DNA of 49,991 bases from Candidatus Saccharimonadota bacterium (GTDB taxonomy: Bacteria > Patescibacteriota > Saccharimonadia > Saccharimonadales > AQU-01): assembly GCA_037137935.1 (NCBI GenBank), contig JBAXJI010000005.1, forward strand, positions 1-49,991. The letters run 5' to 3'. Below the pieces are notes generated by a model. That model searched no databases. It worked only from the letters and a program-made list of their open reading frames with translations, and was not told where the DNA came from. Shown here piece by piece: positions 1-49,991 of the stretch; within the stretch, counting starts at the first letter, position 1, and each line of letters starts with the position of its first letter. A program made the translations under genes and the position numbers.

Positions 1-2
1 TA

Positions 3-236
3 GGTATAGCCGTTAACTCTGCCGCCAATGCTGGTGATCTTATTGAGGTGGCAATAAGAGGAACAGTCTTTGTGAAGGTGCAGGGAACTATCTCGATAGG
101 TGACCAAATTCATGCAGACGCCACAGAAGGCAACGCCTCCTTAATAACAACCCCATCCCCAGGCGAACTACTAGGCAAAATCCTCACATCAGTAAACATA
201 AACAACCAAGCCCTAGTCCTAGTAACCCTAAAATAA
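3..236 (+). CDS. 3' end of a gene entering from the left; C-terminal small beta-domain, possibly DUF2190/capsid-cement-like or a surface-protein tail
   Basis: Frame is open from position 3 (GIAVNSAANAGDLIEVAIRGTVFVKVQGTISIGD...G.LLGK) to TAA at 234-236; 5'-truncated by the window edge. Confidence 0.55.
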   Translation, partial: GIAVNSAANAGDLIEVAIRGTVFVKVQGTISIGDQIHADATEGNASLITTPSPGELLGKILTSVNINNQALVLVTLK

Positions 237-260
237 CCCCCCCAAAAAAACAAAACCCCC

Positions 261-325
261 TTGCAAGGTCTCACCTTGTAGCAAGGTGAGACCTTGCAAA
301 ATTGTAGCAAGGTGAGACCTTGCAA
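261..325. repeat. REP-like type A cluster (CAAGGTGAGACCTTGCAA, 3 copies)
   Basis: 261-299 is a perfect 18-bp inverted pair around TAG; third copy at 308-325; the two + strand copies are preceded by GTAG, the canonical REP foot. Confidence 0.85.
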
Positions 326-327
326 AA

Positions 328-395
328 TAGCAGGGAGACTCCCTGCAGTAAAGCCGCACCACCAGGGAATCTAGCAGGGAGACTCCCTGCAGTAG
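328..395 (+). repeat. REP-like type B, 2 copies (TAGCAGGGAGACTCCCTGCAGTA)
   Basis: Identical hairpin GCAGGGAGACTCCCTGC at 330-346 and 374-390, upstream of the RAYT gene. Confidence 0.85.
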
Positions 396-431
396 CTTGC
401 AAGAACACATAATTAGGAATAGAGTGTGGCT

Positions 432-1046
432 ATGCCAGCTCGAAACGCTATCAAGCACTACGACGTCGATGCATACTATCATGTGTACAACAGGGGTGTT
501 AATCGACGGAAGATATTTCTTGACGATCAGGACTACACTGTATTTCTCGCCTTTCTTAAACGTTACCTCGGGGAAGCTACCGAAAAAGATAAATTCTACC
601 GTGTATATCCTAGCTTAAAGGGTCAACTAGATCTGCTGAGCTACTGCTTAATGCCTAATCACTTTCACCTGCTGCTGTACCAATACGATGATGTGAAGGC
701 TATGGAGACTCTATTACGCTGTGTATCTACAGCTTACACGATGTACTTTAATAAGAAATATCAACGCGTTGGACATCTTTTTCAGGGTACATACAAGGCG
801 TCCAGAATACTTAGTGAGCCATACCTGTTACACATTTCAAGATACATTCACATGAACCCGGATGACTATAAGAATTGGCCTTACTCAAGTTGGCCGTATT
901 ATGTCAAAGGCTGGCAGGCTGACTGGATTAAACATGATAAGATTTTTGAACTTTTTGAAGGCGACAACTACGAACAGTATGTGGATGATTATAAATCAAC
1001 CAAAGAAGAGCAAGAAGACCTCAAAAAAGAGCTCGCAGATAGATAA
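432..1046 (+). mobile_element. REP-associated tyrosine transposase (RAYT, Y1_Tnp/IS200-like HUH family)
   Basis: Motifs YYHVYNRG, YCLMPNHFHLL (HUH), GHLFQG, RYIHMNP (catalytic Tyr) and WPYSS; flanked on both sides by palindromes; ATG at 432 preferred over GTG at 426. Confidence 0.92.
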
Positions 1047-1074
1047 CCACCTAAATGCCCACAAAACACTAAAT

Positions 1075-1137
1075 CTAGCAGGGAGACTCCCTGCAGTAGA
1101 GCAGTAGGTCATATAGCAGGGAGACTCCCTGCAGTAG
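1075..1137 (+). repeat. REP-like type B, 2 copies downstream of RAYT
   Basis: GCAGGGAGACTCCCTGC at 1078-1094 and 1116-1132, each followed by AGTAG. Confidence 0.85.
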
Positions 1138-1313
1138 CTTCATGGTACTAGCCTTATAGTACTAGTGGTTTATTTTTTTGGTAAATAATTTTTTATTTTT
1201 GGGGAAGGGGACGAGGGGCAAATTTTGTGACTGTCGGCAGGCGGAACAACGTGGACTAAGCACGGCTAAAATGATATGCTTATGTTAGTAGTGAGGAGTA
1301 AGGGTAAACAAAC

Positions 1314-2072
1314 ATGGCACATACAATTGCAGTTCTAAATCAAAAAGGAGGCGTCGGCAAGACTACCACGACACTTAACGTCGCGGCCTATTTAGCCAAA
1401 GATGGATTCTCTGTTTTGATCGTAGATATGGACCCCCAAGGAAATGCGACTAGCGGCCTCGGTATAGATAAACAAACCTTAGACTCAACAATGTACGACG
1501 TACTGTTTGGTGAAGTAGATGCATCAAAAGTAGTCAAAGAGACCACAATCGACAAGCTTTATATATTGCCTACCAACTCACAATTAGCCGCCGCAGAAGT
1601 AGATCTTGCTGGCGAAAATAACAGAGAGTATAAATTAAAATCAGCTCTAGACACATTAACTTTCGACTACATTTTAATTGATTGTCCGCCATCGCTCGGC
1701 TTACTTAGTATTAACGCTTTGGCCGCAGCGAACCAGGTACTCATACCTGTTCAAGCCGAATATTACGCACTCGAAGGACTTGGCCAGCTACTCGATATTA
1801 TTCAAAGAGTTCGCGGTGGGCTAAATCCAAGACTTGAACTACTAGGTGTTGCAATCACAATGCACGACAGTCGCACGACTTTGGCCGAACAAGTTAAGGG
1901 TGAAGTTAGTAAGCACTTCGGTGATAAGTTGTTTAAAACCGTAATTCCCCGTAATGTTCGCTTGGCCGAGGCACCAAGTTTTGGCAAAACCATCATGGAG
2001 CACGATAAATGGAGTAAGGGCGCTCGCGCCTACAAACAGTTGACCAAAGAAATAAGCTGGAGGCTAAAATAA
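1314..2072 (+). CDS. parA: ParA/Soj chromosome partitioning ATPase
   Basis: Deviant Walker A KGGVGKTT, DMDPQGN, DCPPSLG, IPRNVRLAEAPSFG. Confidence 0.96.
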   Translation: MAHTIAVLNQKGGVGKTTTTLNVAAYLAKDGFSVLIVDMDPQGNATSGLGIDKQTLDSTMYDVLFGEVDASKVVKETTIDKLYILPTNSQLAAAEVDLAGENNREYKLKSALDTLTFDYILIDCPPSLGLLSINALAAANQVLIPVQAEYYALEGLGQLLDIIQRVRGGLNPRLELLGVAITMHDSRTTLAEQVKGEVSKHFGDKLFKTVIPRNVRLAEAPSFGKTIMEHDKWSKGARAYKQLTKEISWRLK

Positions 2073-2932
2073 TGGCAGGTAGTAGTAAAGGTTTAGGCAG
2101 AGGTTTCGATTCATTGATTCCGACTACATTCGACACTTCGATACTAATCGATGAGGCCGATCGAATACAAAAAATATTAATTGATACGTTAAAACCAAAT
2201 CCCGAACAACCGCGTAAACATTTTGACGAAACTGCAATAAAAGAACTATCAGAGTCGATTAAACGTTACGGCGTTTTGCAGCCAATTGTTGTAACTCCAG
2301 GTAATGCTGATGACTATTACATAATTGCCGGCGAACGACGAATGAGAGCTTCAAAATTAGCGGGACTCAAGCATATTCCTGCAATTGTTCGTACTTCTAA
2401 GGAGTTAGAGCAATTAGAGATAGCTTTAGTAGAGAATGTTCAGCGAGTAGATTTATCGCCTTTAGAACAAGCGACTTCGATTCTTAGACTTCACGAGCAG
2501 TTCAATATAGATTTTGACACAATTGCAAAACGACTCGGAAAGGCACAAGGTACATTAAGTAATGTTGTGCGTTTATTGCAGCTACCAAAGCTTGCGCAAC
2601 AAGCACTTCAGAACAAAAAAATTACAGAAGGTCATGCCAGAGCGATACTTTCACTTAAAGACGAATCGAAACAACTAGAACTGCTCAATTATATTATTCA
2701 AAAGAATTGGACAGTTCGTCAGGCGGAACAATATGTGACAGCTCTGAAAGATGGAGTTACTGACACGGCAAAAGCTCAAGTTAAAACAGAGACAATCACC
2801 CCAGCTACCAAAAGATTATCCAAAATTCTGCACACTCCAGTAAAATTGCGTCGCACAGCCAAGGGCGGCAAATTAGAAATCAGCTTTAAGACTGATCAAG
2901 AACTAGAAGATATAATCAAAAGAATCAGCTAG
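2072..2932 (+). CDS. parB: ParB/Spo0J partition protein
   Basis: PNPEQPRKHF, GVLQPI, IIAGERR, ENVQRVDL and an HTH region; coupled to parA. Confidence 0.96.
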   Translation: MAGSSKGLGRGFDSLIPTTFDTSILIDEADRIQKILIDTLKPNPEQPRKHFDETAIKELSESIKRYGVLQPIVVTPGNADDYYIIAGERRMRASKLAGLKHIPAIVRTSKELEQLEIALVENVQRVDLSPLEQATSILRLHEQFNIDFDTIAKRLGKAQGTLSNVVRLLQLPKLAQQALQNKKITEGHARAILSLKDESKQLELLNYIIQKNWTVRQAEQYVTALKDGVTDTAKAQVKTETITPATKRLSKILHTPVKLRRTAKGGKLEISFKTDQELEDIIKRIS

Positions 2933-3597
2933 AAGTTTTTGGCTTTGTTGAACGGGTAAATTCTAAGTTTCAGCTTCGCAATAATATCTTCAGCTTTAAC
3001 GGTACCAAAAATTCGTGAATCGAGTGAGTTAGGTCTGTTGTCTCCACAAACAAACACTTCATTTTCTGGCACGACTAAGTCGATGTTGCCAGATGTGGTG
3101 GTTATAACGGTGCCGTATGCGTAGGTTTTGTCTGGGTAATAACCGTCAGGATGCTCTTTGTTGATAATTTTAAGAACACCGTCCTTGACTATCACTCTGT
3201 CTCCAGGTAACCCTACCACTCTTTTTATTAGTTGACGGTCATTCTCCTTGCGAGATGTAAATATGATAATGTCGCTTCTGCTTGGAATGTATGGACGGCC
3301 AGTTATCGACGACATAGTGCGGGGGATTTTGTCTACTATTAGTCTGTCGCTGTTTTGGAGAGTCGTCTCCATACTTGGACCGTCAACTTGGTATGACTGA
3401 AATACAAATTTAGTCAAAGTGAGTGCAATAATAGGTGCAATCAAAAATATAGAAATGGTCGAGGCGACACTTTTAACACCATCATGATCATTTTTTGGAC
3501 GTTTATTACGTGCGTGTTCCTGCGAAGAGTCCTCTTGAGGGTTCTTGTGTTTGGAGTTTTGGTCTGACTTTGGCGATGATGTATTTTCTGGTTCCAT
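2929..3597 (-). CDS. lepB: Signal peptidase I
   Basis: TM segment, GPSMETTL (catalytic Ser), IKRVVGLPGD (Lys), GDNRPNSLDSR; ATG at 3597 chosen because TATAGT lies 10 nt upstream. Confidence 0.93.
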   Translation of the reverse strand: MEPENTSSPKSDQNSKHKNPQEDSSQEHARNKRPKNDHDGVKSVASTISIFLIAPIIALTLTKFVFQSYQVDGPSMETTLQNSDRLIVDKIPRTMSSITGRPYIPSRSDIIIFTSRKENDRQLIKRVVGLPGDRVIVKDGVLKIINKEHPDGYYPDKTYAYGTVITTTSGNIDLVVPENEVFVCGDNRPNSLDSRIFGTVKAEDIIAKLKLRIYPFNKAKNF

Positions 3598-3849
3598 ATG
3601 CTTGCTTACTATAACCCACAACCACCTTAATGGGCAAAATTAAAGCGTTGTTAATCTTGATTCGGCAAATACTAGAAAGCACTAAAATTTGCATCTGGGG
3701 TGACGGGTAAGATGACAAAAAAGTTACTAAATAGGTTTTAGATTATAGCCTAAACGGGTATAATATAATGATAGGGCACCAAATTAAACAGACTTAAAAA
3801 CAGCGAATTTATACAATAATTAATTCATATAGAGTAACTACGATATTTA

Positions 3850-5520
3850 ATGGATAAATCAAAATTCAAAAAACCATCTCATAATAAATCTCGCGTCCGA
3901 GCTACAATGGATGGCTTCGTAGGCCCAGATAGCTTCAAGCGTACTGGCAGCATAGGATTTCCAGACAAGAAAGACTTTGCCGATGGCAAAATGACTACTA
4001 GACTAGATGATTTTCGTAGAGTAGAAGGCTTTAGTTCATCAGCGCAATCAATTGATGGGAATTCTCAAGTAGAAGCAGTAAGTAGGCCAGTTGTACCTCT
4101 ACCAGCACCATTATTAAATTCAGGCCCTCGCAAGAATTCGAAATTCGGACGTAATAATAAGGGACGTCGACTTTCTACAGGTATGAAGCCTCGGCGTAGC
4201 TGGATCAAAATTATCAAAAGATCAATACTCGCTATCGTCTTGATCGTATTTGTTACAGGTATATATTTTGGATTTAAGCTCTATATTGTTGAAAAGAACA
4301 TCTTTAAGGGTGGTGGTAATGCGCCTGGATTAGCCAAGAAAGTAGACATTACCAAACTAAAAGGTGAGGGCGATGGTCGAGTAAATATATTGTTACTTGG
4401 AATTGGTGGGCCAGGGCATGAAGCACCAGATTTGTCCGACACTATTATGCTAATAAGCATCGACCCAGTAAATAACCAAGCTACTATGCTTAGCATTCCA
4501 AGAGATCTATGGGTAGAAATCCCCGGATATGGCAGTCAAAAAATTAACGCTGCATTTTCTTACGGGAAGCAAAATTCAAAAGAGAAGAGCGACAGTGGCA
4601 AGACTAAAGATGGTATAGCTCTAGCCGAAAAAACTCTAGCATCAGTGTTGAATGTGCCTATTCATTATCATGTGGTAGTAGATTTTGCCGCCTTCAGGCA
4701 GGCAATTGACGCTGTAGGTGGGGTAACATTTGATGTGCCAGAACAGTTATACGATCCAACTATTGCCTGGGAGAATGGTAATAAATCAGTAATTGCCGCA
4801 AAGGGCGTCCAGACATTTAACGGCGCACGCGCACTACTATATGCTCGTTCCCGAGAGACTAGCTCCGACTTTGCCAGAGCCGAGCGCCAAAGACAGCTAA
4901 TTGTAGCTCTAAAAGAAAAGATATTGTCGGCCGGCACATATAGTAATCCAATAAAAATATCTCAGTTGTTAAGTACTTTCGGTAATAACATCTACACCGA
5001 TATTGATTCGGGCGATATCCCTCGTTTGTATCAAATCGGTTCAATGATTCCGTCTAGTAGTATATTGTCGCTTGATATGGTTACGCCACCACACTCACTA
5101 TTAACCACAGGTGCACATAACGGCTTGTCTGTAGTAATGCCAAGAGCCGGTCTGTATCAATACGAAGATATTCAGAATTATGTCAGAAACGCTTTAGTAG
5201 ACGGCTTTATTTTCCAAGAGAACGCATCGATCGCTATATTAAATGGTACCAATACTATAGGAGTAGCGTCTCTCAAGTCAAAAGAACTAAAATCCTACGG
5301 ATATAATGTTGTAAGCGTCGGAGATGCCCCAACCAAAGATTACCAAAAAACGGTATTTGTAGACTTGAGCAAGGGAACGAAGAAATACACTGTGAACTAC
5401 CTCGAGAAACGCCTAGGTGTTAAGGCTGTGACGACTCTGCCAGCTGGAATTACTGCAGTTACGACTGACTTTGTTATAATACTAGGTAGTAATACGACCG
5501 GTTCGTCATCCACCCCCTAA
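3850..5520 (+). CDS. LCP (LytR-CpsA-Psr) family cell-wall polymer ligase with LytR_C domain
   Basis: TM helix then NILLLG, SDTIM, SIPRDL, KINAA, ALLYARSR, SDFARAERQ; C-terminal ILNGT...A......L...GY pattern. Confidence 0.9.
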   Translation: MDKSKFKKPSHNKSRVRATMDGFVGPDSFKRTGSIGFPDKKDFADGKMTTRLDDFRRVEGFSSSAQSIDGNSQVEAVSRPVVPLPAPLLNSGPRKNSKFGRNNKGRRLSTGMKPRRSWIKIIKRSILAIVLIVFVTGIYFGFKLYIVEKNIFKGGGNAPGLAKKVDITKLKGEGDGRVNILLLGIGGPGHEAPDLSDTIMLISIDPVNNQATMLSIPRDLWVEIPGYGSQKINAAFSYGKQNSKEKSDSGKTKDGIALAEKTLASVLNVPIHYHVVVDFAAFRQAIDAVGGVTFDVPEQLYDPTIAWENGNKSVIAAKGVQTFNGARALLYARSRETSSDFARAERQRQLIVALKEKILSAGTYSNPIKISQLLSTFGNNIYTDIDSGDIPRLYQIGSMIPSSSILSLDMVTPPHSLLTTGAHNGLSVVMPRAGLYQYEDIQNYVRNALVDGFIFQENASIAILNGTNTIGVASLKSKELKSYGYNVVSVGDAPTKDYQKTVFVDLSKGTKKYTVNYLEKRLGVKAVTTLPAGITAVTTDFVIILGSNTTGSSSTP

Positions 5521-5534
5521 AGAAAGGTGTTAAT

Positions 5535-6296
5535 TTGAGCTCAATATTAAAATCATTAAAGCCTAAAGCCGGTTTTTCGCATTTTATACATATCTTCTTA
5601 TTGTTGCTTTTGCCGGCAATACTTTTTGCCTTAGTTAGTTTAAGATGGTACGAAATTGCAACAGCAGTAGTCTTGTTGTCAAAGTGGAGAATGTTGGCTA
5701 TCAAGCCCCGACATTGGTTGGCGAGCATTCGCGCAAACACTGTAGATATTATCGTCGGCTTATCGCTACTAGTTTTTATGTCACAGAGTGGATCGATGCA
5801 GTTCCGCCTCATTTGGACTCTATTCTATGCTGGCTGGTTAATAGTTTTGAAGCGTCGCTCAGACCAATCTGGCGTTGCCTTGCAAGCCCTGACAGCACAA
5901 ATTCTTGGCCTAAGCGCATTATTCATTCATTGGGGCGACAAACCACTCCTTGCCTTAGTAGCCCTAGGCTGGTTCATCTGTTATATGTCTGCCCGTCACT
6001 TCTTCAGCGCTTTCGAGGATCCACTCAACCGTTATCTATCAAGCATATGGGGTTATTTTGCAGCGTCAATAATCTGGATACTTACCCACCTTCTATTGTT
6101 TTATGGTTTTATGGCCGTACCAACATTGTTCTTATCTGTGGTCGCTTTCGGTCTTGGGGGCGTCTATTATTTAGAGAAGACCGATCGTTTGTCTGCGATG
6201 ATACGTCGACAAGTTCTGTTTATAATGATCATCGTCGTCATCATCCTATTAGCAGGATTAGTTCGTCACGGTTATATTCTAAAAAGCCAACAGTAA
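5535..6296 (+). CDS. Multi-pass membrane protein of unknown function
   Basis: 253-aa hydrophobic ORF; TTG start preceded by AAAGGTG. Confidence 0.75.
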   Translation: MSSILKSLKPKAGFSHFIHIFLLLLLPAILFALVSLRWYEIATAVVLLSKWRMLAIKPRHWLASIRANTVDIIVGLSLLVFMSQSGSMQFRLIWTLFYAGWLIVLKRRSDQSGVALQALTAQILGLSALFIHWGDKPLLALVALGWFICYMSARHFFSAFEDPLNRYLSSIWGYFAASIIWILTHLLLFYGFMAVPTLFLSVVAFGLGGVYYLEKTDRLSAMIRRQVLFIMIIVVIILLAGLVRHGYILKSQQ

Positions 6297-6300
6297 CTTT

Positions 6301-7116
6301 CTATAATCGAAAAGCCTGCGCCAGTCCATCAGTGTTTACTAGTGTGTAACCGCTACGCTGGGCGTGTACCTTCATGACATCGTGCTGAATTATCAAAGAT
6401 TCTGTAAATACATATACCGGCTTGGTGTTAAAGTGATTAATTTGCTCAAACATTCTTCTATAAAAGTCCATCCCCATGACACCACCAAAAATAGCAATAG
6501 AAGGTTCGTGAGTTGCTGCTTTGTTGATTTCGAATTCGTCGGGGACATAGGGCAGGTTGGCTAGCAATACTGTCGACTGCTGGCTATAAACATTTGGCGA
6601 TACTCCTTCAAACAAATCACTACGCAGGAACTCAACATCGGCTCCAAGTTTTGCTGCATTAGACCGGGCTATTCGCAAGCAGGACTCGTCGATATCTATG
6701 GCGGTTACTTTAGCGTTAGGAATTTCCAGTTTGGCCGTAATAGCCAGAATCCCCGACCCAGTCCCAAGATCAATAATATTCCTGGCGTTGTCGGCTTCAA
6801 GTTTCAGTAGCTCTATCATAGACTCAGTTTCTGGACGAGGCACAAGCACATAATCATTTACAATAAACTCTCTGCCATAAAATTCAGACTTACCTCGTAT
6901 GTAGGCAAGCGGCTCGTGACTACTGCGCCTTATGACCATATCGTTAAGTGACTGTAGTGTTGCGTCGTCTAGCGCAGTTTCGGGTTGTGCCAATAGATAG
7001 GCGCGGTCCCTACCAAGTGCATCTTCTAATAATATTACCGAGTCTAGCCGGCCAGTCTCAATGCCAAGCTCATTAAAGGTGTTCGTTGTAGTAGTTAACC
7101 ACTCGTTAATAGTCAT
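6301..7116 (-). CDS. prmC: Release factor glutamine N5-methyltransferase
   Basis: EPLAYIRG..EFYG, VLVPRPETE, DLGTGSG, NLPY; near prfA. Confidence 0.93.
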   Translation of the reverse strand: MTINEWLTTTTNTFNELGIETGRLDSVILLEDALGRDRAYLLAQPETALDDATLQSLNDMVIRRSSHEPLAYIRGKSEFYGREFIVNDYVLVPRPETESMIELLKLEADNARNIIDLGTGSGILAITAKLEIPNAKVTAIDIDESCLRIARSNAAKLGADVEFLRSDLFEGVSPNVYSQQSTVLLANLPYVPDEFEINKAATHEPSIAIFGGVMGMDFYRRMFEQINHFNTKPVYVFTESLIIQHDVMKVHAQRSGYTLVNTDGLAQAFRL

Positions 7117-7220
7117 GAATATATTGTAGCATTACCGCATAGCAACAGTATTAACGGTTAATCATAAGTATGATACAGTTTAAGATGTAATTTAGCGTAA
7201 ATATAAATAGGAGAATATAA

Positions 7221-7556
7221 ATGCAAGAAATAGCACCTCAACCTGAAACACCCGAGTCAGATGCAGCGCCACTAACATCCATTCAGCCTACTATTGAAAA
7301 AGCGGCCGAGCAGGCTGCCAGGTTTGCCAATTATTTAAACGAACAGAATATCGAACCTGAATCAAATGTTAAAAGTCTAGCCGGATCAGCAGGACCGCCA
7401 CCGCCACCAGATGACGGACCAAATGACAATAAAAACACTGATAATACCTATTATGCGAATAAAATGCCCCAGCCTCCTATTGATGGGCTTTCAGGTGAAT
7501 TGAACCAGCAAATACCTGAATCAAATAAAGACACGACTAAGTTGCCCCCGATATAG
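7221..7556 (+). CDS. Hypothetical Pro-rich protein; frame stays open past the TAG to 7772
   Basis: AGGAG SD before ATG; low-complexity acidic/Pro sequence. Confidence 0.6.
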   Translation: MQEIAPQPETPESDAAPLTSIQPTIEKAAEQAARFANYLNEQNIEPESNVKSLAGSAGPPPPPDDGPNDNKNTDNTYYANKMPQPPIDGLSGELNQQIPESNKDTTKLPPI

Positions 7557-7777
7557 TTATTAAACAAAACAAATATAAATCCTTCTGCAGTCGCTATCGT
7601 GAAGCTTCAGCAAGAATATTTTGCTGCCTATAATGGTAGGGGAGTAGTTGTTCCTTTACGCAGAGGGGTTTTTGCGCAAACTTTTGAGAATATGGATGTG
7701 TATGACACTAAAGGTAGGCCAGCACCAACGAAGTACAACGCGTATACTCCAGGTACTGGCAAAAGAGTCTAACAATC

Positions 7778-7806
7778 TTGACATTTAAGCACAAGTGTGA
7801 TAAGAT
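7778..7806 (+). promoter_or_regulatory. Sigma70-type promoter
   Basis: TTGACA-17 nt-TAAGAT with an extended TG. Confidence 0.6.
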
Positions 7807-7858
7807 TTATTCAACTTCTTAAAAAACAAAAACCCAAACAAGATAGAAAGCAAAAAAA

Positions 7859-8023
7859 ATGAGCGAAAAAATCCCCAACAAGCACTTTAGAAAAAACAAG
7901 CAAAACTCCTGAAGAAATAGCCGCCCAGATTGGTCGTATAGCAAATAAGCTAGGAGACCGAGCAATGAAAGTAGCTATTGGTTCTCCAAATATAAGTAAA
8001 TATAAATTTTTAGAATCTAATTA
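7859..8023 (+). pseudogene. Small ORF apparently broken by a 1-nt frameshift
   Basis: ATG frame stops after 17 codons; removing one base from AAAAAATCCCC gives MSEKIPTSTLEKTSKTPEEIAAQIGRIANKLGDRAMKVAIGSPNISKYKFLESN; lies between a promoter and a terminator. Confidence 0.4.
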
Positions 8024-8045
8024 AACGCTTAATATAATAAGAGTT

Positions 8046-8083
8046 AATGGGCTTATCGACAATAGTCGAACAAGCCCATTTTT
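8046..8083. terminator. Hairpin between convergent units (prfA 3' end)
   Basis: AATGGGCTT-ATCGAC...GTCGAAC-AAGCCCATT followed by a T run. Confidence 0.65.
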
Positions 8084-9134
8084 AATTCTCTTGGTTGAGC
8101 AAATCGTGTTCGGCTTTGTGAAGTTCTTCTATAAGGTCGTCGATGTCGCCGGTCATTGCAACTGGGATGTTAGAGCGTGAATAACCGATACGGTGGTCGG
8201 TGATACGGTCCTGGGGGAAGTTGTATGTGCGGATCTTCTCGCTGCGATCGCCAGAGCCAATTAGTTTTTTACGTGAGTCGGATAATTTCTGTTGTTCGGC
8301 TTCGATTTGGGCCTGCAATAGGCGGGAGCGCAAAACGCCGAGGGCTTTTAATTTATTTTTTGTTTGAGATTTCTCGTCTTGCTGGGTAACGACTAGACCA
8401 GTCGGTAAGTGGGTGATGCGGACGGCAGAGTCGGTAGTGTTGACGGATTGGCCACCGTGACCACTGGCGTGATAAACGTCGATACGGAGGTCTGACGGGT
8501 TGATTACAATGTCGGCTTCTTCAGCTTCAGGCAACACCGCAACAGTGACGGTGCTGGTGTGGATACGGCCTTGGCTTTCAGTCACTGGCACGCGTTGGAC
8601 GCGGTGGACACCAGCTTCGAACTTTAACTGACTATAAGCGTCGTCGCCACGGACGGCAAAAATAACTTCTTTGAAACCACCGGCTTCAGACGGCGTTTCG
8701 CTGATTAGCTCGACTTTATAATTGTGCATTTCGGTCCATCGGATATACATTCGGTAAAGTTCGCCGGCAAACAGGCTAGCCTCGTCGCCACCAGCTGCAG
8801 CACGAATTTCGATAATTGCGTCTTTTTCGTCGTTAGGATCTTTTGGAGTTAAGGCTTCTTCAAGTTTGGCGATAGTTTCCGCTAGTTTAGGGGTGACTTC
8901 TTCTAGTTCCATAGCAGCTAATTCGGCCATGTCTGGATCGCTAAGGTGCTCACGGGCAAATTTAATAGCTTCGTCTTGGGCTTTTTTGTCGTCGAACAAG
9001 CTCAAGATTTTTTCGACAGCATCTTTGCGTTTGGCTAATTTAGGATAATCTTTGCTACTAAAAATAGACGGGTCACTCAATCGAGACTCGAGTTCCTGAT
9101 ATTCTTGGCGTAAGCTTTGTTCTTTAGTTTCCAT
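8082..9134 (-). CDS. prfA: Peptide chain release factor 1
   Basis: [12 protein letters not shown] (PxT motif), GHGGQSVN (GGQ), [12 protein letters not shown]. Confidence 0.97.
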
Positions 9135-9157
9135 AACTGATAATCCTTAGTATATAT

Positions 9158-9191
9158 AAAAATCACCGAAAATTTGGTATTTTCGGTGATT
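9158..9191 (-). terminator. Intrinsic terminator after rpmE
   Basis: 13-bp inverted repeat AATCACCGAAAAT/ATTTTCGGTGATT followed by a U tract on the minus strand. Confidence 0.7.
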
Positions 9192-9207
9192 AATTAAATT
9201 CTAGTAG

Positions 9208-9558
9208 TTATTTGTCGGCTTTTGGTGCTGACTTTTCGGCTTTTTTGTCGTCTTGTGACTCTTTGCGGGTAGCTAATTTCTTGGCAGCAGTTGTTCGCTT
9301 GTCGCGAGCAGCCTGACCAGCAGCTGCACGAGCTTTGAACTTGTCGACGCGACCTTCGATGTCAACGATGCGTTCTTCGCCGGTGAAGAAGGGGTGGCTA
9401 GAGCTAGTGATGTGAACTTTTAGTAATGGGTATTCAACGCCATCTAGTTTAATCGTCTCATCAGTCGCAACTGTTGAGCGCGTTAATACTGTGGTGTTGT
9501 TGTTGAGGTCCTGGAAGACCACTGGGCGGTAATTATCTGGGTGAATATCTTTTTTCAT
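9208..9558 (-). CDS. rpmE: 50S ribosomal protein L31, type B (Cys-free), with a basic C-terminal extension
   Basis: [28 protein letters not shown]; start at ATG 9558. Confidence 0.93.
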
Positions 9559-9602
9559 ATCCAAATCAGTATACACATCTGTTGGTATCTGGTCAAGCGG
9601 TA

Positions 9603-9732
9603 TTGCTAAGAGAGACGTCATCTGTTACAATATGTCCACAATTAATTAATCAGTTTGGGGCAGTAATCCTCCTGAGTCATCCTATGTAGGGACGCTCGGG
9701 TTAGCTCCTTACGAAGAGAAAGGATTTACTAT
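9603..9732 (+). promoter_or_regulatory. rpsB promoter and structured leader
   Basis: TTGCTA-17-TACAAT; leader hairpin CCTGAG...CTCGGG; AGTAATCCT can pair with the AGGATTTACT SD region. Confidence 0.5.
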
Positions 9733-10497
9733 ATGGCAAATAATGCTGTTGAAGTAGATATCAAAAAATTATTAGAAGCCGGAGCTCATTTCGGTCACAA
9801 AACAAGTCGTTGGCACCCTAAAATGGCGCCTTTTATTCACTCTAAGCGAAACGGTAGCCACATTATCGATCTTACTCAGACGGTTGCGGCACTTGATTCA
9901 GCTTTAGAATTTATCACTCAAACTGCTAGCCAAGGTCGACAGATTCTATTTGTCGGCACTAAGCGCCAGTCTAAGGACATTGTTAAGGCTTTGGCCGAAG
10001 CAACTAAAATGCCATACGTAAACGAGCGATGGTTGGGTGGATTGCTAACAAACCAGAAGACTATTGGTGGACGTATTAAGCATCTTAAAGATCTTGAGGC
10101 AAACATGGCTTCAGGTGACCTATCTGCTAAATATAACAAACTAGAGATTCAGCGTTACCAAGAAGAAATCGATCACATGAACTACCTTTATGGTGGCGTA
10201 AAAGAAATGGCGTCGCGCGTTGGTGCTGTGTTTATGTTTGATATTACTCACGAGCACACCGCTCACAAAGAAGCTACTAAGCTAGGGCTTAAGACTATTG
10301 GTATCGTCGATACTAATGCTGATCCAAGTTTGATTGACTTCCCAATTCCTTCAAACGACGACGCTATTAAGACATTACAGCTTATTGCTGATTATGTTCA
10401 GCAGGCTATCGAACTAGGTCGTTCTAAAATCAAAGCTCCAGTTGTCGACAAGACAGAAGTTGCAGAAGCACCAGTTGAAAAGAGCGAGAAAGCCTAA
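9733..10497 (+). CDS. rpsB: 30S ribosomal protein S2
   Basis: LLEAGAHFGH, WHPKM, RWLGGLLTN, VDTN, NDDA. Confidence 0.98.
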   Translation: MANNAVEVDIKKLLEAGAHFGHKTSRWHPKMAPFIHSKRNGSHIIDLTQTVAALDSALEFITQTASQGRQILFVGTKRQSKDIVKALAEATKMPYVNERWLGGLLTNQKTIGGRIKHLKDLEANMASGDLSAKYNKLEIQRYQEEIDHMNYLYGGVKEMASRVGAVFMFDITHEHTAHKEATKLGLKTIGIVDTNADPSLIDFPIPSNDDAIKTLQLIADYVQQAIELGRSKIKAPVVDKTEVAEAPVEKSEKA

Positions 10498-10701
10498 ATG
10501 TCAGAAATTAACGACGGAAAGTTATTTAGAAGTCACAGTCAATTCGATGTTACGCCACCGGTTGGCATCGGTATGTCTAGACATATAACTGACAGATTAC
10601 GAGAGTCTGACCCAAGATTAAACGATGCTTATATGCGTCGTCTTGCTCAGCTCGGTATTGAAACTGAAGTTAAGGTCATGCCTGACCAAGAAATTCTCTA
10701 A
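10498..10701 (+). CDS. Small hypothetical protein inside the rpsB-tsf operon
   Basis: 67-aa ORF starting immediately after the rpsB stop and filling the gap. Confidence 0.55.
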   Translation: MSEINDGKLFRSHSQFDVTPPVGIGMSRHITDRLRESDPRLNDAYMRRLAQLGIETEVKVMPDQEIL

Positions 10702-10744
10702 GCTAAATTCTAAAAAGTAAATAGATTAATAAAAGGAAAAGAAG

Positions 10745-11335
10745 ATGAACATAGATGACATCAAAAGATTGAAAGCACTAACTGGCGTTGGACTAACTGA
10801 CGCTAAAGCAGCATTAGAAGAAGCCAAATGGGACTTCGATAAAGCTCTAGAAGCTATGCGTAAAAAAGGTATAACCAAGGCTGAGAAGCGTGGTGAGCGT
10901 GAAGCACGTGCCGGTGTAGTTGGAACTTATAATCACGACGGACGCATTGGTGTCTTGATTGAAGTTAACTGCGAAACAGACTTTGTTGCCCGTAACGAAA
11001 TTTTTAGCGATCTAGTAAAAGATCTAGCCATGCATATTGCTGCTAGTAACCCAGAGTTTGTTAGCAACGATGCTGTACCAGCTGATGCTCGAGCTAAGGC
11101 CGAACAAGAATTTACCGAAAAAACTAAAGCTGACGGCAAGCCCGAAAAGATGGTTGCGCAAATAGTTGAAGGAATGCTTAAGAAGTATTTTGCAGAAAAA
11201 TGTTTGCTAGACCAGCCATATATTAAGAATCCAGACCAAACAGTTGAAGATCGTATTAAAGAATCAATTGCCGTACTTGGTGAAAACATTGTTGTTAGAC
11301 GCTTTAACCGGATTGCTCTTGGAGAATTAGCTTAG
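10745..11335 (+). CDS. tsf: Elongation factor Ts (short form)
   Basis: N-terminal UBA-like region, EVNCETDFVA, MHIAA. Confidence 0.97.
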   Translation: MNIDDIKRLKALTGVGLTDAKAALEEAKWDFDKALEAMRKKGITKAEKRGEREARAGVVGTYNHDGRIGVLIEVNCETDFVARNEIFSDLVKDLAMHIAASNPEFVSNDAVPADARAKAEQEFTEKTKADGKPEKMVAQIVEGMLKKYFAEKCLLDQPYIKNPDQTVEDRIKESIAVLGENIVVRRFNRIALGELA

Positions 11336-11344
11336 CCAACCAAA

Positions 11345-11788
11345 ATGGGATTTCCAAATAATCAGCTAGTTAGTTCGGACACTCTTACAAAAGATTTTAG
11401 AGAGGCAGTGCCATATATTAGTGAACTAAACAAAAAGAGGTCTCTTGGTGTCGAACCTAATTGCGCAACTCCAAAAAATGCTGAAACTTTTCGGCTAGAC
11501 AATACTAAAAATGCCAGAATAGAAAAGGCTAAGATTTGTGGATCTTGCGCCTTGAAGGCAGAATGTTTGCGTGATGGAATTTCTGAGATTCTGCATACAG
11601 GCTGGGTTCCTAAGGTACGAGATGTTGGCTTTTCGCGCGCTGGATTAGATCCCGTTGTTCTCGTAGAGATAGCTACTACAATATACGACCAAGGTGTTAA
11701 TAAATATGATGTAGACGACGCAAGGCAAGAGCTCGACAGGCGAGGATTGAGTATTGCAATGTCTGCACAATATAGCCAGGCCTCATAA
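11345..11788 (+). CDS. WhiB-like four-cysteine (putative Fe-S) protein
   Basis: C-x(~24)-CxxC-x5-C (AKICGSCALKAECL) followed by GFSRAGL in place of the WhiB G(V/I)WGG turn. Confidence 0.6.
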   Translation: MGFPNNQLVSSDTLTKDFREAVPYISELNKKRSLGVEPNCATPKNAETFRLDNTKNARIEKAKICGSCALKAECLRDGISEILHTGWVPKVRDVGFSRAGLDPVVLVEIATTIYDQGVNKYDVDDARQELDRRGLSIAMSAQYSQAS

Positions 11789-11973
11789 GACTACAGTAAT
11801 TTTGCTGGGGTATTAGCTAGTTGCAAAGGCCAGAAGCTAGGAGCGATGGCCACACCTGTTATTGCGCGATACATTGTTTATGGCTCGACATCCACCAGTT
11901 AAAAAGTCGATTGTGGCCCGATGTGGGTTATAATTAGACCAGCAAAGCAAATCAATAAACACAGGGGTAATAC

Positions 11974-12537
11974 ATGAATCCATCAAGCGTAGTAGATAAC
12001 GCAAAAACTAAAATGACTGCCGCGCTAAATCATTTTCAAGAAGAAATTAAGAAGTTGCGAACTGGGCGAGCTCATCCAACAATGCTCGACGGAGTAACAG
12101 TAACCGCCTACGGCACGCCAATGCCACTTATTCAGGTTGCAACAGTATCTGCTCCAGAAGCTCAATTATTACAGATTACTCCTTTTGATCCTTCTAACAT
12201 TCAAGCTATTGCCGCTGCTATACGTGATAATCCTAGTCTTGGTATGAATCCTAGTGACGATGGACGAGTAGTGCGAGTTCCTGTTCCTCCGCTAACAACT
12301 GAACGACGCCTACAAATTGTTAAGCAACTCGGAGAAAAAGCAGAAGATTGCATGATTAGTTTGCGTGGCGTTCGACACGATGTACTTAAAGAAATCGACC
12401 AAATGAAAAAAGACAAACTTGTCGGAGAAGATGACGCAAAACGCTTAGAAAAACAAGTTGATGACGGTATGAATTCTTCGAGATCAGAGGTAGACACTTT
12501 GTCTCGTGCAAAAGAGCAGGAGATCATGACGGTATAG
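11974..12537 (+). CDS. frr: Ribosome recycling factor
   Basis: LRTGRA, AYGTPMPL.QVA, NPSDDG, PPLTTERR. Confidence 0.97.
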   Translation: MNPSSVVDNAKTKMTAALNHFQEEIKKLRTGRAHPTMLDGVTVTAYGTPMPLIQVATVSAPEAQLLQITPFDPSNIQAIAAAIRDNPSLGMNPSDDGRVVRVPVPPLTTERRLQIVKQLGEKAEDCMISLRGVRHDVLKEIDQMKKDKLVGEDDAKRLEKQVDDGMNSSRSEVDTLSRAKEQEIMTV

Positions 12538-12551
12538 GGTAGGGTAGGGCA

Positions 12552-12871
12552 ATTTAACATTGATGCATTTGGCATTGATACATTAATTTAACATTTAGCA
12601 TTTTTCATTGACGCTACAATGGCCGCAAGGACAAAAAGACCAAAAGGGGCGGGGTGGGGCGATTTAACATTGATGCATTTGGCATTGATACATTAATTTA
12701 ACATTTAGCATTTTTCATTGACGCTACAATGGCCGCAAGGACAAAAAGACCAAAAGGGGCGGGGTGGGGCGATTTAACATTGATGCATTTGGCATTGATA
12801 CATTAATTTAACATTTGTCATTTTTCATTGAAGCTACTATGCCGAAATGTTTAAATGACTAAATGGTCAAT
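12552..12871. repeat. 110-bp tandem repeat (~2.5 copies) plus a partial inverted arm
   Basis: Units start at 12552, 12662 and 12772; first two are identical; each has CATTnnn heptamers then a spacer ending GGGGCGGGGTGGGG. Confidence 0.92.
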
Positions 12872-12941
12872 TCAACCTATCAATACAGCTAACGATTAGA
12901 TTTGAGCGACTAGTTGCCAAACTCAGTGTATAATTAATGTA

Positions 12942-14069
12942 ATGTCATTGCTTCTACTGATTTTTGGGTTAATTATGTTTGTGGCGCTAGTTGTCGTTCA
13001 CGAATTTGGGCATTTTATAGTTGCTCGTCGTAACGGAGTAGAAGTAGAAGAATTTGGTATAGGATTCCCACCTCGAGCAAAAGTTTTGGCACGTAAAAAC
13101 GGTACTGTATATACACTCAACTGGTTGCCTTTGGGTGGGTTCGTTCGCTTAAAAGGGGAGCACACGGCAGATACTGATAATGGAACTTTTGGCGCCGCAA
13201 GCATCGGAGTAAAGTCAAAAATTATGATAGCTGGTGTCGCAATGAACCTGGCTACGGCCTTTGTCCTGCTGACATTACTAGCACTACTGGGTATGCCAAA
13301 GATTATTGATAATCAATACACATACGCAAAAGATACCAAAGTTTTAAGAAACGATGTTTTTGTTGCCGAAGTAGAGCCTGGTTCGCCAGCGGAAAAAGCC
13401 GGTATTCGTAGCAGGGACCGCCTAGTAAGCATTAATAACGGCAGACAAACAAACAATATTATTACCTCTGCAGAGAAGCTACCAGATTTTACCCATCAAT
13501 TTGCTGGTCAAGAGATAGATGTGGCAATTGTTAGTGCAGGCAAGGCCAAAAACCTTAAGGTCACTCTTCGACAGGCAGCTGAAGTGGAGGCTAGTAAAAA
13601 AACAGACAAACCGCTTGGTTATATGGGAATAGTTCCGACCGACTATACGCTACAACGATCAACATGGTCCGCTCCAATTGTTGCCGCCGGGCTTATCAAA
13701 CAATTTACTTTCATGACTTTTGAAGGGCTTGGTAAGGCGATAGCCAATCTAGTTCGTGGTCATGGTAAGCAGGCCAGTGAGGGAGTTGCTGGACCTATAG
13801 GCATCTTCGTACTGCTAAAGGACGGTAGCGAGCTGGGCTATCAATTTATATTAATGATAATTGCTATAATCTCGCTAACTTTGGCAATCATGAACGCACT
13901 GCCTATACCAGCGCTTGATGGGGGCAGATTATTTGTAACTTGGGTTTTTAGACTCGCCAAAAAGCCATTGTCGAAAAGACGAGAAGATGTGATACACGGG
14001 ACAGGATTTGCGCTATTAATGGTGCTATTTGTGCTCATTACAATTGTCGATGTAAAGCGAAACTTCTGA
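12942..14069 (+). CDS. rseP: RseP/RIP site-2 metalloprotease (M50) with PDZ domain
   Basis: HEFGH, GIGFPP, LPLGGFV, GSPAEKAG, NALPIPALDGG. Confidence 0.93.
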   Translation: MSLLLLIFGLIMFVALVVVHEFGHFIVARRNGVEVEEFGIGFPPRAKVLARKNGTVYTLNWLPLGGFVRLKGEHTADTDNGTFGAASIGVKSKIMIAGVAMNLATAFVLLTLLALLGMPKIIDNQYTYAKDTKVLRNDVFVAEVEPGSPAEKAGIRSRDRLVSINNGRQTNNIITSAEKLPDFTHQFAGQEIDVAIVSAGKAKNLKVTLRQAAEVEASKKTDKPLGYMGIVPTDYTLQRSTWSAPIVAAGLIKQFTFMTFEGLGKAIANLVRGHGKQASEGVAGPIGIFVLLKDGSELGYQFILMIIAIISLTLAIMNALPIPALDGGRLFVTWVFRLAKKPLSKRREDVIHGTGFALLMVLFVLITIVDVKRNF

Positions 14070-14896
14070 TGAGCATAGATTGGTTCACTCCCTTATATCT
14101 GCTGGCTATTTATGGAGTGGTGCAATTTTTTCGTCGCTCCAAATCAGACACCGAGAAGACTGTAAGATGGACTCCGATCGAATCTATTGGCGTAACATTG
14201 GCGATATATTTTGGCGCACAATTAATTGGCGCTTTGCTTGTCTACACTATCCCGTTAATACGAGGGATGGACAAAGACCAGGCGCTAGATTGGATGAGCA
14301 ACAACACCTATGGTCAATTCATAACGATTGCAGCCGTTGAAGCCCTGACAGTATGGTTGGTGTATAGGTTTTTGAAGCTTCGTAAGGCCACCTTAAAGAC
14401 AATTGGCCTCGATGATAGACCGAAGTGGGCATACTTAGGCTATATTGCCCTTAGCTTCATAGCCTACACAATAGTTTTTATTTTTGTTACTTCCGTGGCT
14501 AAGCAATTAGCCCCAAGTCTTAATATTGAACAGAAGCAACAGATAGGATTTGTCGATCGTGGTAACTTCCAGCTTCCGTTTATTTTTATCAGTTTAGTAT
14601 TATTACCGCCATTCGCCGAGGAAATTTTAGTTAGAGGATTTTTGTATACGGGTCTAAGAAAGGGTTTGCCAAAATTCTGGGCCGTGATTATAGCTAGTGG
14701 GTTATTTGGAATAGCACATTTGCAAGCTGGAAGTGGCGAGCCTCTTCTTTGGATTGCTGGTATTGATACATTTATTTTGTCTCTATTCCTTATAAATCTA
14801 CGCGAAAGAACTGGCAGTTTGTGGGCTTCAATTGGTCTGCATATGCTAAAGAATCTAATCGCTTTTATGAGCATATTTATATTTCATCTCGGTTGA
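14069..14896 (+). CDS. CPBP/Abi (CAAX protease-like) intramembrane metalloprotease
   Basis: PFAEEILVRG, FGIAH, GSLWASIGLHMLKN. Confidence 0.9.
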   Translation: MSIDWFTPLYLLAIYGVVQFFRRSKSDTEKTVRWTPIESIGVTLAIYFGAQLIGALLVYTIPLIRGMDKDQALDWMSNNTYGQFITIAAVEALTVWLVYRFLKLRKATLKTIGLDDRPKWAYLGYIALSFIAYTIVFIFVTSVAKQLAPSLNIEQKQQIGFVDRGNFQLPFIFISLVLLPPFAEEILVRGFLYTGLRKGLPKFWAVIIASGLFGIAHLQAGSGEPLLWIAGIDTFILSLFLINLRERTGSLWASIGLHMLKNLIAFMSIFIFHLG

Positions 14897-14924
14897 CGAG
14901 CGATAATCCTATATAATACTTTTT

Positions 14925-16178
14925 ATGAGATCAACTGAACTATTCACGAAGACGAAAAAACAAGCACCAGCTGACGAGGTCAGCAAAAACGCCCAACTAC
15001 TAATCAGAGCAGGCTATATACACAAAGAAATGGCCGGAGTTTATACATTTTTGCCTATGGGTCTACGAGTATTAGAAAATATTTGCCAGGTGATACGCGA
15101 GGAAATGAATGCTATTGGTGGTCAGGAGTTAAAGATGACTACACTTCAAGATCCAGAAATCTGGCAAGCAACAGATAGATGGGATGACGAAAAAGTTGAT
15201 GTTTGGTTTAAGACAAAGCTCAAAAATGGAAGCGAGATTGGTCTTGGGCCAACTCACGAGGAGCCACTTATTAGAGCGGTTAAGCCCTACATAAGTTCTT
15301 ATAAGGATTTACCGTTTCTGGCGTATCAAATACAAACTAAATTTCGTAATGAGACTCGTGCCAAAAGTGGTGTTATGCGTGGACGTGAGTTCTTAATGAA
15401 GGATTTGTATAGTTTTGCTAGAACAGAACAAGAGCACAATGAATTATACGAAAAAATTAAGCAAGCTTATTTTAAAGTATATAAGCGGCTTGGAGTAGGT
15501 GAGCAAACCTTCTTGACCTTTGCTAGTGGCGGAATGTTTAGTCAATTTAGCCACGAATTCCAGACTGTTTGTGAGGCTGGCGAAGACACAATTTATTTAG
15601 ATCGCAAAAAAGGAATCGCTATTAATGAAGAGGTTAATGACGACAAAGTGTTGGCTGAACTTGGTGTTAAACGCGAAGACCTAGAAGAAGTAAGAGCAGC
15701 TGAAGTAGGCAATATATTTACACTAAAAGATAAATTTTCTAAACCTCTCGGCCTAAATTATCTAGACGAAAATAATCAAGAGATGGATGTGCTCATGGGC
15801 TGTTATGGCATTGGGCCATCTCGCCTTGTAGGTGTTATAACAGAGCTGCTTGGCGACGATAAAGGTCTAGTTTGGCCTTACGAGATAGCTCCCTTCAAGG
15901 TTTATATCGTACGAATTGGCGATTCTGAAGCCGTAATAAAGGCTACCGACAAGCTCTATGCTTTGTTAAATGATTCTAATATTGAAGCTTTTTATGACGA
16001 CCGTGATGTTCGTCCAGGCGAGAAGTTTGCTGACGCTGATCTGATCGGCATACCAATTCGACTTGTAGTAAGCGAAAAAACTTTGGCAGGCGAAGAAGTT
16101 GAGTTCAAAAAAAGAACTGATTCAAATATAGAGATGGTTAAGCTCGTAGATATAATTGAGAGAATTAAATCCAAATAG
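14925..16178 (+). CDS. proS: Prolyl-tRNA synthetase (short, no editing domain)
   Basis: LGPTHEE, KFRNE.RAKSG.MRGREF.MKD.YSF, MGCYGIG.SR. Confidence 0.96.
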   Translation: MRSTELFTKTKKQAPADEVSKNAQLLIRAGYIHKEMAGVYTFLPMGLRVLENICQVIREEMNAIGGQELKMTTLQDPEIWQATDRWDDEKVDVWFKTKLKNGSEIGLGPTHEEPLIRAVKPYISSYKDLPFLAYQIQTKFRNETRAKSGVMRGREFLMKDLYSFARTEQEHNELYEKIKQAYFKVYKRLGVGEQTFLTFASGGMFSQFSHEFQTVCEAGEDTIYLDRKKGIAINEEVNDDKVLAELGVKREDLEEVRAAEVGNIFTLKDKFSKPLGLNYLDENNQEMDVLMGCYGIGPSRLVGVITELLGDDKGLVWPYEIAPFKVYIVRIGDSEAVIKATDKLYALLNDSNIEAFYDDRDVRPGEKFADADLIGIPIRLVVSEKTLAGEEVEFKKRTDSNIEMVKLVDIIERIKSK

Positions 16179-16199
16179 ATAATAGTGGGCCGCAAGTCA

Positions 16200-16372
16200 T
16201 TGACGCTAATCTCTTCTTGGGTATAATATGATACTCGGACGATGACGACAATTTTGACTGTTATGCACAGCTAAGTGATTACTTGCTAGCTATAGTCAAA
16301 GAAATTTGTTAGCATAGTTAATGCGGATGAGATTAAGGCTAAAGAGAGCCTTGGGCCACCGTTTTTATTTTT
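16200..16372 (+). promoter_or_regulatory. greA promoter and structured leader ending in a terminator-like hairpin
   Basis: TTGACG-17-TATAAT (16200-16228); TTTGACTGT/ATAGTCAAA stem; AAGGCT/AGCCTT stem followed by TTTTTATTTTT. Confidence 0.55.
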
Positions 16373-16403
16373 ACCAAAAATTAACCCAAGAAGGGGAAAT
16401 TAC

Positions 16404-16865
16404 ATGAAGAAATTATACCGTCTTACCACCGAAGGAGTCACTAAGCTAAAGGAAGAATTAGTATTGCTGCACGCAGAGCGTGGTCCTATTGCTGAGCGCA
16501 TTAAGTTAGCTCGTGAATTTGGTGATTTGGCCGAAAATGCCGAATACAGCTCAGCTCGCCAAGAGCAAGATCAAAACGAAATTCGCCTAGGCGAGATAGA
16601 ACATATCTTAGCTAATGTTGAAGTTATCAAAAAACCAAAGGGTGATAGCAAGATCCAGATTGGAAGCAGTGTTAAGCTCAAGAGCGAAGATGGCAAAACT
16701 AAAGAGTTTCAAGTTGTTGGAACAGTTGAGGCCGACCCATTAAATGGCAAAATCAGCGACGAATCACCAATAGGTCAGGCACTTATTGGCAAGTCACTGG
16801 GCGACAATGTCGAGATAGTTACCCCAATCGACACTACAAACTACAAAATCACCGACATCTCCTAA
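16404..16865 (+). CDS. greA: Transcription elongation factor GreA
   Basis: LT.EG, GDLAENAEY, EADP..GKIS.ESPIG.AL.G. Confidence 0.96.
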   Translation: MKKLYRLTTEGVTKLKEELVLLHAERGPIAERIKLAREFGDLAENAEYSSARQEQDQNEIRLGEIEHILANVEVIKKPKGDSKIQIGSSVKLKSEDGKTKEFQVVGTVEADPLNGKISDESPIGQALIGKSLGDNVEIVTPIDTTNYKITDIS

Positions 16866-16896
16866 AGTAAAACCACAACCCCAACGATCAGCAGGC

Positions 16897-16924
16897 GCTA
16901 CTGCAGGGAGTCTCCCTGCTAGAT
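16897..16924 (-). repeat. Dispersed REP-like type B copy
   Basis: Exact reverse complement of ATCTAGCAGGGAGACTCCCTGCAGTAGC (369-396). Confidence 0.88.
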
Positions 16925-17102
16925 ATGGCGCCCGATAAACAGGTCCGAGCATGGTCTAATTGACAATCAAGAAAAGATCTCAGCCTAACTTCGATTACTT
17001 CTACATTTAAGCCTATGGGACTAATACTGAAAATTCAGTTATTCAGGAAGTTGATGATGAAGTATACTAGCTAATAGAAACTAAATACGAGATTAAATAT
17101 TT

Positions 17103-18614
17103 ATGGCGACACTAAAAGATTTCCGCGATGAACGACTGCGTAAACTAGAAGAGTTAAAAAAGCTCGGCCTAAATTCATATCCGGCTAAAGCCGACCGTAG
17201 CCATATGCTAAAGGCTTTGACCGATGAATTTTCTGAACTTGAAGACAAGCCAGTTAGTGTCGTGGGCCGCATTAAATCAATCCGTAAATTCGGTAAACTA
17301 GCTTTTGTCGTAATCCGTGACTTTAGCGGTGAGGTTCAACTGTTTATTCGTGCCGATGACTCCAAGGCTACGCCCGATCGTAATAATAGTGAGCTAAGCG
17401 TACCTGAAGAATTAAACCTTCTTGATAGTGGTGATTTTGTCCAGGCAACAGGCAATGTCATCAAAACTCAAACTGGTGAAATTTCTGTTGAAGTTAAGCA
17501 GCTAAGGCTACTTTCGAAGTCGCTTCGACCGATGCCTAATGATCAAGAAGGTTTCACTGACAAAGAACAGCGTCTGCGTCGTCGATATGTCGATATGAAT
17601 GTTAATCTTGATGTGCGCGAACGCTTTGTTAGGCGGTCAAAATTCTGGCAGGCGACACGTGATTTTTTGAACGAAAAAGGCTTTCTAGAGATTAACACAC
17701 CCGTACTCGAGCATACGACCGGTGGCGCCGATGCTTCGCCGTTTGTCACCCATATGGATGCCCTTGATCAAGACTTTTATCTACGAATTTCACACGAATT
17801 ACCCTTAAAAAGACTAATTGGTGCCGGTTTTGAAAAAGTATATGACATTGGTCCACGATTCAGGAACGAGAATTATAGCGACGAACATCTACCAGAACAC
17901 GTCGCCATGGAGTGGTACTGGGCATACGCCGACTGGCAAGACGGTATGAAACTTATGGAAGAGATGTTCAAAGACGTTCTGCAAAAAACTTTTGGAACGC
18001 TACAGTTTAAGATTGACGGTAAAGATGTTGACATGGCCAAGTCTTGGGAGCAGTGGGACTACGCCGGTGTTATTCGCGATCACTACGGCCTAGAAGTTTT
18101 TGACTGTACTATCGACCAGGTCAAGGAGCAACTCAAGAAACACGGCCTAGAAGTTGAAAAAACTGAAAATATCGCTCGTGGCGTTGATAAATTATGGAAA
18201 AAAGTTAGGGCTGAAGTTGTAGGTCCGGTCTGGTTAATTAATACTCCGGCCTTTATTTCACCACTCAGCAAAGCTAGCGACCACGATAATCGATTTGTTC
18301 AAAGGGCGCAGGCTGTGATCGCCGGGTCAGAATTGTGCAACTTATTTTCTGAACTTAATGATCCAGTCGACCAATTAAATCGCTTTAAAGAACAACAAGC
18401 CATGCGAGAAGCAGGTGATGATGAAGCGATGATGCTCGATATCGACTACGTCGAAATGTTGGAATACGGCATGCCGCCAGCCTGTGGCCTAGGTTACTCT
18501 GAGCGAGTATTTTGGGTGTTTGAAGGAGTTTCGGCCCGCGAAGGCGTCCCATTCCCACAGCTAAGGGAAGAAATTGACTCCGTGACCAAGTCTATTTACC
18601 CCGATATAAATTAG
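17103..18614 (+). CDS. lysS: Lysyl-tRNA synthetase, class II
   Basis: OB-fold N terminus, GGADASPF.TH, YLRIS.EL.LKRL, FRNE, YGMPP..G.G. Confidence 0.96.
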   Translation: MATLKDFRDERLRKLEELKKLGLNSYPAKADRSHMLKALTDEFSELEDKPVSVVGRIKSIRKFGKLAFVVIRDFSGEVQLFIRADDSKATPDRNNSELSVPEELNLLDSGDFVQATGNVIKTQTGEISVEVKQLRLLSKSLRPMPNDQEGFTDKEQRLRRRYVDMNVNLDVRERFVRRSKFWQATRDFLNEKGFLEINTPVLEHTTGGADASPFVTHMDALDQDFYLRISHELPLKRLIGAGFEKVYDIGPRFRNENYSDEHLPEHVAMEWYWAYADWQDGMKLMEEMFKDVLQKTFGTLQFKIDGKDVDMAKSWEQWDYAGVIRDHYGLEVFDCTIDQVKEQLKKHGLEVEKTENIARGVDKLWKKVRAEVVGPVWLINTPAFISPLSKASDHDNRFVQRAQAVIAGSELCNLFSELNDPVDQLNRFKEQQAMREAGDDEAMMLDIDYVEMLEYGMPPACGLGYSERVFWVFEGVSAREGVPFPQLREEIDSVTKSIYPDIN

Positions 18615-18661
18615 CGAAATTATTAGCCAAAAGCAGTTAACGCAAGGTATAATTAAAGTAT

Positions 18662-19402
18662 ATGATTGAGGTTAACAAGCTTACAAAGGTCTACGGCAAA
18701 AAACAAAACAAGTTCGTTGCACTTAAAAATATTAGCTTTAATATACCAAACGGTTCAACGGTTGCCATAATCGGTAAGAGCGGCTCAGGGAAGTCTACTC
18801 TAATGCATATTATGAGCGGACTTGACCGTCCAGACGAAGGCACTGTGACAATCGGCGGCCACACTCTCCATAAGCTTAAGAAAAAGGCGATGGATGAATT
18901 CCGCGCCAAGCAAATGGGTTTTATATTTCAAGCATTTTTTGTAGAAGCTAATCAAACCGTCTATCAAAATGTATCTTTGCCCCTAGAGATTAGCGGAGTA
19001 AGTTTTAAGAAACGTGACACATTGATTAAGGAAGCCTTGGAACGAGTTGAATTAACAGATAAGATTAACAGCAAGGCAGGTGATCTGTCTGGAGGTCAGA
19101 AGCAAAGACTGGCAATAGCTAGGGCGATTGTAACGAAGCCGAATCTTATATTTGCTGACGAACCAACAGGAAACTTAGACAGCGCGACCGGTGATAAAAT
19201 AATCAAACTATTATTTGAATTAAATAAATCATTGGGCAGTACGCTTATTGTCGTTACGCACGACCACGAACTAGCGGCCAAGTGTAATATCATTATCACC
19301 TTAAAAGACGGAGCTATAGTATCGGTAGAAAATAGCGAAACTCCAAAACAAAAAGCTATAAGTAGCGTTAAACGAGTTCGAAAAGTAAAGGCAGTCATAT
19401 GA
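18662..19402 (+). CDS. ABC transporter ATP-binding protein (LolD/MacB-like)
   Basis: GKSGSGKST, LSGGQKQR, ADEPTGNLD, VTHD. Confidence 0.93.
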   Translation: MIEVNKLTKVYGKKQNKFVALKNISFNIPNGSTVAIIGKSGSGKSTLMHIMSGLDRPDEGTVTIGGHTLHKLKKKAMDEFRAKQMGFIFQAFFVEANQTVYQNVSLPLEISGVSFKKRDTLIKEALERVELTDKINSKAGDLSGGQKQRLAIARAIVTKPNLIFADEPTGNLDSATGDKIIKLLFELNKSLGSTLIVVTHDHELAAKCNIIITLKDGAIVSVENSETPKQKAISSVKRVRKVKAVI

Positions 19403-20766
19403 AACCACGAGATATTATTAAGAGAAGCGGGCGTAATCTTAGGCAGGCAAAAGCTCGGACTATTTTGACTGCATCAGCTATTGCTGTTGGTACTTTTGCG
19501 TTAACGCTGACCTTAGCTGCCAGTAATGGTGCTCAGCATTTTGTTGATAATATTATTAAAAACAATTTTGATCCAAGCGAATTAATCGTAGCCAATGACA
19601 AAACTGTCTTTGGTCGAGCCGATTCAGCAACTCCACGCGAATATGACTCAAGTTTTGGTCAAGGGCTTAGCAGTGCCAATGCAGCCATACAGTTCAAACA
19701 ACTTAGTGATTCAGACATAGTAAAAATAAGCGCCGAGCCTTACACCGAGAATCTTCGCAAGGGCATAACGATTAATCTTACATACCTTACCAGGGCTGGT
19801 CAAAAGAAGTATGTCGGAGTTGCCAGCACTTTTAATCCTGCTCAGCATCCTGATTTATCATCTGGAAGCATACCATCGAGCTTAGGTAATAGTGATATTT
19901 TATTACCTGAGGCCTACGTCGAAGCCTTAGGATTTAAGGACGCAAAAGATGCGATCGGCAAATCAATAACTTTGACTGTGCGTAAGTCATTTGACGCTAC
20001 AGATATTCAGGCGGCTCTTGCTCAAGGTTTGAGTGCTGAATCTATAAAGTCGCTAGGACAAACATCAGTTACTGAAGTGCCATTTACGGTAGCTGCCGTT
20101 ATCAAAAAGCCAACAACTGCTCAGCCAGGTACGGAGCTTTACATGTTTATTAGTGCCGATGCCGCCTCTAGATTAAATGATATCGCCACCAAGGGGACTG
20201 CTAATTATCACAAATATAATTTCGTTTATGTAAAGGTTAAGAATGGTAATAATAACTCTGACCTAATTGCAGCTCAAGACAAACTAAAAGCTATGGGATA
20301 TACGGCTCAAAGTACAGCCGACACACAGAAATTTTTGACTGATATCATCAAGGTATTGCAAGGTATCGTAGCGGCTTTTGGAGCTATAGCTGTTATAGCA
20401 TCAGTGTTCGGAATTGTTAATACGATGTACATAAGTGTTATACAGCGAACTCGCGAAATCGGACTAATGAAAGCTCTTGGAATGCGAGCAAAAGATGTTG
20501 GCCGATTATTCAGATTCGAAGCCGCATGGATTGGATTCTTGGGTGGAATAATGGGCTCAGTTATAGCTTTTGGTGTTGGCACAGCACTAAACCCTTGGAT
20601 CACTACAAAACTTAGCCTTGGAGCCGGAAATAGCCTGTTGATATTCCAGGTTAAACAGATAGCGGTATTGATTGTAATACTAATGATTGTTGCGGTATTA
20701 GCCGGATTCTTCCCAGCTCGTAAGGCATCCAAGCTAGACCCAATTCAAGCCCTTCGTACGGAATAA
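19399..20766 (+). CDS. ABC transporter permease (MacB/FtsX-like)
   Basis: One N-terminal TM, large extracellular domain, GIVNTM..SV..RTREIG.MKALG, PARKASKLDPIQALR. Confidence 0.92.
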   Translation: MKPRDIIKRSGRNLRQAKARTILTASAIAVGTFALTLTLAASNGAQHFVDNIIKNNFDPSELIVANDKTVFGRADSATPREYDSSFGQGLSSANAAIQFKQLSDSDIVKISAEPYTENLRKGITINLTYLTRAGQKKYVGVASTFNPAQHPDLSSGSIPSSLGNSDILLPEAYVEALGFKDAKDAIGKSITLTVRKSFDATDIQAALAQGLSAESIKSLGQTSVTEVPFTVAAVIKKPTTAQPGTELYMFISADAASRLNDIATKGTANYHKYNFVYVKVKNGNNNSDLIAAQDKLKAMGYTAQSTADTQKFLTDIIKVLQGIVAAFGAIAVIASVFGIVNTMYISVIQRTREIGLMKALGMRAKDVGRLFRFEAAWIGFLGGIMGSVIAFGVGTALNPWITTKLSLGAGNSLLIFQVKQIAVLIVILMIVAVLAGFFPARKASKLDPIQALRTE

Positions 20767-20811
20767 TTTAGTTTTTACTGTTAGTCTGAATTATTTGCTA
20801 TAGTAAGTCTT

Positions 20812-21303
20812 ATGGAACAAGCAATTTTTGCAGCAGGATGTTTTTGGGGAATACAGTTCTATTTCGACCAAGTGCCAGGAGTTATTAAGACGACCGTAGG
20901 TTATACAGGCGGCCACACAGAAAATCCCAGTTACGAAGATGTTTGTAGTCACACTACTGGGCATGCCGAGGCTACTCTTATAGAATTTGACCCTAAAGAT
21001 GTTACATATGAAGAGTTATTAATTCATCTATTTCGTATTCACGATCCTACTCAGTTAAATCGTCAGGGTCCAGATATTGGAGATAGTTATCGGTCTGCAA
21101 TATTTTACACAAACGACAATCAGCGCCAAATAGCCGAAGATTATATAAGCCAAATAAGTATGAGTATTGAAAATAAAGAGCCTATAGTCACAGAAGTAAC
21201 TAAGTTAGCAAAATTTTACGAAGCTGAAGATTATCACCAGAAATATACAGAACGCACAGGGCGGGGTATGTGTCACGTTGCTTACGAACCTATAAAGCAG
21301 TAG
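20812..21303 (+). CDS. msrA: Peptide methionine sulfoxide reductase A
   Basis: AGCFWG, VGYTGG, TGHAE, RQGPD.G..YRS, AEDYHQ.Y. Confidence 0.96.
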   Translation: MEQAIFAAGCFWGIQFYFDQVPGVIKTTVGYTGGHTENPSYEDVCSHTTGHAEATLIEFDPKDVTYEELLIHLFRIHDPTQLNRQGPDIGDSYRSAIFYTNDNQRQIAEDYISQISMSIENKEPIVTEVTKLAKFYEAEDYHQKYTERTGRGMCHVAYEPIKQ

Positions 21304-21420
21304 GCGCATTACACGGCCACGTCTATCTATTTCCTTGCACAATAGGAGCGCCGTATTTATGGAAATGGGCTACCGATTTATGTGGCGCTTCCAAGATGAT
21401 TAACTGCTACAATATTGTCT

Positions 21421-22239
21421 ATGGCATATAATTATTTTCGTGAACGCAGCAAGCCTTATGTACCCGGTCAAAAAGAGGTATTTAAGCTTTCTCGCAGCAA
21501 GATAGAGTTATTTACGCAGTGTCCAAGGTGTTTTTGGCTAGATGCACGACTAAAAATCACAAGACCAAATACACCGCCATTTAACATCAACAAAACTATC
21601 GACGAATTATACAAAAAAGAGTTTGATCGCTACCGCGCACTTGGTCAACCTCATCCTATGATGACTGATAATCAAATCAAAGCCGTGCCGATGCAACACA
21701 AAGATCTCGATAAATGGCGCTATAACTTTACTGGCGTGACGACGCTACATAAACCGACCAATCTGCATATATTTGGAGCAATTGACGATGTTTGGGTAGA
21801 CGAGGATGGGCAGGCGATAGTAGTTGACTATAAGGCTACCTCCAAGGCAAAAGAGATTACAATAGATTCCGATTGGCAGATGAGTTACAAGCGTCAGATG
21901 GAAGTTTATCAATGGTTATTGCGCCAAAACGATTTGCTGGTTAGTGATGTGGGATATTTTGTATACACAAATGCCCGTATAGATCTTGACGGCTTTAACG
22001 ACAAGCTAGAATTTATAACTAAAGTTATTCCATATACTGGCGACGATAGTTGGGTGGACGCTACTATTATTAAGATGAAAGAATGCATGGACGGTGAGAT
22101 GCCGGCAGTTGGCGCTGCAGCTATGGGAGGTCCTTGTGATTACTGTTCGTACGCAGAATCACGAACTCGACTAACTCTTAATCATCCTGAAACTTACAAG
22201 GCTCTTCACGCTCGGGCTAGCAAAAATTCTAAGAAATAA
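21421..22239 (+). CDS. PD-(D/E)XK nuclease, RecB/AddB/Cas4-like
   Basis: LSRSK...F..CPRCF, GAIDD, VVDYK, QMEVY, CDYC; ATG at 21421 lies 7 nt after TACAAT. Confidence 0.85.
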   Translation: MAYNYFRERSKPYVPGQKEVFKLSRSKIELFTQCPRCFWLDARLKITRPNTPPFNINKTIDELYKKEFDRYRALGQPHPMMTDNQIKAVPMQHKDLDKWRYNFTGVTTLHKPTNLHIFGAIDDVWVDEDGQAIVVDYKATSKAKEITIDSDWQMSYKRQMEVYQWLLRQNDLLVSDVGYFVYTNARIDLDGFNDKLEFITKVIPYTGDDSWVDATIIKMKECMDGEMPAVGAAAMGGPCDYCSYAESRTRLTLNHPETYKALHARASKNSKK

Positions 22240-22287
22240 CGCAATTTTAACAATGATTCGATCGCAGATTAGTTGTATACTAATAGG

Positions 22288-23589
22288 ATGATTGATATAC
22301 AGTTTATTCGTGATAATGCAGAATTGGTCGCCGAAAAATCAAAACAAAAAGGTTATTCAGTCGACATCGCCCAGCTTATTACTAAAGATAACCAGCGCCG
22401 AGAGTTGCTTTCTCAAGTTGAAGCTTTGCGACAACAACGTAACGTTCTGAGTAACGCTAATAAAGGCGAAAAGCCAACAGCTGCGCAAATAAATAGCGGC
22501 AAGGCAATCAAAGAAAAGTTGTCTTTATTAGAGATAGAACTAGAGACGATTGATGCCGATTATTATAAACTGTTAAGGCAAGTGCCTAACATTCCAACAG
22601 CCAGCGTACCAGTCGGCAGTAGCGAGGACGAAAATGTCGTTATTGGCACAATTGGTGCGCCTACTAAATTCGATTTTGAACCGAAAAGTCATGCCGAAAT
22701 CGGTGAAACAAAAGGTTGGATTGACAGAGACAGAGCGGCAAAGATAGCCGGTTCGCGTTTTGTTTATTTAAAAGGTTCAATTGTGCAGTTGCAGTTTGCA
22801 ATCATTCAATGGGTAATGTCAGTACTGACCGACGAAGAAATTTTAAAAACTATTATCGAAGCCAATAATTTGAAAGTTTCAGCTAAAGCTTTTGAGCCGG
22901 TTCTACCACCAGCCATTGTTAAGACCGACGCCTATAAAGCTACCGGTAGACTCAATGAAGATGAAGTTACTTATAAGTTGGCCGGCGATGACGAGCAATG
23001 GTTGAATGCTAGCGCTGAACATTCGCTCTGCAATATGTATATGGATGAAATTTTGCCAGCCGACACATTACCGCGCCGTTATATTGGCTACGCCACGAGT
23101 TTTCGGCGTGAGGCTGGGACTTACGGCAAAGATATGGAAGGTATAATTCGTTTACATCAATTTGATAAGCTCGAAATGGAAGTATTTAGCTCGCCAGAAA
23201 CTGGTGAAGAAGAGCACAAGTTCTTGATTGCCATTCAAGCCTATCTTGTCGGTAAGCTTGGGCTGCCGTACCGACTTTTGCAAAAGTGTACATTTGACAT
23301 TGGTTTTCCTAATGCTAGCGGTTGGGATGTCGAAGTTTGGGTGCCGTCTCAAAACAAATACCGCGAGACTCATTCGGCCGATTTCATGACCGATTATCAA
23401 GCCAGGGCCTTAAAAACTAGAGTTAAAAATGACGATGGCAACATAGTTTTCGCTCACACTAACGACGCTACAGCTTTTGCGCTCGGTCGCATCATAGCTT
23501 TTATTATCGAAAACTATCAAACTAGTGATGGTAATGTAAGGATTCCGGAAGTATTAAAAACATATATGGGAGGCCGAGAAATACTATGA
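22288..23589 (+). CDS. serS: Seryl-tRNA synthetase
   Basis: MIDIQFIRDN, coiled-coil arm, FRREAG.YGKD..G.IRLHQF.K.E, Y.ETHS, HTNDAT. Confidence 0.96.
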   Translation: MIDIQFIRDNAELVAEKSKQKGYSVDIAQLITKDNQRRELLSQVEALRQQRNVLSNANKGEKPTAAQINSGKAIKEKLSLLEIELETIDADYYKLLRQVPNIPTASVPVGSSEDENVVIGTIGAPTKFDFEPKSHAEIGETKGWIDRDRAAKIAGSRFVYLKGSIVQLQFAIIQWVMSVLTDEEILKTIIEANNLKVSAKAFEPVLPPAIVKTDAYKATGRLNEDEVTYKLAGDDEQWLNASAEHSLCNMYMDEILPADTLPRRYIGYATSFRREAGTYGKDMEGIIRLHQFDKLEMEVFSSPETGEEEHKFLIAIQAYLVGKLGLPYRLLQKCTFDIGFPNASGWDVEVWVPSQNKYRETHSADFMTDYQARALKTRVKNDDGNIVFAHTNDATAFALGRIIAFIIENYQTSDGNVRIPEVLKTYMGGREIL

Positions 23590-23951
23590 TGCAGAAACTA
23601 GAAATCAAAGCCATCCATACCGAAATAGATGATGATTTACGCAAGTATGTCACCAAAAAAATTGGTCGCCTCGATCAATACATGTCAAAACATAGTAGGT
23701 TGACAGCTCATGCCGTCGTACGACTAAAAGAAGTAAACGCCAAGGATAAGAAGCAGTCTAGCTGCGAAGTGGTATTAAACTTACCGCATGACGTAATCTC
23801 AACCAAAGAGACTACAGTTAATATGTACGCAGCCGTCGATATCGTTGAGGCTAAGCTCAAGAATCAGCTCAAGAAATACAAAGAAAAACACGATAGTTCT
23901 AAGTTGCGTCGCCGAGTTATTGCTCGACTGCGGCGAAGTAGTAATATGTAG
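23586..23951 (+). CDS. hpf: Ribosome hibernation factor (HPF/RaiA family)
   Basis: LRKYV.KKI.RL..Y and MYAAVD....KL..QLKKYK motifs; upstream of secA. Confidence 0.9.
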   Translation: MMQKLEIKAIHTEIDDDLRKYVTKKIGRLDQYMSKHSRLTAHAVVRLKEVNAKDKKQSSCEVVLNLPHDVISTKETTVNMYAAVDIVEAKLKNQLKKYKEKHDSSKLRRRVIARLRRSSNM

Positions 23952-24114
23952 TTCTTGTTATTCTCAGCTTGACTCGGAATCTATTTATAACATGACTCTT
24001 GGCTCTAGACTCAACTCTACCAACTAGTGTTAAAATTACCTGACATAGTTGGCTAAAAATAAGGTACAATATAGGTTGAAATTATCGAACTGCTAAGAGA
24101 GGTTACTATTTTCT

Positions 24115-26721
24115 ATGAAAAAAGTATTTAAACGTATTCTGGGAGACCCCCAGGCCAAGACAGTTAAGCGACTAAAAAAGCGAGTTATCGAAGTAAACGC
24201 TTTAGCTGATAAGTACAAAAAAATGTCTGACACCAAGCTTAAGGCCCAGACTAACTTATTAAAGAAAAGACTAGAGACTGAAACTTTAGACAAAATACTA
24301 CCAGATGCCTTCGCAGTTACGCGTGAAGCCGCCACTCGTTCGCTCGGCCAGAGACACTTTGATGTTCAGTTGATTGGTGGAATGGTTTTGCACGAAGGTA
24401 ACGTGGCCGAAATGAAGACCGGTGAGGGTAAGACACTAGTTGCTACTTTGCCAGTATATTTGAACGCCTTAACAGGCAAGGGTGTGCACGTTGTTTCGGT
24501 AAACGACTATTTAGTGCAGCGAGATGCTGGTTGGATGGGTCAGGTTTATGATTTCCTAGGTCTTTCTACTGCCGTTATTATTGCCGATGAATCTTTTATG
24601 TATGATCCAAGTTACACAAATAATGATCATGACGACGAACGTTTTAGACACTTGCGAGCCTGTACTCGCCAAGAAGCTTACGCTGCCGATATAACTTATG
24701 GCACTAACAACGAATTTGGTTTTGACTATTTGCGCGACAACATGGTTAGAGAAGTTGATCAGCTCAGACAAAGAGATTTGCATTATGCGATTGTTGACGA
24801 AGTAGATTCGATTTTAATCGACGAGGCTCGAACGCCACTGATTATTTCTGCTCCAGCTGCAACTAGTGGAAGCGCATATTTGCAGTTCGCTAAAGTTGCA
24901 CGACAGCTTAAACTAGATACTGATTATGAAGTCGATGAAAAGCAGCGTTCAGTTGTTTTAACCGATGAAGGCGTTGAGCATGTTCAGAAGATTTTAGGCA
25001 TAGATAGTTTGTATGGAACAGAAAACATACGAAGTATTTATCACCTCGAACAAGCTTTAAAAGCTCAGGCTATATTTAAGCGCGACAAAGATTATGTAGT
25101 TACTAGCGATGGTGAAGTTGTGATTGTTGACGAGTACACGGGTCGTCTACTTAAGGGTCGTCGTTATAGCGAAGGACTGCACCAAGGTATCGAAGCCAAA
25201 GAAGGTGTCGAAGTGCAAGAAGAGTCAATGACTCTTGCGACCATTACATTCCAGAATTATTTCCGTTTATTCGACAAATTAGCTGGAATGACAGGTACGG
25301 CTATGACAGAGAGCGAAGAATTCCACGAGATCTATAAGTTGGATGTAGTAGAGATTCCGCCAAACCGAACAATTACACGTATCGATAAGGCAGACCGCAT
25401 ATATAAAAGCGAGGCAGCAAAGTTCCGTTCCATCGTCAAAGAAGTAAAAATCTTGAATGCAAAAGGTCAGCCTGTTTTGCTAGGTACGGCTTCTATCGAA
25501 AAGAACGAACAACTAGGGCGAATGTTAACAAAGGCTAAAGTGCCTCACCAAGTATTGAATGCTAAGAATAATGAGCGTGAAGCAAAGATCGTAGCTGGTG
25601 CAGGCCAAGTTGGTGCAGTTACTTTGGCTACTAACATTGCCGGTCGCGGAACCGATATCGTGCTTAGTGAGGAAGTTAAGAAGCTTGGTGGTTTGTTTGT
25701 ACTGGGAAGTGAGCGCCACGAATCTCGTCGTATTGATAATCAATTACGTGGTCGCAGTGGACGACAAGGCGATCCAGGCGTTACGCAGTTCTTCGTTAGT
25801 ACGGAAGACGATTTGATGCGCATATTTGGTGGTGAGCGCATAGCTTCTGTTATGGAAAGGCTAAAAGTTGATGACGAAACTCCTATCGAAAATCGTATTA
25901 TTTCCAAGAGTCTTGAAGCGGCGCAGAAGAAAGTTGAAGGATTTAACTTTGATCAACGCAAAAATATCGTTCAATATGATGACGTCATGAACAGACATCG
26001 CAAAGCAACATATATCATGCGCCGTGAAATACTTAATCAGCCAGACATTAGTAAGCGAATCAAAATGTATATCACTGAAGAAGCACGCGTACTAGCAGCA
26101 TCACCAATGATTACTAGCGACGATTTTCAAGACTTAGTCCGTAGCGTCTTCCCATTTGAGGAATCAACCCTAGATGTATTATTCGACTCTACTACGGAAA
26201 CATTTGGCAAAGTTTTAGTTTCAGAAGCCAAAAAGCTTTATGATTCTCGCACAAAATCATTTGGTGATGAGGTCATGCATAAGGTCGAACGTGATGTTTA
26301 TATGCAGATACTTGATAATCTATGGATGCAGCACCTTGAAAGCATGTCTCACCTTAAAGAGGGTATTCACTGGATTTCAGTAGGCCAGCGGGATCCTTTG
26401 GTTGAATATAGAAGACAGGGTCAGATAATGTTCGAGTCTATGCAAGAAACTCTTCGTCAAGAAGTTACTCAAGCATTGTTTAGTGCAGAACCAATATCTG
26501 AAAGCGAATTAAATCGTTCAGTCGAAACAGAACTTACTAGAGCTGCTCGTGGATCTATAAATAACGCAGATCGAATAATTGAAGCTGAAGAATTCCACGA
26601 AGACGATTTCGTCACCAAAGCAGAAGTAAAGGCTACTCATAAAAAAGTCACATCAAAAGATCGTAAAAAAGCGCACAAGTCTGAACGTAAGCGTCGCAGC
26701 AAAGGAAAGAAGCGTAAATAA
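24115..26721 (+). CDS. secA: Preprotein translocase ATPase SecA
   Basis: AEMKTGEGKTL, IVDEVDSILIDEARTPLIIS, HESRRIDNQLRGRSGRQGDPG; basic tail, no SEC-C Cys motif. Confidence 0.98.
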   Translation: MKKVFKRILGDPQAKTVKRLKKRVIEVNALADKYKKMSDTKLKAQTNLLKKRLETETLDKILPDAFAVTREAATRSLGQRHFDVQLIGGMVLHEGNVAEMKTGEGKTLVATLPVYLNALTGKGVHVVSVNDYLVQRDAGWMGQVYDFLGLSTAVIIADESFMYDPSYTNNDHDDERFRHLRACTRQEAYAADITYGTNNEFGFDYLRDNMVREVDQLRQRDLHYAIVDEVDSILIDEARTPLIISAPAATSGSAYLQFAKVARQLKLDTDYEVDEKQRSVVLTDEGVEHVQKILGIDSLYGTENIRSIYHLEQALKAQAIFKRDKDYVVTSDGEVVIVDEYTGRLLKGRRYSEGLHQGIEAKEGVEVQEESMTLATITFQNYFRLFDKLAGMTGTAMTESEEFHEIYKLDVVEIPPNRTITRIDKADRIYKSEAAKFRSIVKEVKILNAKGQPVLLGTASIEKNEQLGRMLTKAKVPHQVLNAKNNEREAKIVAGAGQVGAVTLATNIAGRGTDIVLSEEVKKLGGLFVLGSERHESRRIDNQLRGRSGRQGDPGVTQFFVSTEDDLMRIFGGERIASVMERLKVDDETPIENRIISKSLEAAQKKVEGFNFDQRKNIVQYDDVMNRHRKATYIMRREILNQPDISKRIKMYITEEARVLAASPMITSDDFQDLVRSVFPFEESTLDVLFDSTTETFGKVLVSEAKKLYDSRTKSFGDEVMHKVERDVYMQILDNLWMQHLESMSHLKEGIHWISVGQRDPLVEYRRQGQIMFESMQETLRQEVTQALFSAEPISESELNRSVETELTRAARGSINNADRIIEAEEFHEDDFVTKAEVKATHKKVTSKDRKKAHKSERKRRSKGKKRK

Positions 26722-26781
26722 GAATTTGTTAGCCGAGAGTAAGGCCAACATCTCGCTTGCATAGATTAGCTTACATCCAAT

Positions 26782-28068
26782 ATGAAACATACAGTATACG
26801 AAGTTAAACTAAAGAACGGCTCTAAAGGGCTAATAATTAACGTCCCAGAATCAAGCGTCGTAACTTTTGATATTAATTTTCGTGCTGGAGATTATCTTAC
26901 TAAAGAAGGTAAATGGGAAGCGGCTCACATCATGGAGCATGTACTGCTTGGTGCAAATAAGTTAATTCCAAAGGCTAGAACTTTCCAGGCGGAATTCGAA
27001 AAAAACGGAGCTTATTCTAACGCCAGCACCAGTAGCTACGATATTATTTATGAAGCGGAGTGTGCTGAATTTGAGTGGAATAGAATACTAGGTTTGCTGA
27101 TAACTGCCGTAACAAAGCCGCTATTTCTTAAAGAAGAATTTGAAGCAGAATTTGGTAATGTTCGCGAAGAATTAACAGCCAGATCCAACAATCATTTTAG
27201 GCACCTTAGCCTAGCCCTACGGCAATCATACGGTTTCGCTATGAAGACTGACCAAGACAGGTTGAAGCTTATGGGAAATGTTGAGTTGAAGGATATCCGC
27301 GAGCATTATGAGCTGACACATACCACTAGTAACATGCGTTTTGTAATAGCAGGTCACTTGCCGATAGAACGCCGTAAGCTGATAAAAAAAGCTTTTGATT
27401 CTATCGAATTACCATTAGGCGATGGAAGATTCGAGCTTCCAGACGAGAGACCGATATCACTAGAAAAGCCTCTGTATATTAATAACAAAACTATCGAAAA
27501 TATATATGTTTATGTAGATACATTTATGAGCCGTCGGATTCGTGATCCAGAAGTTGACGCATTAAGTCTAATAAATACAATGTTAACAGAAACGCTTTAT
27601 TCTAGAATATTTGGTGCAGCACGAGAGAAAGGTCTGATTTACGGAATGAGCTCTGGTATGGAGCAAACAAAAGATATTAGTGGTTGGTGGATAGGTGCGC
27701 AAATTATGCCTAAGAATGCACCAGCTTTGTTTGATATTATTGTGCGTGAACTTACGGCGGTATTTAAGGGCAAAATAAAGGACGAAGATATCACGGCTGC
27801 CAAGCAGTACGCTATTGGAAGATATCAGCGAAGCGGACAGACAGTAGGCGGAACAGCCGCTGGTTACTCCAACCGTTATTTTTTTGATGACGTAATCGAC
27901 GATTATTATAAAATCCCAGAACGCATAAAGGCAGTATCTAGAAACCGAATCATCAAGATAACTAAAGAAATATTTGCAGAAAATATTTGGGGTATGGGCA
28001 TTCTTGGTAACGTCGACCAAGAATTCATCGATACATTAGAAGAAAAGCTAAAACCACTCTGGAAGTGA
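26782..28068 (+). CDS. M16 (insulinase/pitrilysin) family zinc peptidase
   Basis: Inverted zinc motif AHIMEH, NAST, V.EE, SRIF...REKGL.Y. Confidence 0.9.
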   Translation: MKHTVYEVKLKNGSKGLIINVPESSVVTFDINFRAGDYLTKEGKWEAAHIMEHVLLGANKLIPKARTFQAEFEKNGAYSNASTSSYDIIYEAECAEFEWNRILGLLITAVTKPLFLKEEFEAEFGNVREELTARSNNHFRHLSLALRQSYGFAMKTDQDRLKLMGNVELKDIREHYELTHTTSNMRFVIAGHLPIERRKLIKKAFDSIELPLGDGRFELPDERPISLEKPLYINNKTIENIYVYVDTFMSRRIRDPEVDALSLINTMLTETLYSRIFGAAREKGLIYGMSSGMEQTKDISGWWIGAQIMPKNAPALFDIIVRELTAVFKGKIKDEDITAAKQYAIGRYQRSGQTVGGTAAGYSNRYFFDDVIDDYYKIPERIKAVSRNRIIKITKEIFAENIWGMGILGNVDQEFIDTLEEKLKPLWK

Positions 28069-28083
28069 GCCAGTAAGCTACAA

Positions 28084-28215
28084 ATTTATCATTTGTCATT
28101 GACCATTTAACATTAATTTGGGCATTTGACATTGGTCATTGAGGTTCGGTCTCCACAATGACTAAATGGCTAAATGGTAAATTAATGCATCAATGACCAA
28201 TGCTAAATGATAAAT
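28084..28215. repeat. Imperfect ~58-bp-arm inverted repeat built of CATTnnn/nnnAATG heptamers
   Basis: Left arm 28084-28141, right arm 28156-28215, GC-richer loop; same unit layout as the 12552-12871 array. Confidence 0.85.
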
Positions 28216-28252
28216 GCACACAGTCCTATCCTTGTACTATATAATGACTATT

Positions 28253-29338
28253 ATGGAAGAAATCCAAAAATCTTTAAACGAACTGTCTAATTCCGTGAAT
28301 TCTGCAGCGGACCGTTTGCATTTGAGCGATTTAGAGCAGGAACTTAGTATTTTAAATGACTCTGCTGCTGCTAATGATTTTTGGTCCGATAACTTAAAGG
28401 CTCAGAAAGTCGTTAAAAGACAATCACAGATAAGCAGCAGAATAGATCCTTGGCAGAAACTTATGAACGAAATTGCTGACGCCAAAGAGCTACTAGCACT
28501 TAATGACAATACTATGAATAGCGAGATAGAGTCACAGCTAACTGCCATGCATGATTCATTTGAGTCTCTAAAAGATGAATTAAAGCTAGCTGGTCCATAC
28601 GACAGTCATGATGTAGTGCTTAGTATATTTGCAGGCGCAGGCGGCACAGACGCGCAAGATTGGGCCCAGATGCTAACTAGAATGTATGTAAGGTATTGTG
28701 AAAAGGTTGGTTTTGATGTTAAGACAATTGACGAGTCTATGGGAGACGAAGCCGGTATAAAAAGTGTACTCTTGGAAATTTCTGGAAACTTTGCATACGG
28801 CAAACTAAAAGGCGAGCACGGGGTGCATAGATTGGTTAGACTTAGTCCCTTTAATGCAGATAGCCTACGCCAAACATCCTTCGCAAAAGTAGAGGTCACT
28901 CCAAAAGTTGATAGGCCTGATGAAGTGTTAATAGATGAGAAAGAGCTAAAAATCGATGTGTATAGAAGCGGAGGCAAAGGTGGTCAATCGGTCAACACGA
29001 CAGACTCAGCTGTACGAATAACCCATCTACCTACAAACATTGTTGTAGCTATCCAAAACGAGCGCTCGCAGCTACAGAACCGTGAAACTGCCATGACTAT
29101 TTTGCGCTCAAAACTTGCTCAACTAATGCTAGAGCAACACAAAGATCATCTGAGTGAACTTAAAGGGCCGAACGAACAGGCAAGCTGGGGTAATCAGATT
29201 CGTTCGTATGTTCTACATCCCTACAAGATGGTCAAAGACCTGCGCACTCTTTATGAAACTAGCGATACAGAAGCAGTATTGGATGGAGGAATTGATTCTT
29301 TTATCGAGGCCTACCTAGAATATTCCCTAGGCAAATAA
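28253..29338 (+). CDS. prfB: Peptide chain release factor 2 (no programmed frameshift)
   Basis: GAGGTDAQDWA, GVHRLVRLSPF (SPF), GKGGQSVN, WGNQIRSYVLHPY; ATG at 28253 lies 7 nt after TATAAT. Confidence 0.97.
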   Translation: MEEIQKSLNELSNSVNSAADRLHLSDLEQELSILNDSAAANDFWSDNLKAQKVVKRQSQISSRIDPWQKLMNEIADAKELLALNDNTMNSEIESQLTAMHDSFESLKDELKLAGPYDSHDVVLSIFAGAGGTDAQDWAQMLTRMYVRYCEKVGFDVKTIDESMGDEAGIKSVLLEISGNFAYGKLKGEHGVHRLVRLSPFNADSLRQTSFAKVEVTPKVDRPDEVLIDEKELKIDVYRSGGKGGQSVNTTDSAVRITHLPTNIVVAIQNERSQLQNRETAMTILRSKLAQLMLEQHKDHLSELKGPNEQASWGNQIRSYVLHPYKMVKDLRTLYETSDTEAVLDGGIDSFIEAYLEYSLGK

Positions 29339-29388
29339 ACATAAGCAAATAGTCGGCGAGACAGCATTATTTTGGTATAATAGTATTA

Positions 29389-30072
29389 ATGATTCTATTA
29401 GACAGGGTAACAAAAACTTATAGCAGAGATACTGGCGCAGCATTAGACCGCATTAGTTTGCACGTTGAGCCAAAAGAGTTCGTTATTATTATTGGTTCAA
29501 GTGGCGCTGGTAAATCAACTTTACTGAAGCTATTGACCAGAGAAGAGAAGCCAACAAGCGGCAAAATTATAGTCGGTGGAATAGATTACAGTAAGCTAAA
29601 AGATAAAGATATCCCACTGTTAAGACGAAAAATCGGTACAGTGTTCCAGGATTTTAAGTTGCTGCCAGGTAAGAATGTTTATGAAAATGTCGCGTTTGCC
29701 CTTGAAATTGTTGGTATGAGCAATAAAGAAATAGATCACACGGTACCTAGAGTGCTAGAAATTGTCGGACTAAAGGGCAAGGAAAAGCGTATGCCTATGG
29801 AACTTTCTGGTGGTGAACGACAACGTGTGGCAATTGCGCGCGCCGTAGTAAGACAGCCGAAGATATTGATAGCTGACGAACCGACAGGCAATTTAGATCC
29901 AAAGCACGCCTGGGATGTCATAAAAGTGCTAGAGAAAATTAATCGCTTCGGGACTACTGTAATACTTACTACGCACAACCAAGAGATAGTAAATAAATTG
30001 AAGAGACGAGTCATAACGATTGAAGCAGGGAAGATTGTTAGCGACCGTGCAAATGCGGAGTATCACTCGTGA
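29389..30072 (+). CDS. ftsE: Cell division ATP-binding protein FtsE
   Basis: GSSGAGKST, LRRKIG.VFQDFKLL, LSGGERQR, ADEPTGNLDP; precedes ftsX. Confidence 0.94.
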   Translation: MILLDRVTKTYSRDTGAALDRISLHVEPKEFVIIIGSSGAGKSTLLKLLTREEKPTSGKIIVGGIDYSKLKDKDIPLLRRKIGTVFQDFKLLPGKNVYENVAFALEIVGMSNKEIDHTVPRVLEIVGLKGKEKRMPMELSGGERQRVAIARAVVRQPKILIADEPTGNLDPKHAWDVIKVLEKINRFGTTVILTTHNQEIVNKLKRRVITIEAGKIVSDRANAEYHS

Positions 30073-31031
30073 ATAATTCAGAAAAATTTAAGCGCTGGTC
30101 AATTACCGAATGGCGAATAATCAAGACTGGCTGCACAAATTTCGTGCGTAATGCTTGGCTCAGCATCGCTGCTATGGCTGTCATGCTGATTACTTTAACA
30201 ATTGTTCTGTTTTCTGTAATAGCCAACGCAACTTTTACTAATACTATTAAGCAAATAACCGATAAAATTGATATATCTATTTATTTAAAAGATTCAGTCA
30301 CTCCAGAAAATCGTGAAAAGTTAGTTAAGCAAATGACGGCATTGCCTAATGTGAAAGAAGTCACATTCTTAAGCAAAGATGACGCATTGGTTATTTATAA
30401 AAAACAGAACGCCAATAACAAGGATTTATTATTAGCGATATCGCAAACCGACAACCCGCTACCTGCAAGTCTGCAGATAAAACCAAGGAACGTTAATAAG
30501 ATTGCAGAGATTAAGACCTTTTTGGACAAAAAAGAGATTAAAGATTTGCAGTCCGACGAAACATCCTACTCCGGTGATCGCAAAGAGGCCGTCGATAAGA
30601 TAACTCATGCCACTGATTTTATTCGTAGAGCGGGTATCATAGGCGTTTTAGTATTTGCGGTAATTTCGATGCTCATAATATTTAATACAATCCAAATGGC
30701 TATCTTTAACAGAAGGGATGAAATAACTATTATGCGTCTTCTAGGTGCTAATACTTCATTTATCCGAGGTCCTTTTGTTGTTGAGTCAGTTCTGTATGGA
30801 GTGATATCGGCGATGGTTTCAATACTTCTGTTGAACGGATTATTTGCGGTTTCTTCATCCACATTAGAAGCGACAAGTCTAGGATTATTGGATATAAATT
30901 ATGCCAGTAGATATTTCTCCAGTCATTTTTGGATATTTATGGCTCTTCAGTTGGGCGTAGGAGTATTTATCGGAGCTGCATCGTCCATCATTGCTACACA
31001 TAGGTATCTCAAGTTTAAAACAACCAAATAG
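30069..31031 (+). CDS. ftsX: Cell division permease FtsX
   Basis: Four-TM layout, NPLPAS, IFNTI..AI..RRDEI.IMRLLGA...FIRGPF..E. Confidence 0.93.
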   Translation: MNNSEKFKRWSITEWRIIKTGCTNFVRNAWLSIAAMAVMLITLTIVLFSVIANATFTNTIKQITDKIDISIYLKDSVTPENREKLVKQMTALPNVKEVTFLSKDDALVIYKKQNANNKDLLLAISQTDNPLPASLQIKPRNVNKIAEIKTFLDKKEIKDLQSDETSYSGDRKEAVDKITHATDFIRRAGIIGVLVFAVISMLIIFNTIQMAIFNRRDEITIMRLLGANTSFIRGPFVVESVLYGVISAMVSILLLNGLFAVSSSTLEATSLGLLDINYASRYFSSHFWIFMALQLGVGVFIGAASSIIATHRYLKFKTTK

Positions 31032-31187
31032 TCTGATCATAAACTAATTAAAGATGTATAATGAACCTACTGTTATGTCTGTTAATCAAAGGTAGTGAAC
31101 GTGTCTAAAAATACAACTAACAAACGATTTCCGAGTTGGTTCACAAGGTTGCATAATAGCTTTCCAAGTGCTACATTTATAGTGGTT

Positions 31188-32339
31188 ATGTTAAAACAAA
31201 AAAAGCTAAATAGATTGCTAAAATTCATAAAGAGCACCCCGACTCTTATTATTACTATTGTTGTAGCGAGTGGGTCGATTATTGTGCCTAGAGTATCAGC
31301 AGATCAATTTGATGCACAAATAACAGCCCTTCAACAAGCCAATGCAGTAAAACAAGAAGCCAAATCTCAGCTCGGATCAGAGGCTGCCTCGCTTAGCGAC
31401 GCCATGTATAAACTTCAAGTACAGATTAACGCACTACAAAGTCAAATTGATGCTAATAGGGCTAAAATGGATGATCTGCAAAACCAAATTATCGCTGCAG
31501 AAACAGAATTAGCAAAACAAAAGGTTATCTTAGGTGAAAGCATTAAGGCTATGTATCTAGAGGGGCAGATCTCTACGTTAGAAATGCTAGCTTCAAGTAA
31601 AGATTTGAGCGAATTTGTCGACAAGCAACAATATAGAACTGCCGTTCAAGCAAAGATTAAAACATCAGTCGATAAGATTACTGAGTTAAAGATACAGTTA
31701 AAAGAACAAAAATTGAAGGTTGAACAAACTCTTAATGATCTGCAGATCCTACAGGCCCGAGTTGATACACAACGAGCAGAGCAGGCTAGACTTTTGTCGC
31801 TTAATCAGTCCGAACAAAACGCTTTAAACCTACAGATACGACAGAATAGCCAAGCCGTTGCTGCCTTAAGGGCAGAGCAGGCTGCTGCAAACGCTAGATT
31901 GTTCAATGGAGCTAATATTGTGCTTGGTACGGCCTGCGACACTGCGCACGGCGATACCTATCCAAGTCCGTGGTGTTCTTCCTATCAAGACAGTATGTTC
32001 GATAGTTGGGGCATGTATAACAGAGAGTGTGTTAGCTATACAGCATGGAGAGTTTCAGAAAGTGGTCGTTATATGCCTCCATGGGGGTGGCAGGGTCTAG
32101 GTAATGCTAATCAATGGGACGACGATGCTAGGGCGCAAGGTATACCTGTTGACGGCAATCCAAGGGCAGGCGATGTGGCGATAAAAAACAGTATGCCTTA
32201 TGGTCACGCAATGTATGTTGAGAGCGTTAACAGCAATGGCAGTATTAATATTAGTCAGTACAACTATAGTTACGACGGTAGATTCTCTTTGGCATATAAT
32301 GTGTCCGCTAGCGGCCTAGTCTTCATACATTTCCCGTAA
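31188..32339 (+). CDS. Secreted coiled-coil + CHAP peptidoglycan hydrolase (PcsB/CwlO-like)
   Basis: Signal peptide, long coiled coil, RECVSY (Cys), GNANQW, YGHAMYVE (His), ISQYN; follows ftsEX; start uncertain (31095 or 31188). Confidence 0.88.
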   Translation: MLKQKKLNRLLKFIKSTPTLIITIVVASGSIIVPRVSADQFDAQITALQQANAVKQEAKSQLGSEAASLSDAMYKLQVQINALQSQIDANRAKMDDLQNQIIAAETELAKQKVILGESIKAMYLEGQISTLEMLASSKDLSEFVDKQQYRTAVQAKIKTSVDKITELKIQLKEQKLKVEQTLNDLQILQARVDTQRAEQARLLSLNQSEQNALNLQIRQNSQAVAALRAEQAAANARLFNGANIVLGTACDTAHGDTYPSPWCSSYQDSMFDSWGMYNRECVSYTAWRVSESGRYMPPWGWQGLGNANQWDDDARAQGIPVDGNPRAGDVAIKNSMPYGHAMYVESVNSNGSINISQYNYSYDGRFSLAYNVSASGLVFIHFP

Positions 32340-32430
32340 TTCGTTAAACATAAAAACTTTAGATTAAATTTACTGGTACACGGCTCCGTTTATGTGGCAT
32401 AATGCTTAGGTTAATATTATTGAAATATAA

Positions 32431-33690
32431 ATGTGTTGGAGGGAATTAATCATCGCTTTACTTAAAATACCTGCTAGTCATTCGGATGAAAAAGAAAAGC
32501 GTTTTAGCGGCGGACGAGTGACCAAAATGATAGTCGTTGTAGTGGCTATTTTTTGGCTAGGGTTATCAGTCGGACAGGGCAATATAACTGTCGGTCGTGA
32601 TGCGATATTTAAGAAGCCTGTAAGCAAAGAATCTCCAAATAATCTAGACTACACTGAAGTCGAGCAGATTTATGATAGTTTACGAGAAAACTACGATGGT
32701 AAGCTAGACACTGCTAAATTAATGGATGGGCTCAAAGAAGGCTTGGCTAAATCAGCCGGCGACCCATATACACAGTACTTCAATCCTAAAGAAGCCAAAG
32801 AATTTAACGAGCAGCTCACAGGCTCATTCACAGGTATCGGTGCTGAACTTAGCAAAGATACGACCACAAATGCAATAATAGTCGTATCACCAATTTCTGG
32901 GTTTCCAGCCGACAAAGCAGGGTTACGTCCAAAAGATGTTATTGCTGAAATCGACGGCAAATCAGCATACGATTTATCAATATCTGACGCAGTCAGTAAG
33001 ATTAGGGGCGAAAAAGGTACCACTGTAAAGCTGAGAATTATTCGTGACGGCAAACAAGATCTAACTATAGACATTGTGCGCGACGAGATAACTATTCCAA
33101 GTGTAACTTCCAAAACTCTCGACGGTAACATCGGGTATATTAAAATCGCACGTTTTTCTGAAGACACCGCTGAACTTACTAGAAAAGCAGCCGACAAATT
33201 CAAGTCAGATAATGTTAAGGGAATAGTCCTTGATGTCAGAGGTGATCCAGGTGGACTTCTGGATGCTGCAGTTTCTGTTTCTAGCCTGTGGCTGGACAAC
33301 AAGACCGTTCTAACCGAAAGACGCGACGGAATAGTCATAAAGACTTATAGCTCAAGAGGAGAGCCTACGCTTAAGAACATACCTACAATTGTCTTGATAG
33401 ATGCCGGAAGTGCCTCTGCGAGTGAAATTACAGCAGGAGCCTTGCGAGACAATAATGTTGCTAAGTTGATTGGAGTTAAGAGCTTTGGTAAGGGTAGTGT
33501 TCAGCAGATTGTTCGCTACAATAATGACAGTTTCTTGAAGGTGACTATAGCCAGGTGGTATACTCCGGCAGGCAAAAATATCGACAAGGAAGGCATTAGT
33601 CCTGACACTGAAATTAAACGATCTGACGAAGACTATAAGTCCGGCAATGATCCTCAGCTCGACTTCGCCTTAACTCAGCTCAAGAAATAA
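32431..33690 (+). CDS. S41A carboxyl-terminal processing protease (CtpA-like) with PDZ domain
   Basis: GDPYT.Y, FTGIG, LDVRGDPGG, SASASEI, KSFGKGSVQ, GISPD; start uncertain. Confidence 0.92.
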   Translation: MCWRELIIALLKIPASHSDEKEKRFSGGRVTKMIVVVVAIFWLGLSVGQGNITVGRDAIFKKPVSKESPNNLDYTEVEQIYDSLRENYDGKLDTAKLMDGLKEGLAKSAGDPYTQYFNPKEAKEFNEQLTGSFTGIGAELSKDTTTNAIIVVSPISGFPADKAGLRPKDVIAEIDGKSAYDLSISDAVSKIRGEKGTTVKLRIIRDGKQDLTIDIVRDEITIPSVTSKTLDGNIGYIKIARFSEDTAELTRKAADKFKSDNVKGIVLDVRGDPGGLLDAAVSVSSLWLDNKTVLTERRDGIVIKTYSSRGEPTLKNIPTIVLIDAGSASASEITAGALRDNNVAKLIGVKSFGKGSVQQIVRYNNDSFLKVTIARWYTPAGKNIDKEGISPDTEIKRSDEDYKSGNDPQLDFALTQLKK

Positions 33691-33750
33691 GTTTTTTGGT
33701 CCACTAATGTGATCAGCTTCTGCCACTTTTGGTTCGGACAATAGCTTACC

Positions 33751-34214
33751 GTTACTTTTGTTTCGGCAAAAGTAACACAAAACCGAGGGGCGATGTCTAC
33801 TTCTTGATACAGTCTCCAGTCAAGCCTGACAACAAGAGCGGACGACTCCTTACAGTCGGCCAGCAAAGTAATCCATTGAGTTTGCTGGCAAGTCCACTCC
33901 AATAGTTGTCAGTTTGACGAGACATGTATCAGGAAGTAGTCAGGCCCCAAATAAGACCAAGGGCGCCCGCTGGAGGCGGGCAATATTTAAAATTATGATT
34001 GTCTTTAGCAATCATTCCATGGTCTTTGGTGGGGCTTGGCGACTACCCGAAATAGATTCCGACAAGAGCACAACAACACTACCTGCCGAGGACTGTCTGA
34101 AGATGCGAATGCATCAAGTTCCGCAGGCTGTGTTGTGCTCCTTGTTCGGAAGCTATATCGAGTTGGTGCCACCGCCCCTCGGTTTTGCGCTACTTTTGCC
34201 GAAACAAAAGTGGC
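33751..34214. other. ~465-bp highly structured non-coding element with 42-bp terminal inverted repeats (MITE-like element or large ncRNA)
   Basis: 33751-33792 matches the reverse complement of 34173-34214 at 38/42; three long internal stem arms; higher GC than the flanks; no credible ORF. Confidence 0.8.
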
Positions 34215-34384
34215 ATAAAAGTAGTCCACAATGAAGTATTGAAATCTTATGCAAAAGAGAAGCAAATATTTAAGTTCTATCCAGCCAGCCAGATTGCAGG
34301 GTTGCAAATTCTACACTTGCCATAAGCATAGAATGTAAGGTAGTATCTATTAAGTAAAGTTCGAAAAGAGGGGTAGAGTAACAG

Positions 34385-35992
34385 GTGTCCAGACCTACTA
34401 AGTATATTTTTGTTACTGGTGGTGTGCTTTCCGGATTAGGAAAGGGCATAACAGCCGCCTCAATCGGCAATCTCTTAAAGGCCCGTGGCCTCAATGTAAA
34501 TATCCAGAAGTGCGACCCTTACTTGAATGTTGATGCCGGACTATTAAACCCTCGTGAACACGGCGAATGTTTCGTAACTAAAGATGGCGCAGAAACCGAC
34601 CTCGACCTTGGTCACTATGAAAGATTTTTGGATCAAGAGTTAACTTCGTCAAGTAGCTTAATGAGCGGACGAGTCCTTCTACAGGTTATTCAAGACGAAC
34701 GCGCTGGTAAATATGACGGTGAAGATGTCCAGATTATTCCGCATTTAACAGGTGCAATCCAAAAATACATCATGGAAGCAGGCAAAGGCTTTGATGTTCA
34801 TATTATTGAAATTGGCGGCACAGTAGGCGACTATGAATCACTTAGTTTCATTGAGGCTATCCGCGAAATGGGAATTAATGTTGGACGTGATAATTGTCTC
34901 TATGTTCATGTTGTCTACCTGCCGTTCTTAGGTGCAAGCCAAGAAACAAAAACCAAGCCAGCTCAAAACTCTGTACGAGAATTACGGGGCTTGGGAATTG
35001 CCCCAGATATTTTAGTTGGTAGAAGTGAGAAAAAGGCTAACAACGGTGTTAAAACAAAGCTAAGCCTGTTTTGTGGTGTTGCTGAAGACGCTATAGCCTT
35101 ATTACCAAATGCTTCGTCCATTTACGAAGTGCCGTTAACTCTAGAAGACACCGGTATTGCTGATGTTATTTGCGACAAGCTAGACCTAAAGGCCAAAAAG
35201 CCAGACCTTAAAACCTGGAGAGCAGTAGTCAAAAGAGCGACCAGCAATCACAAAAATAAAGTTACAGTCGGAGTTGTCGCTAAATATATGGACAACACCG
35301 ACACCTATATGTCAGTCTTTGAGGCGTTGCGTTCGGCAGCATTATGGAACGATGTCGATCTTAAGATACGCTGGATTGATTCTGAAAAACTCAAGAACGA
35401 TAAGGATATTAAAAAGGCTTTTACCAGTATTGACGGTATAGTTGTGCCAGGTGGTTTCGGTAGTCGAGGCTTAGAAGGCAAGATAAAGTCTGCTCAGTTT
35501 GCGCTAAACCAAAAACTTCCATATTTAGGCCTGTGTCTTGGATTACAAATGGCTGTTGTGGCTGCAGCAAGAAATGCAGGATTAAAAGACGCGACTTCTG
35601 CCGAAATGGACCCTAAAGGCAAAGAGCTGCTTATTAATACAATGTCAGGCCAAGAAGGTAAGGAAAACACCGGTGGCACTATGCGACTAGGTAATTATCC
35701 TTGTGTTATCGAGAAGGGAAGTTTGGCAGCTAAACTTTATGGTACTACAAATATCATAGAACGACATCGTCACCGCTACGAATGCAGCAACGACTACATA
35801 GACCAGTATGAGTCCTGGGGAATTAGAGCGGTTGGTAATTCGCCTGATGGTCGACTTGTTGAAATGATAGAAGGCACAGATCATCCGTTTTTCTTGGCGA
35901 GTCAATTTCATCCAGAATTTTTGTCTAGGCCTAATCGCCAGCATCCAATGTTCGCTGGTTTTATAGTAGCCTGTAAAGACCGTAAAGATTGA
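34385..35992 (+). CDS. pyrG: CTP synthase
   Basis: KYIFVTGGV.SGLGKG, ETDLDLGHYERF, PGGFG.RG, GLCLG, ERHRHRYE, QFHPEF. Confidence 0.98.
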   Translation: MSRPTKYIFVTGGVLSGLGKGITAASIGNLLKARGLNVNIQKCDPYLNVDAGLLNPREHGECFVTKDGAETDLDLGHYERFLDQELTSSSSLMSGRVLLQVIQDERAGKYDGEDVQIIPHLTGAIQKYIMEAGKGFDVHIIEIGGTVGDYESLSFIEAIREMGINVGRDNCLYVHVVYLPFLGASQETKTKPAQNSVRELRGLGIAPDILVGRSEKKANNGVKTKLSLFCGVAEDAIALLPNASSIYEVPLTLEDTGIADVICDKLDLKAKKPDLKTWRAVVKRATSNHKNKVTVGVVAKYMDNTDTYMSVFEALRSAALWNDVDLKIRWIDSEKLKNDKDIKKAFTSIDGIVVPGGFGSRGLEGKIKSAQFALNQKLPYLGLCLGLQMAVVAAARNAGLKDATSAEMDPKGKELLINTMSGQEGKENTGGTMRLGNYPCVIEKGSLAAKLYGTTNIIERHRHRYECSNDYIDQYESWGIRAVGNSPDGRLVEMIEGTDHPFFLASQFHPEFLSRPNRQHPMFAGFIVACKDRKD

Positions 35993-36023
35993 TAATTAAC
36001 ATAAGCAGAGGTACAATCAAGAT

Positions 36024-36455
36024 ATGGACGAACAAACACCTATTACACCATCAGTAGCGCCAACTAATAAGAAAGTTCTATTAGTAGAGGACGACGAAGC
36101 TTTAGCCTCAGTCTATGTTACTAGATTAGAAGCCGAAGGGTTTATGATTCAGCGCGTTCCAAATGGTGAAGATGCTTTATCAGCAGCTCTAGAATTTCAC
36201 CCAGATTTAATATTGCTTGACGTCATGATGCCAAAAATTAATGGCTTTGATGTATTAGACATACTGCGCAATACACCTGAGACTGCAAATGTAAGAATAA
36301 TTATGCTTACAGCACTTAGTCAAGAAACAGACAAGCTTCGCGCCAAGTCAATGGGCGTAGATGATTATTTGGTTAAATCTCAGGTTGTTATCGCTGATGT
36401 TGTAGCTAAAATCAAAGAACATCTCGGTATGACGCCTACAACTCCGACTGCCTAA
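36024..36455 (+). CDS. Single-domain response regulator (CheY-like), canonical
   Basis: LLVEDD, PDLILLDVMMP, IMLTA, DDYLVK. Confidence 0.93.
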   Translation: MDEQTPITPSVAPTNKKVLLVEDDEALASVYVTRLEAEGFMIQRVPNGEDALSAALEFHPDLILLDVMMPKINGFDVLDILRNTPETANVRIIMLTALSQETDKLRAKSMGVDDYLVKSQVVIADVVAKIKEHLGMTPTTPTA

Positions 36456-36470
36456 TAAACTAGATCCAAA

Positions 36471-36504
36471 TAAAAAAGCTGCCATTTTTATGACAGCTTT
36501 TTTA
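36471..36504. terminator. Bidirectional intrinsic terminator
   Basis: TAAAAAAGCTG-CCATTTTTATGA-CAGCTTTTTTA between convergent genes. Confidence 0.8.
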
Positions 36505-36520
36505 ATTGAAATCTGCAATA

Positions 36521-36793
36521 CTAGATAACTGTGACTTCAGTGCGGCCAGTGCTTGCGCCTGTAAAGCGTTTTACTCTACGAGTATTGAAGGTTACTACAC
36601 CGTCGCGGTTAGCGAAGATTGTGTAGTCGCGTCCAAGACTAGTGCCAACGCCTGAGCGCTTTGTTAGTCCGACTTGGCGAATTATAACCTGACCAGTTTT
36701 AACTTTTTGGCCACCAGATACTTTAACGCCCAGTCTTTGACCTGGACTATCTCGGTTGTTTTTACTGGTTCCGCCGGCTTTTACGTGTGACAT
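36521..36793 (-). CDS. rpmA: 50S ribosomal protein L27
   Basis: MSHVKAGGTSKNNRDS.GQRLGVK, G.D.TIFA..DG.V.F. Confidence 0.96.
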   Translation of the reverse strand: MSHVKAGGTSKNNRDSPGQRLGVKVSGGQKVKTGQVIIRQVGLTKRSGVGTSLGRDYTIFANRDGVVTFNTRRVKRFTGASTGRTEVTVI

Positions 36794-36814
36794 CTTCTAA
36801 TTTATCCTTACTGC

Positions 36815-36934
36815 GGCCTGTCTCAGGCGACGCATTACTTTGTTGCCAGCTCCGGTCCGCGCTCGCTGTACCTTTAGTACAGCTTACTTGCGGTCCTCGC
36901 TGTCGCCTTGTACTGCATTCGCCTGAGTCAGGCC
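36815..36934. repeat. 120-bp GC-rich rod-shaped palindrome, ERIC-like
   Basis: GGCCTGTCTCAGGCGA/TCGCCTGAGTCAGGCC ends and central GCTGTAC-CTTTA-GTACAGC hairpin. Confidence 0.7.
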
Positions 36935-36969
36935 TTAACAGTGGTGGGCAGCAGAGCAACTTGCTTCTT

Positions 36970-38181
36970 TTATCTCTTTTGTAAAACTACTAGTTCACGG
37001 GCGACAACCTGTCCATCTCGGTGATAAATCAGATCTTTTTCTCCTGCGTGAACTAAACTTAAACGATTGTACCCCATATCTGTTAAAGAATCAAGTAGGG
37101 GAAGGTGTTTAAAGTCATTTTGTAACTTCCATGCAGGTAGGGCTAAACATAGTCTTGTGCCAGATTTAATCTGTCTTGATATATTCTGTAGTGATCTTTT
37201 TAGAATTAAGTTGGTGTCAGATATGGTTTCTTTCAGAATTTGAGGGGTAGGAAGTACATTAAATGGGCGACCAAGATAAGTCTCACCAGCAATGAACTTA
37301 AAGTCAAACTGCCATATATGATTAGTAGCATCTCCTTGCTCGAGTTTGTAGTTTTCCTTCGGTATTTTGTAGATATTTGATATCCAGTCCAGGTTTACCT
37401 CTGAATAATCAATCATTCTAGGTTCTAGGTCGGTGCCATAGGCTTTGTATCCCATTAGTAGAGATTCTTGCAGAACTACGCCTGTACCGCAGAAGGGGTC
37501 TAAGATTGCATCGTCTTTGTATTCTAAAACGTCGCAAGTTATATCGGCGGGTTTGACATTACCACACGCTAGATTAATTATAATCTGGGCTAATTTTGGC
37601 GGCAGCATACCAACCTGGGCATCTCTTTTTGGACGGCCTTGGTCTCGCTGCGCGTAGGCTTCGATATCTTGTTCGGCAATATTCTGGGCAATAATTGTTT
37701 TTTGACCATCACGAACAAAAACAAGTTCCCATCCTAGCTGACTAGTAAGCTGATTATGCAGAACTTGGGCGCTATTTAGGTAGAGCTCGTTATTAGGTAC
37801 AACACGAATAGATCGGCCACTATTTTTTATCACCTTTTTAATACCAAGAGCAGTAGCATTTAACTGTTTTACGCCTACATTAAGGCCGTATACGCTAAGT
37901 CCAAGTTTCATTTTTCCTTCGGGTAGCGCCTGAGTGTGGGGAACTATAACAGTCTCAAGGAAATTCTGAATTCTAGACCAGTCAGTAGTATCAAGAGTAG
38001 TAAGGACTTTACAGAATTTAACCGTGCCTCCAAGTCGACTAAAATCAATCACAGCAGGCTCGATATCTAACAGCGCAGCGTAGTTGCCAATGGGTCGTAG
38101 TACGCTAGCACCAAATAGACTTTCTAATTCGGCGATACCTAAAGCCGGTTGTCTTCCTAAAATACATAATGTTTGAATCAT
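36970..38181 (-). CDS. SAM-dependent RNA methyltransferase, TRM11/UPF0020-like
   Basis: RD..RP.RD...GMLPPKLA, LDPFCGTG..L.E, G.D. Confidence 0.8.
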   Translation of the reverse strand: MIQTLCILGRQPALGIAELESLFGASVLRPIGNYAALLDIEPAVIDFSRLGGTVKFCKVLTTLDTTDWSRIQNFLETVIVPHTQALPEGKMKLGLSVYGLNVGVKQLNATALGIKKVIKNSGRSIRVVPNNELYLNSAQVLHNQLTSQLGWELVFVRDGQKTIIAQNIAEQDIEAYAQRDQGRPKRDAQVGMLPPKLAQIIINLACGNVKPADITCDVLEYKDDAILDPFCGTGVVLQESLLMGYKAYGTDLEPRMIDYSEVNLDWISNIYKIPKENYKLEQGDATNHIWQFDFKFIAGETYLGRPFNVLPTPQILKETISDTNLILKRSLQNISRQIKSGTRLCLALPAWKLQNDFKHLPLLDSLTDMGYNRLSLVHAGEKDLIYHRDGQVVARELVVLQKR

Positions 38182-38270
38182 TTACTATCATTATACCCTG
38201 TAACAGGTCATTTTTAGCCTGTAAATTTCTTAATTACCGTAATAAAGCAAAACTCTATATAATAGTCGTA

Positions 38271-39314
38271 ATGAGTGAATCACATTTCTTGAGGCGTAAA
38301 TGGAAACTAATTTTCAATACCATAACAATATTTGCAATGATTGGGCTGGCAATAGCTCTGCGTCATCAAATTATCGACACTCTAAAAAACATTGGTAGGG
38401 TTAATACTTGGGCGATACTTTTGATGATACCTCTAGAGGCTTGGAACTATGATGCCTATGCTCGACTATATAGATCTTTCCTGAATATTTTAGGCAGCAA
38501 AACCACATACAGAGAAATGTACAAAGTTTCGCTAGAGCTAAACTTAATCAATCATTTATTTCCTAGCGGTGGAGTATCTGGATTCTCCTATTTCAGCTTA
38601 AGATTAAAAAAACTTGGAATTTCAACCGGTAAAGCAACTCTAGTGCAGACCATGCGATTCGTGTTCTTATTTTTGTCGTTCGAGATACTACTATTCTTCG
38701 GAGTCTTCACTTTAGCATTAGGCGGTCATGTAAATAATCTGACGATTTTGGTTGCAGGTTCTGTCAGCACCTTACTTATTGTTGGTACTATTGGATTGGC
38801 TTATGTGATCGGTAGCTTGAAACGCATAAATAGGTTCTTTACTTTTATCACAAAGGTCATTAATAGCGGCATACACATTGTTAGGCCAAAGCACCCAGAA
38901 ACAATAGATGTGGCTAAAGTCAGACATATGTTTACCGATTTACACGAAAATTACATGGTTCTAAAAAGTGATTATCGTAAACTAAAAGCTCCGTTCTTGT
39001 TTGCCTTAGCTGCAAATTTTACTGAACTTGCGACACTTTATGTCGTTTATATTGCATTCGGTCATTGGGTTAATCCGGGAGCGATTATCTTAGCTTATGC
39101 TGTTGCAAATATAGCTGGGCTTATATCGGTACTTCCAGGTGGAATCGGAATTTATGAAGCCATAATGACTGCAGTGTTGGCGACGGCTGGAGTTTCTCCG
39201 GCAGTCAGTTTGCCGGTCACCGTAATGTATAGAGTTATAAATATGTTTATTCAAATCATTCCAGGATATTATTTTTATCACAAGGCGTTTAAGGACAGGC
39301 CTATTAGTGGATAA
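38271..39314 (+). CDS. Lysylphosphatidylglycerol synthase TM-domain (flippase-like, UPF0104) protein
   Basis: Multi-TM; N.LFPSGG, LPGGIGIYEA, V.YR motifs; ATG at 38271 lies 7 nt after TATAAT. Confidence 0.85.
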   Translation: MSESHFLRRKWKLIFNTITIFAMIGLAIALRHQIIDTLKNIGRVNTWAILLMIPLEAWNYDAYARLYRSFLNILGSKTTYREMYKVSLELNLINHLFPSGGVSGFSYFSLRLKKLGISTGKATLVQTMRFVFLFLSFEILLFFGVFTLALGGHVNNLTILVAGSVSTLLIVGTIGLAYVIGSLKRINRFFTFITKVINSGIHIVRPKHPETIDVAKVRHMFTDLHENYMVLKSDYRKLKAPFLFALAANFTELATLYVVYIAFGHWVNPGAIILAYAVANIAGLISVLPGGIGIYEAIMTAVLATAGVSPAVSLPVTVMYRVINMFIQIIPGYYFYHKAFKDRPISG

Positions 39315-40431
39315 CAATGAGCTAGTTTTTAGTGTTAGTGATTTTGTAGCTGTACTTAATCAAACTCTGGAATACGCTTATCCGACAGTTACGATAGTCG
39401 GAGAGTTGTCTAATTTTCGAATCAGCAAAAATAAATGGGTATATTTTGACCTTAAAGACGAGTATTCTAGTGTAAAATTTTTTGGAACTATCTATCAGCT
39501 ATCTGGTCCGCTAGAAGACGGTTTGACTATGCAAGTCAGAGGGGTACCAAGACTACATCCTCTCTATGGCTTTAGTGTTACTGCTCAATCAATGCAACCA
39601 GTGGGCGAGGGGTCTATTAAGAAGGCCGCATCATTACTCCAAGATAAATTAACAAAAGAGGGTTTGTTTGACCAAAGTCGTAAGCGAGCGATACCTTATC
39701 CGCCTAGATCGGTAGGCTTAATAGCGTCATCGGAATCAGCCGCTTATCACGACTTTATTAAGGTATTAAATGAAAGATGGTGTGGCGTTGATATCTCGCT
39801 AGCCGATGTTCAAGTCCAGGGCGAGGCAGCTATTGGGCAGATCGTAGCTGCCATAGAACATTTTAATCAGCAAGCTATACCTCCGGAAGTACTAATTGTC
39901 ACAAGAGGCGGGGGTAGTGCGGACGATCTGGCCGTATTTAGTACAGAACAAGTTACGAGAGCTGTAGCTGGTAGTCGTATTCCTACAATTGTTGCGATTG
40001 GTCACGAAGTAGATATCTCTTTGGCCGAATTAGCTGCTGATATGAGGGCTAGCACACCTTCAAATGCAGCACAGTTACTTACTCCAGATAAAAAGGCTAC
40101 GCTCAATCAATTGAATATATCGTCAGACACCTTATGGTCAATGGTCCAGAATATCTTTAGTGGCCAAGCTGATGATTTGGCGCGTAAGTCACTTGATTTA
40201 GGCAACTCCATAGGCTCAACATTAGATCGGGCCGAGCAACTACTGAGGGCAAATAATAATTTACTAGAAGCCCTTAGCCCCAAATCGGTACTTAAGCGTG
40301 GTTTTGCTATTATTCGCAGTACCGGCAAAGTTGTTGATAAGGCAAAAGGCATAGCCATAGGCAAAGAGTTGTCTTTAGAGTTGGCTGACGGGTATATTAC
40401 TGTCAAGACGGAAGCGATTGAGTTAAAATAA
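39307..40431 (+). CDS. xseA: Exodeoxyribonuclease VII large subunit
   Basis: SVS, GELSNF, YFDLKD, VQG..A, RGGGS..DL, AIGHE.D, ASTPS.AA, LKRGFA. Confidence 0.95.
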   Translation: MDNNELVFSVSDFVAVLNQTLEYAYPTVTIVGELSNFRISKNKWVYFDLKDEYSSVKFFGTIYQLSGPLEDGLTMQVRGVPRLHPLYGFSVTAQSMQPVGEGSIKKAASLLQDKLTKEGLFDQSRKRAIPYPPRSVGLIASSESAAYHDFIKVLNERWCGVDISLADVQVQGEAAIGQIVAAIEHFNQQAIPPEVLIVTRGGGSADDLAVFSTEQVTRAVAGSRIPTIVAIGHEVDISLAELAADMRASTPSNAAQLLTPDKKATLNQLNISSDTLWSMVQNIFSGQADDLARKSLDLGNSIGSTLDRAEQLLRANNNLLEALSPKSVLKRGFAIIRSTGKVVDKAKGIAIGKELSLELADGYITVKTEAIELK

Positions 40432-40435
40432 TCAT

Positions 40436-40636
40436 ATGACTAAAACAACCATAGACTACACTAAACTCAGTAAAGAATTAGACGAGCTTTTGGCAGATCT
40501 ACAGGCTGGCGGATCGGACATTGACTCATCTATAAAGCAGTACGAGCGCGGAATGCAGATTATTGAAGAGTTAAAAACTTATCTCGCACAAGCAAAAAAT
40601 AAAGTTACAAAAGTTAAATCAACTTTTTCAAGTTAG
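40436..40636 (+). CDS. xseB: Exodeoxyribonuclease VII small subunit
   Basis: 66 aa, L..L....IDSSI..YERG...L..A..KV; follows xseA. Confidence 0.9.
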   Translation: MTKTTIDYTKLSKELDELLADLQAGGSDIDSSIKQYERGMQIIEELKTYLAQAKNKVTKVKSTFSS

Positions 40637-40679
40637 TACCTACTTGCGACATTCTCTCGCATAAGTTACCATAAACAGT

Positions 40680-41363
40680 ATGAAGCGATTAAATGACAAA
40701 GGCGCAATAAATGGGTTGGTTTTGACTGAGTCATTTACCACGATACTACTTCTAGGAGCTCTCGGATTCGGGCTTTGGGCATTTCTTGGATTGCAGGATT
40801 ATCGAAATAATACAAATAAGAAGATAGCCGCTGCTGTAGCGGTGGCTAAACAGACAACTGCCAGCGAAAAAGATAATGAATTTGATAAAAAGGAAAAGAG
40901 TATTCTGACCAGTTATGTTAGTCCTGATGTTTATGGAAGTATAGAATTAAATTATCCAAAAGTATGGAGCTCAGCAATATCGGAATCAACAGACAATATT
41001 GTTACGGTTAATGCCTTTTTTCAACCAAAAGCTATATCAATACCCAGTTTAACTGATTCTTCAGGTAAGAATTCGGTGTCTTTCGCATTGAGGGTGCAGC
41101 TGCTTAAAACGAGCTATAGCACTGTTGTTGGAACTTTCACGGCGTCAGCTTCATCTGGAAAAATAAAAGTAACACCTTTTAGGGCAGCGCTAGTTCCTAG
41201 TGTTATGGGAGTCAGGGTAGATGGTGAGATATTTCCAGGCAAGCAATCAAGTATGGTTATTTTGCCTCTGCGCGATAAAACAATTCAGGTTTGGACAGAG
41301 TCCGCTCAGTATCTGACTGACTTTAATAATAGTATATTGCCTAGTCTGAAATTCATACCTTGA
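40680..41363 (+). CDS. Membrane-anchored hypothetical protein with a possible prepilin-like leader
   Basis: MKRLNDKG/AI followed by a hydrophobic helix; extracellular domain with YP..W motif. Confidence 0.7.
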   Translation: MKRLNDKGAINGLVLTESFTTILLLGALGFGLWAFLGLQDYRNNTNKKIAAAVAVAKQTTASEKDNEFDKKEKSILTSYVSPDVYGSIELNYPKVWSSAISESTDNIVTVNAFFQPKAISIPSLTDSSGKNSVSFALRVQLLKTSYSTVVGTFTASASSGKIKVTPFRAALVPSVMGVRVDGEIFPGKQSSMVILPLRDKTIQVWTESAQYLTDFNNSILPSLKFIP

Positions 41364-41458
41364 TACTAAGTAGGCTAGTTAATACAACATCTGCGTGACT
41401 ACATGTTTGTTATACTGTTATAAATAGTAAGAGTTAGGGAAAGAAGGGTTCTTACCTA

Positions 41459-42184
41459 ATGGTGCAGCAGGACGAGCAGCATACAGGTGTCGATGGGCGT
41501 TTATTACAGGCTGTCGTCGAAAATATGAAACTTCCGCTGCTTCAAGTTGCCAGACAGGCTGAATTGGCTCGTATGAGCGGAAGTACGGACACAAACTTTA
41601 GTTCAATCGAACTGACCGCCGACACGGCATTACGGCTCTTGGATAACTATCTCTTGAGCACTAGATTAGCCAGCAGGCGAGGCTCTATAGAGTTCGAGCC
41701 AGTGTCTGTGTCGGCAGTACTAACGGACATAGCACATCAGCTTTCTAAATTAGCTGATCAGCAACAGTGTGAGCTTCAGGTGAATATATCCGGCCGCTAT
41801 GAGCCAGTTATTGCACACAGAGCCGGACTAGAGGCTGCATTAATGAGTTTGGGATATGTATTTATTGAAGCGCGAAGTGCTCAACCAGTCACTAGCGGTA
41901 AAAGAATTATCAGACTTGGAGCTCATCGTGGCAGAAGCGGTATCGTAGCTGGAATATTTACAGACTCAGACAGCATTAGTAACGATATGTATAAACGAGC
42001 TCACTCTCTTTACGGACACACAAGACAGTCGTTGCCTGGTTTAGTTGCTGGCAGTGGTGCTGGAGTTTTTGTGGCTGATTCTTTGCTAGAAACAATGTCT
42101 ACGCGCCTAAGAGTTGCTCATCACCAGAAATTTAGTGGCTTGGCTGCTACACTTAATCCAAGTAAACAACTGAGCTTAGTTTAA
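41459..42184 (+). CDS. Degenerate histidine-kinase-like protein
   Basis: H-box-like ENMKLPL without His, LRLLDNYL helix, G2-like GSGAGVFVA..L. Confidence 0.7.
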   Translation: MVQQDEQHTGVDGRLLQAVVENMKLPLLQVARQAELARMSGSTDTNFSSIELTADTALRLLDNYLLSTRLASRRGSIEFEPVSVSAVLTDIAHQLSKLADQQQCELQVNISGRYEPVIAHRAGLEAALMSLGYVFIEARSAQPVTSGKRIIRLGAHRGRSGIVAGIFTDSDSISNDMYKRAHSLYGHTRQSLPGLVAGSGAGVFVADSLLETMSTRLRVAHHQKFSGLAATLNPSKQLSLV

Positions 42185-42185
42185 T

Positions 42186-42581
42186 ATGGCACATATTTTA
42201 TTGGTCGAACCAGACATTTCTCTTGGCAAATTATATACATCGTCTCTTGAACTTTCTGGATATTCAGTAAGTCATTGCAGAACGGCTCAGGACGCAATTA
42301 CCAGTGCAGACGAAAATATACCCGACCTAGTCTTGCTTGAAATAGAAATAGCCATACATAACGGCATAGAATTTTTGTATGAATTTAGATCTTACCCAGA
42401 GTGGCAAGATATACCTTTGTTAATCGTTAGTCATGTAGTTCCAAGTAGGGGAGCTTTAAATCCAAAATCTTGGGGTTTATTAAAAATTTCGGGATATCAC
42501 TACAAGCCGATTACTAAGTTGCAGGATCTTCTATCTTCAGTAGAGCGAGCACTATCTTCTGATGGCGTTAAGGCTCTTTGA
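42186..42581 (+). CDS. Atypical receiver-domain protein
   Basis: ILLVEPD, PDLVLLE (Glu at the phospho-Asp site), NGIEFL, KP. Confidence 0.8.
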   Translation: MAHILLVEPDISLGKLYTSSLELSGYSVSHCRTAQDAITSADENIPDLVLLEIEIAIHNGIEFLYEFRSYPEWQDIPLLIVSHVVPSRGALNPKSWGLLKISGYHYKPITKLQDLLSSVERALSSDGVKAL

Positions 42582-43267
42582 TGAACCAAATTGTAACTAA
42601 GGGAATAGTACTATCGCGCACAGAATTTGGCGAGGCCGATAGGATTATCACTGTTCTAACGATAGACCATGGCAAAATTCGTTTGATTGCTAAGGGTGTG
42701 CGTAGGATTAAGAGCAAGTCGGCAGGCGGGATTGAGTTATTTAGTGTCAGCGACATCACTTATATTCCTGGAAGGGGAGAGATCGGCACTTTAATATCAG
42801 CTAGATTAGTTAATCATTATTCATCAATTGTTCATGATATCGATAGAACAATGTACGGCTATGAGGTGCTAAAGAATATTAATAAAGTAACAGAAGATCT
42901 GGCAGGAGAAGAATACTTCAATTTACTGAACACTGCCTTAGCAGCAATAAACGACAGCTCAATAAGACTTGAGGCTATTAGATTATGGTTTGGGCTGCGA
43001 CTGCTTAATACTACCGGCCATTCACCTAATCTGCACACCGACAGGTCTGGTGAAAATCTTGTTACAGGTGTTAAATATGATTTTAACTCCGAAGATATGA
43101 CCTTTGCGGTATCTGGTAACTATAGCTCGGATCACATAAAATTGCTTCGGTTGGCCATAAGCCTTAATACGCCAAAAGCTCTAAGTTCTGTGAAAGACAT
43201 TGATTTAGTATTACCGGATTGTTTATTTTTAGTCCAGTCAATGGTTGCTCAACATATTAGAATCTAA
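42578..43267 (+). CDS. recO: DNA repair protein RecO
   Basis: GIVL....GEADRI.T.LT..HGKI..IAKGVR; G..P.L in the C-terminal half. Confidence 0.93.
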   Translation: MMNQIVTKGIVLSRTEFGEADRIITVLTIDHGKIRLIAKGVRRIKSKSAGGIELFSVSDITYIPGRGEIGTLISARLVNHYSSIVHDIDRTMYGYEVLKNINKVTEDLAGEEYFNLLNTALAAINDSSIRLEAIRLWFGLRLLNTTGHSPNLHTDRSGENLVTGVKYDFNSEDMTFAVSGNYSSDHIKLLRLAISLNTPKALSSVKDIDLVLPDCLFLVQSMVAQHIRI

Positions 43268-43307
43268 AGTGCTATCGACAGATTAGTTTATGCGTTACAA
43301 TATGGTT

Positions 43308-43679
43308 ATGTTTCTTGAGTTCTTCTATTGGTGGTACGGTACAGGATATTTAGACACTATTAAACGCGTCAGTAAATGGATTACCGCCACCTCACAAATT
43401 TTTTCTATCAAAATACTCATCACGACACTTTTTTCACCATGGAAAAGAATAGTTACAGAAAGTGATGGCTCTCTAGAAATGATTCTTAAGAGCATTGGAG
43501 ATAATGCAGTGTCTAGGGCTATTGGTTTTTTTGTGAGGTCTACAGCCTTGTTCACATCGCTCATATTGACTTCCGTAACTAGCGTTGTAGGTCTTGTAAT
43601 GATTATATTGTGGCCATTAATGCCAGTTGGGGTTGCCATATCGCTATTCATGGCTTTATTTGGAGGCTTTGTTAAGTAA
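43308..43679 (+). CDS. Small membrane protein coupled to the Clp ATPase gene
   Basis: WWYG.G, TLFSPWKR, SR.IGF.VR, C-terminal TM; stop overlaps next start; start uncertain (43290-43308). Confidence 0.75.
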   Translation: MFLEFFYWWYGTGYLDTIKRVSKWITATSQIFSIKILITTLFSPWKRIVTESDGSLEMILKSIGDNAVSRAIGFFVRSTALFTSLILTSVTSVVGLVMIILWPLMPVGVAISLFMALFGGFVK

Positions 43680-46048
43680 TGAACAATCTGAACTTATCAA
43701 GCATGCGAGCAAAGAGAGCGCGATTAGGCAATAAGATCGGCACAATGGGTAGGGATCTCCTCGTCCTCGCTGTTTTTATTTTTGGCCTCATGGCACTATT
43801 TTTTGGCTACCAATATAAGTTCGGGAGCTTGTTCTATTTATTTTTGGCTATGGCGTTAACTTCAATAGTTTTAGCTTGTTGGCAGCAATATGATCTTTCT
43901 ATGCCTGCCGGAAATTTGGGTGGTGATAAGCTAGAGGATTTATTAAATGCAAGTTTATTAGGAAGTTTGACGACACCGGTTAGCCCGAGGTCTATGTGGT
44001 TTGACGCTGTGAAGACCAAAGAAGGGTCATTTTTTGTTAACAGGATGTTGATATCGGTTGAGGATGTAGCAAATTTACTAAGCAACATCGAGGCAGATTC
44101 AGCCGCGGTTTGGCATGCAGCAGATATATTTAGATCAAATGAAAAAGTAAAAAATAAAGAGATCCACGGGGGTACATTGGCCGCGGTGCTTCTCGATTCA
44201 ACCGATAGCATTAAATCTTATCTTTCTGAGCTTAATTTCCACGGCTCTGATATTATCGAAATTAGTGATTGGCTAGACAGAGTGTTGACCTATTCTAAAT
44301 TACCTAAGCCATATTTTGGAGGTATGGGGAGAGATTGGGCTATGGGCTTCACCCCGACTTTAAATAAATTTAGTCAAAATATCAGTCAAATTGTTGAACT
44401 TGGTAACGTGCATTTTCATTTTTTGGCTCAGGCGGCTTCTTCGGACACTGTAGTTAATAATTTAATACAAGGATCGGGTGGTGTGGCTATTGTAGGTCAA
44501 ACTGGCACCGGTAAAACTGGTTTAGTTCATGCTGTTGCCGAAAGATTGTTATTAGGCACAGATGGCGGATTAAAACATCATCAGATTATTAGTCTTAATG
44601 CCTCGCAGTTATTATCTACGGAAAGGGATAATCTTGAGCAGACAATGTTGCAAATATTTTATGAGGCAGTTCAAGCCGGCAATATAATTTTATTCCTTGA
44701 TGAGGCTCAACTATTTTTTGGTGATGGTGCTGGAGCATTTAATATGGCCCAAATACTTCTACCGGTTTTGCAGACGCACCGCGTTAAAATTATTGCAGCC
44801 TTTACGTCTAATGATTTTCAAAGACTTAAAACAACTAATGAGAGCTTAGTTAGTAATTTTTCTGTTGTTACTATTAGTGAGCCCCCACAAGAAAGCACTT
44901 ATAAGGTTCTTGAAGATACTGCCCTGACATTAGGAGCAAGAACAGGTGTGTTGATAACATATGAGGCTGTCAGAGAAGCATATAGGCTTAGCGAGCAGTA
45001 TATGAGTGAGCTAGCATTCCCGGGGAAGGGCATTAGCTTGCTGGATCAGTCATTAGTTTATAGCGAGAATAGAGTAATGACAGCCAAGTCCGTTCAGATG
45101 ACCATAGAAAAAACCCTAGGCATAAAAGTTGGAGCTGCTGGGGCAGAAGAGACGGATGTTTTGTTGAATCTAGAGGACAAAATTCACGAACGAATGATTA
45201 ACCAGACTCAAGCGGTATCGGCTATTGCTGGCGCGCTACGAAGGGTACGGGCAGGGGTAACTAGTCCATATCGACCAGCAGGTAGTTTTTTATTCCTTGG
45301 TCCAACAGGTGTAGGTAAGACCGAATTAGCGAAATCACTAGCAGCTACATATTACGGCAGTAGCGATAATATGATCAGGCTGGATATGAGTGAGTATCAG
45401 CAGGCTAGTGACGTGTCTCGTCTATTGGGCGATGGCGCAAACAGCTCTCAGAGCCTAATATTAGCAATACGAAAGCAACCTTTCTCGGTAGTATTACTAG
45501 ATGAAATTGAAAAGGCTCATCCTAATATTTTGAATCTACTATTACAGCTTCTTGATGAGGGTATGTTGACTGATAGTAATGGTCGTCCAGCGTCATTTAG
45601 AAGTGCGATTATAATTACAACTTCAAACGCGGGCTCTAATGATATTATAGAAAAAATTGCCGCCGGCGAATCATTATCAGATTTTGAGCGCCCGCTGATT
45701 GATAAGTTGATTTCAACAGGACAGTTCAGGCCAGAACTTATAAACCGTTACGACGAAGTAGTGTTGTTCAGGCCGCTTAATGAGGTGGAGCTATTGCAAG
45801 TAGCGAAGTTGATGATCGATGGAGTTAACAAGAATCTGGCTAAGCAAAGTGTTAGTGTTGAACTTACAGATGCTGCCTTGGCTATGATTACAAAGGCAGG
45901 CTATGATCCTGAGTTTGGGGCTCGACCAATGCGTCATATTATTCAGAAAACAGTTGAAGATGTTGTTGCAACAAGAATACTTCAAGGGCAGGCGAAATAC
46001 GGCACAGTAGTCAAACTAGACGTCGCAGATATCATAATTCCTACGTAG
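43679..46048 (+). CDS. Membrane-anchored ClpA/ClpB-family double AAA+ ATPase
   Basis: Two N-terminal TM helices; GQTGTGKT/ILFLDE; GSFLFLGPTGVGKTELAK, RLDMSEY, LLDEIEKAHP, FRPELINR, GARP. Confidence 0.9.
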   Translation: MNNLNLSSMRAKRARLGNKIGTMGRDLLVLAVFIFGLMALFFGYQYKFGSLFYLFLAMALTSIVLACWQQYDLSMPAGNLGGDKLEDLLNASLLGSLTTPVSPRSMWFDAVKTKEGSFFVNRMLISVEDVANLLSNIEADSAAVWHAADIFRSNEKVKNKEIHGGTLAAVLLDSTDSIKSYLSELNFHGSDIIEISDWLDRVLTYSKLPKPYFGGMGRDWAMGFTPTLNKFSQNISQIVELGNVHFHFLAQAASSDTVVNNLIQGSGGVAIVGQTGTGKTGLVHAVAERLLLGTDGGLKHHQIISLNASQLLSTERDNLEQTMLQIFYEAVQAGNIILFLDEAQLFFGDGAGAFNMAQILLPVLQTHRVKIIAAFTSNDFQRLKTTNESLVSNFSVVTISEPPQESTYKVLEDTALTLGARTGVLITYEAVREAYRLSEQYMSELAFPGKGISLLDQSLVYSENRVMTAKSVQMTIEKTLGIKVGAAGAEETDVLLNLEDKIHERMINQTQAVSAIAGALRRVRAGVTSPYRPAGSFLFLGPTGVGKTELAKSLAATYYGSSDNMIRLDMSEYQQASDVSRLLGDGANSSQSLILAIRKQPFSVVLLDEIEKAHPNILNLLLQLLDEGMLTDSNGRPASFRSAIIITTSNAGSNDIIEKIAAGESLSDFERPLIDKLISTGQFRPELINRYDEVVLFRPLNEVELLQVAKLMIDGVNKNLAKQSVSVELTDAALAMITKAGYDPEFGARPMRHIIQKTVEDVVATRILQGQAKYGTVVKLDVADIIIPT

Positions 46049-46064
46049 TACAAAGGACAGATTA

Positions 46065-46093
46065 TTGACAATTACGCTTAAGTTTGTTATAGT
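46065..46093 (+). promoter_or_regulatory. Sigma70-type promoter
   Basis: TTGACA-17 nt-TATAGT with extended TG, 9 nt before ATG 46103. Confidence 0.65.
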
Positions 46094-46102
46094 ACTGTCA
46101 TC

Positions 46103-46528
46103 ATGAATAAAACAATAACTGAATCTGATCCAGCAGGCAACATAAAGCGTCCTTTTAAGCCTGAAAGTTCAATAGTAGTAGATATTAATAGCGCTCCTTC
46201 ACTACGAAAAGTCGCTCCATCAGCTAAGCCTTATGATTGGTCAAGTGAGGTCATGCCCTTAGATCATGAACAAACTGATTTGACGCCACCCCACGGCATA
46301 CCACGTGTATCTATTGATCAAGAAAAGAAATTGCCTTTACTAGAAAGACCGTTGCCAGGCAAGGCAGGAGCGTTTATGTTAAAGGCTTTTGATATCATGA
46401 CTGGCGCATCCAAAGAATCACCTAAAAACCTTACGACAAAAAATGTTGTTGATATGCGAGAAGCCGCTGCAAAGATTAAAGAGGTTCGTAGGATTACCCA
46501 AGACGATCGCTTTAACCGACATCCGTAA
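46103..46528 (+). CDS. Hypothetical protein
   Basis: 141-aa ORF with its own promoter; no recognisable motif. Confidence 0.65.
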   Translation: MNKTITESDPAGNIKRPFKPESSIVVDINSAPSLRKVAPSAKPYDWSSEVMPLDHEQTDLTPPHGIPRVSIDQEKKLPLLERPLPGKAGAFMLKAFDIMTGASKESPKNLTTKNVVDMREAAAKIKEVRRITQDDRFNRHP

Positions 46529-46545
46529 TTATAACGTCCAAAATC

Positions 46546-47361
46546 TTATCTAGAAAATCCAACGGATCGTAACAGAAAAGTTTTGGCCTTGACTCGTAAA
46601 TTTGCTGCAGGTTGGTCAATTATTCCGTAAGTTTTATCCTGCATATTTTCTATAGACAGATCATTTGGTCCATCGACTAAGATATTTCCAGTATGTCTTT
46701 GGGTTACATCGTTCAAGGCTCTATGCCAGTTTCTTCCTGCTACATCGGCGAGTCTTTCGTTTACTGTCTCGAGTACTCCGTTTCTTAGGCGTATAGAATC
46801 AGACTGCGTGACTTTGCTGCCGATAGGGTAGAGAGCTCTTCCTAGTACGACTCCAGGTAGTTTCTCCATGACAATTGTTTCGTGGCCATTATTCTTAGAT
46901 TTGAGTATTCCGTATTGTCGTGGAGAAGTTAAGCCTGGTTCGTGTGATTCATCCAAAGTATGCCTAAGCTTATTCATTGTATCGAATTGAACTTTTCCGC
47001 CAAGTTTATCAAAGTCAAAAGCTTTTACTATGAGATCGTCATCAGTGTCATAAATCGATGATAGATTGTTTTTGTTGTAGCTTGGTTCCACACAAGCCGG
47101 CCTTAAAAGATTAAGAGGTAGATAGGAGTCGTCGGTAACTGATCTTGGAGGAAGAACTCCGCCGTGTATTACAGCAAAGCCTGCAATATTGTGAAGTAGA
47201 TCGCCGAACTCTGGTTCGTCATCTACCTTATTTTTGCCGTCATTACTTAATATAAGCTCAATATCACGAGGCCCTTTATATAAAGTTAAAGGTTGTCCCA
47301 TCGATGATATGTCTCTTATTGGGTTAAAGCCAGCGATTTCAGGCGCGTCAATATTTCTCAT
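46546..47361 (-). CDS. Protein-kinase-like fold protein (divergent)
   Basis: LIVK, IVMEKLPG hinge, ND.....GNILV catalytic-loop-like, IIDQ; GGAG SD upstream. Confidence 0.6.
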   Translation of the reverse strand: MRNIDAPEIAGFNPIRDISSMGQPLTLYKGPRDIELILSNDGKNKVDDEPEFGDLLHNIAGFAVIHGGVLPPRSVTDDSYLPLNLLRPACVEPSYNKNNLSSIYDTDDDLIVKAFDFDKLGGKVQFDTMNKLRHTLDESHEPGLTSPRQYGILKSKNNGHETIVMEKLPGVVLGRALYPIGSKVTQSDSIRLRNGVLETVNERLADVAGRNWHRALNDVTQRHTGNILVDGPNDLSIENMQDKTYGIIDQPAANLRVKAKTFLLRSVGFSR

Positions 47362-47470
47362 AATTCTACCAAGCTCCGATATATAATTTAAAACATAATA
47401 CTATAATAATTTCAAAAGAGTTAGTGAATTCTATATTTACAGGGTTTAAGGTACAATATATCTATAAACT

Positions 47471-48838
47471 ATGAGCGAAAATATTGTTTCTTTAGAAGAT
47501 ATCGTAAGTCTTGCCAAGCGGCGAGGTTTTGTATTTGGTAGTAGTGAGATTTACGGAGGTTACGCTGGAGTTTATGACTACGGTCCATATGGAGTAGAAC
47601 TGGCCAATAATCTTAAAAATGCATGGTGGAAATATATGGTCCAGCAAAGGCAAGATATTGTCGGCCTTGATAGCGGTATATTTATGCATCCAGAAATTTG
47701 GAAGGCTAGTGGGCATGTTGGTGGTTTTAGCGATCCTTTAGCAGAGTGTAATAATTGTCATACCCGTATTCGTGCTGATCATATTCTAGAAGAGTTAGGT
47801 GAGCAAGCTGACGAGAAGATGTCTACCGAGCAGCTGAATATTTTATTCGACAAGCATCGTACAGAAATCAAATGTCCAAACTGTGGCAAAAAAGAATTTG
47901 GTGAAGTTAAGAACTTTAATCTTTTGGTTAAATCCAATCTTGGTAATTTTAGTGATGATATGGACGACAACCCAGTTTACTTGCGTGGGGAAACTTGCCA
48001 AGGTATCTATGTCAATTTTCCTAATGTCGTAGACAGTTCTCGCGTAAAGGTTCCTTTTGGTATAGCCCAAATAGGCAAGGCTTTTCGTAACGAAATTAGT
48101 CCTCGTCAATTTATTTTCCGTACCCGTGAATTTGAACAGATGGAAATGCAATACTTTACTAATCCTGAAACTGAACTAGAAGAGTTTGAAAAACTTAGAC
48201 AATATCGTTGGAATTTTTATAAAACTATCGGCATCCGCGAAGAAAACATGCAATGGCACAAACACGAAAACTTAGTGTTTTACGCCAAAGAAGCATACGA
48301 CATTGAGTATAAGTATCCATTCGGGTTTAAAGAGCTCGAGGGCATCCACGCAAGAGGCGACTATGACCTTGGCGCACACCAAAAAGGCAGCGGCAAAGAC
48401 CTTACTTATTTTGACCCAACTAGTAACGCCCGTTATTTACCTCATATTATTGAGAGTTCAGTTGGTTTGAATAGAATGTTCTTGGCAGTTTTGTCAGATG
48501 CTTATACTGTCGAGATTTTAGCAAATGGGGAATCACGGACGGTACTAAAACTACACCCAAGCCTAGCTCCTATTAAATTCGCTGTATCTCCTTTGCTCAG
48601 AAATAAACCAGAGCTTGTTGCTAAAGCGCACGAAGTGTATGACTTGTTGAGTAAGAATTTTATGTGCGAATTTGATGATAACGGTAACATAGGCAAGCGC
48701 TACCGCCGACAGGACGAAATAGGTACACCAAAATGTATTACTATCGACTTCCAGACTCTAGAAGACGGAACAGTAACAGTGCGAGACCGTGATACCACCG
48801 AACAGACCAGAGTAAAAATAGAAAATATTGCAGTATAG
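47471..48838 (+). CDS. glyQS: Glycyl-tRNA synthetase, alpha2 type
   Basis: KRRGF...SEIYGG, YDYGP.G, YLRGETCQG, FRNEISPR.FIFR.REFEQME, IGKRYRRQDEIGTP. Confidence 0.96.
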   Translation: MSENIVSLEDIVSLAKRRGFVFGSSEIYGGYAGVYDYGPYGVELANNLKNAWWKYMVQQRQDIVGLDSGIFMHPEIWKASGHVGGFSDPLAECNNCHTRIRADHILEELGEQADEKMSTEQLNILFDKHRTEIKCPNCGKKEFGEVKNFNLLVKSNLGNFSDDMDDNPVYLRGETCQGIYVNFPNVVDSSRVKVPFGIAQIGKAFRNEISPRQFIFRTREFEQMEMQYFTNPETELEEFEKLRQYRWNFYKTIGIREENMQWHKHENLVFYAKEAYDIEYKYPFGFKELEGIHARGDYDLGAHQKGSGKDLTYFDPTSNARYLPHIIESSVGLNRMFLAVLSDAYTVEILANGESRTVLKLHPSLAPIKFAVSPLLRNKPELVAKAHEVYDLLSKNFMCEFDDNGNIGKRYRRQDEIGTPKCITIDFQTLEDGTVTVRDRDTTEQTRVKIENIAV

Positions 48839-48896
48839 TTGACGCAGCCATCGACACCTGCCATTATAAGCTTAACAGTAATTACAAAAAGCAAAT

Positions 48897-49991
48897 ATGG
48901 AACCACAGCAACAAATAGCATCAAATCCGATAGACGAGACACCTCTACCTATTGATGCAGGCAAGGCTGAAACACCAAAGCTACCTAGCCGGACTAGAAG
49001 ATTATTGGCGGGGGCTGCTATTGCAGCTGCGTCATTAACCGCCGGGGCTAATATAGCTGATGGTAATATTGGAGGAGCAGTTGATGCCGCAGTAGAACAA
49101 GTTGGTAGTGGCATAACCGGCGACGATCATCACTTAAGTATCGATATTGATGCTGGTATGCAGACGATTGGCATTGGCGGCATAAAACTTCCAGGATTAG
49201 ACATTTCTGTGACTGGGTCGGATCATCACAAGGGCACTCAACAAGTATTAGTGACGCGCCAGGTCGAAGGTACAATTAGTAAACGCGTAGTTACTCCCTC
49301 TGAGTTAGAAGTTCGAACAGATGATATAAACATGGAATGGGCTAGATTATTTTCGGCTGACCCTTCTTCCGAAACTCCAAGCCAGCCACCAGAAATTAAT
49401 GCTGTCGTAGAAAGAGTTGCCCAACTCAAAGAGCAAGGATGGAAAGTTTCAGTTCAAGTACAGGGTTTCGCTTCAATGGAAGACGATACGCCAGACGCCC
49501 ATCCCGAACTTCATAATCCAGGTTTTGAGATTCCAAGTACAAAGAATCAAGAACTAGCTGATACCAGAGCAGCTGCCGTTAAAGGCATTATGGATCCACT
49601 TTTAGTTGATTCGGCTGGAAATCCAACTACAATTGATATTGTTCCAGGATTGGAAACAGATGACCCTGTGTTGGCTGCTGATATTATGAATTACGCCTCT
49701 ACGCACGGAATAGACGTAGTACAGCTGGTCAAGGCTTACAATCGGCACCCAGAAACTTTGCCGGACGATGCAGTCAAGCTATTAGATGGCTTAAAAGATG
49801 AGCGAGTAGTAAGAGTTACGGTTGTTGCTTCAAAGCCAGGAAGTAGCAAGGATATCATAGTTAATAGTAGTAGGACAGTTTTGGATGTTGTCACCCAACC
49901 AGTTGACGAAAAAGAAGAGGATGGTGGCAATATTAAACTGGTACCAATGATTATTCCTTGGGTTGGATTGGGAGCTCTAGCCCTATTAAGG
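48897..49991 (+). CDS. Secreted or membrane-anchored protein with a divergent OmpA-C-like domain; runs off the window
   Basis: Not in the supplied ORF track (no stop in the window); frame read as open from ATG 48897; RRLLAGAAIAAASL signal/TM; VQVQGFAS...NQELADTRAAAV...RVVRV. Confidence 0.7.
   Translation, partial: MEPQQQIASNPIDETPLPIDAGKAETPKLPSRTRRLLAGAAIAAASLTAGANIADGNIGGAVDAAVEQVGSGITGDDHHLSIDIDAGMQTIGIGGIKLPGLDISVTGSDHHKGTQQVLVTRQVEGTISKRVVTPSELEVRTDDINMEWARLFSADPSSETPSQPPEINAVVERVAQLKEQGWKVSVQVQGFASMEDDTPDAHPELHNPGFEIPSTKNQELADTRAAAVKGIMDPLLVDSAGNPTTIDIVPGLETDDPVLAADIMNYASTHGIDVVQLVKAYNRHPETLPDDAVKLLDGLKDERVVRVTVVASKPGSSKDIIVNSSRTVLDVVTQPVDEKEEDGGNIKLVPMIIPWVGLGALALLR

Follow-up and report, generated by a model that had tools for sequence, protein, structure and literature searches.

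In a 49,991-nucleotide stretch of DNA from a Candidatus Saccharimonadota bacterium (the window), the spacer that separates pyrG (34385-35992) from a ctpA-like gene for an S41 peptidase (32431-33690) contains a segment, 33751-34214, that folds into an almost fully base-paired, four-arm structure. An earlier note had interpreted this segment either as a single new noncoding RNA of about 465 nt or as a non-autonomous mobile element. We asked whether the segment is one functional unit, and whether it acts as RNA or as DNA.

The fold itself was confirmed. In the minimum free energy (MFE) structure, the closing stem and three arms formed exactly where the earlier note had placed them, and the folding energy was significant on both strands: -247.6 kcal/mol for the plus strand (z-score of -18.5; 100 shuffles with a mean of -133.6, none of them as good) and -248.9 kcal/mol for the minus strand (z-score of -21.0, equaled by no shuffle). 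The closing stem, 33751-33792/34173-34214, indeed contained Watson-Crick pairs at 38 of its 42 positions. Its mismatches had been taken to show a plus-strand excess of G-U pairs, but on that strand they comprise two G-T (33752/34213, 33753/34212) and two A-C mismatches (33775/34190, 33777/34188); this even split therefore indicates no plus-strand wobble bias in the stem, and the family-wide count described below was likewise symmetric. Mechanical ORF calling placed reading frames of 42-106 aa across the segment.

Searches with RNA models gave no assignment. With Rfam 15, the whole window gave no covariance-model match at the gathering score, in agreement with the absence of tRNA, tmRNA and RNase P hallmarks that had been noted from inspection, and the strong Rfam match that would have removed the element's novelty did not arise. 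The region 33500-34500 gave only two chance-level miRNA matches (E of 4-8), and 20 other homologous loci (searched as 4 + 10 + 6) matched no family beyond an unrelated SAM riboswitch and bxd_7 at an E of 0.16. A promoter and terminator scan called neither in this copy. We also searched the genome for 6S RNA and found no RF00013 match, a result with no bearing on a multi-copy element.

Comparison with other copies resolved the first part of the question. The 465-base structure is two tail-to-tail copies of a dispersed, hairpin-forming repeat of about 235 bases, and not one large RNA gene. The two copies, unit A and unit B, form a convergent pair (Table 1). The proposal of a single four-arm RNA as the conserved entity was thus not borne out, since the halves were found alone and with genes between them.

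Table 1. Features of the unit pair at 33751-34214 and its immediate flanks.
Feature	Position	Strand	Basis or remark
5' extension of unit A	33718-33750	+	truncated P1 (5' arm and 6-nt loop, 33722-33737), then 13 nt
Unit A	33751-33981	+	joined tail to tail with unit B
P1 palindrome of unit A	33751-33776	+	10-bp arms, 6-nt loop TTTCGG
A-rich linker and CCGA of unit A	33777-33786	+	complementary to P1 loop, with which it may form a pseudoknot
Rod of unit A, arm type A	33787-33948	+	MFE, copy alignment
Class I apex of unit A	33840-33859 and hairpin 33861-33897	+	replaces canonical junction motif
T1 hairpin, end of unit A	33965-33981	+	GCCCGC-TGGAG-GCGGGC; terminator-like in many copies
Pair junction module	33982-34015	.	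AATATTTAAAATT and AT-rich hairpin T2 (33995-34015)
Unit B	34016-34214	-	joined tail to tail with unit A
Rod of unit B, arm type B	34031-34178	-	MFE, copy alignment
Canonical apical junction motif of unit B	34087-34122	-	GGAACT-(hairpin)-TCAGACAGTCCTCG
Linker or pseudoknot partner of unit B	34179-34188	-	loop-linker complementarity
P1 palindrome of unit B	34189-34214	-	motif map
Degenerate remnant of outer hairpin hp0, unit B	34215-34236	-	hp0 precedes P1 in many copies

In general, a unit of about 235 nt may open with a GC hairpin on its outer side (hp0), which often has a T-run. In order, there follow the palindrome P1, an A-rich linker, a rod of about 160 nt, an apex, a short spacer and a terminal GC hairpin (T1). 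Rods come in two arm types, A and B, and the apex is either a canonical junction, GGAACT-(variable hairpin)-TCARACAGTCCTCG, or a "class I" variant. In many copies the terminal hairpin is followed by a T-run; the T1 of unit A has none, and the terminator scan made no call there. The gap between hp0 and P1 is only 6-9 nt, and the sequences upstream of it are unrelated among copies. Within the genome under study, hp0-like hairpins occurred only beside units, one tRNA-like site excepted. The truncated P1 in the 5' extension of unit A is broken exactly after its loop, and this extension could instead pair with 34199-34218; units of the GTTAC type in two other genomes of the genus, G001 and G002, are preceded by the same extension. 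The same junction module was found in the other cargo-less pairs with a visible junction (G000 C19 end, where G000 is the genome under study and C denotes a contig; G001 C38 and C63; G002 C1 and C2), and part of it was present at G001 C48. The local P1 hairpins absorb the mismatches of the closing stem better than the stem itself does.

The earlier note had called for homologs and for covariation among them, and both proved to be abundant. In an alignment of 29 copies that covers the genus (four genomes), compensatory changes were observed in 16 of 46 consensus pairs, and P1 was kept in every copy, with compensatory CG to UA changes; most of the compensatory differences separate the two arm types, and they therefore represent few independent events. 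Across phyla, the P1 loop was complementary to the end of the linker in many different, covarying sequences. In 81 distinct units (after removal of redundancy; 85 rows before one window change), the match between a loop and the linker of its own unit averaged 4.4 nt, as compared to 3.31 +/- 0.11 nt when loops were re-dealt among units (200 trials, maximum of 3.59). The linker also tracked the purine arm of its own P1, with a longest shared stretch of 6.2 nt vs 5.0 nt for other units, as a mirror image in 35 cases and a direct copy in 18, with 28 ties. This pattern of P1 and linker would be compatible with a pseudoknot in which P1 is joined by a third strand. The P1 loop measured 6 nt in all units found, a constancy that is partly circular because the search script required that length.

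Wobble pairs in the rods were symmetric, with 394 G-T pairs in the forward and 359 in the reverse sense (172 copies, counted arm by arm), and therefore make no call on which strand folds, nor on RNA vs DNA. The MFE preferred the strand opposite to the P1-to-T1 direction in 143 of 163 copies, and the MFE folds contained 850 vs 592 G-U pairs. Two copies (L018:628-907 and L033:1501-1781) carry an extra hairpin of about 60 nt just before the junction motif, either a nested insertion or a variable apex. In several genera (L057 to L061, L065, L068, L071 and others), the inner hairpin of the junction measures about 40 nt and has a GCCACYGGC-like loop that is conserved, and such copies may form a sub-family with an extra conserved tip.

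We compared the ctpA-pyrG site and other copies among relatives. All three other genomes of the genus (G001, G002 and G003) carry copies. Among 37 genomes of other genera, BLAST gave full-length matches in none and core-only (apex) matches in three, which belong to other families and have the same unit architecture. The same pair occupies the ctpA-pyrG spacer in G001 and G002; in G003 the spacer contains hp0 and a unit, about 390 bp, and a unit and hp0, with hp0 intact on both outer sides. An empty ctpA-pyrG site, which the earlier note had suggested seeking in relatives, is present in the sister genus (G004), where the spacer is about 100 bp long and lacks the element. Unit B was 97.4% identical to its ortholog in G001 and 93.4% identical to that in G002, whereas third codon positions of the flanking genes were 80-83% and 73-82% identical, respectively. 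The inner hairpin has undergone a compensatory change in the G002 ortholog of unit B, and the G002 ortholog of unit A has its apex swapped for another class. This conservation above third codon positions speaks for selection, for gene conversion or for a recent exchange. Most copies in the genus lie at orthologous sites and thus show no sign there of recent transposition, and their high conservation could reflect a host function or gene conversion and not mobility. For a single unit, no clean pair of a filled and an empty site was found.

In a genome from another family of the order (G325), pairs again consist of a canonical and a class-I-like unit. The outer P1 types of these pairs differ (x+y, y+x, x+z), so that their ends cannot form the long closing stem, which is thus not a conserved feature; this further weakens the view of the segment as one entity. 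No direct repeat indicative of a target-site duplication flanked six aligned G325 pairs.

A BLAST search of the element against its own genome (808,545 bases, 34 contigs) returned 48 pieces, which a motif map resolved into 14 units and one solo hp0-P1 module. All of these copies are intergenic, and their orientation to neighboring genes varies. Four contig ends fall within units (C13 end, C14 start, C18 start and C19 end), and the assembly breaks at these places because of the repeats. Parts of the same units are found at C13 end and C18 start, and at C19 end and C14 start, so these contigs probably adjoin. Contigs assembled from four DNA runs over 33000-35000 also break inside the element, which makes them uninformative on expression or excision; none of them joins across it, and no joined, element-free form was seen among them.

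The genome contains four convergent A+B pairs, two of them with cargo: the pair under study, the C19/C14 pair, a C1 pair around a C39-like peptidase gene and a C13 pair around a type I restriction-modification island. The latter is bracketed by units at C13 10807-11040 on the plus strand and 19109-19329 on the minus strand. The island itself spans about 8 kb (G000:C13:11114-18212), with hsdM/S/R-like ORFs named by eye. On the same contig, a heliorhodopsin gene (PF18761, E of 6.5e-82) lies between two units (G000:C13:9983-10762; L007:1742-2521, minus strand). Other units in this genome flank small genes of unidentified product. At the C1 locus, G000 has an A unit, the peptidase gene and a B unit, and G001 and G002 have a cargo-less pair; at the C4 locus, the site is occupied in G002 by a unit of another arm class. 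Pairs of A and B with the same junction were present at six or more loci in the genus. Among loci from other phyla, neighboring copies up to 3 kb apart were convergent in 13 of 15 cases, direct in one and divergent in one; convergence was seen both where cargo genes intervened and where they did not. In G003, a rod-less pair (L031:1440-1545, G003:C4) joins hp0-P1-linker to an inverted linker-P1, as if the center of a pair had been deleted. A record labelled Sulfuricella (L123:2101-3435) has an IS4-family transposase gene (NF033590, 314 bits) exactly between convergent units, and inverted repeats of about 20 bp adjoin the units that flank it.

The junction motif extends well beyond the genus. 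Of 401 genomes sampled from the order, 67 contained the exact motif (55 of 255 genera), at 1-12 copies each, and a reversed-pattern control gave no match in the same 401 genomes. A scan of 185,579 species genomes (596 billion bases) found at least 120 loci, with record titles spanning many phyla, against about 70 chance matches expected under a uniform composition. However, among the scan matches listed, TGC lay just 5' of the motif in 126 of 134, and flanks able to pair were present in 119 of 127, which argues that these matches are not due to chance. Six viral contigs carry seven motif matches, five of which appear to be genuine when judged by TGC. Outside the order, many copies have a simple form, a rod of 25-50 bp with the junction and without P1, and others carry the full P1/pseudoknot module. 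One copy is in frame within a glycosyltransferase ORF; another is in frame within gpmI of a Gracilibacteria-labelled record (code 25), where it accounts for about 25 extra residues relative to solved iPGM structures. The ORFs across proteobacterial copies, which we considered spurious, contained no meaningful Pfam family, and a betaproteobacterial copy had no match at an E of 1e-5 in plasmid and phage record collections.

The earlier note had also suggested looking for a mobilizing enzyme beside homologous copies. Clustering of neighboring genes (156 loci, 614 ORFs) revealed no recurrent protein family, transposase or recombinase; the largest cluster, of ABC ATPases, involved seven loci. Genes for Y1/RAYT proteins were found in 26 of 67 element-positive genomes vs 84 of 334 element-negative genomes, where the 84 include two Y1-positive, element-negative genomes flagged as unpublished (G307 and G340). 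Three RAYT-like Y1 genes are present in the genome under study (C5:426-1046, one on C26 and one on C23). The first, on the plus strand of the window, encodes 206 aa, scores 30 bits with PF01797 and 35.8 bits with NCBIfam REP_Tyr_transpos (whose cut-off is 80), and is flanked on both sides (96-425 and 1047-1140) by repeated GC palindromes of the GCAGGGAGACTCCCTGC type that are unrelated to the A/B units; the other two each have palindromes of their own, again different from the A/B units. RAYT/Y1 proteins were rejected as the mobilizer because of these unrelated palindromes and the weak co-occurrence (41 of 67 element-positive genomes lack Y1). Searches of this genome likewise turned up neither a TnpB domain (PF07282) nor a reverse transcriptase (PF00078), nor any relative of the L123 IS4 transposase.

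These results suggest that the repeats are probably a non-autonomous, paired-end, palindromic mobile or recombinogenic element, of which 33751-34214 is an "empty" pair. The family would be of the REPIN, MITE or Rickettsia palindromic element (RPE) kind. Its working form would be a pair of units with their P1 ends outward, able to bracket cargo genes, and what is recognized and maintained would be the folded single strand, rather than the sequence of the arms. Movement or recombination would depend on an enzyme supplied in trans, and in this host the element may now also serve as a boundary or terminator-like module between genes. In our best reading, the pair is kept by selection or conversion and marks boundaries of gene flux. 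The proposal of a non-autonomous mobile element therefore held in part: copies are numerous and break contigs, the sister-genus site is empty, cargo varies and in-frame copies exist elsewhere, but no mobilizing enzyme was linked to them. More tentatively, the repeats may represent a hitherto unrecognized class of paired-end hairpin elements that spans phyla and whose ends are set by a folded strand, not by terminal sequence, with a triplex-like pseudoknot on the outer side and a near-invariant three-way junction at the tip of a rod of free sequence; such a class would move or recombine through a widely shared factor, bracket restriction-modification, heliorhodopsin and peptidase genes and settle in frame in essential genes.

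A review treats the nearest known kinds (PMC10969869). Bacterial MITEs (Correia, ERIC, RUP/BOX/SPRITE) have conserved terminal inverted repeats and a variable center, and in most cases they duplicate their target and can be assigned to a parent IS; like them, the present units are non-coding, repeated and strongly folding, and MITEs can also have terminator-like portions, occur clustered or nested and affect neighboring genes (PMC10969869). In contrast to a classical MITE, the center is conserved and the arms are variable here, and neither a target-site duplication (six G325 pairs) nor a parent IS near copies was found. Pairs have inverted ends of about 42 nt (P1 and linker); single units are unlike-ended (P1 vs T1). 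RPEs are palindromic repeats that are also found in frame inside protein genes (PMC10969869), as some of our copies are. The setting differs from that of RPEs in that all copies in this genome are intergenic. To our knowledge, RPEs are confined to Rickettsia and its relatives, and we know of no enzyme that mobilizes them.

REP/REPIN sequences and their RAYTs offer a close parallel, being intergenic, multi-copy and hairpin-forming, with a recurrent inverted doublet that persists at orthologous sites, and RAYT-like genes are present in this genome. However, the units here exceed REPs in length about 10-fold and have both a pseudoknot module and an apex that is conserved; the junction motif is common to many phyla, whereas REPs are known as lineage-specific; and the Y1 genes are flanked by palindromes other than the A/B repeats. 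Palindrome-associated elements derived from IS200/IS605, which transpose as single-stranded DNA, likewise have two ends that differ from each other and carry subterminal hairpins; they lack terminal repeats and duplications, and a hairpin region in them is complementary to a segment close by. Here, however, the hairpins at the two ends, P1 (5') and T1 (3'), are not alike, the co-occurrence with TnpA/Y1 is weak, no TnpB was found in the genome and no IS605-type Rfam RNA was matched. Integron attC sites and plasmid pdif modules are folded or palindromic, bracket single accessory genes and exist in empty and filled versions in relatives. The ends of attC sites, which measure 28-141 bp, are conserved and their center is variable, the reverse of what we observed. 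Likenesses to the hairpin ribozyme, K-turns, IHF sites, dif sites and rolling-circle nick sites were also considered and dropped; none seemed a good fit.

Alternatively, the repeats might be a structured RNA family, either small RNA genes or cis-acting 3'-UTR or intergenic modules (terminator, insulator or exonuclease block), which we regard as somewhat improbable. Transcription would then run from P1 to T1, a conserved RNA-binding factor would recognize the 5' pseudoknot and the apical junction, and the pair would be two back-to-back modules, a scheme that appears doubtful to the same degree. Such a family would fit the covariation that keeps P1, rod, inner hairpin and pseudoknot, and the mirror relation of the linker to the purine arm of P1, which resembles that in triplex pseudoknots, but in-frame copies within ORFs and pairs that bracket cargo are unexpected for RNA genes, the rods lack the strand bias in wobble pairs of typical RNAs and the MFE mostly prefers the opposite strand. 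Similarly, the T-runs after terminal GC hairpins in many copies, and the hp0 with T-run ahead, would suit transcription units, yet no conserved promoter was found, the copy studied here received neither a promoter nor a terminator call, and no Rfam family matched. Ortholog conservation well above synonymous sites and the intergenic location of all copies in this genome are also in keeping with RNA, whereas their lying in either orientation to neighboring genes is not.

The repeats could also be cassette recombination sites, a view that we consider quite unlikely. A tyrosine-type recombinase would then use P1, with its inverted arms of 10-14 bp and constant 6-bp spacer, as core site; convergent pairs would delimit modules open to exchange, like those of integron attC or plasmid pdif, and 33751-34214 would be an empty module. 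This would explain why the truncated P1 at 33722-33737 is broken exactly after the spacer, why hp0-P1 also occurs alone and one P1 pair lacks rods, and why cargo is present or absent between identical brackets with the arm class swapped at one orthologous site; the uniform 6-nt spacer also agrees with it, within the limit set by the script. Nevertheless, neighbor clustering linked no recombinase, and the conserved rod, the junction motif, the covariation of loop and linker and the P1-less copies with rod and core would be left unexplained. That the four-arm fold itself is the functional unit, as a single 465-nt RNA or DNA cruciform, is highly improbable, because, even though the whole is 43 kcal/mol more stable than the separately folded halves (-112.8 for unit A and -91.1 for unit B) and A+B pairs recur with the same junction in the genus and as canonical and class-I-like pairs in G325, units also occur singly or up to 8 kb apart, and the closing stem is not conserved in G325 and has mismatches that fit local P1 hairpins better.

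For annotation, the results carry a warning that large, ornate RNA-like folds can be repeat pairs. No account of the family was found in Rfam or in the literature that we searched, and it may be named elsewhere. If the family is undescribed, a 20-base motif is identical from ultra-small Saccharibacteria-like genomes to those of Proteobacteria, Nitrospira, Firmicutes-type, Bacteroidota-type and Spirochaete bacteria and some viral contigs, and identity over this range implies a shared factor that recognizes it. The repeats also offer a compact natural fold for structural study, with a pseudoknot bearing a mirrored A-rich strand, a long rod and a conserved junction. For these organisms, the family marks hot spots of accessory gene gain and loss and explains assembly breaks in their genomes.
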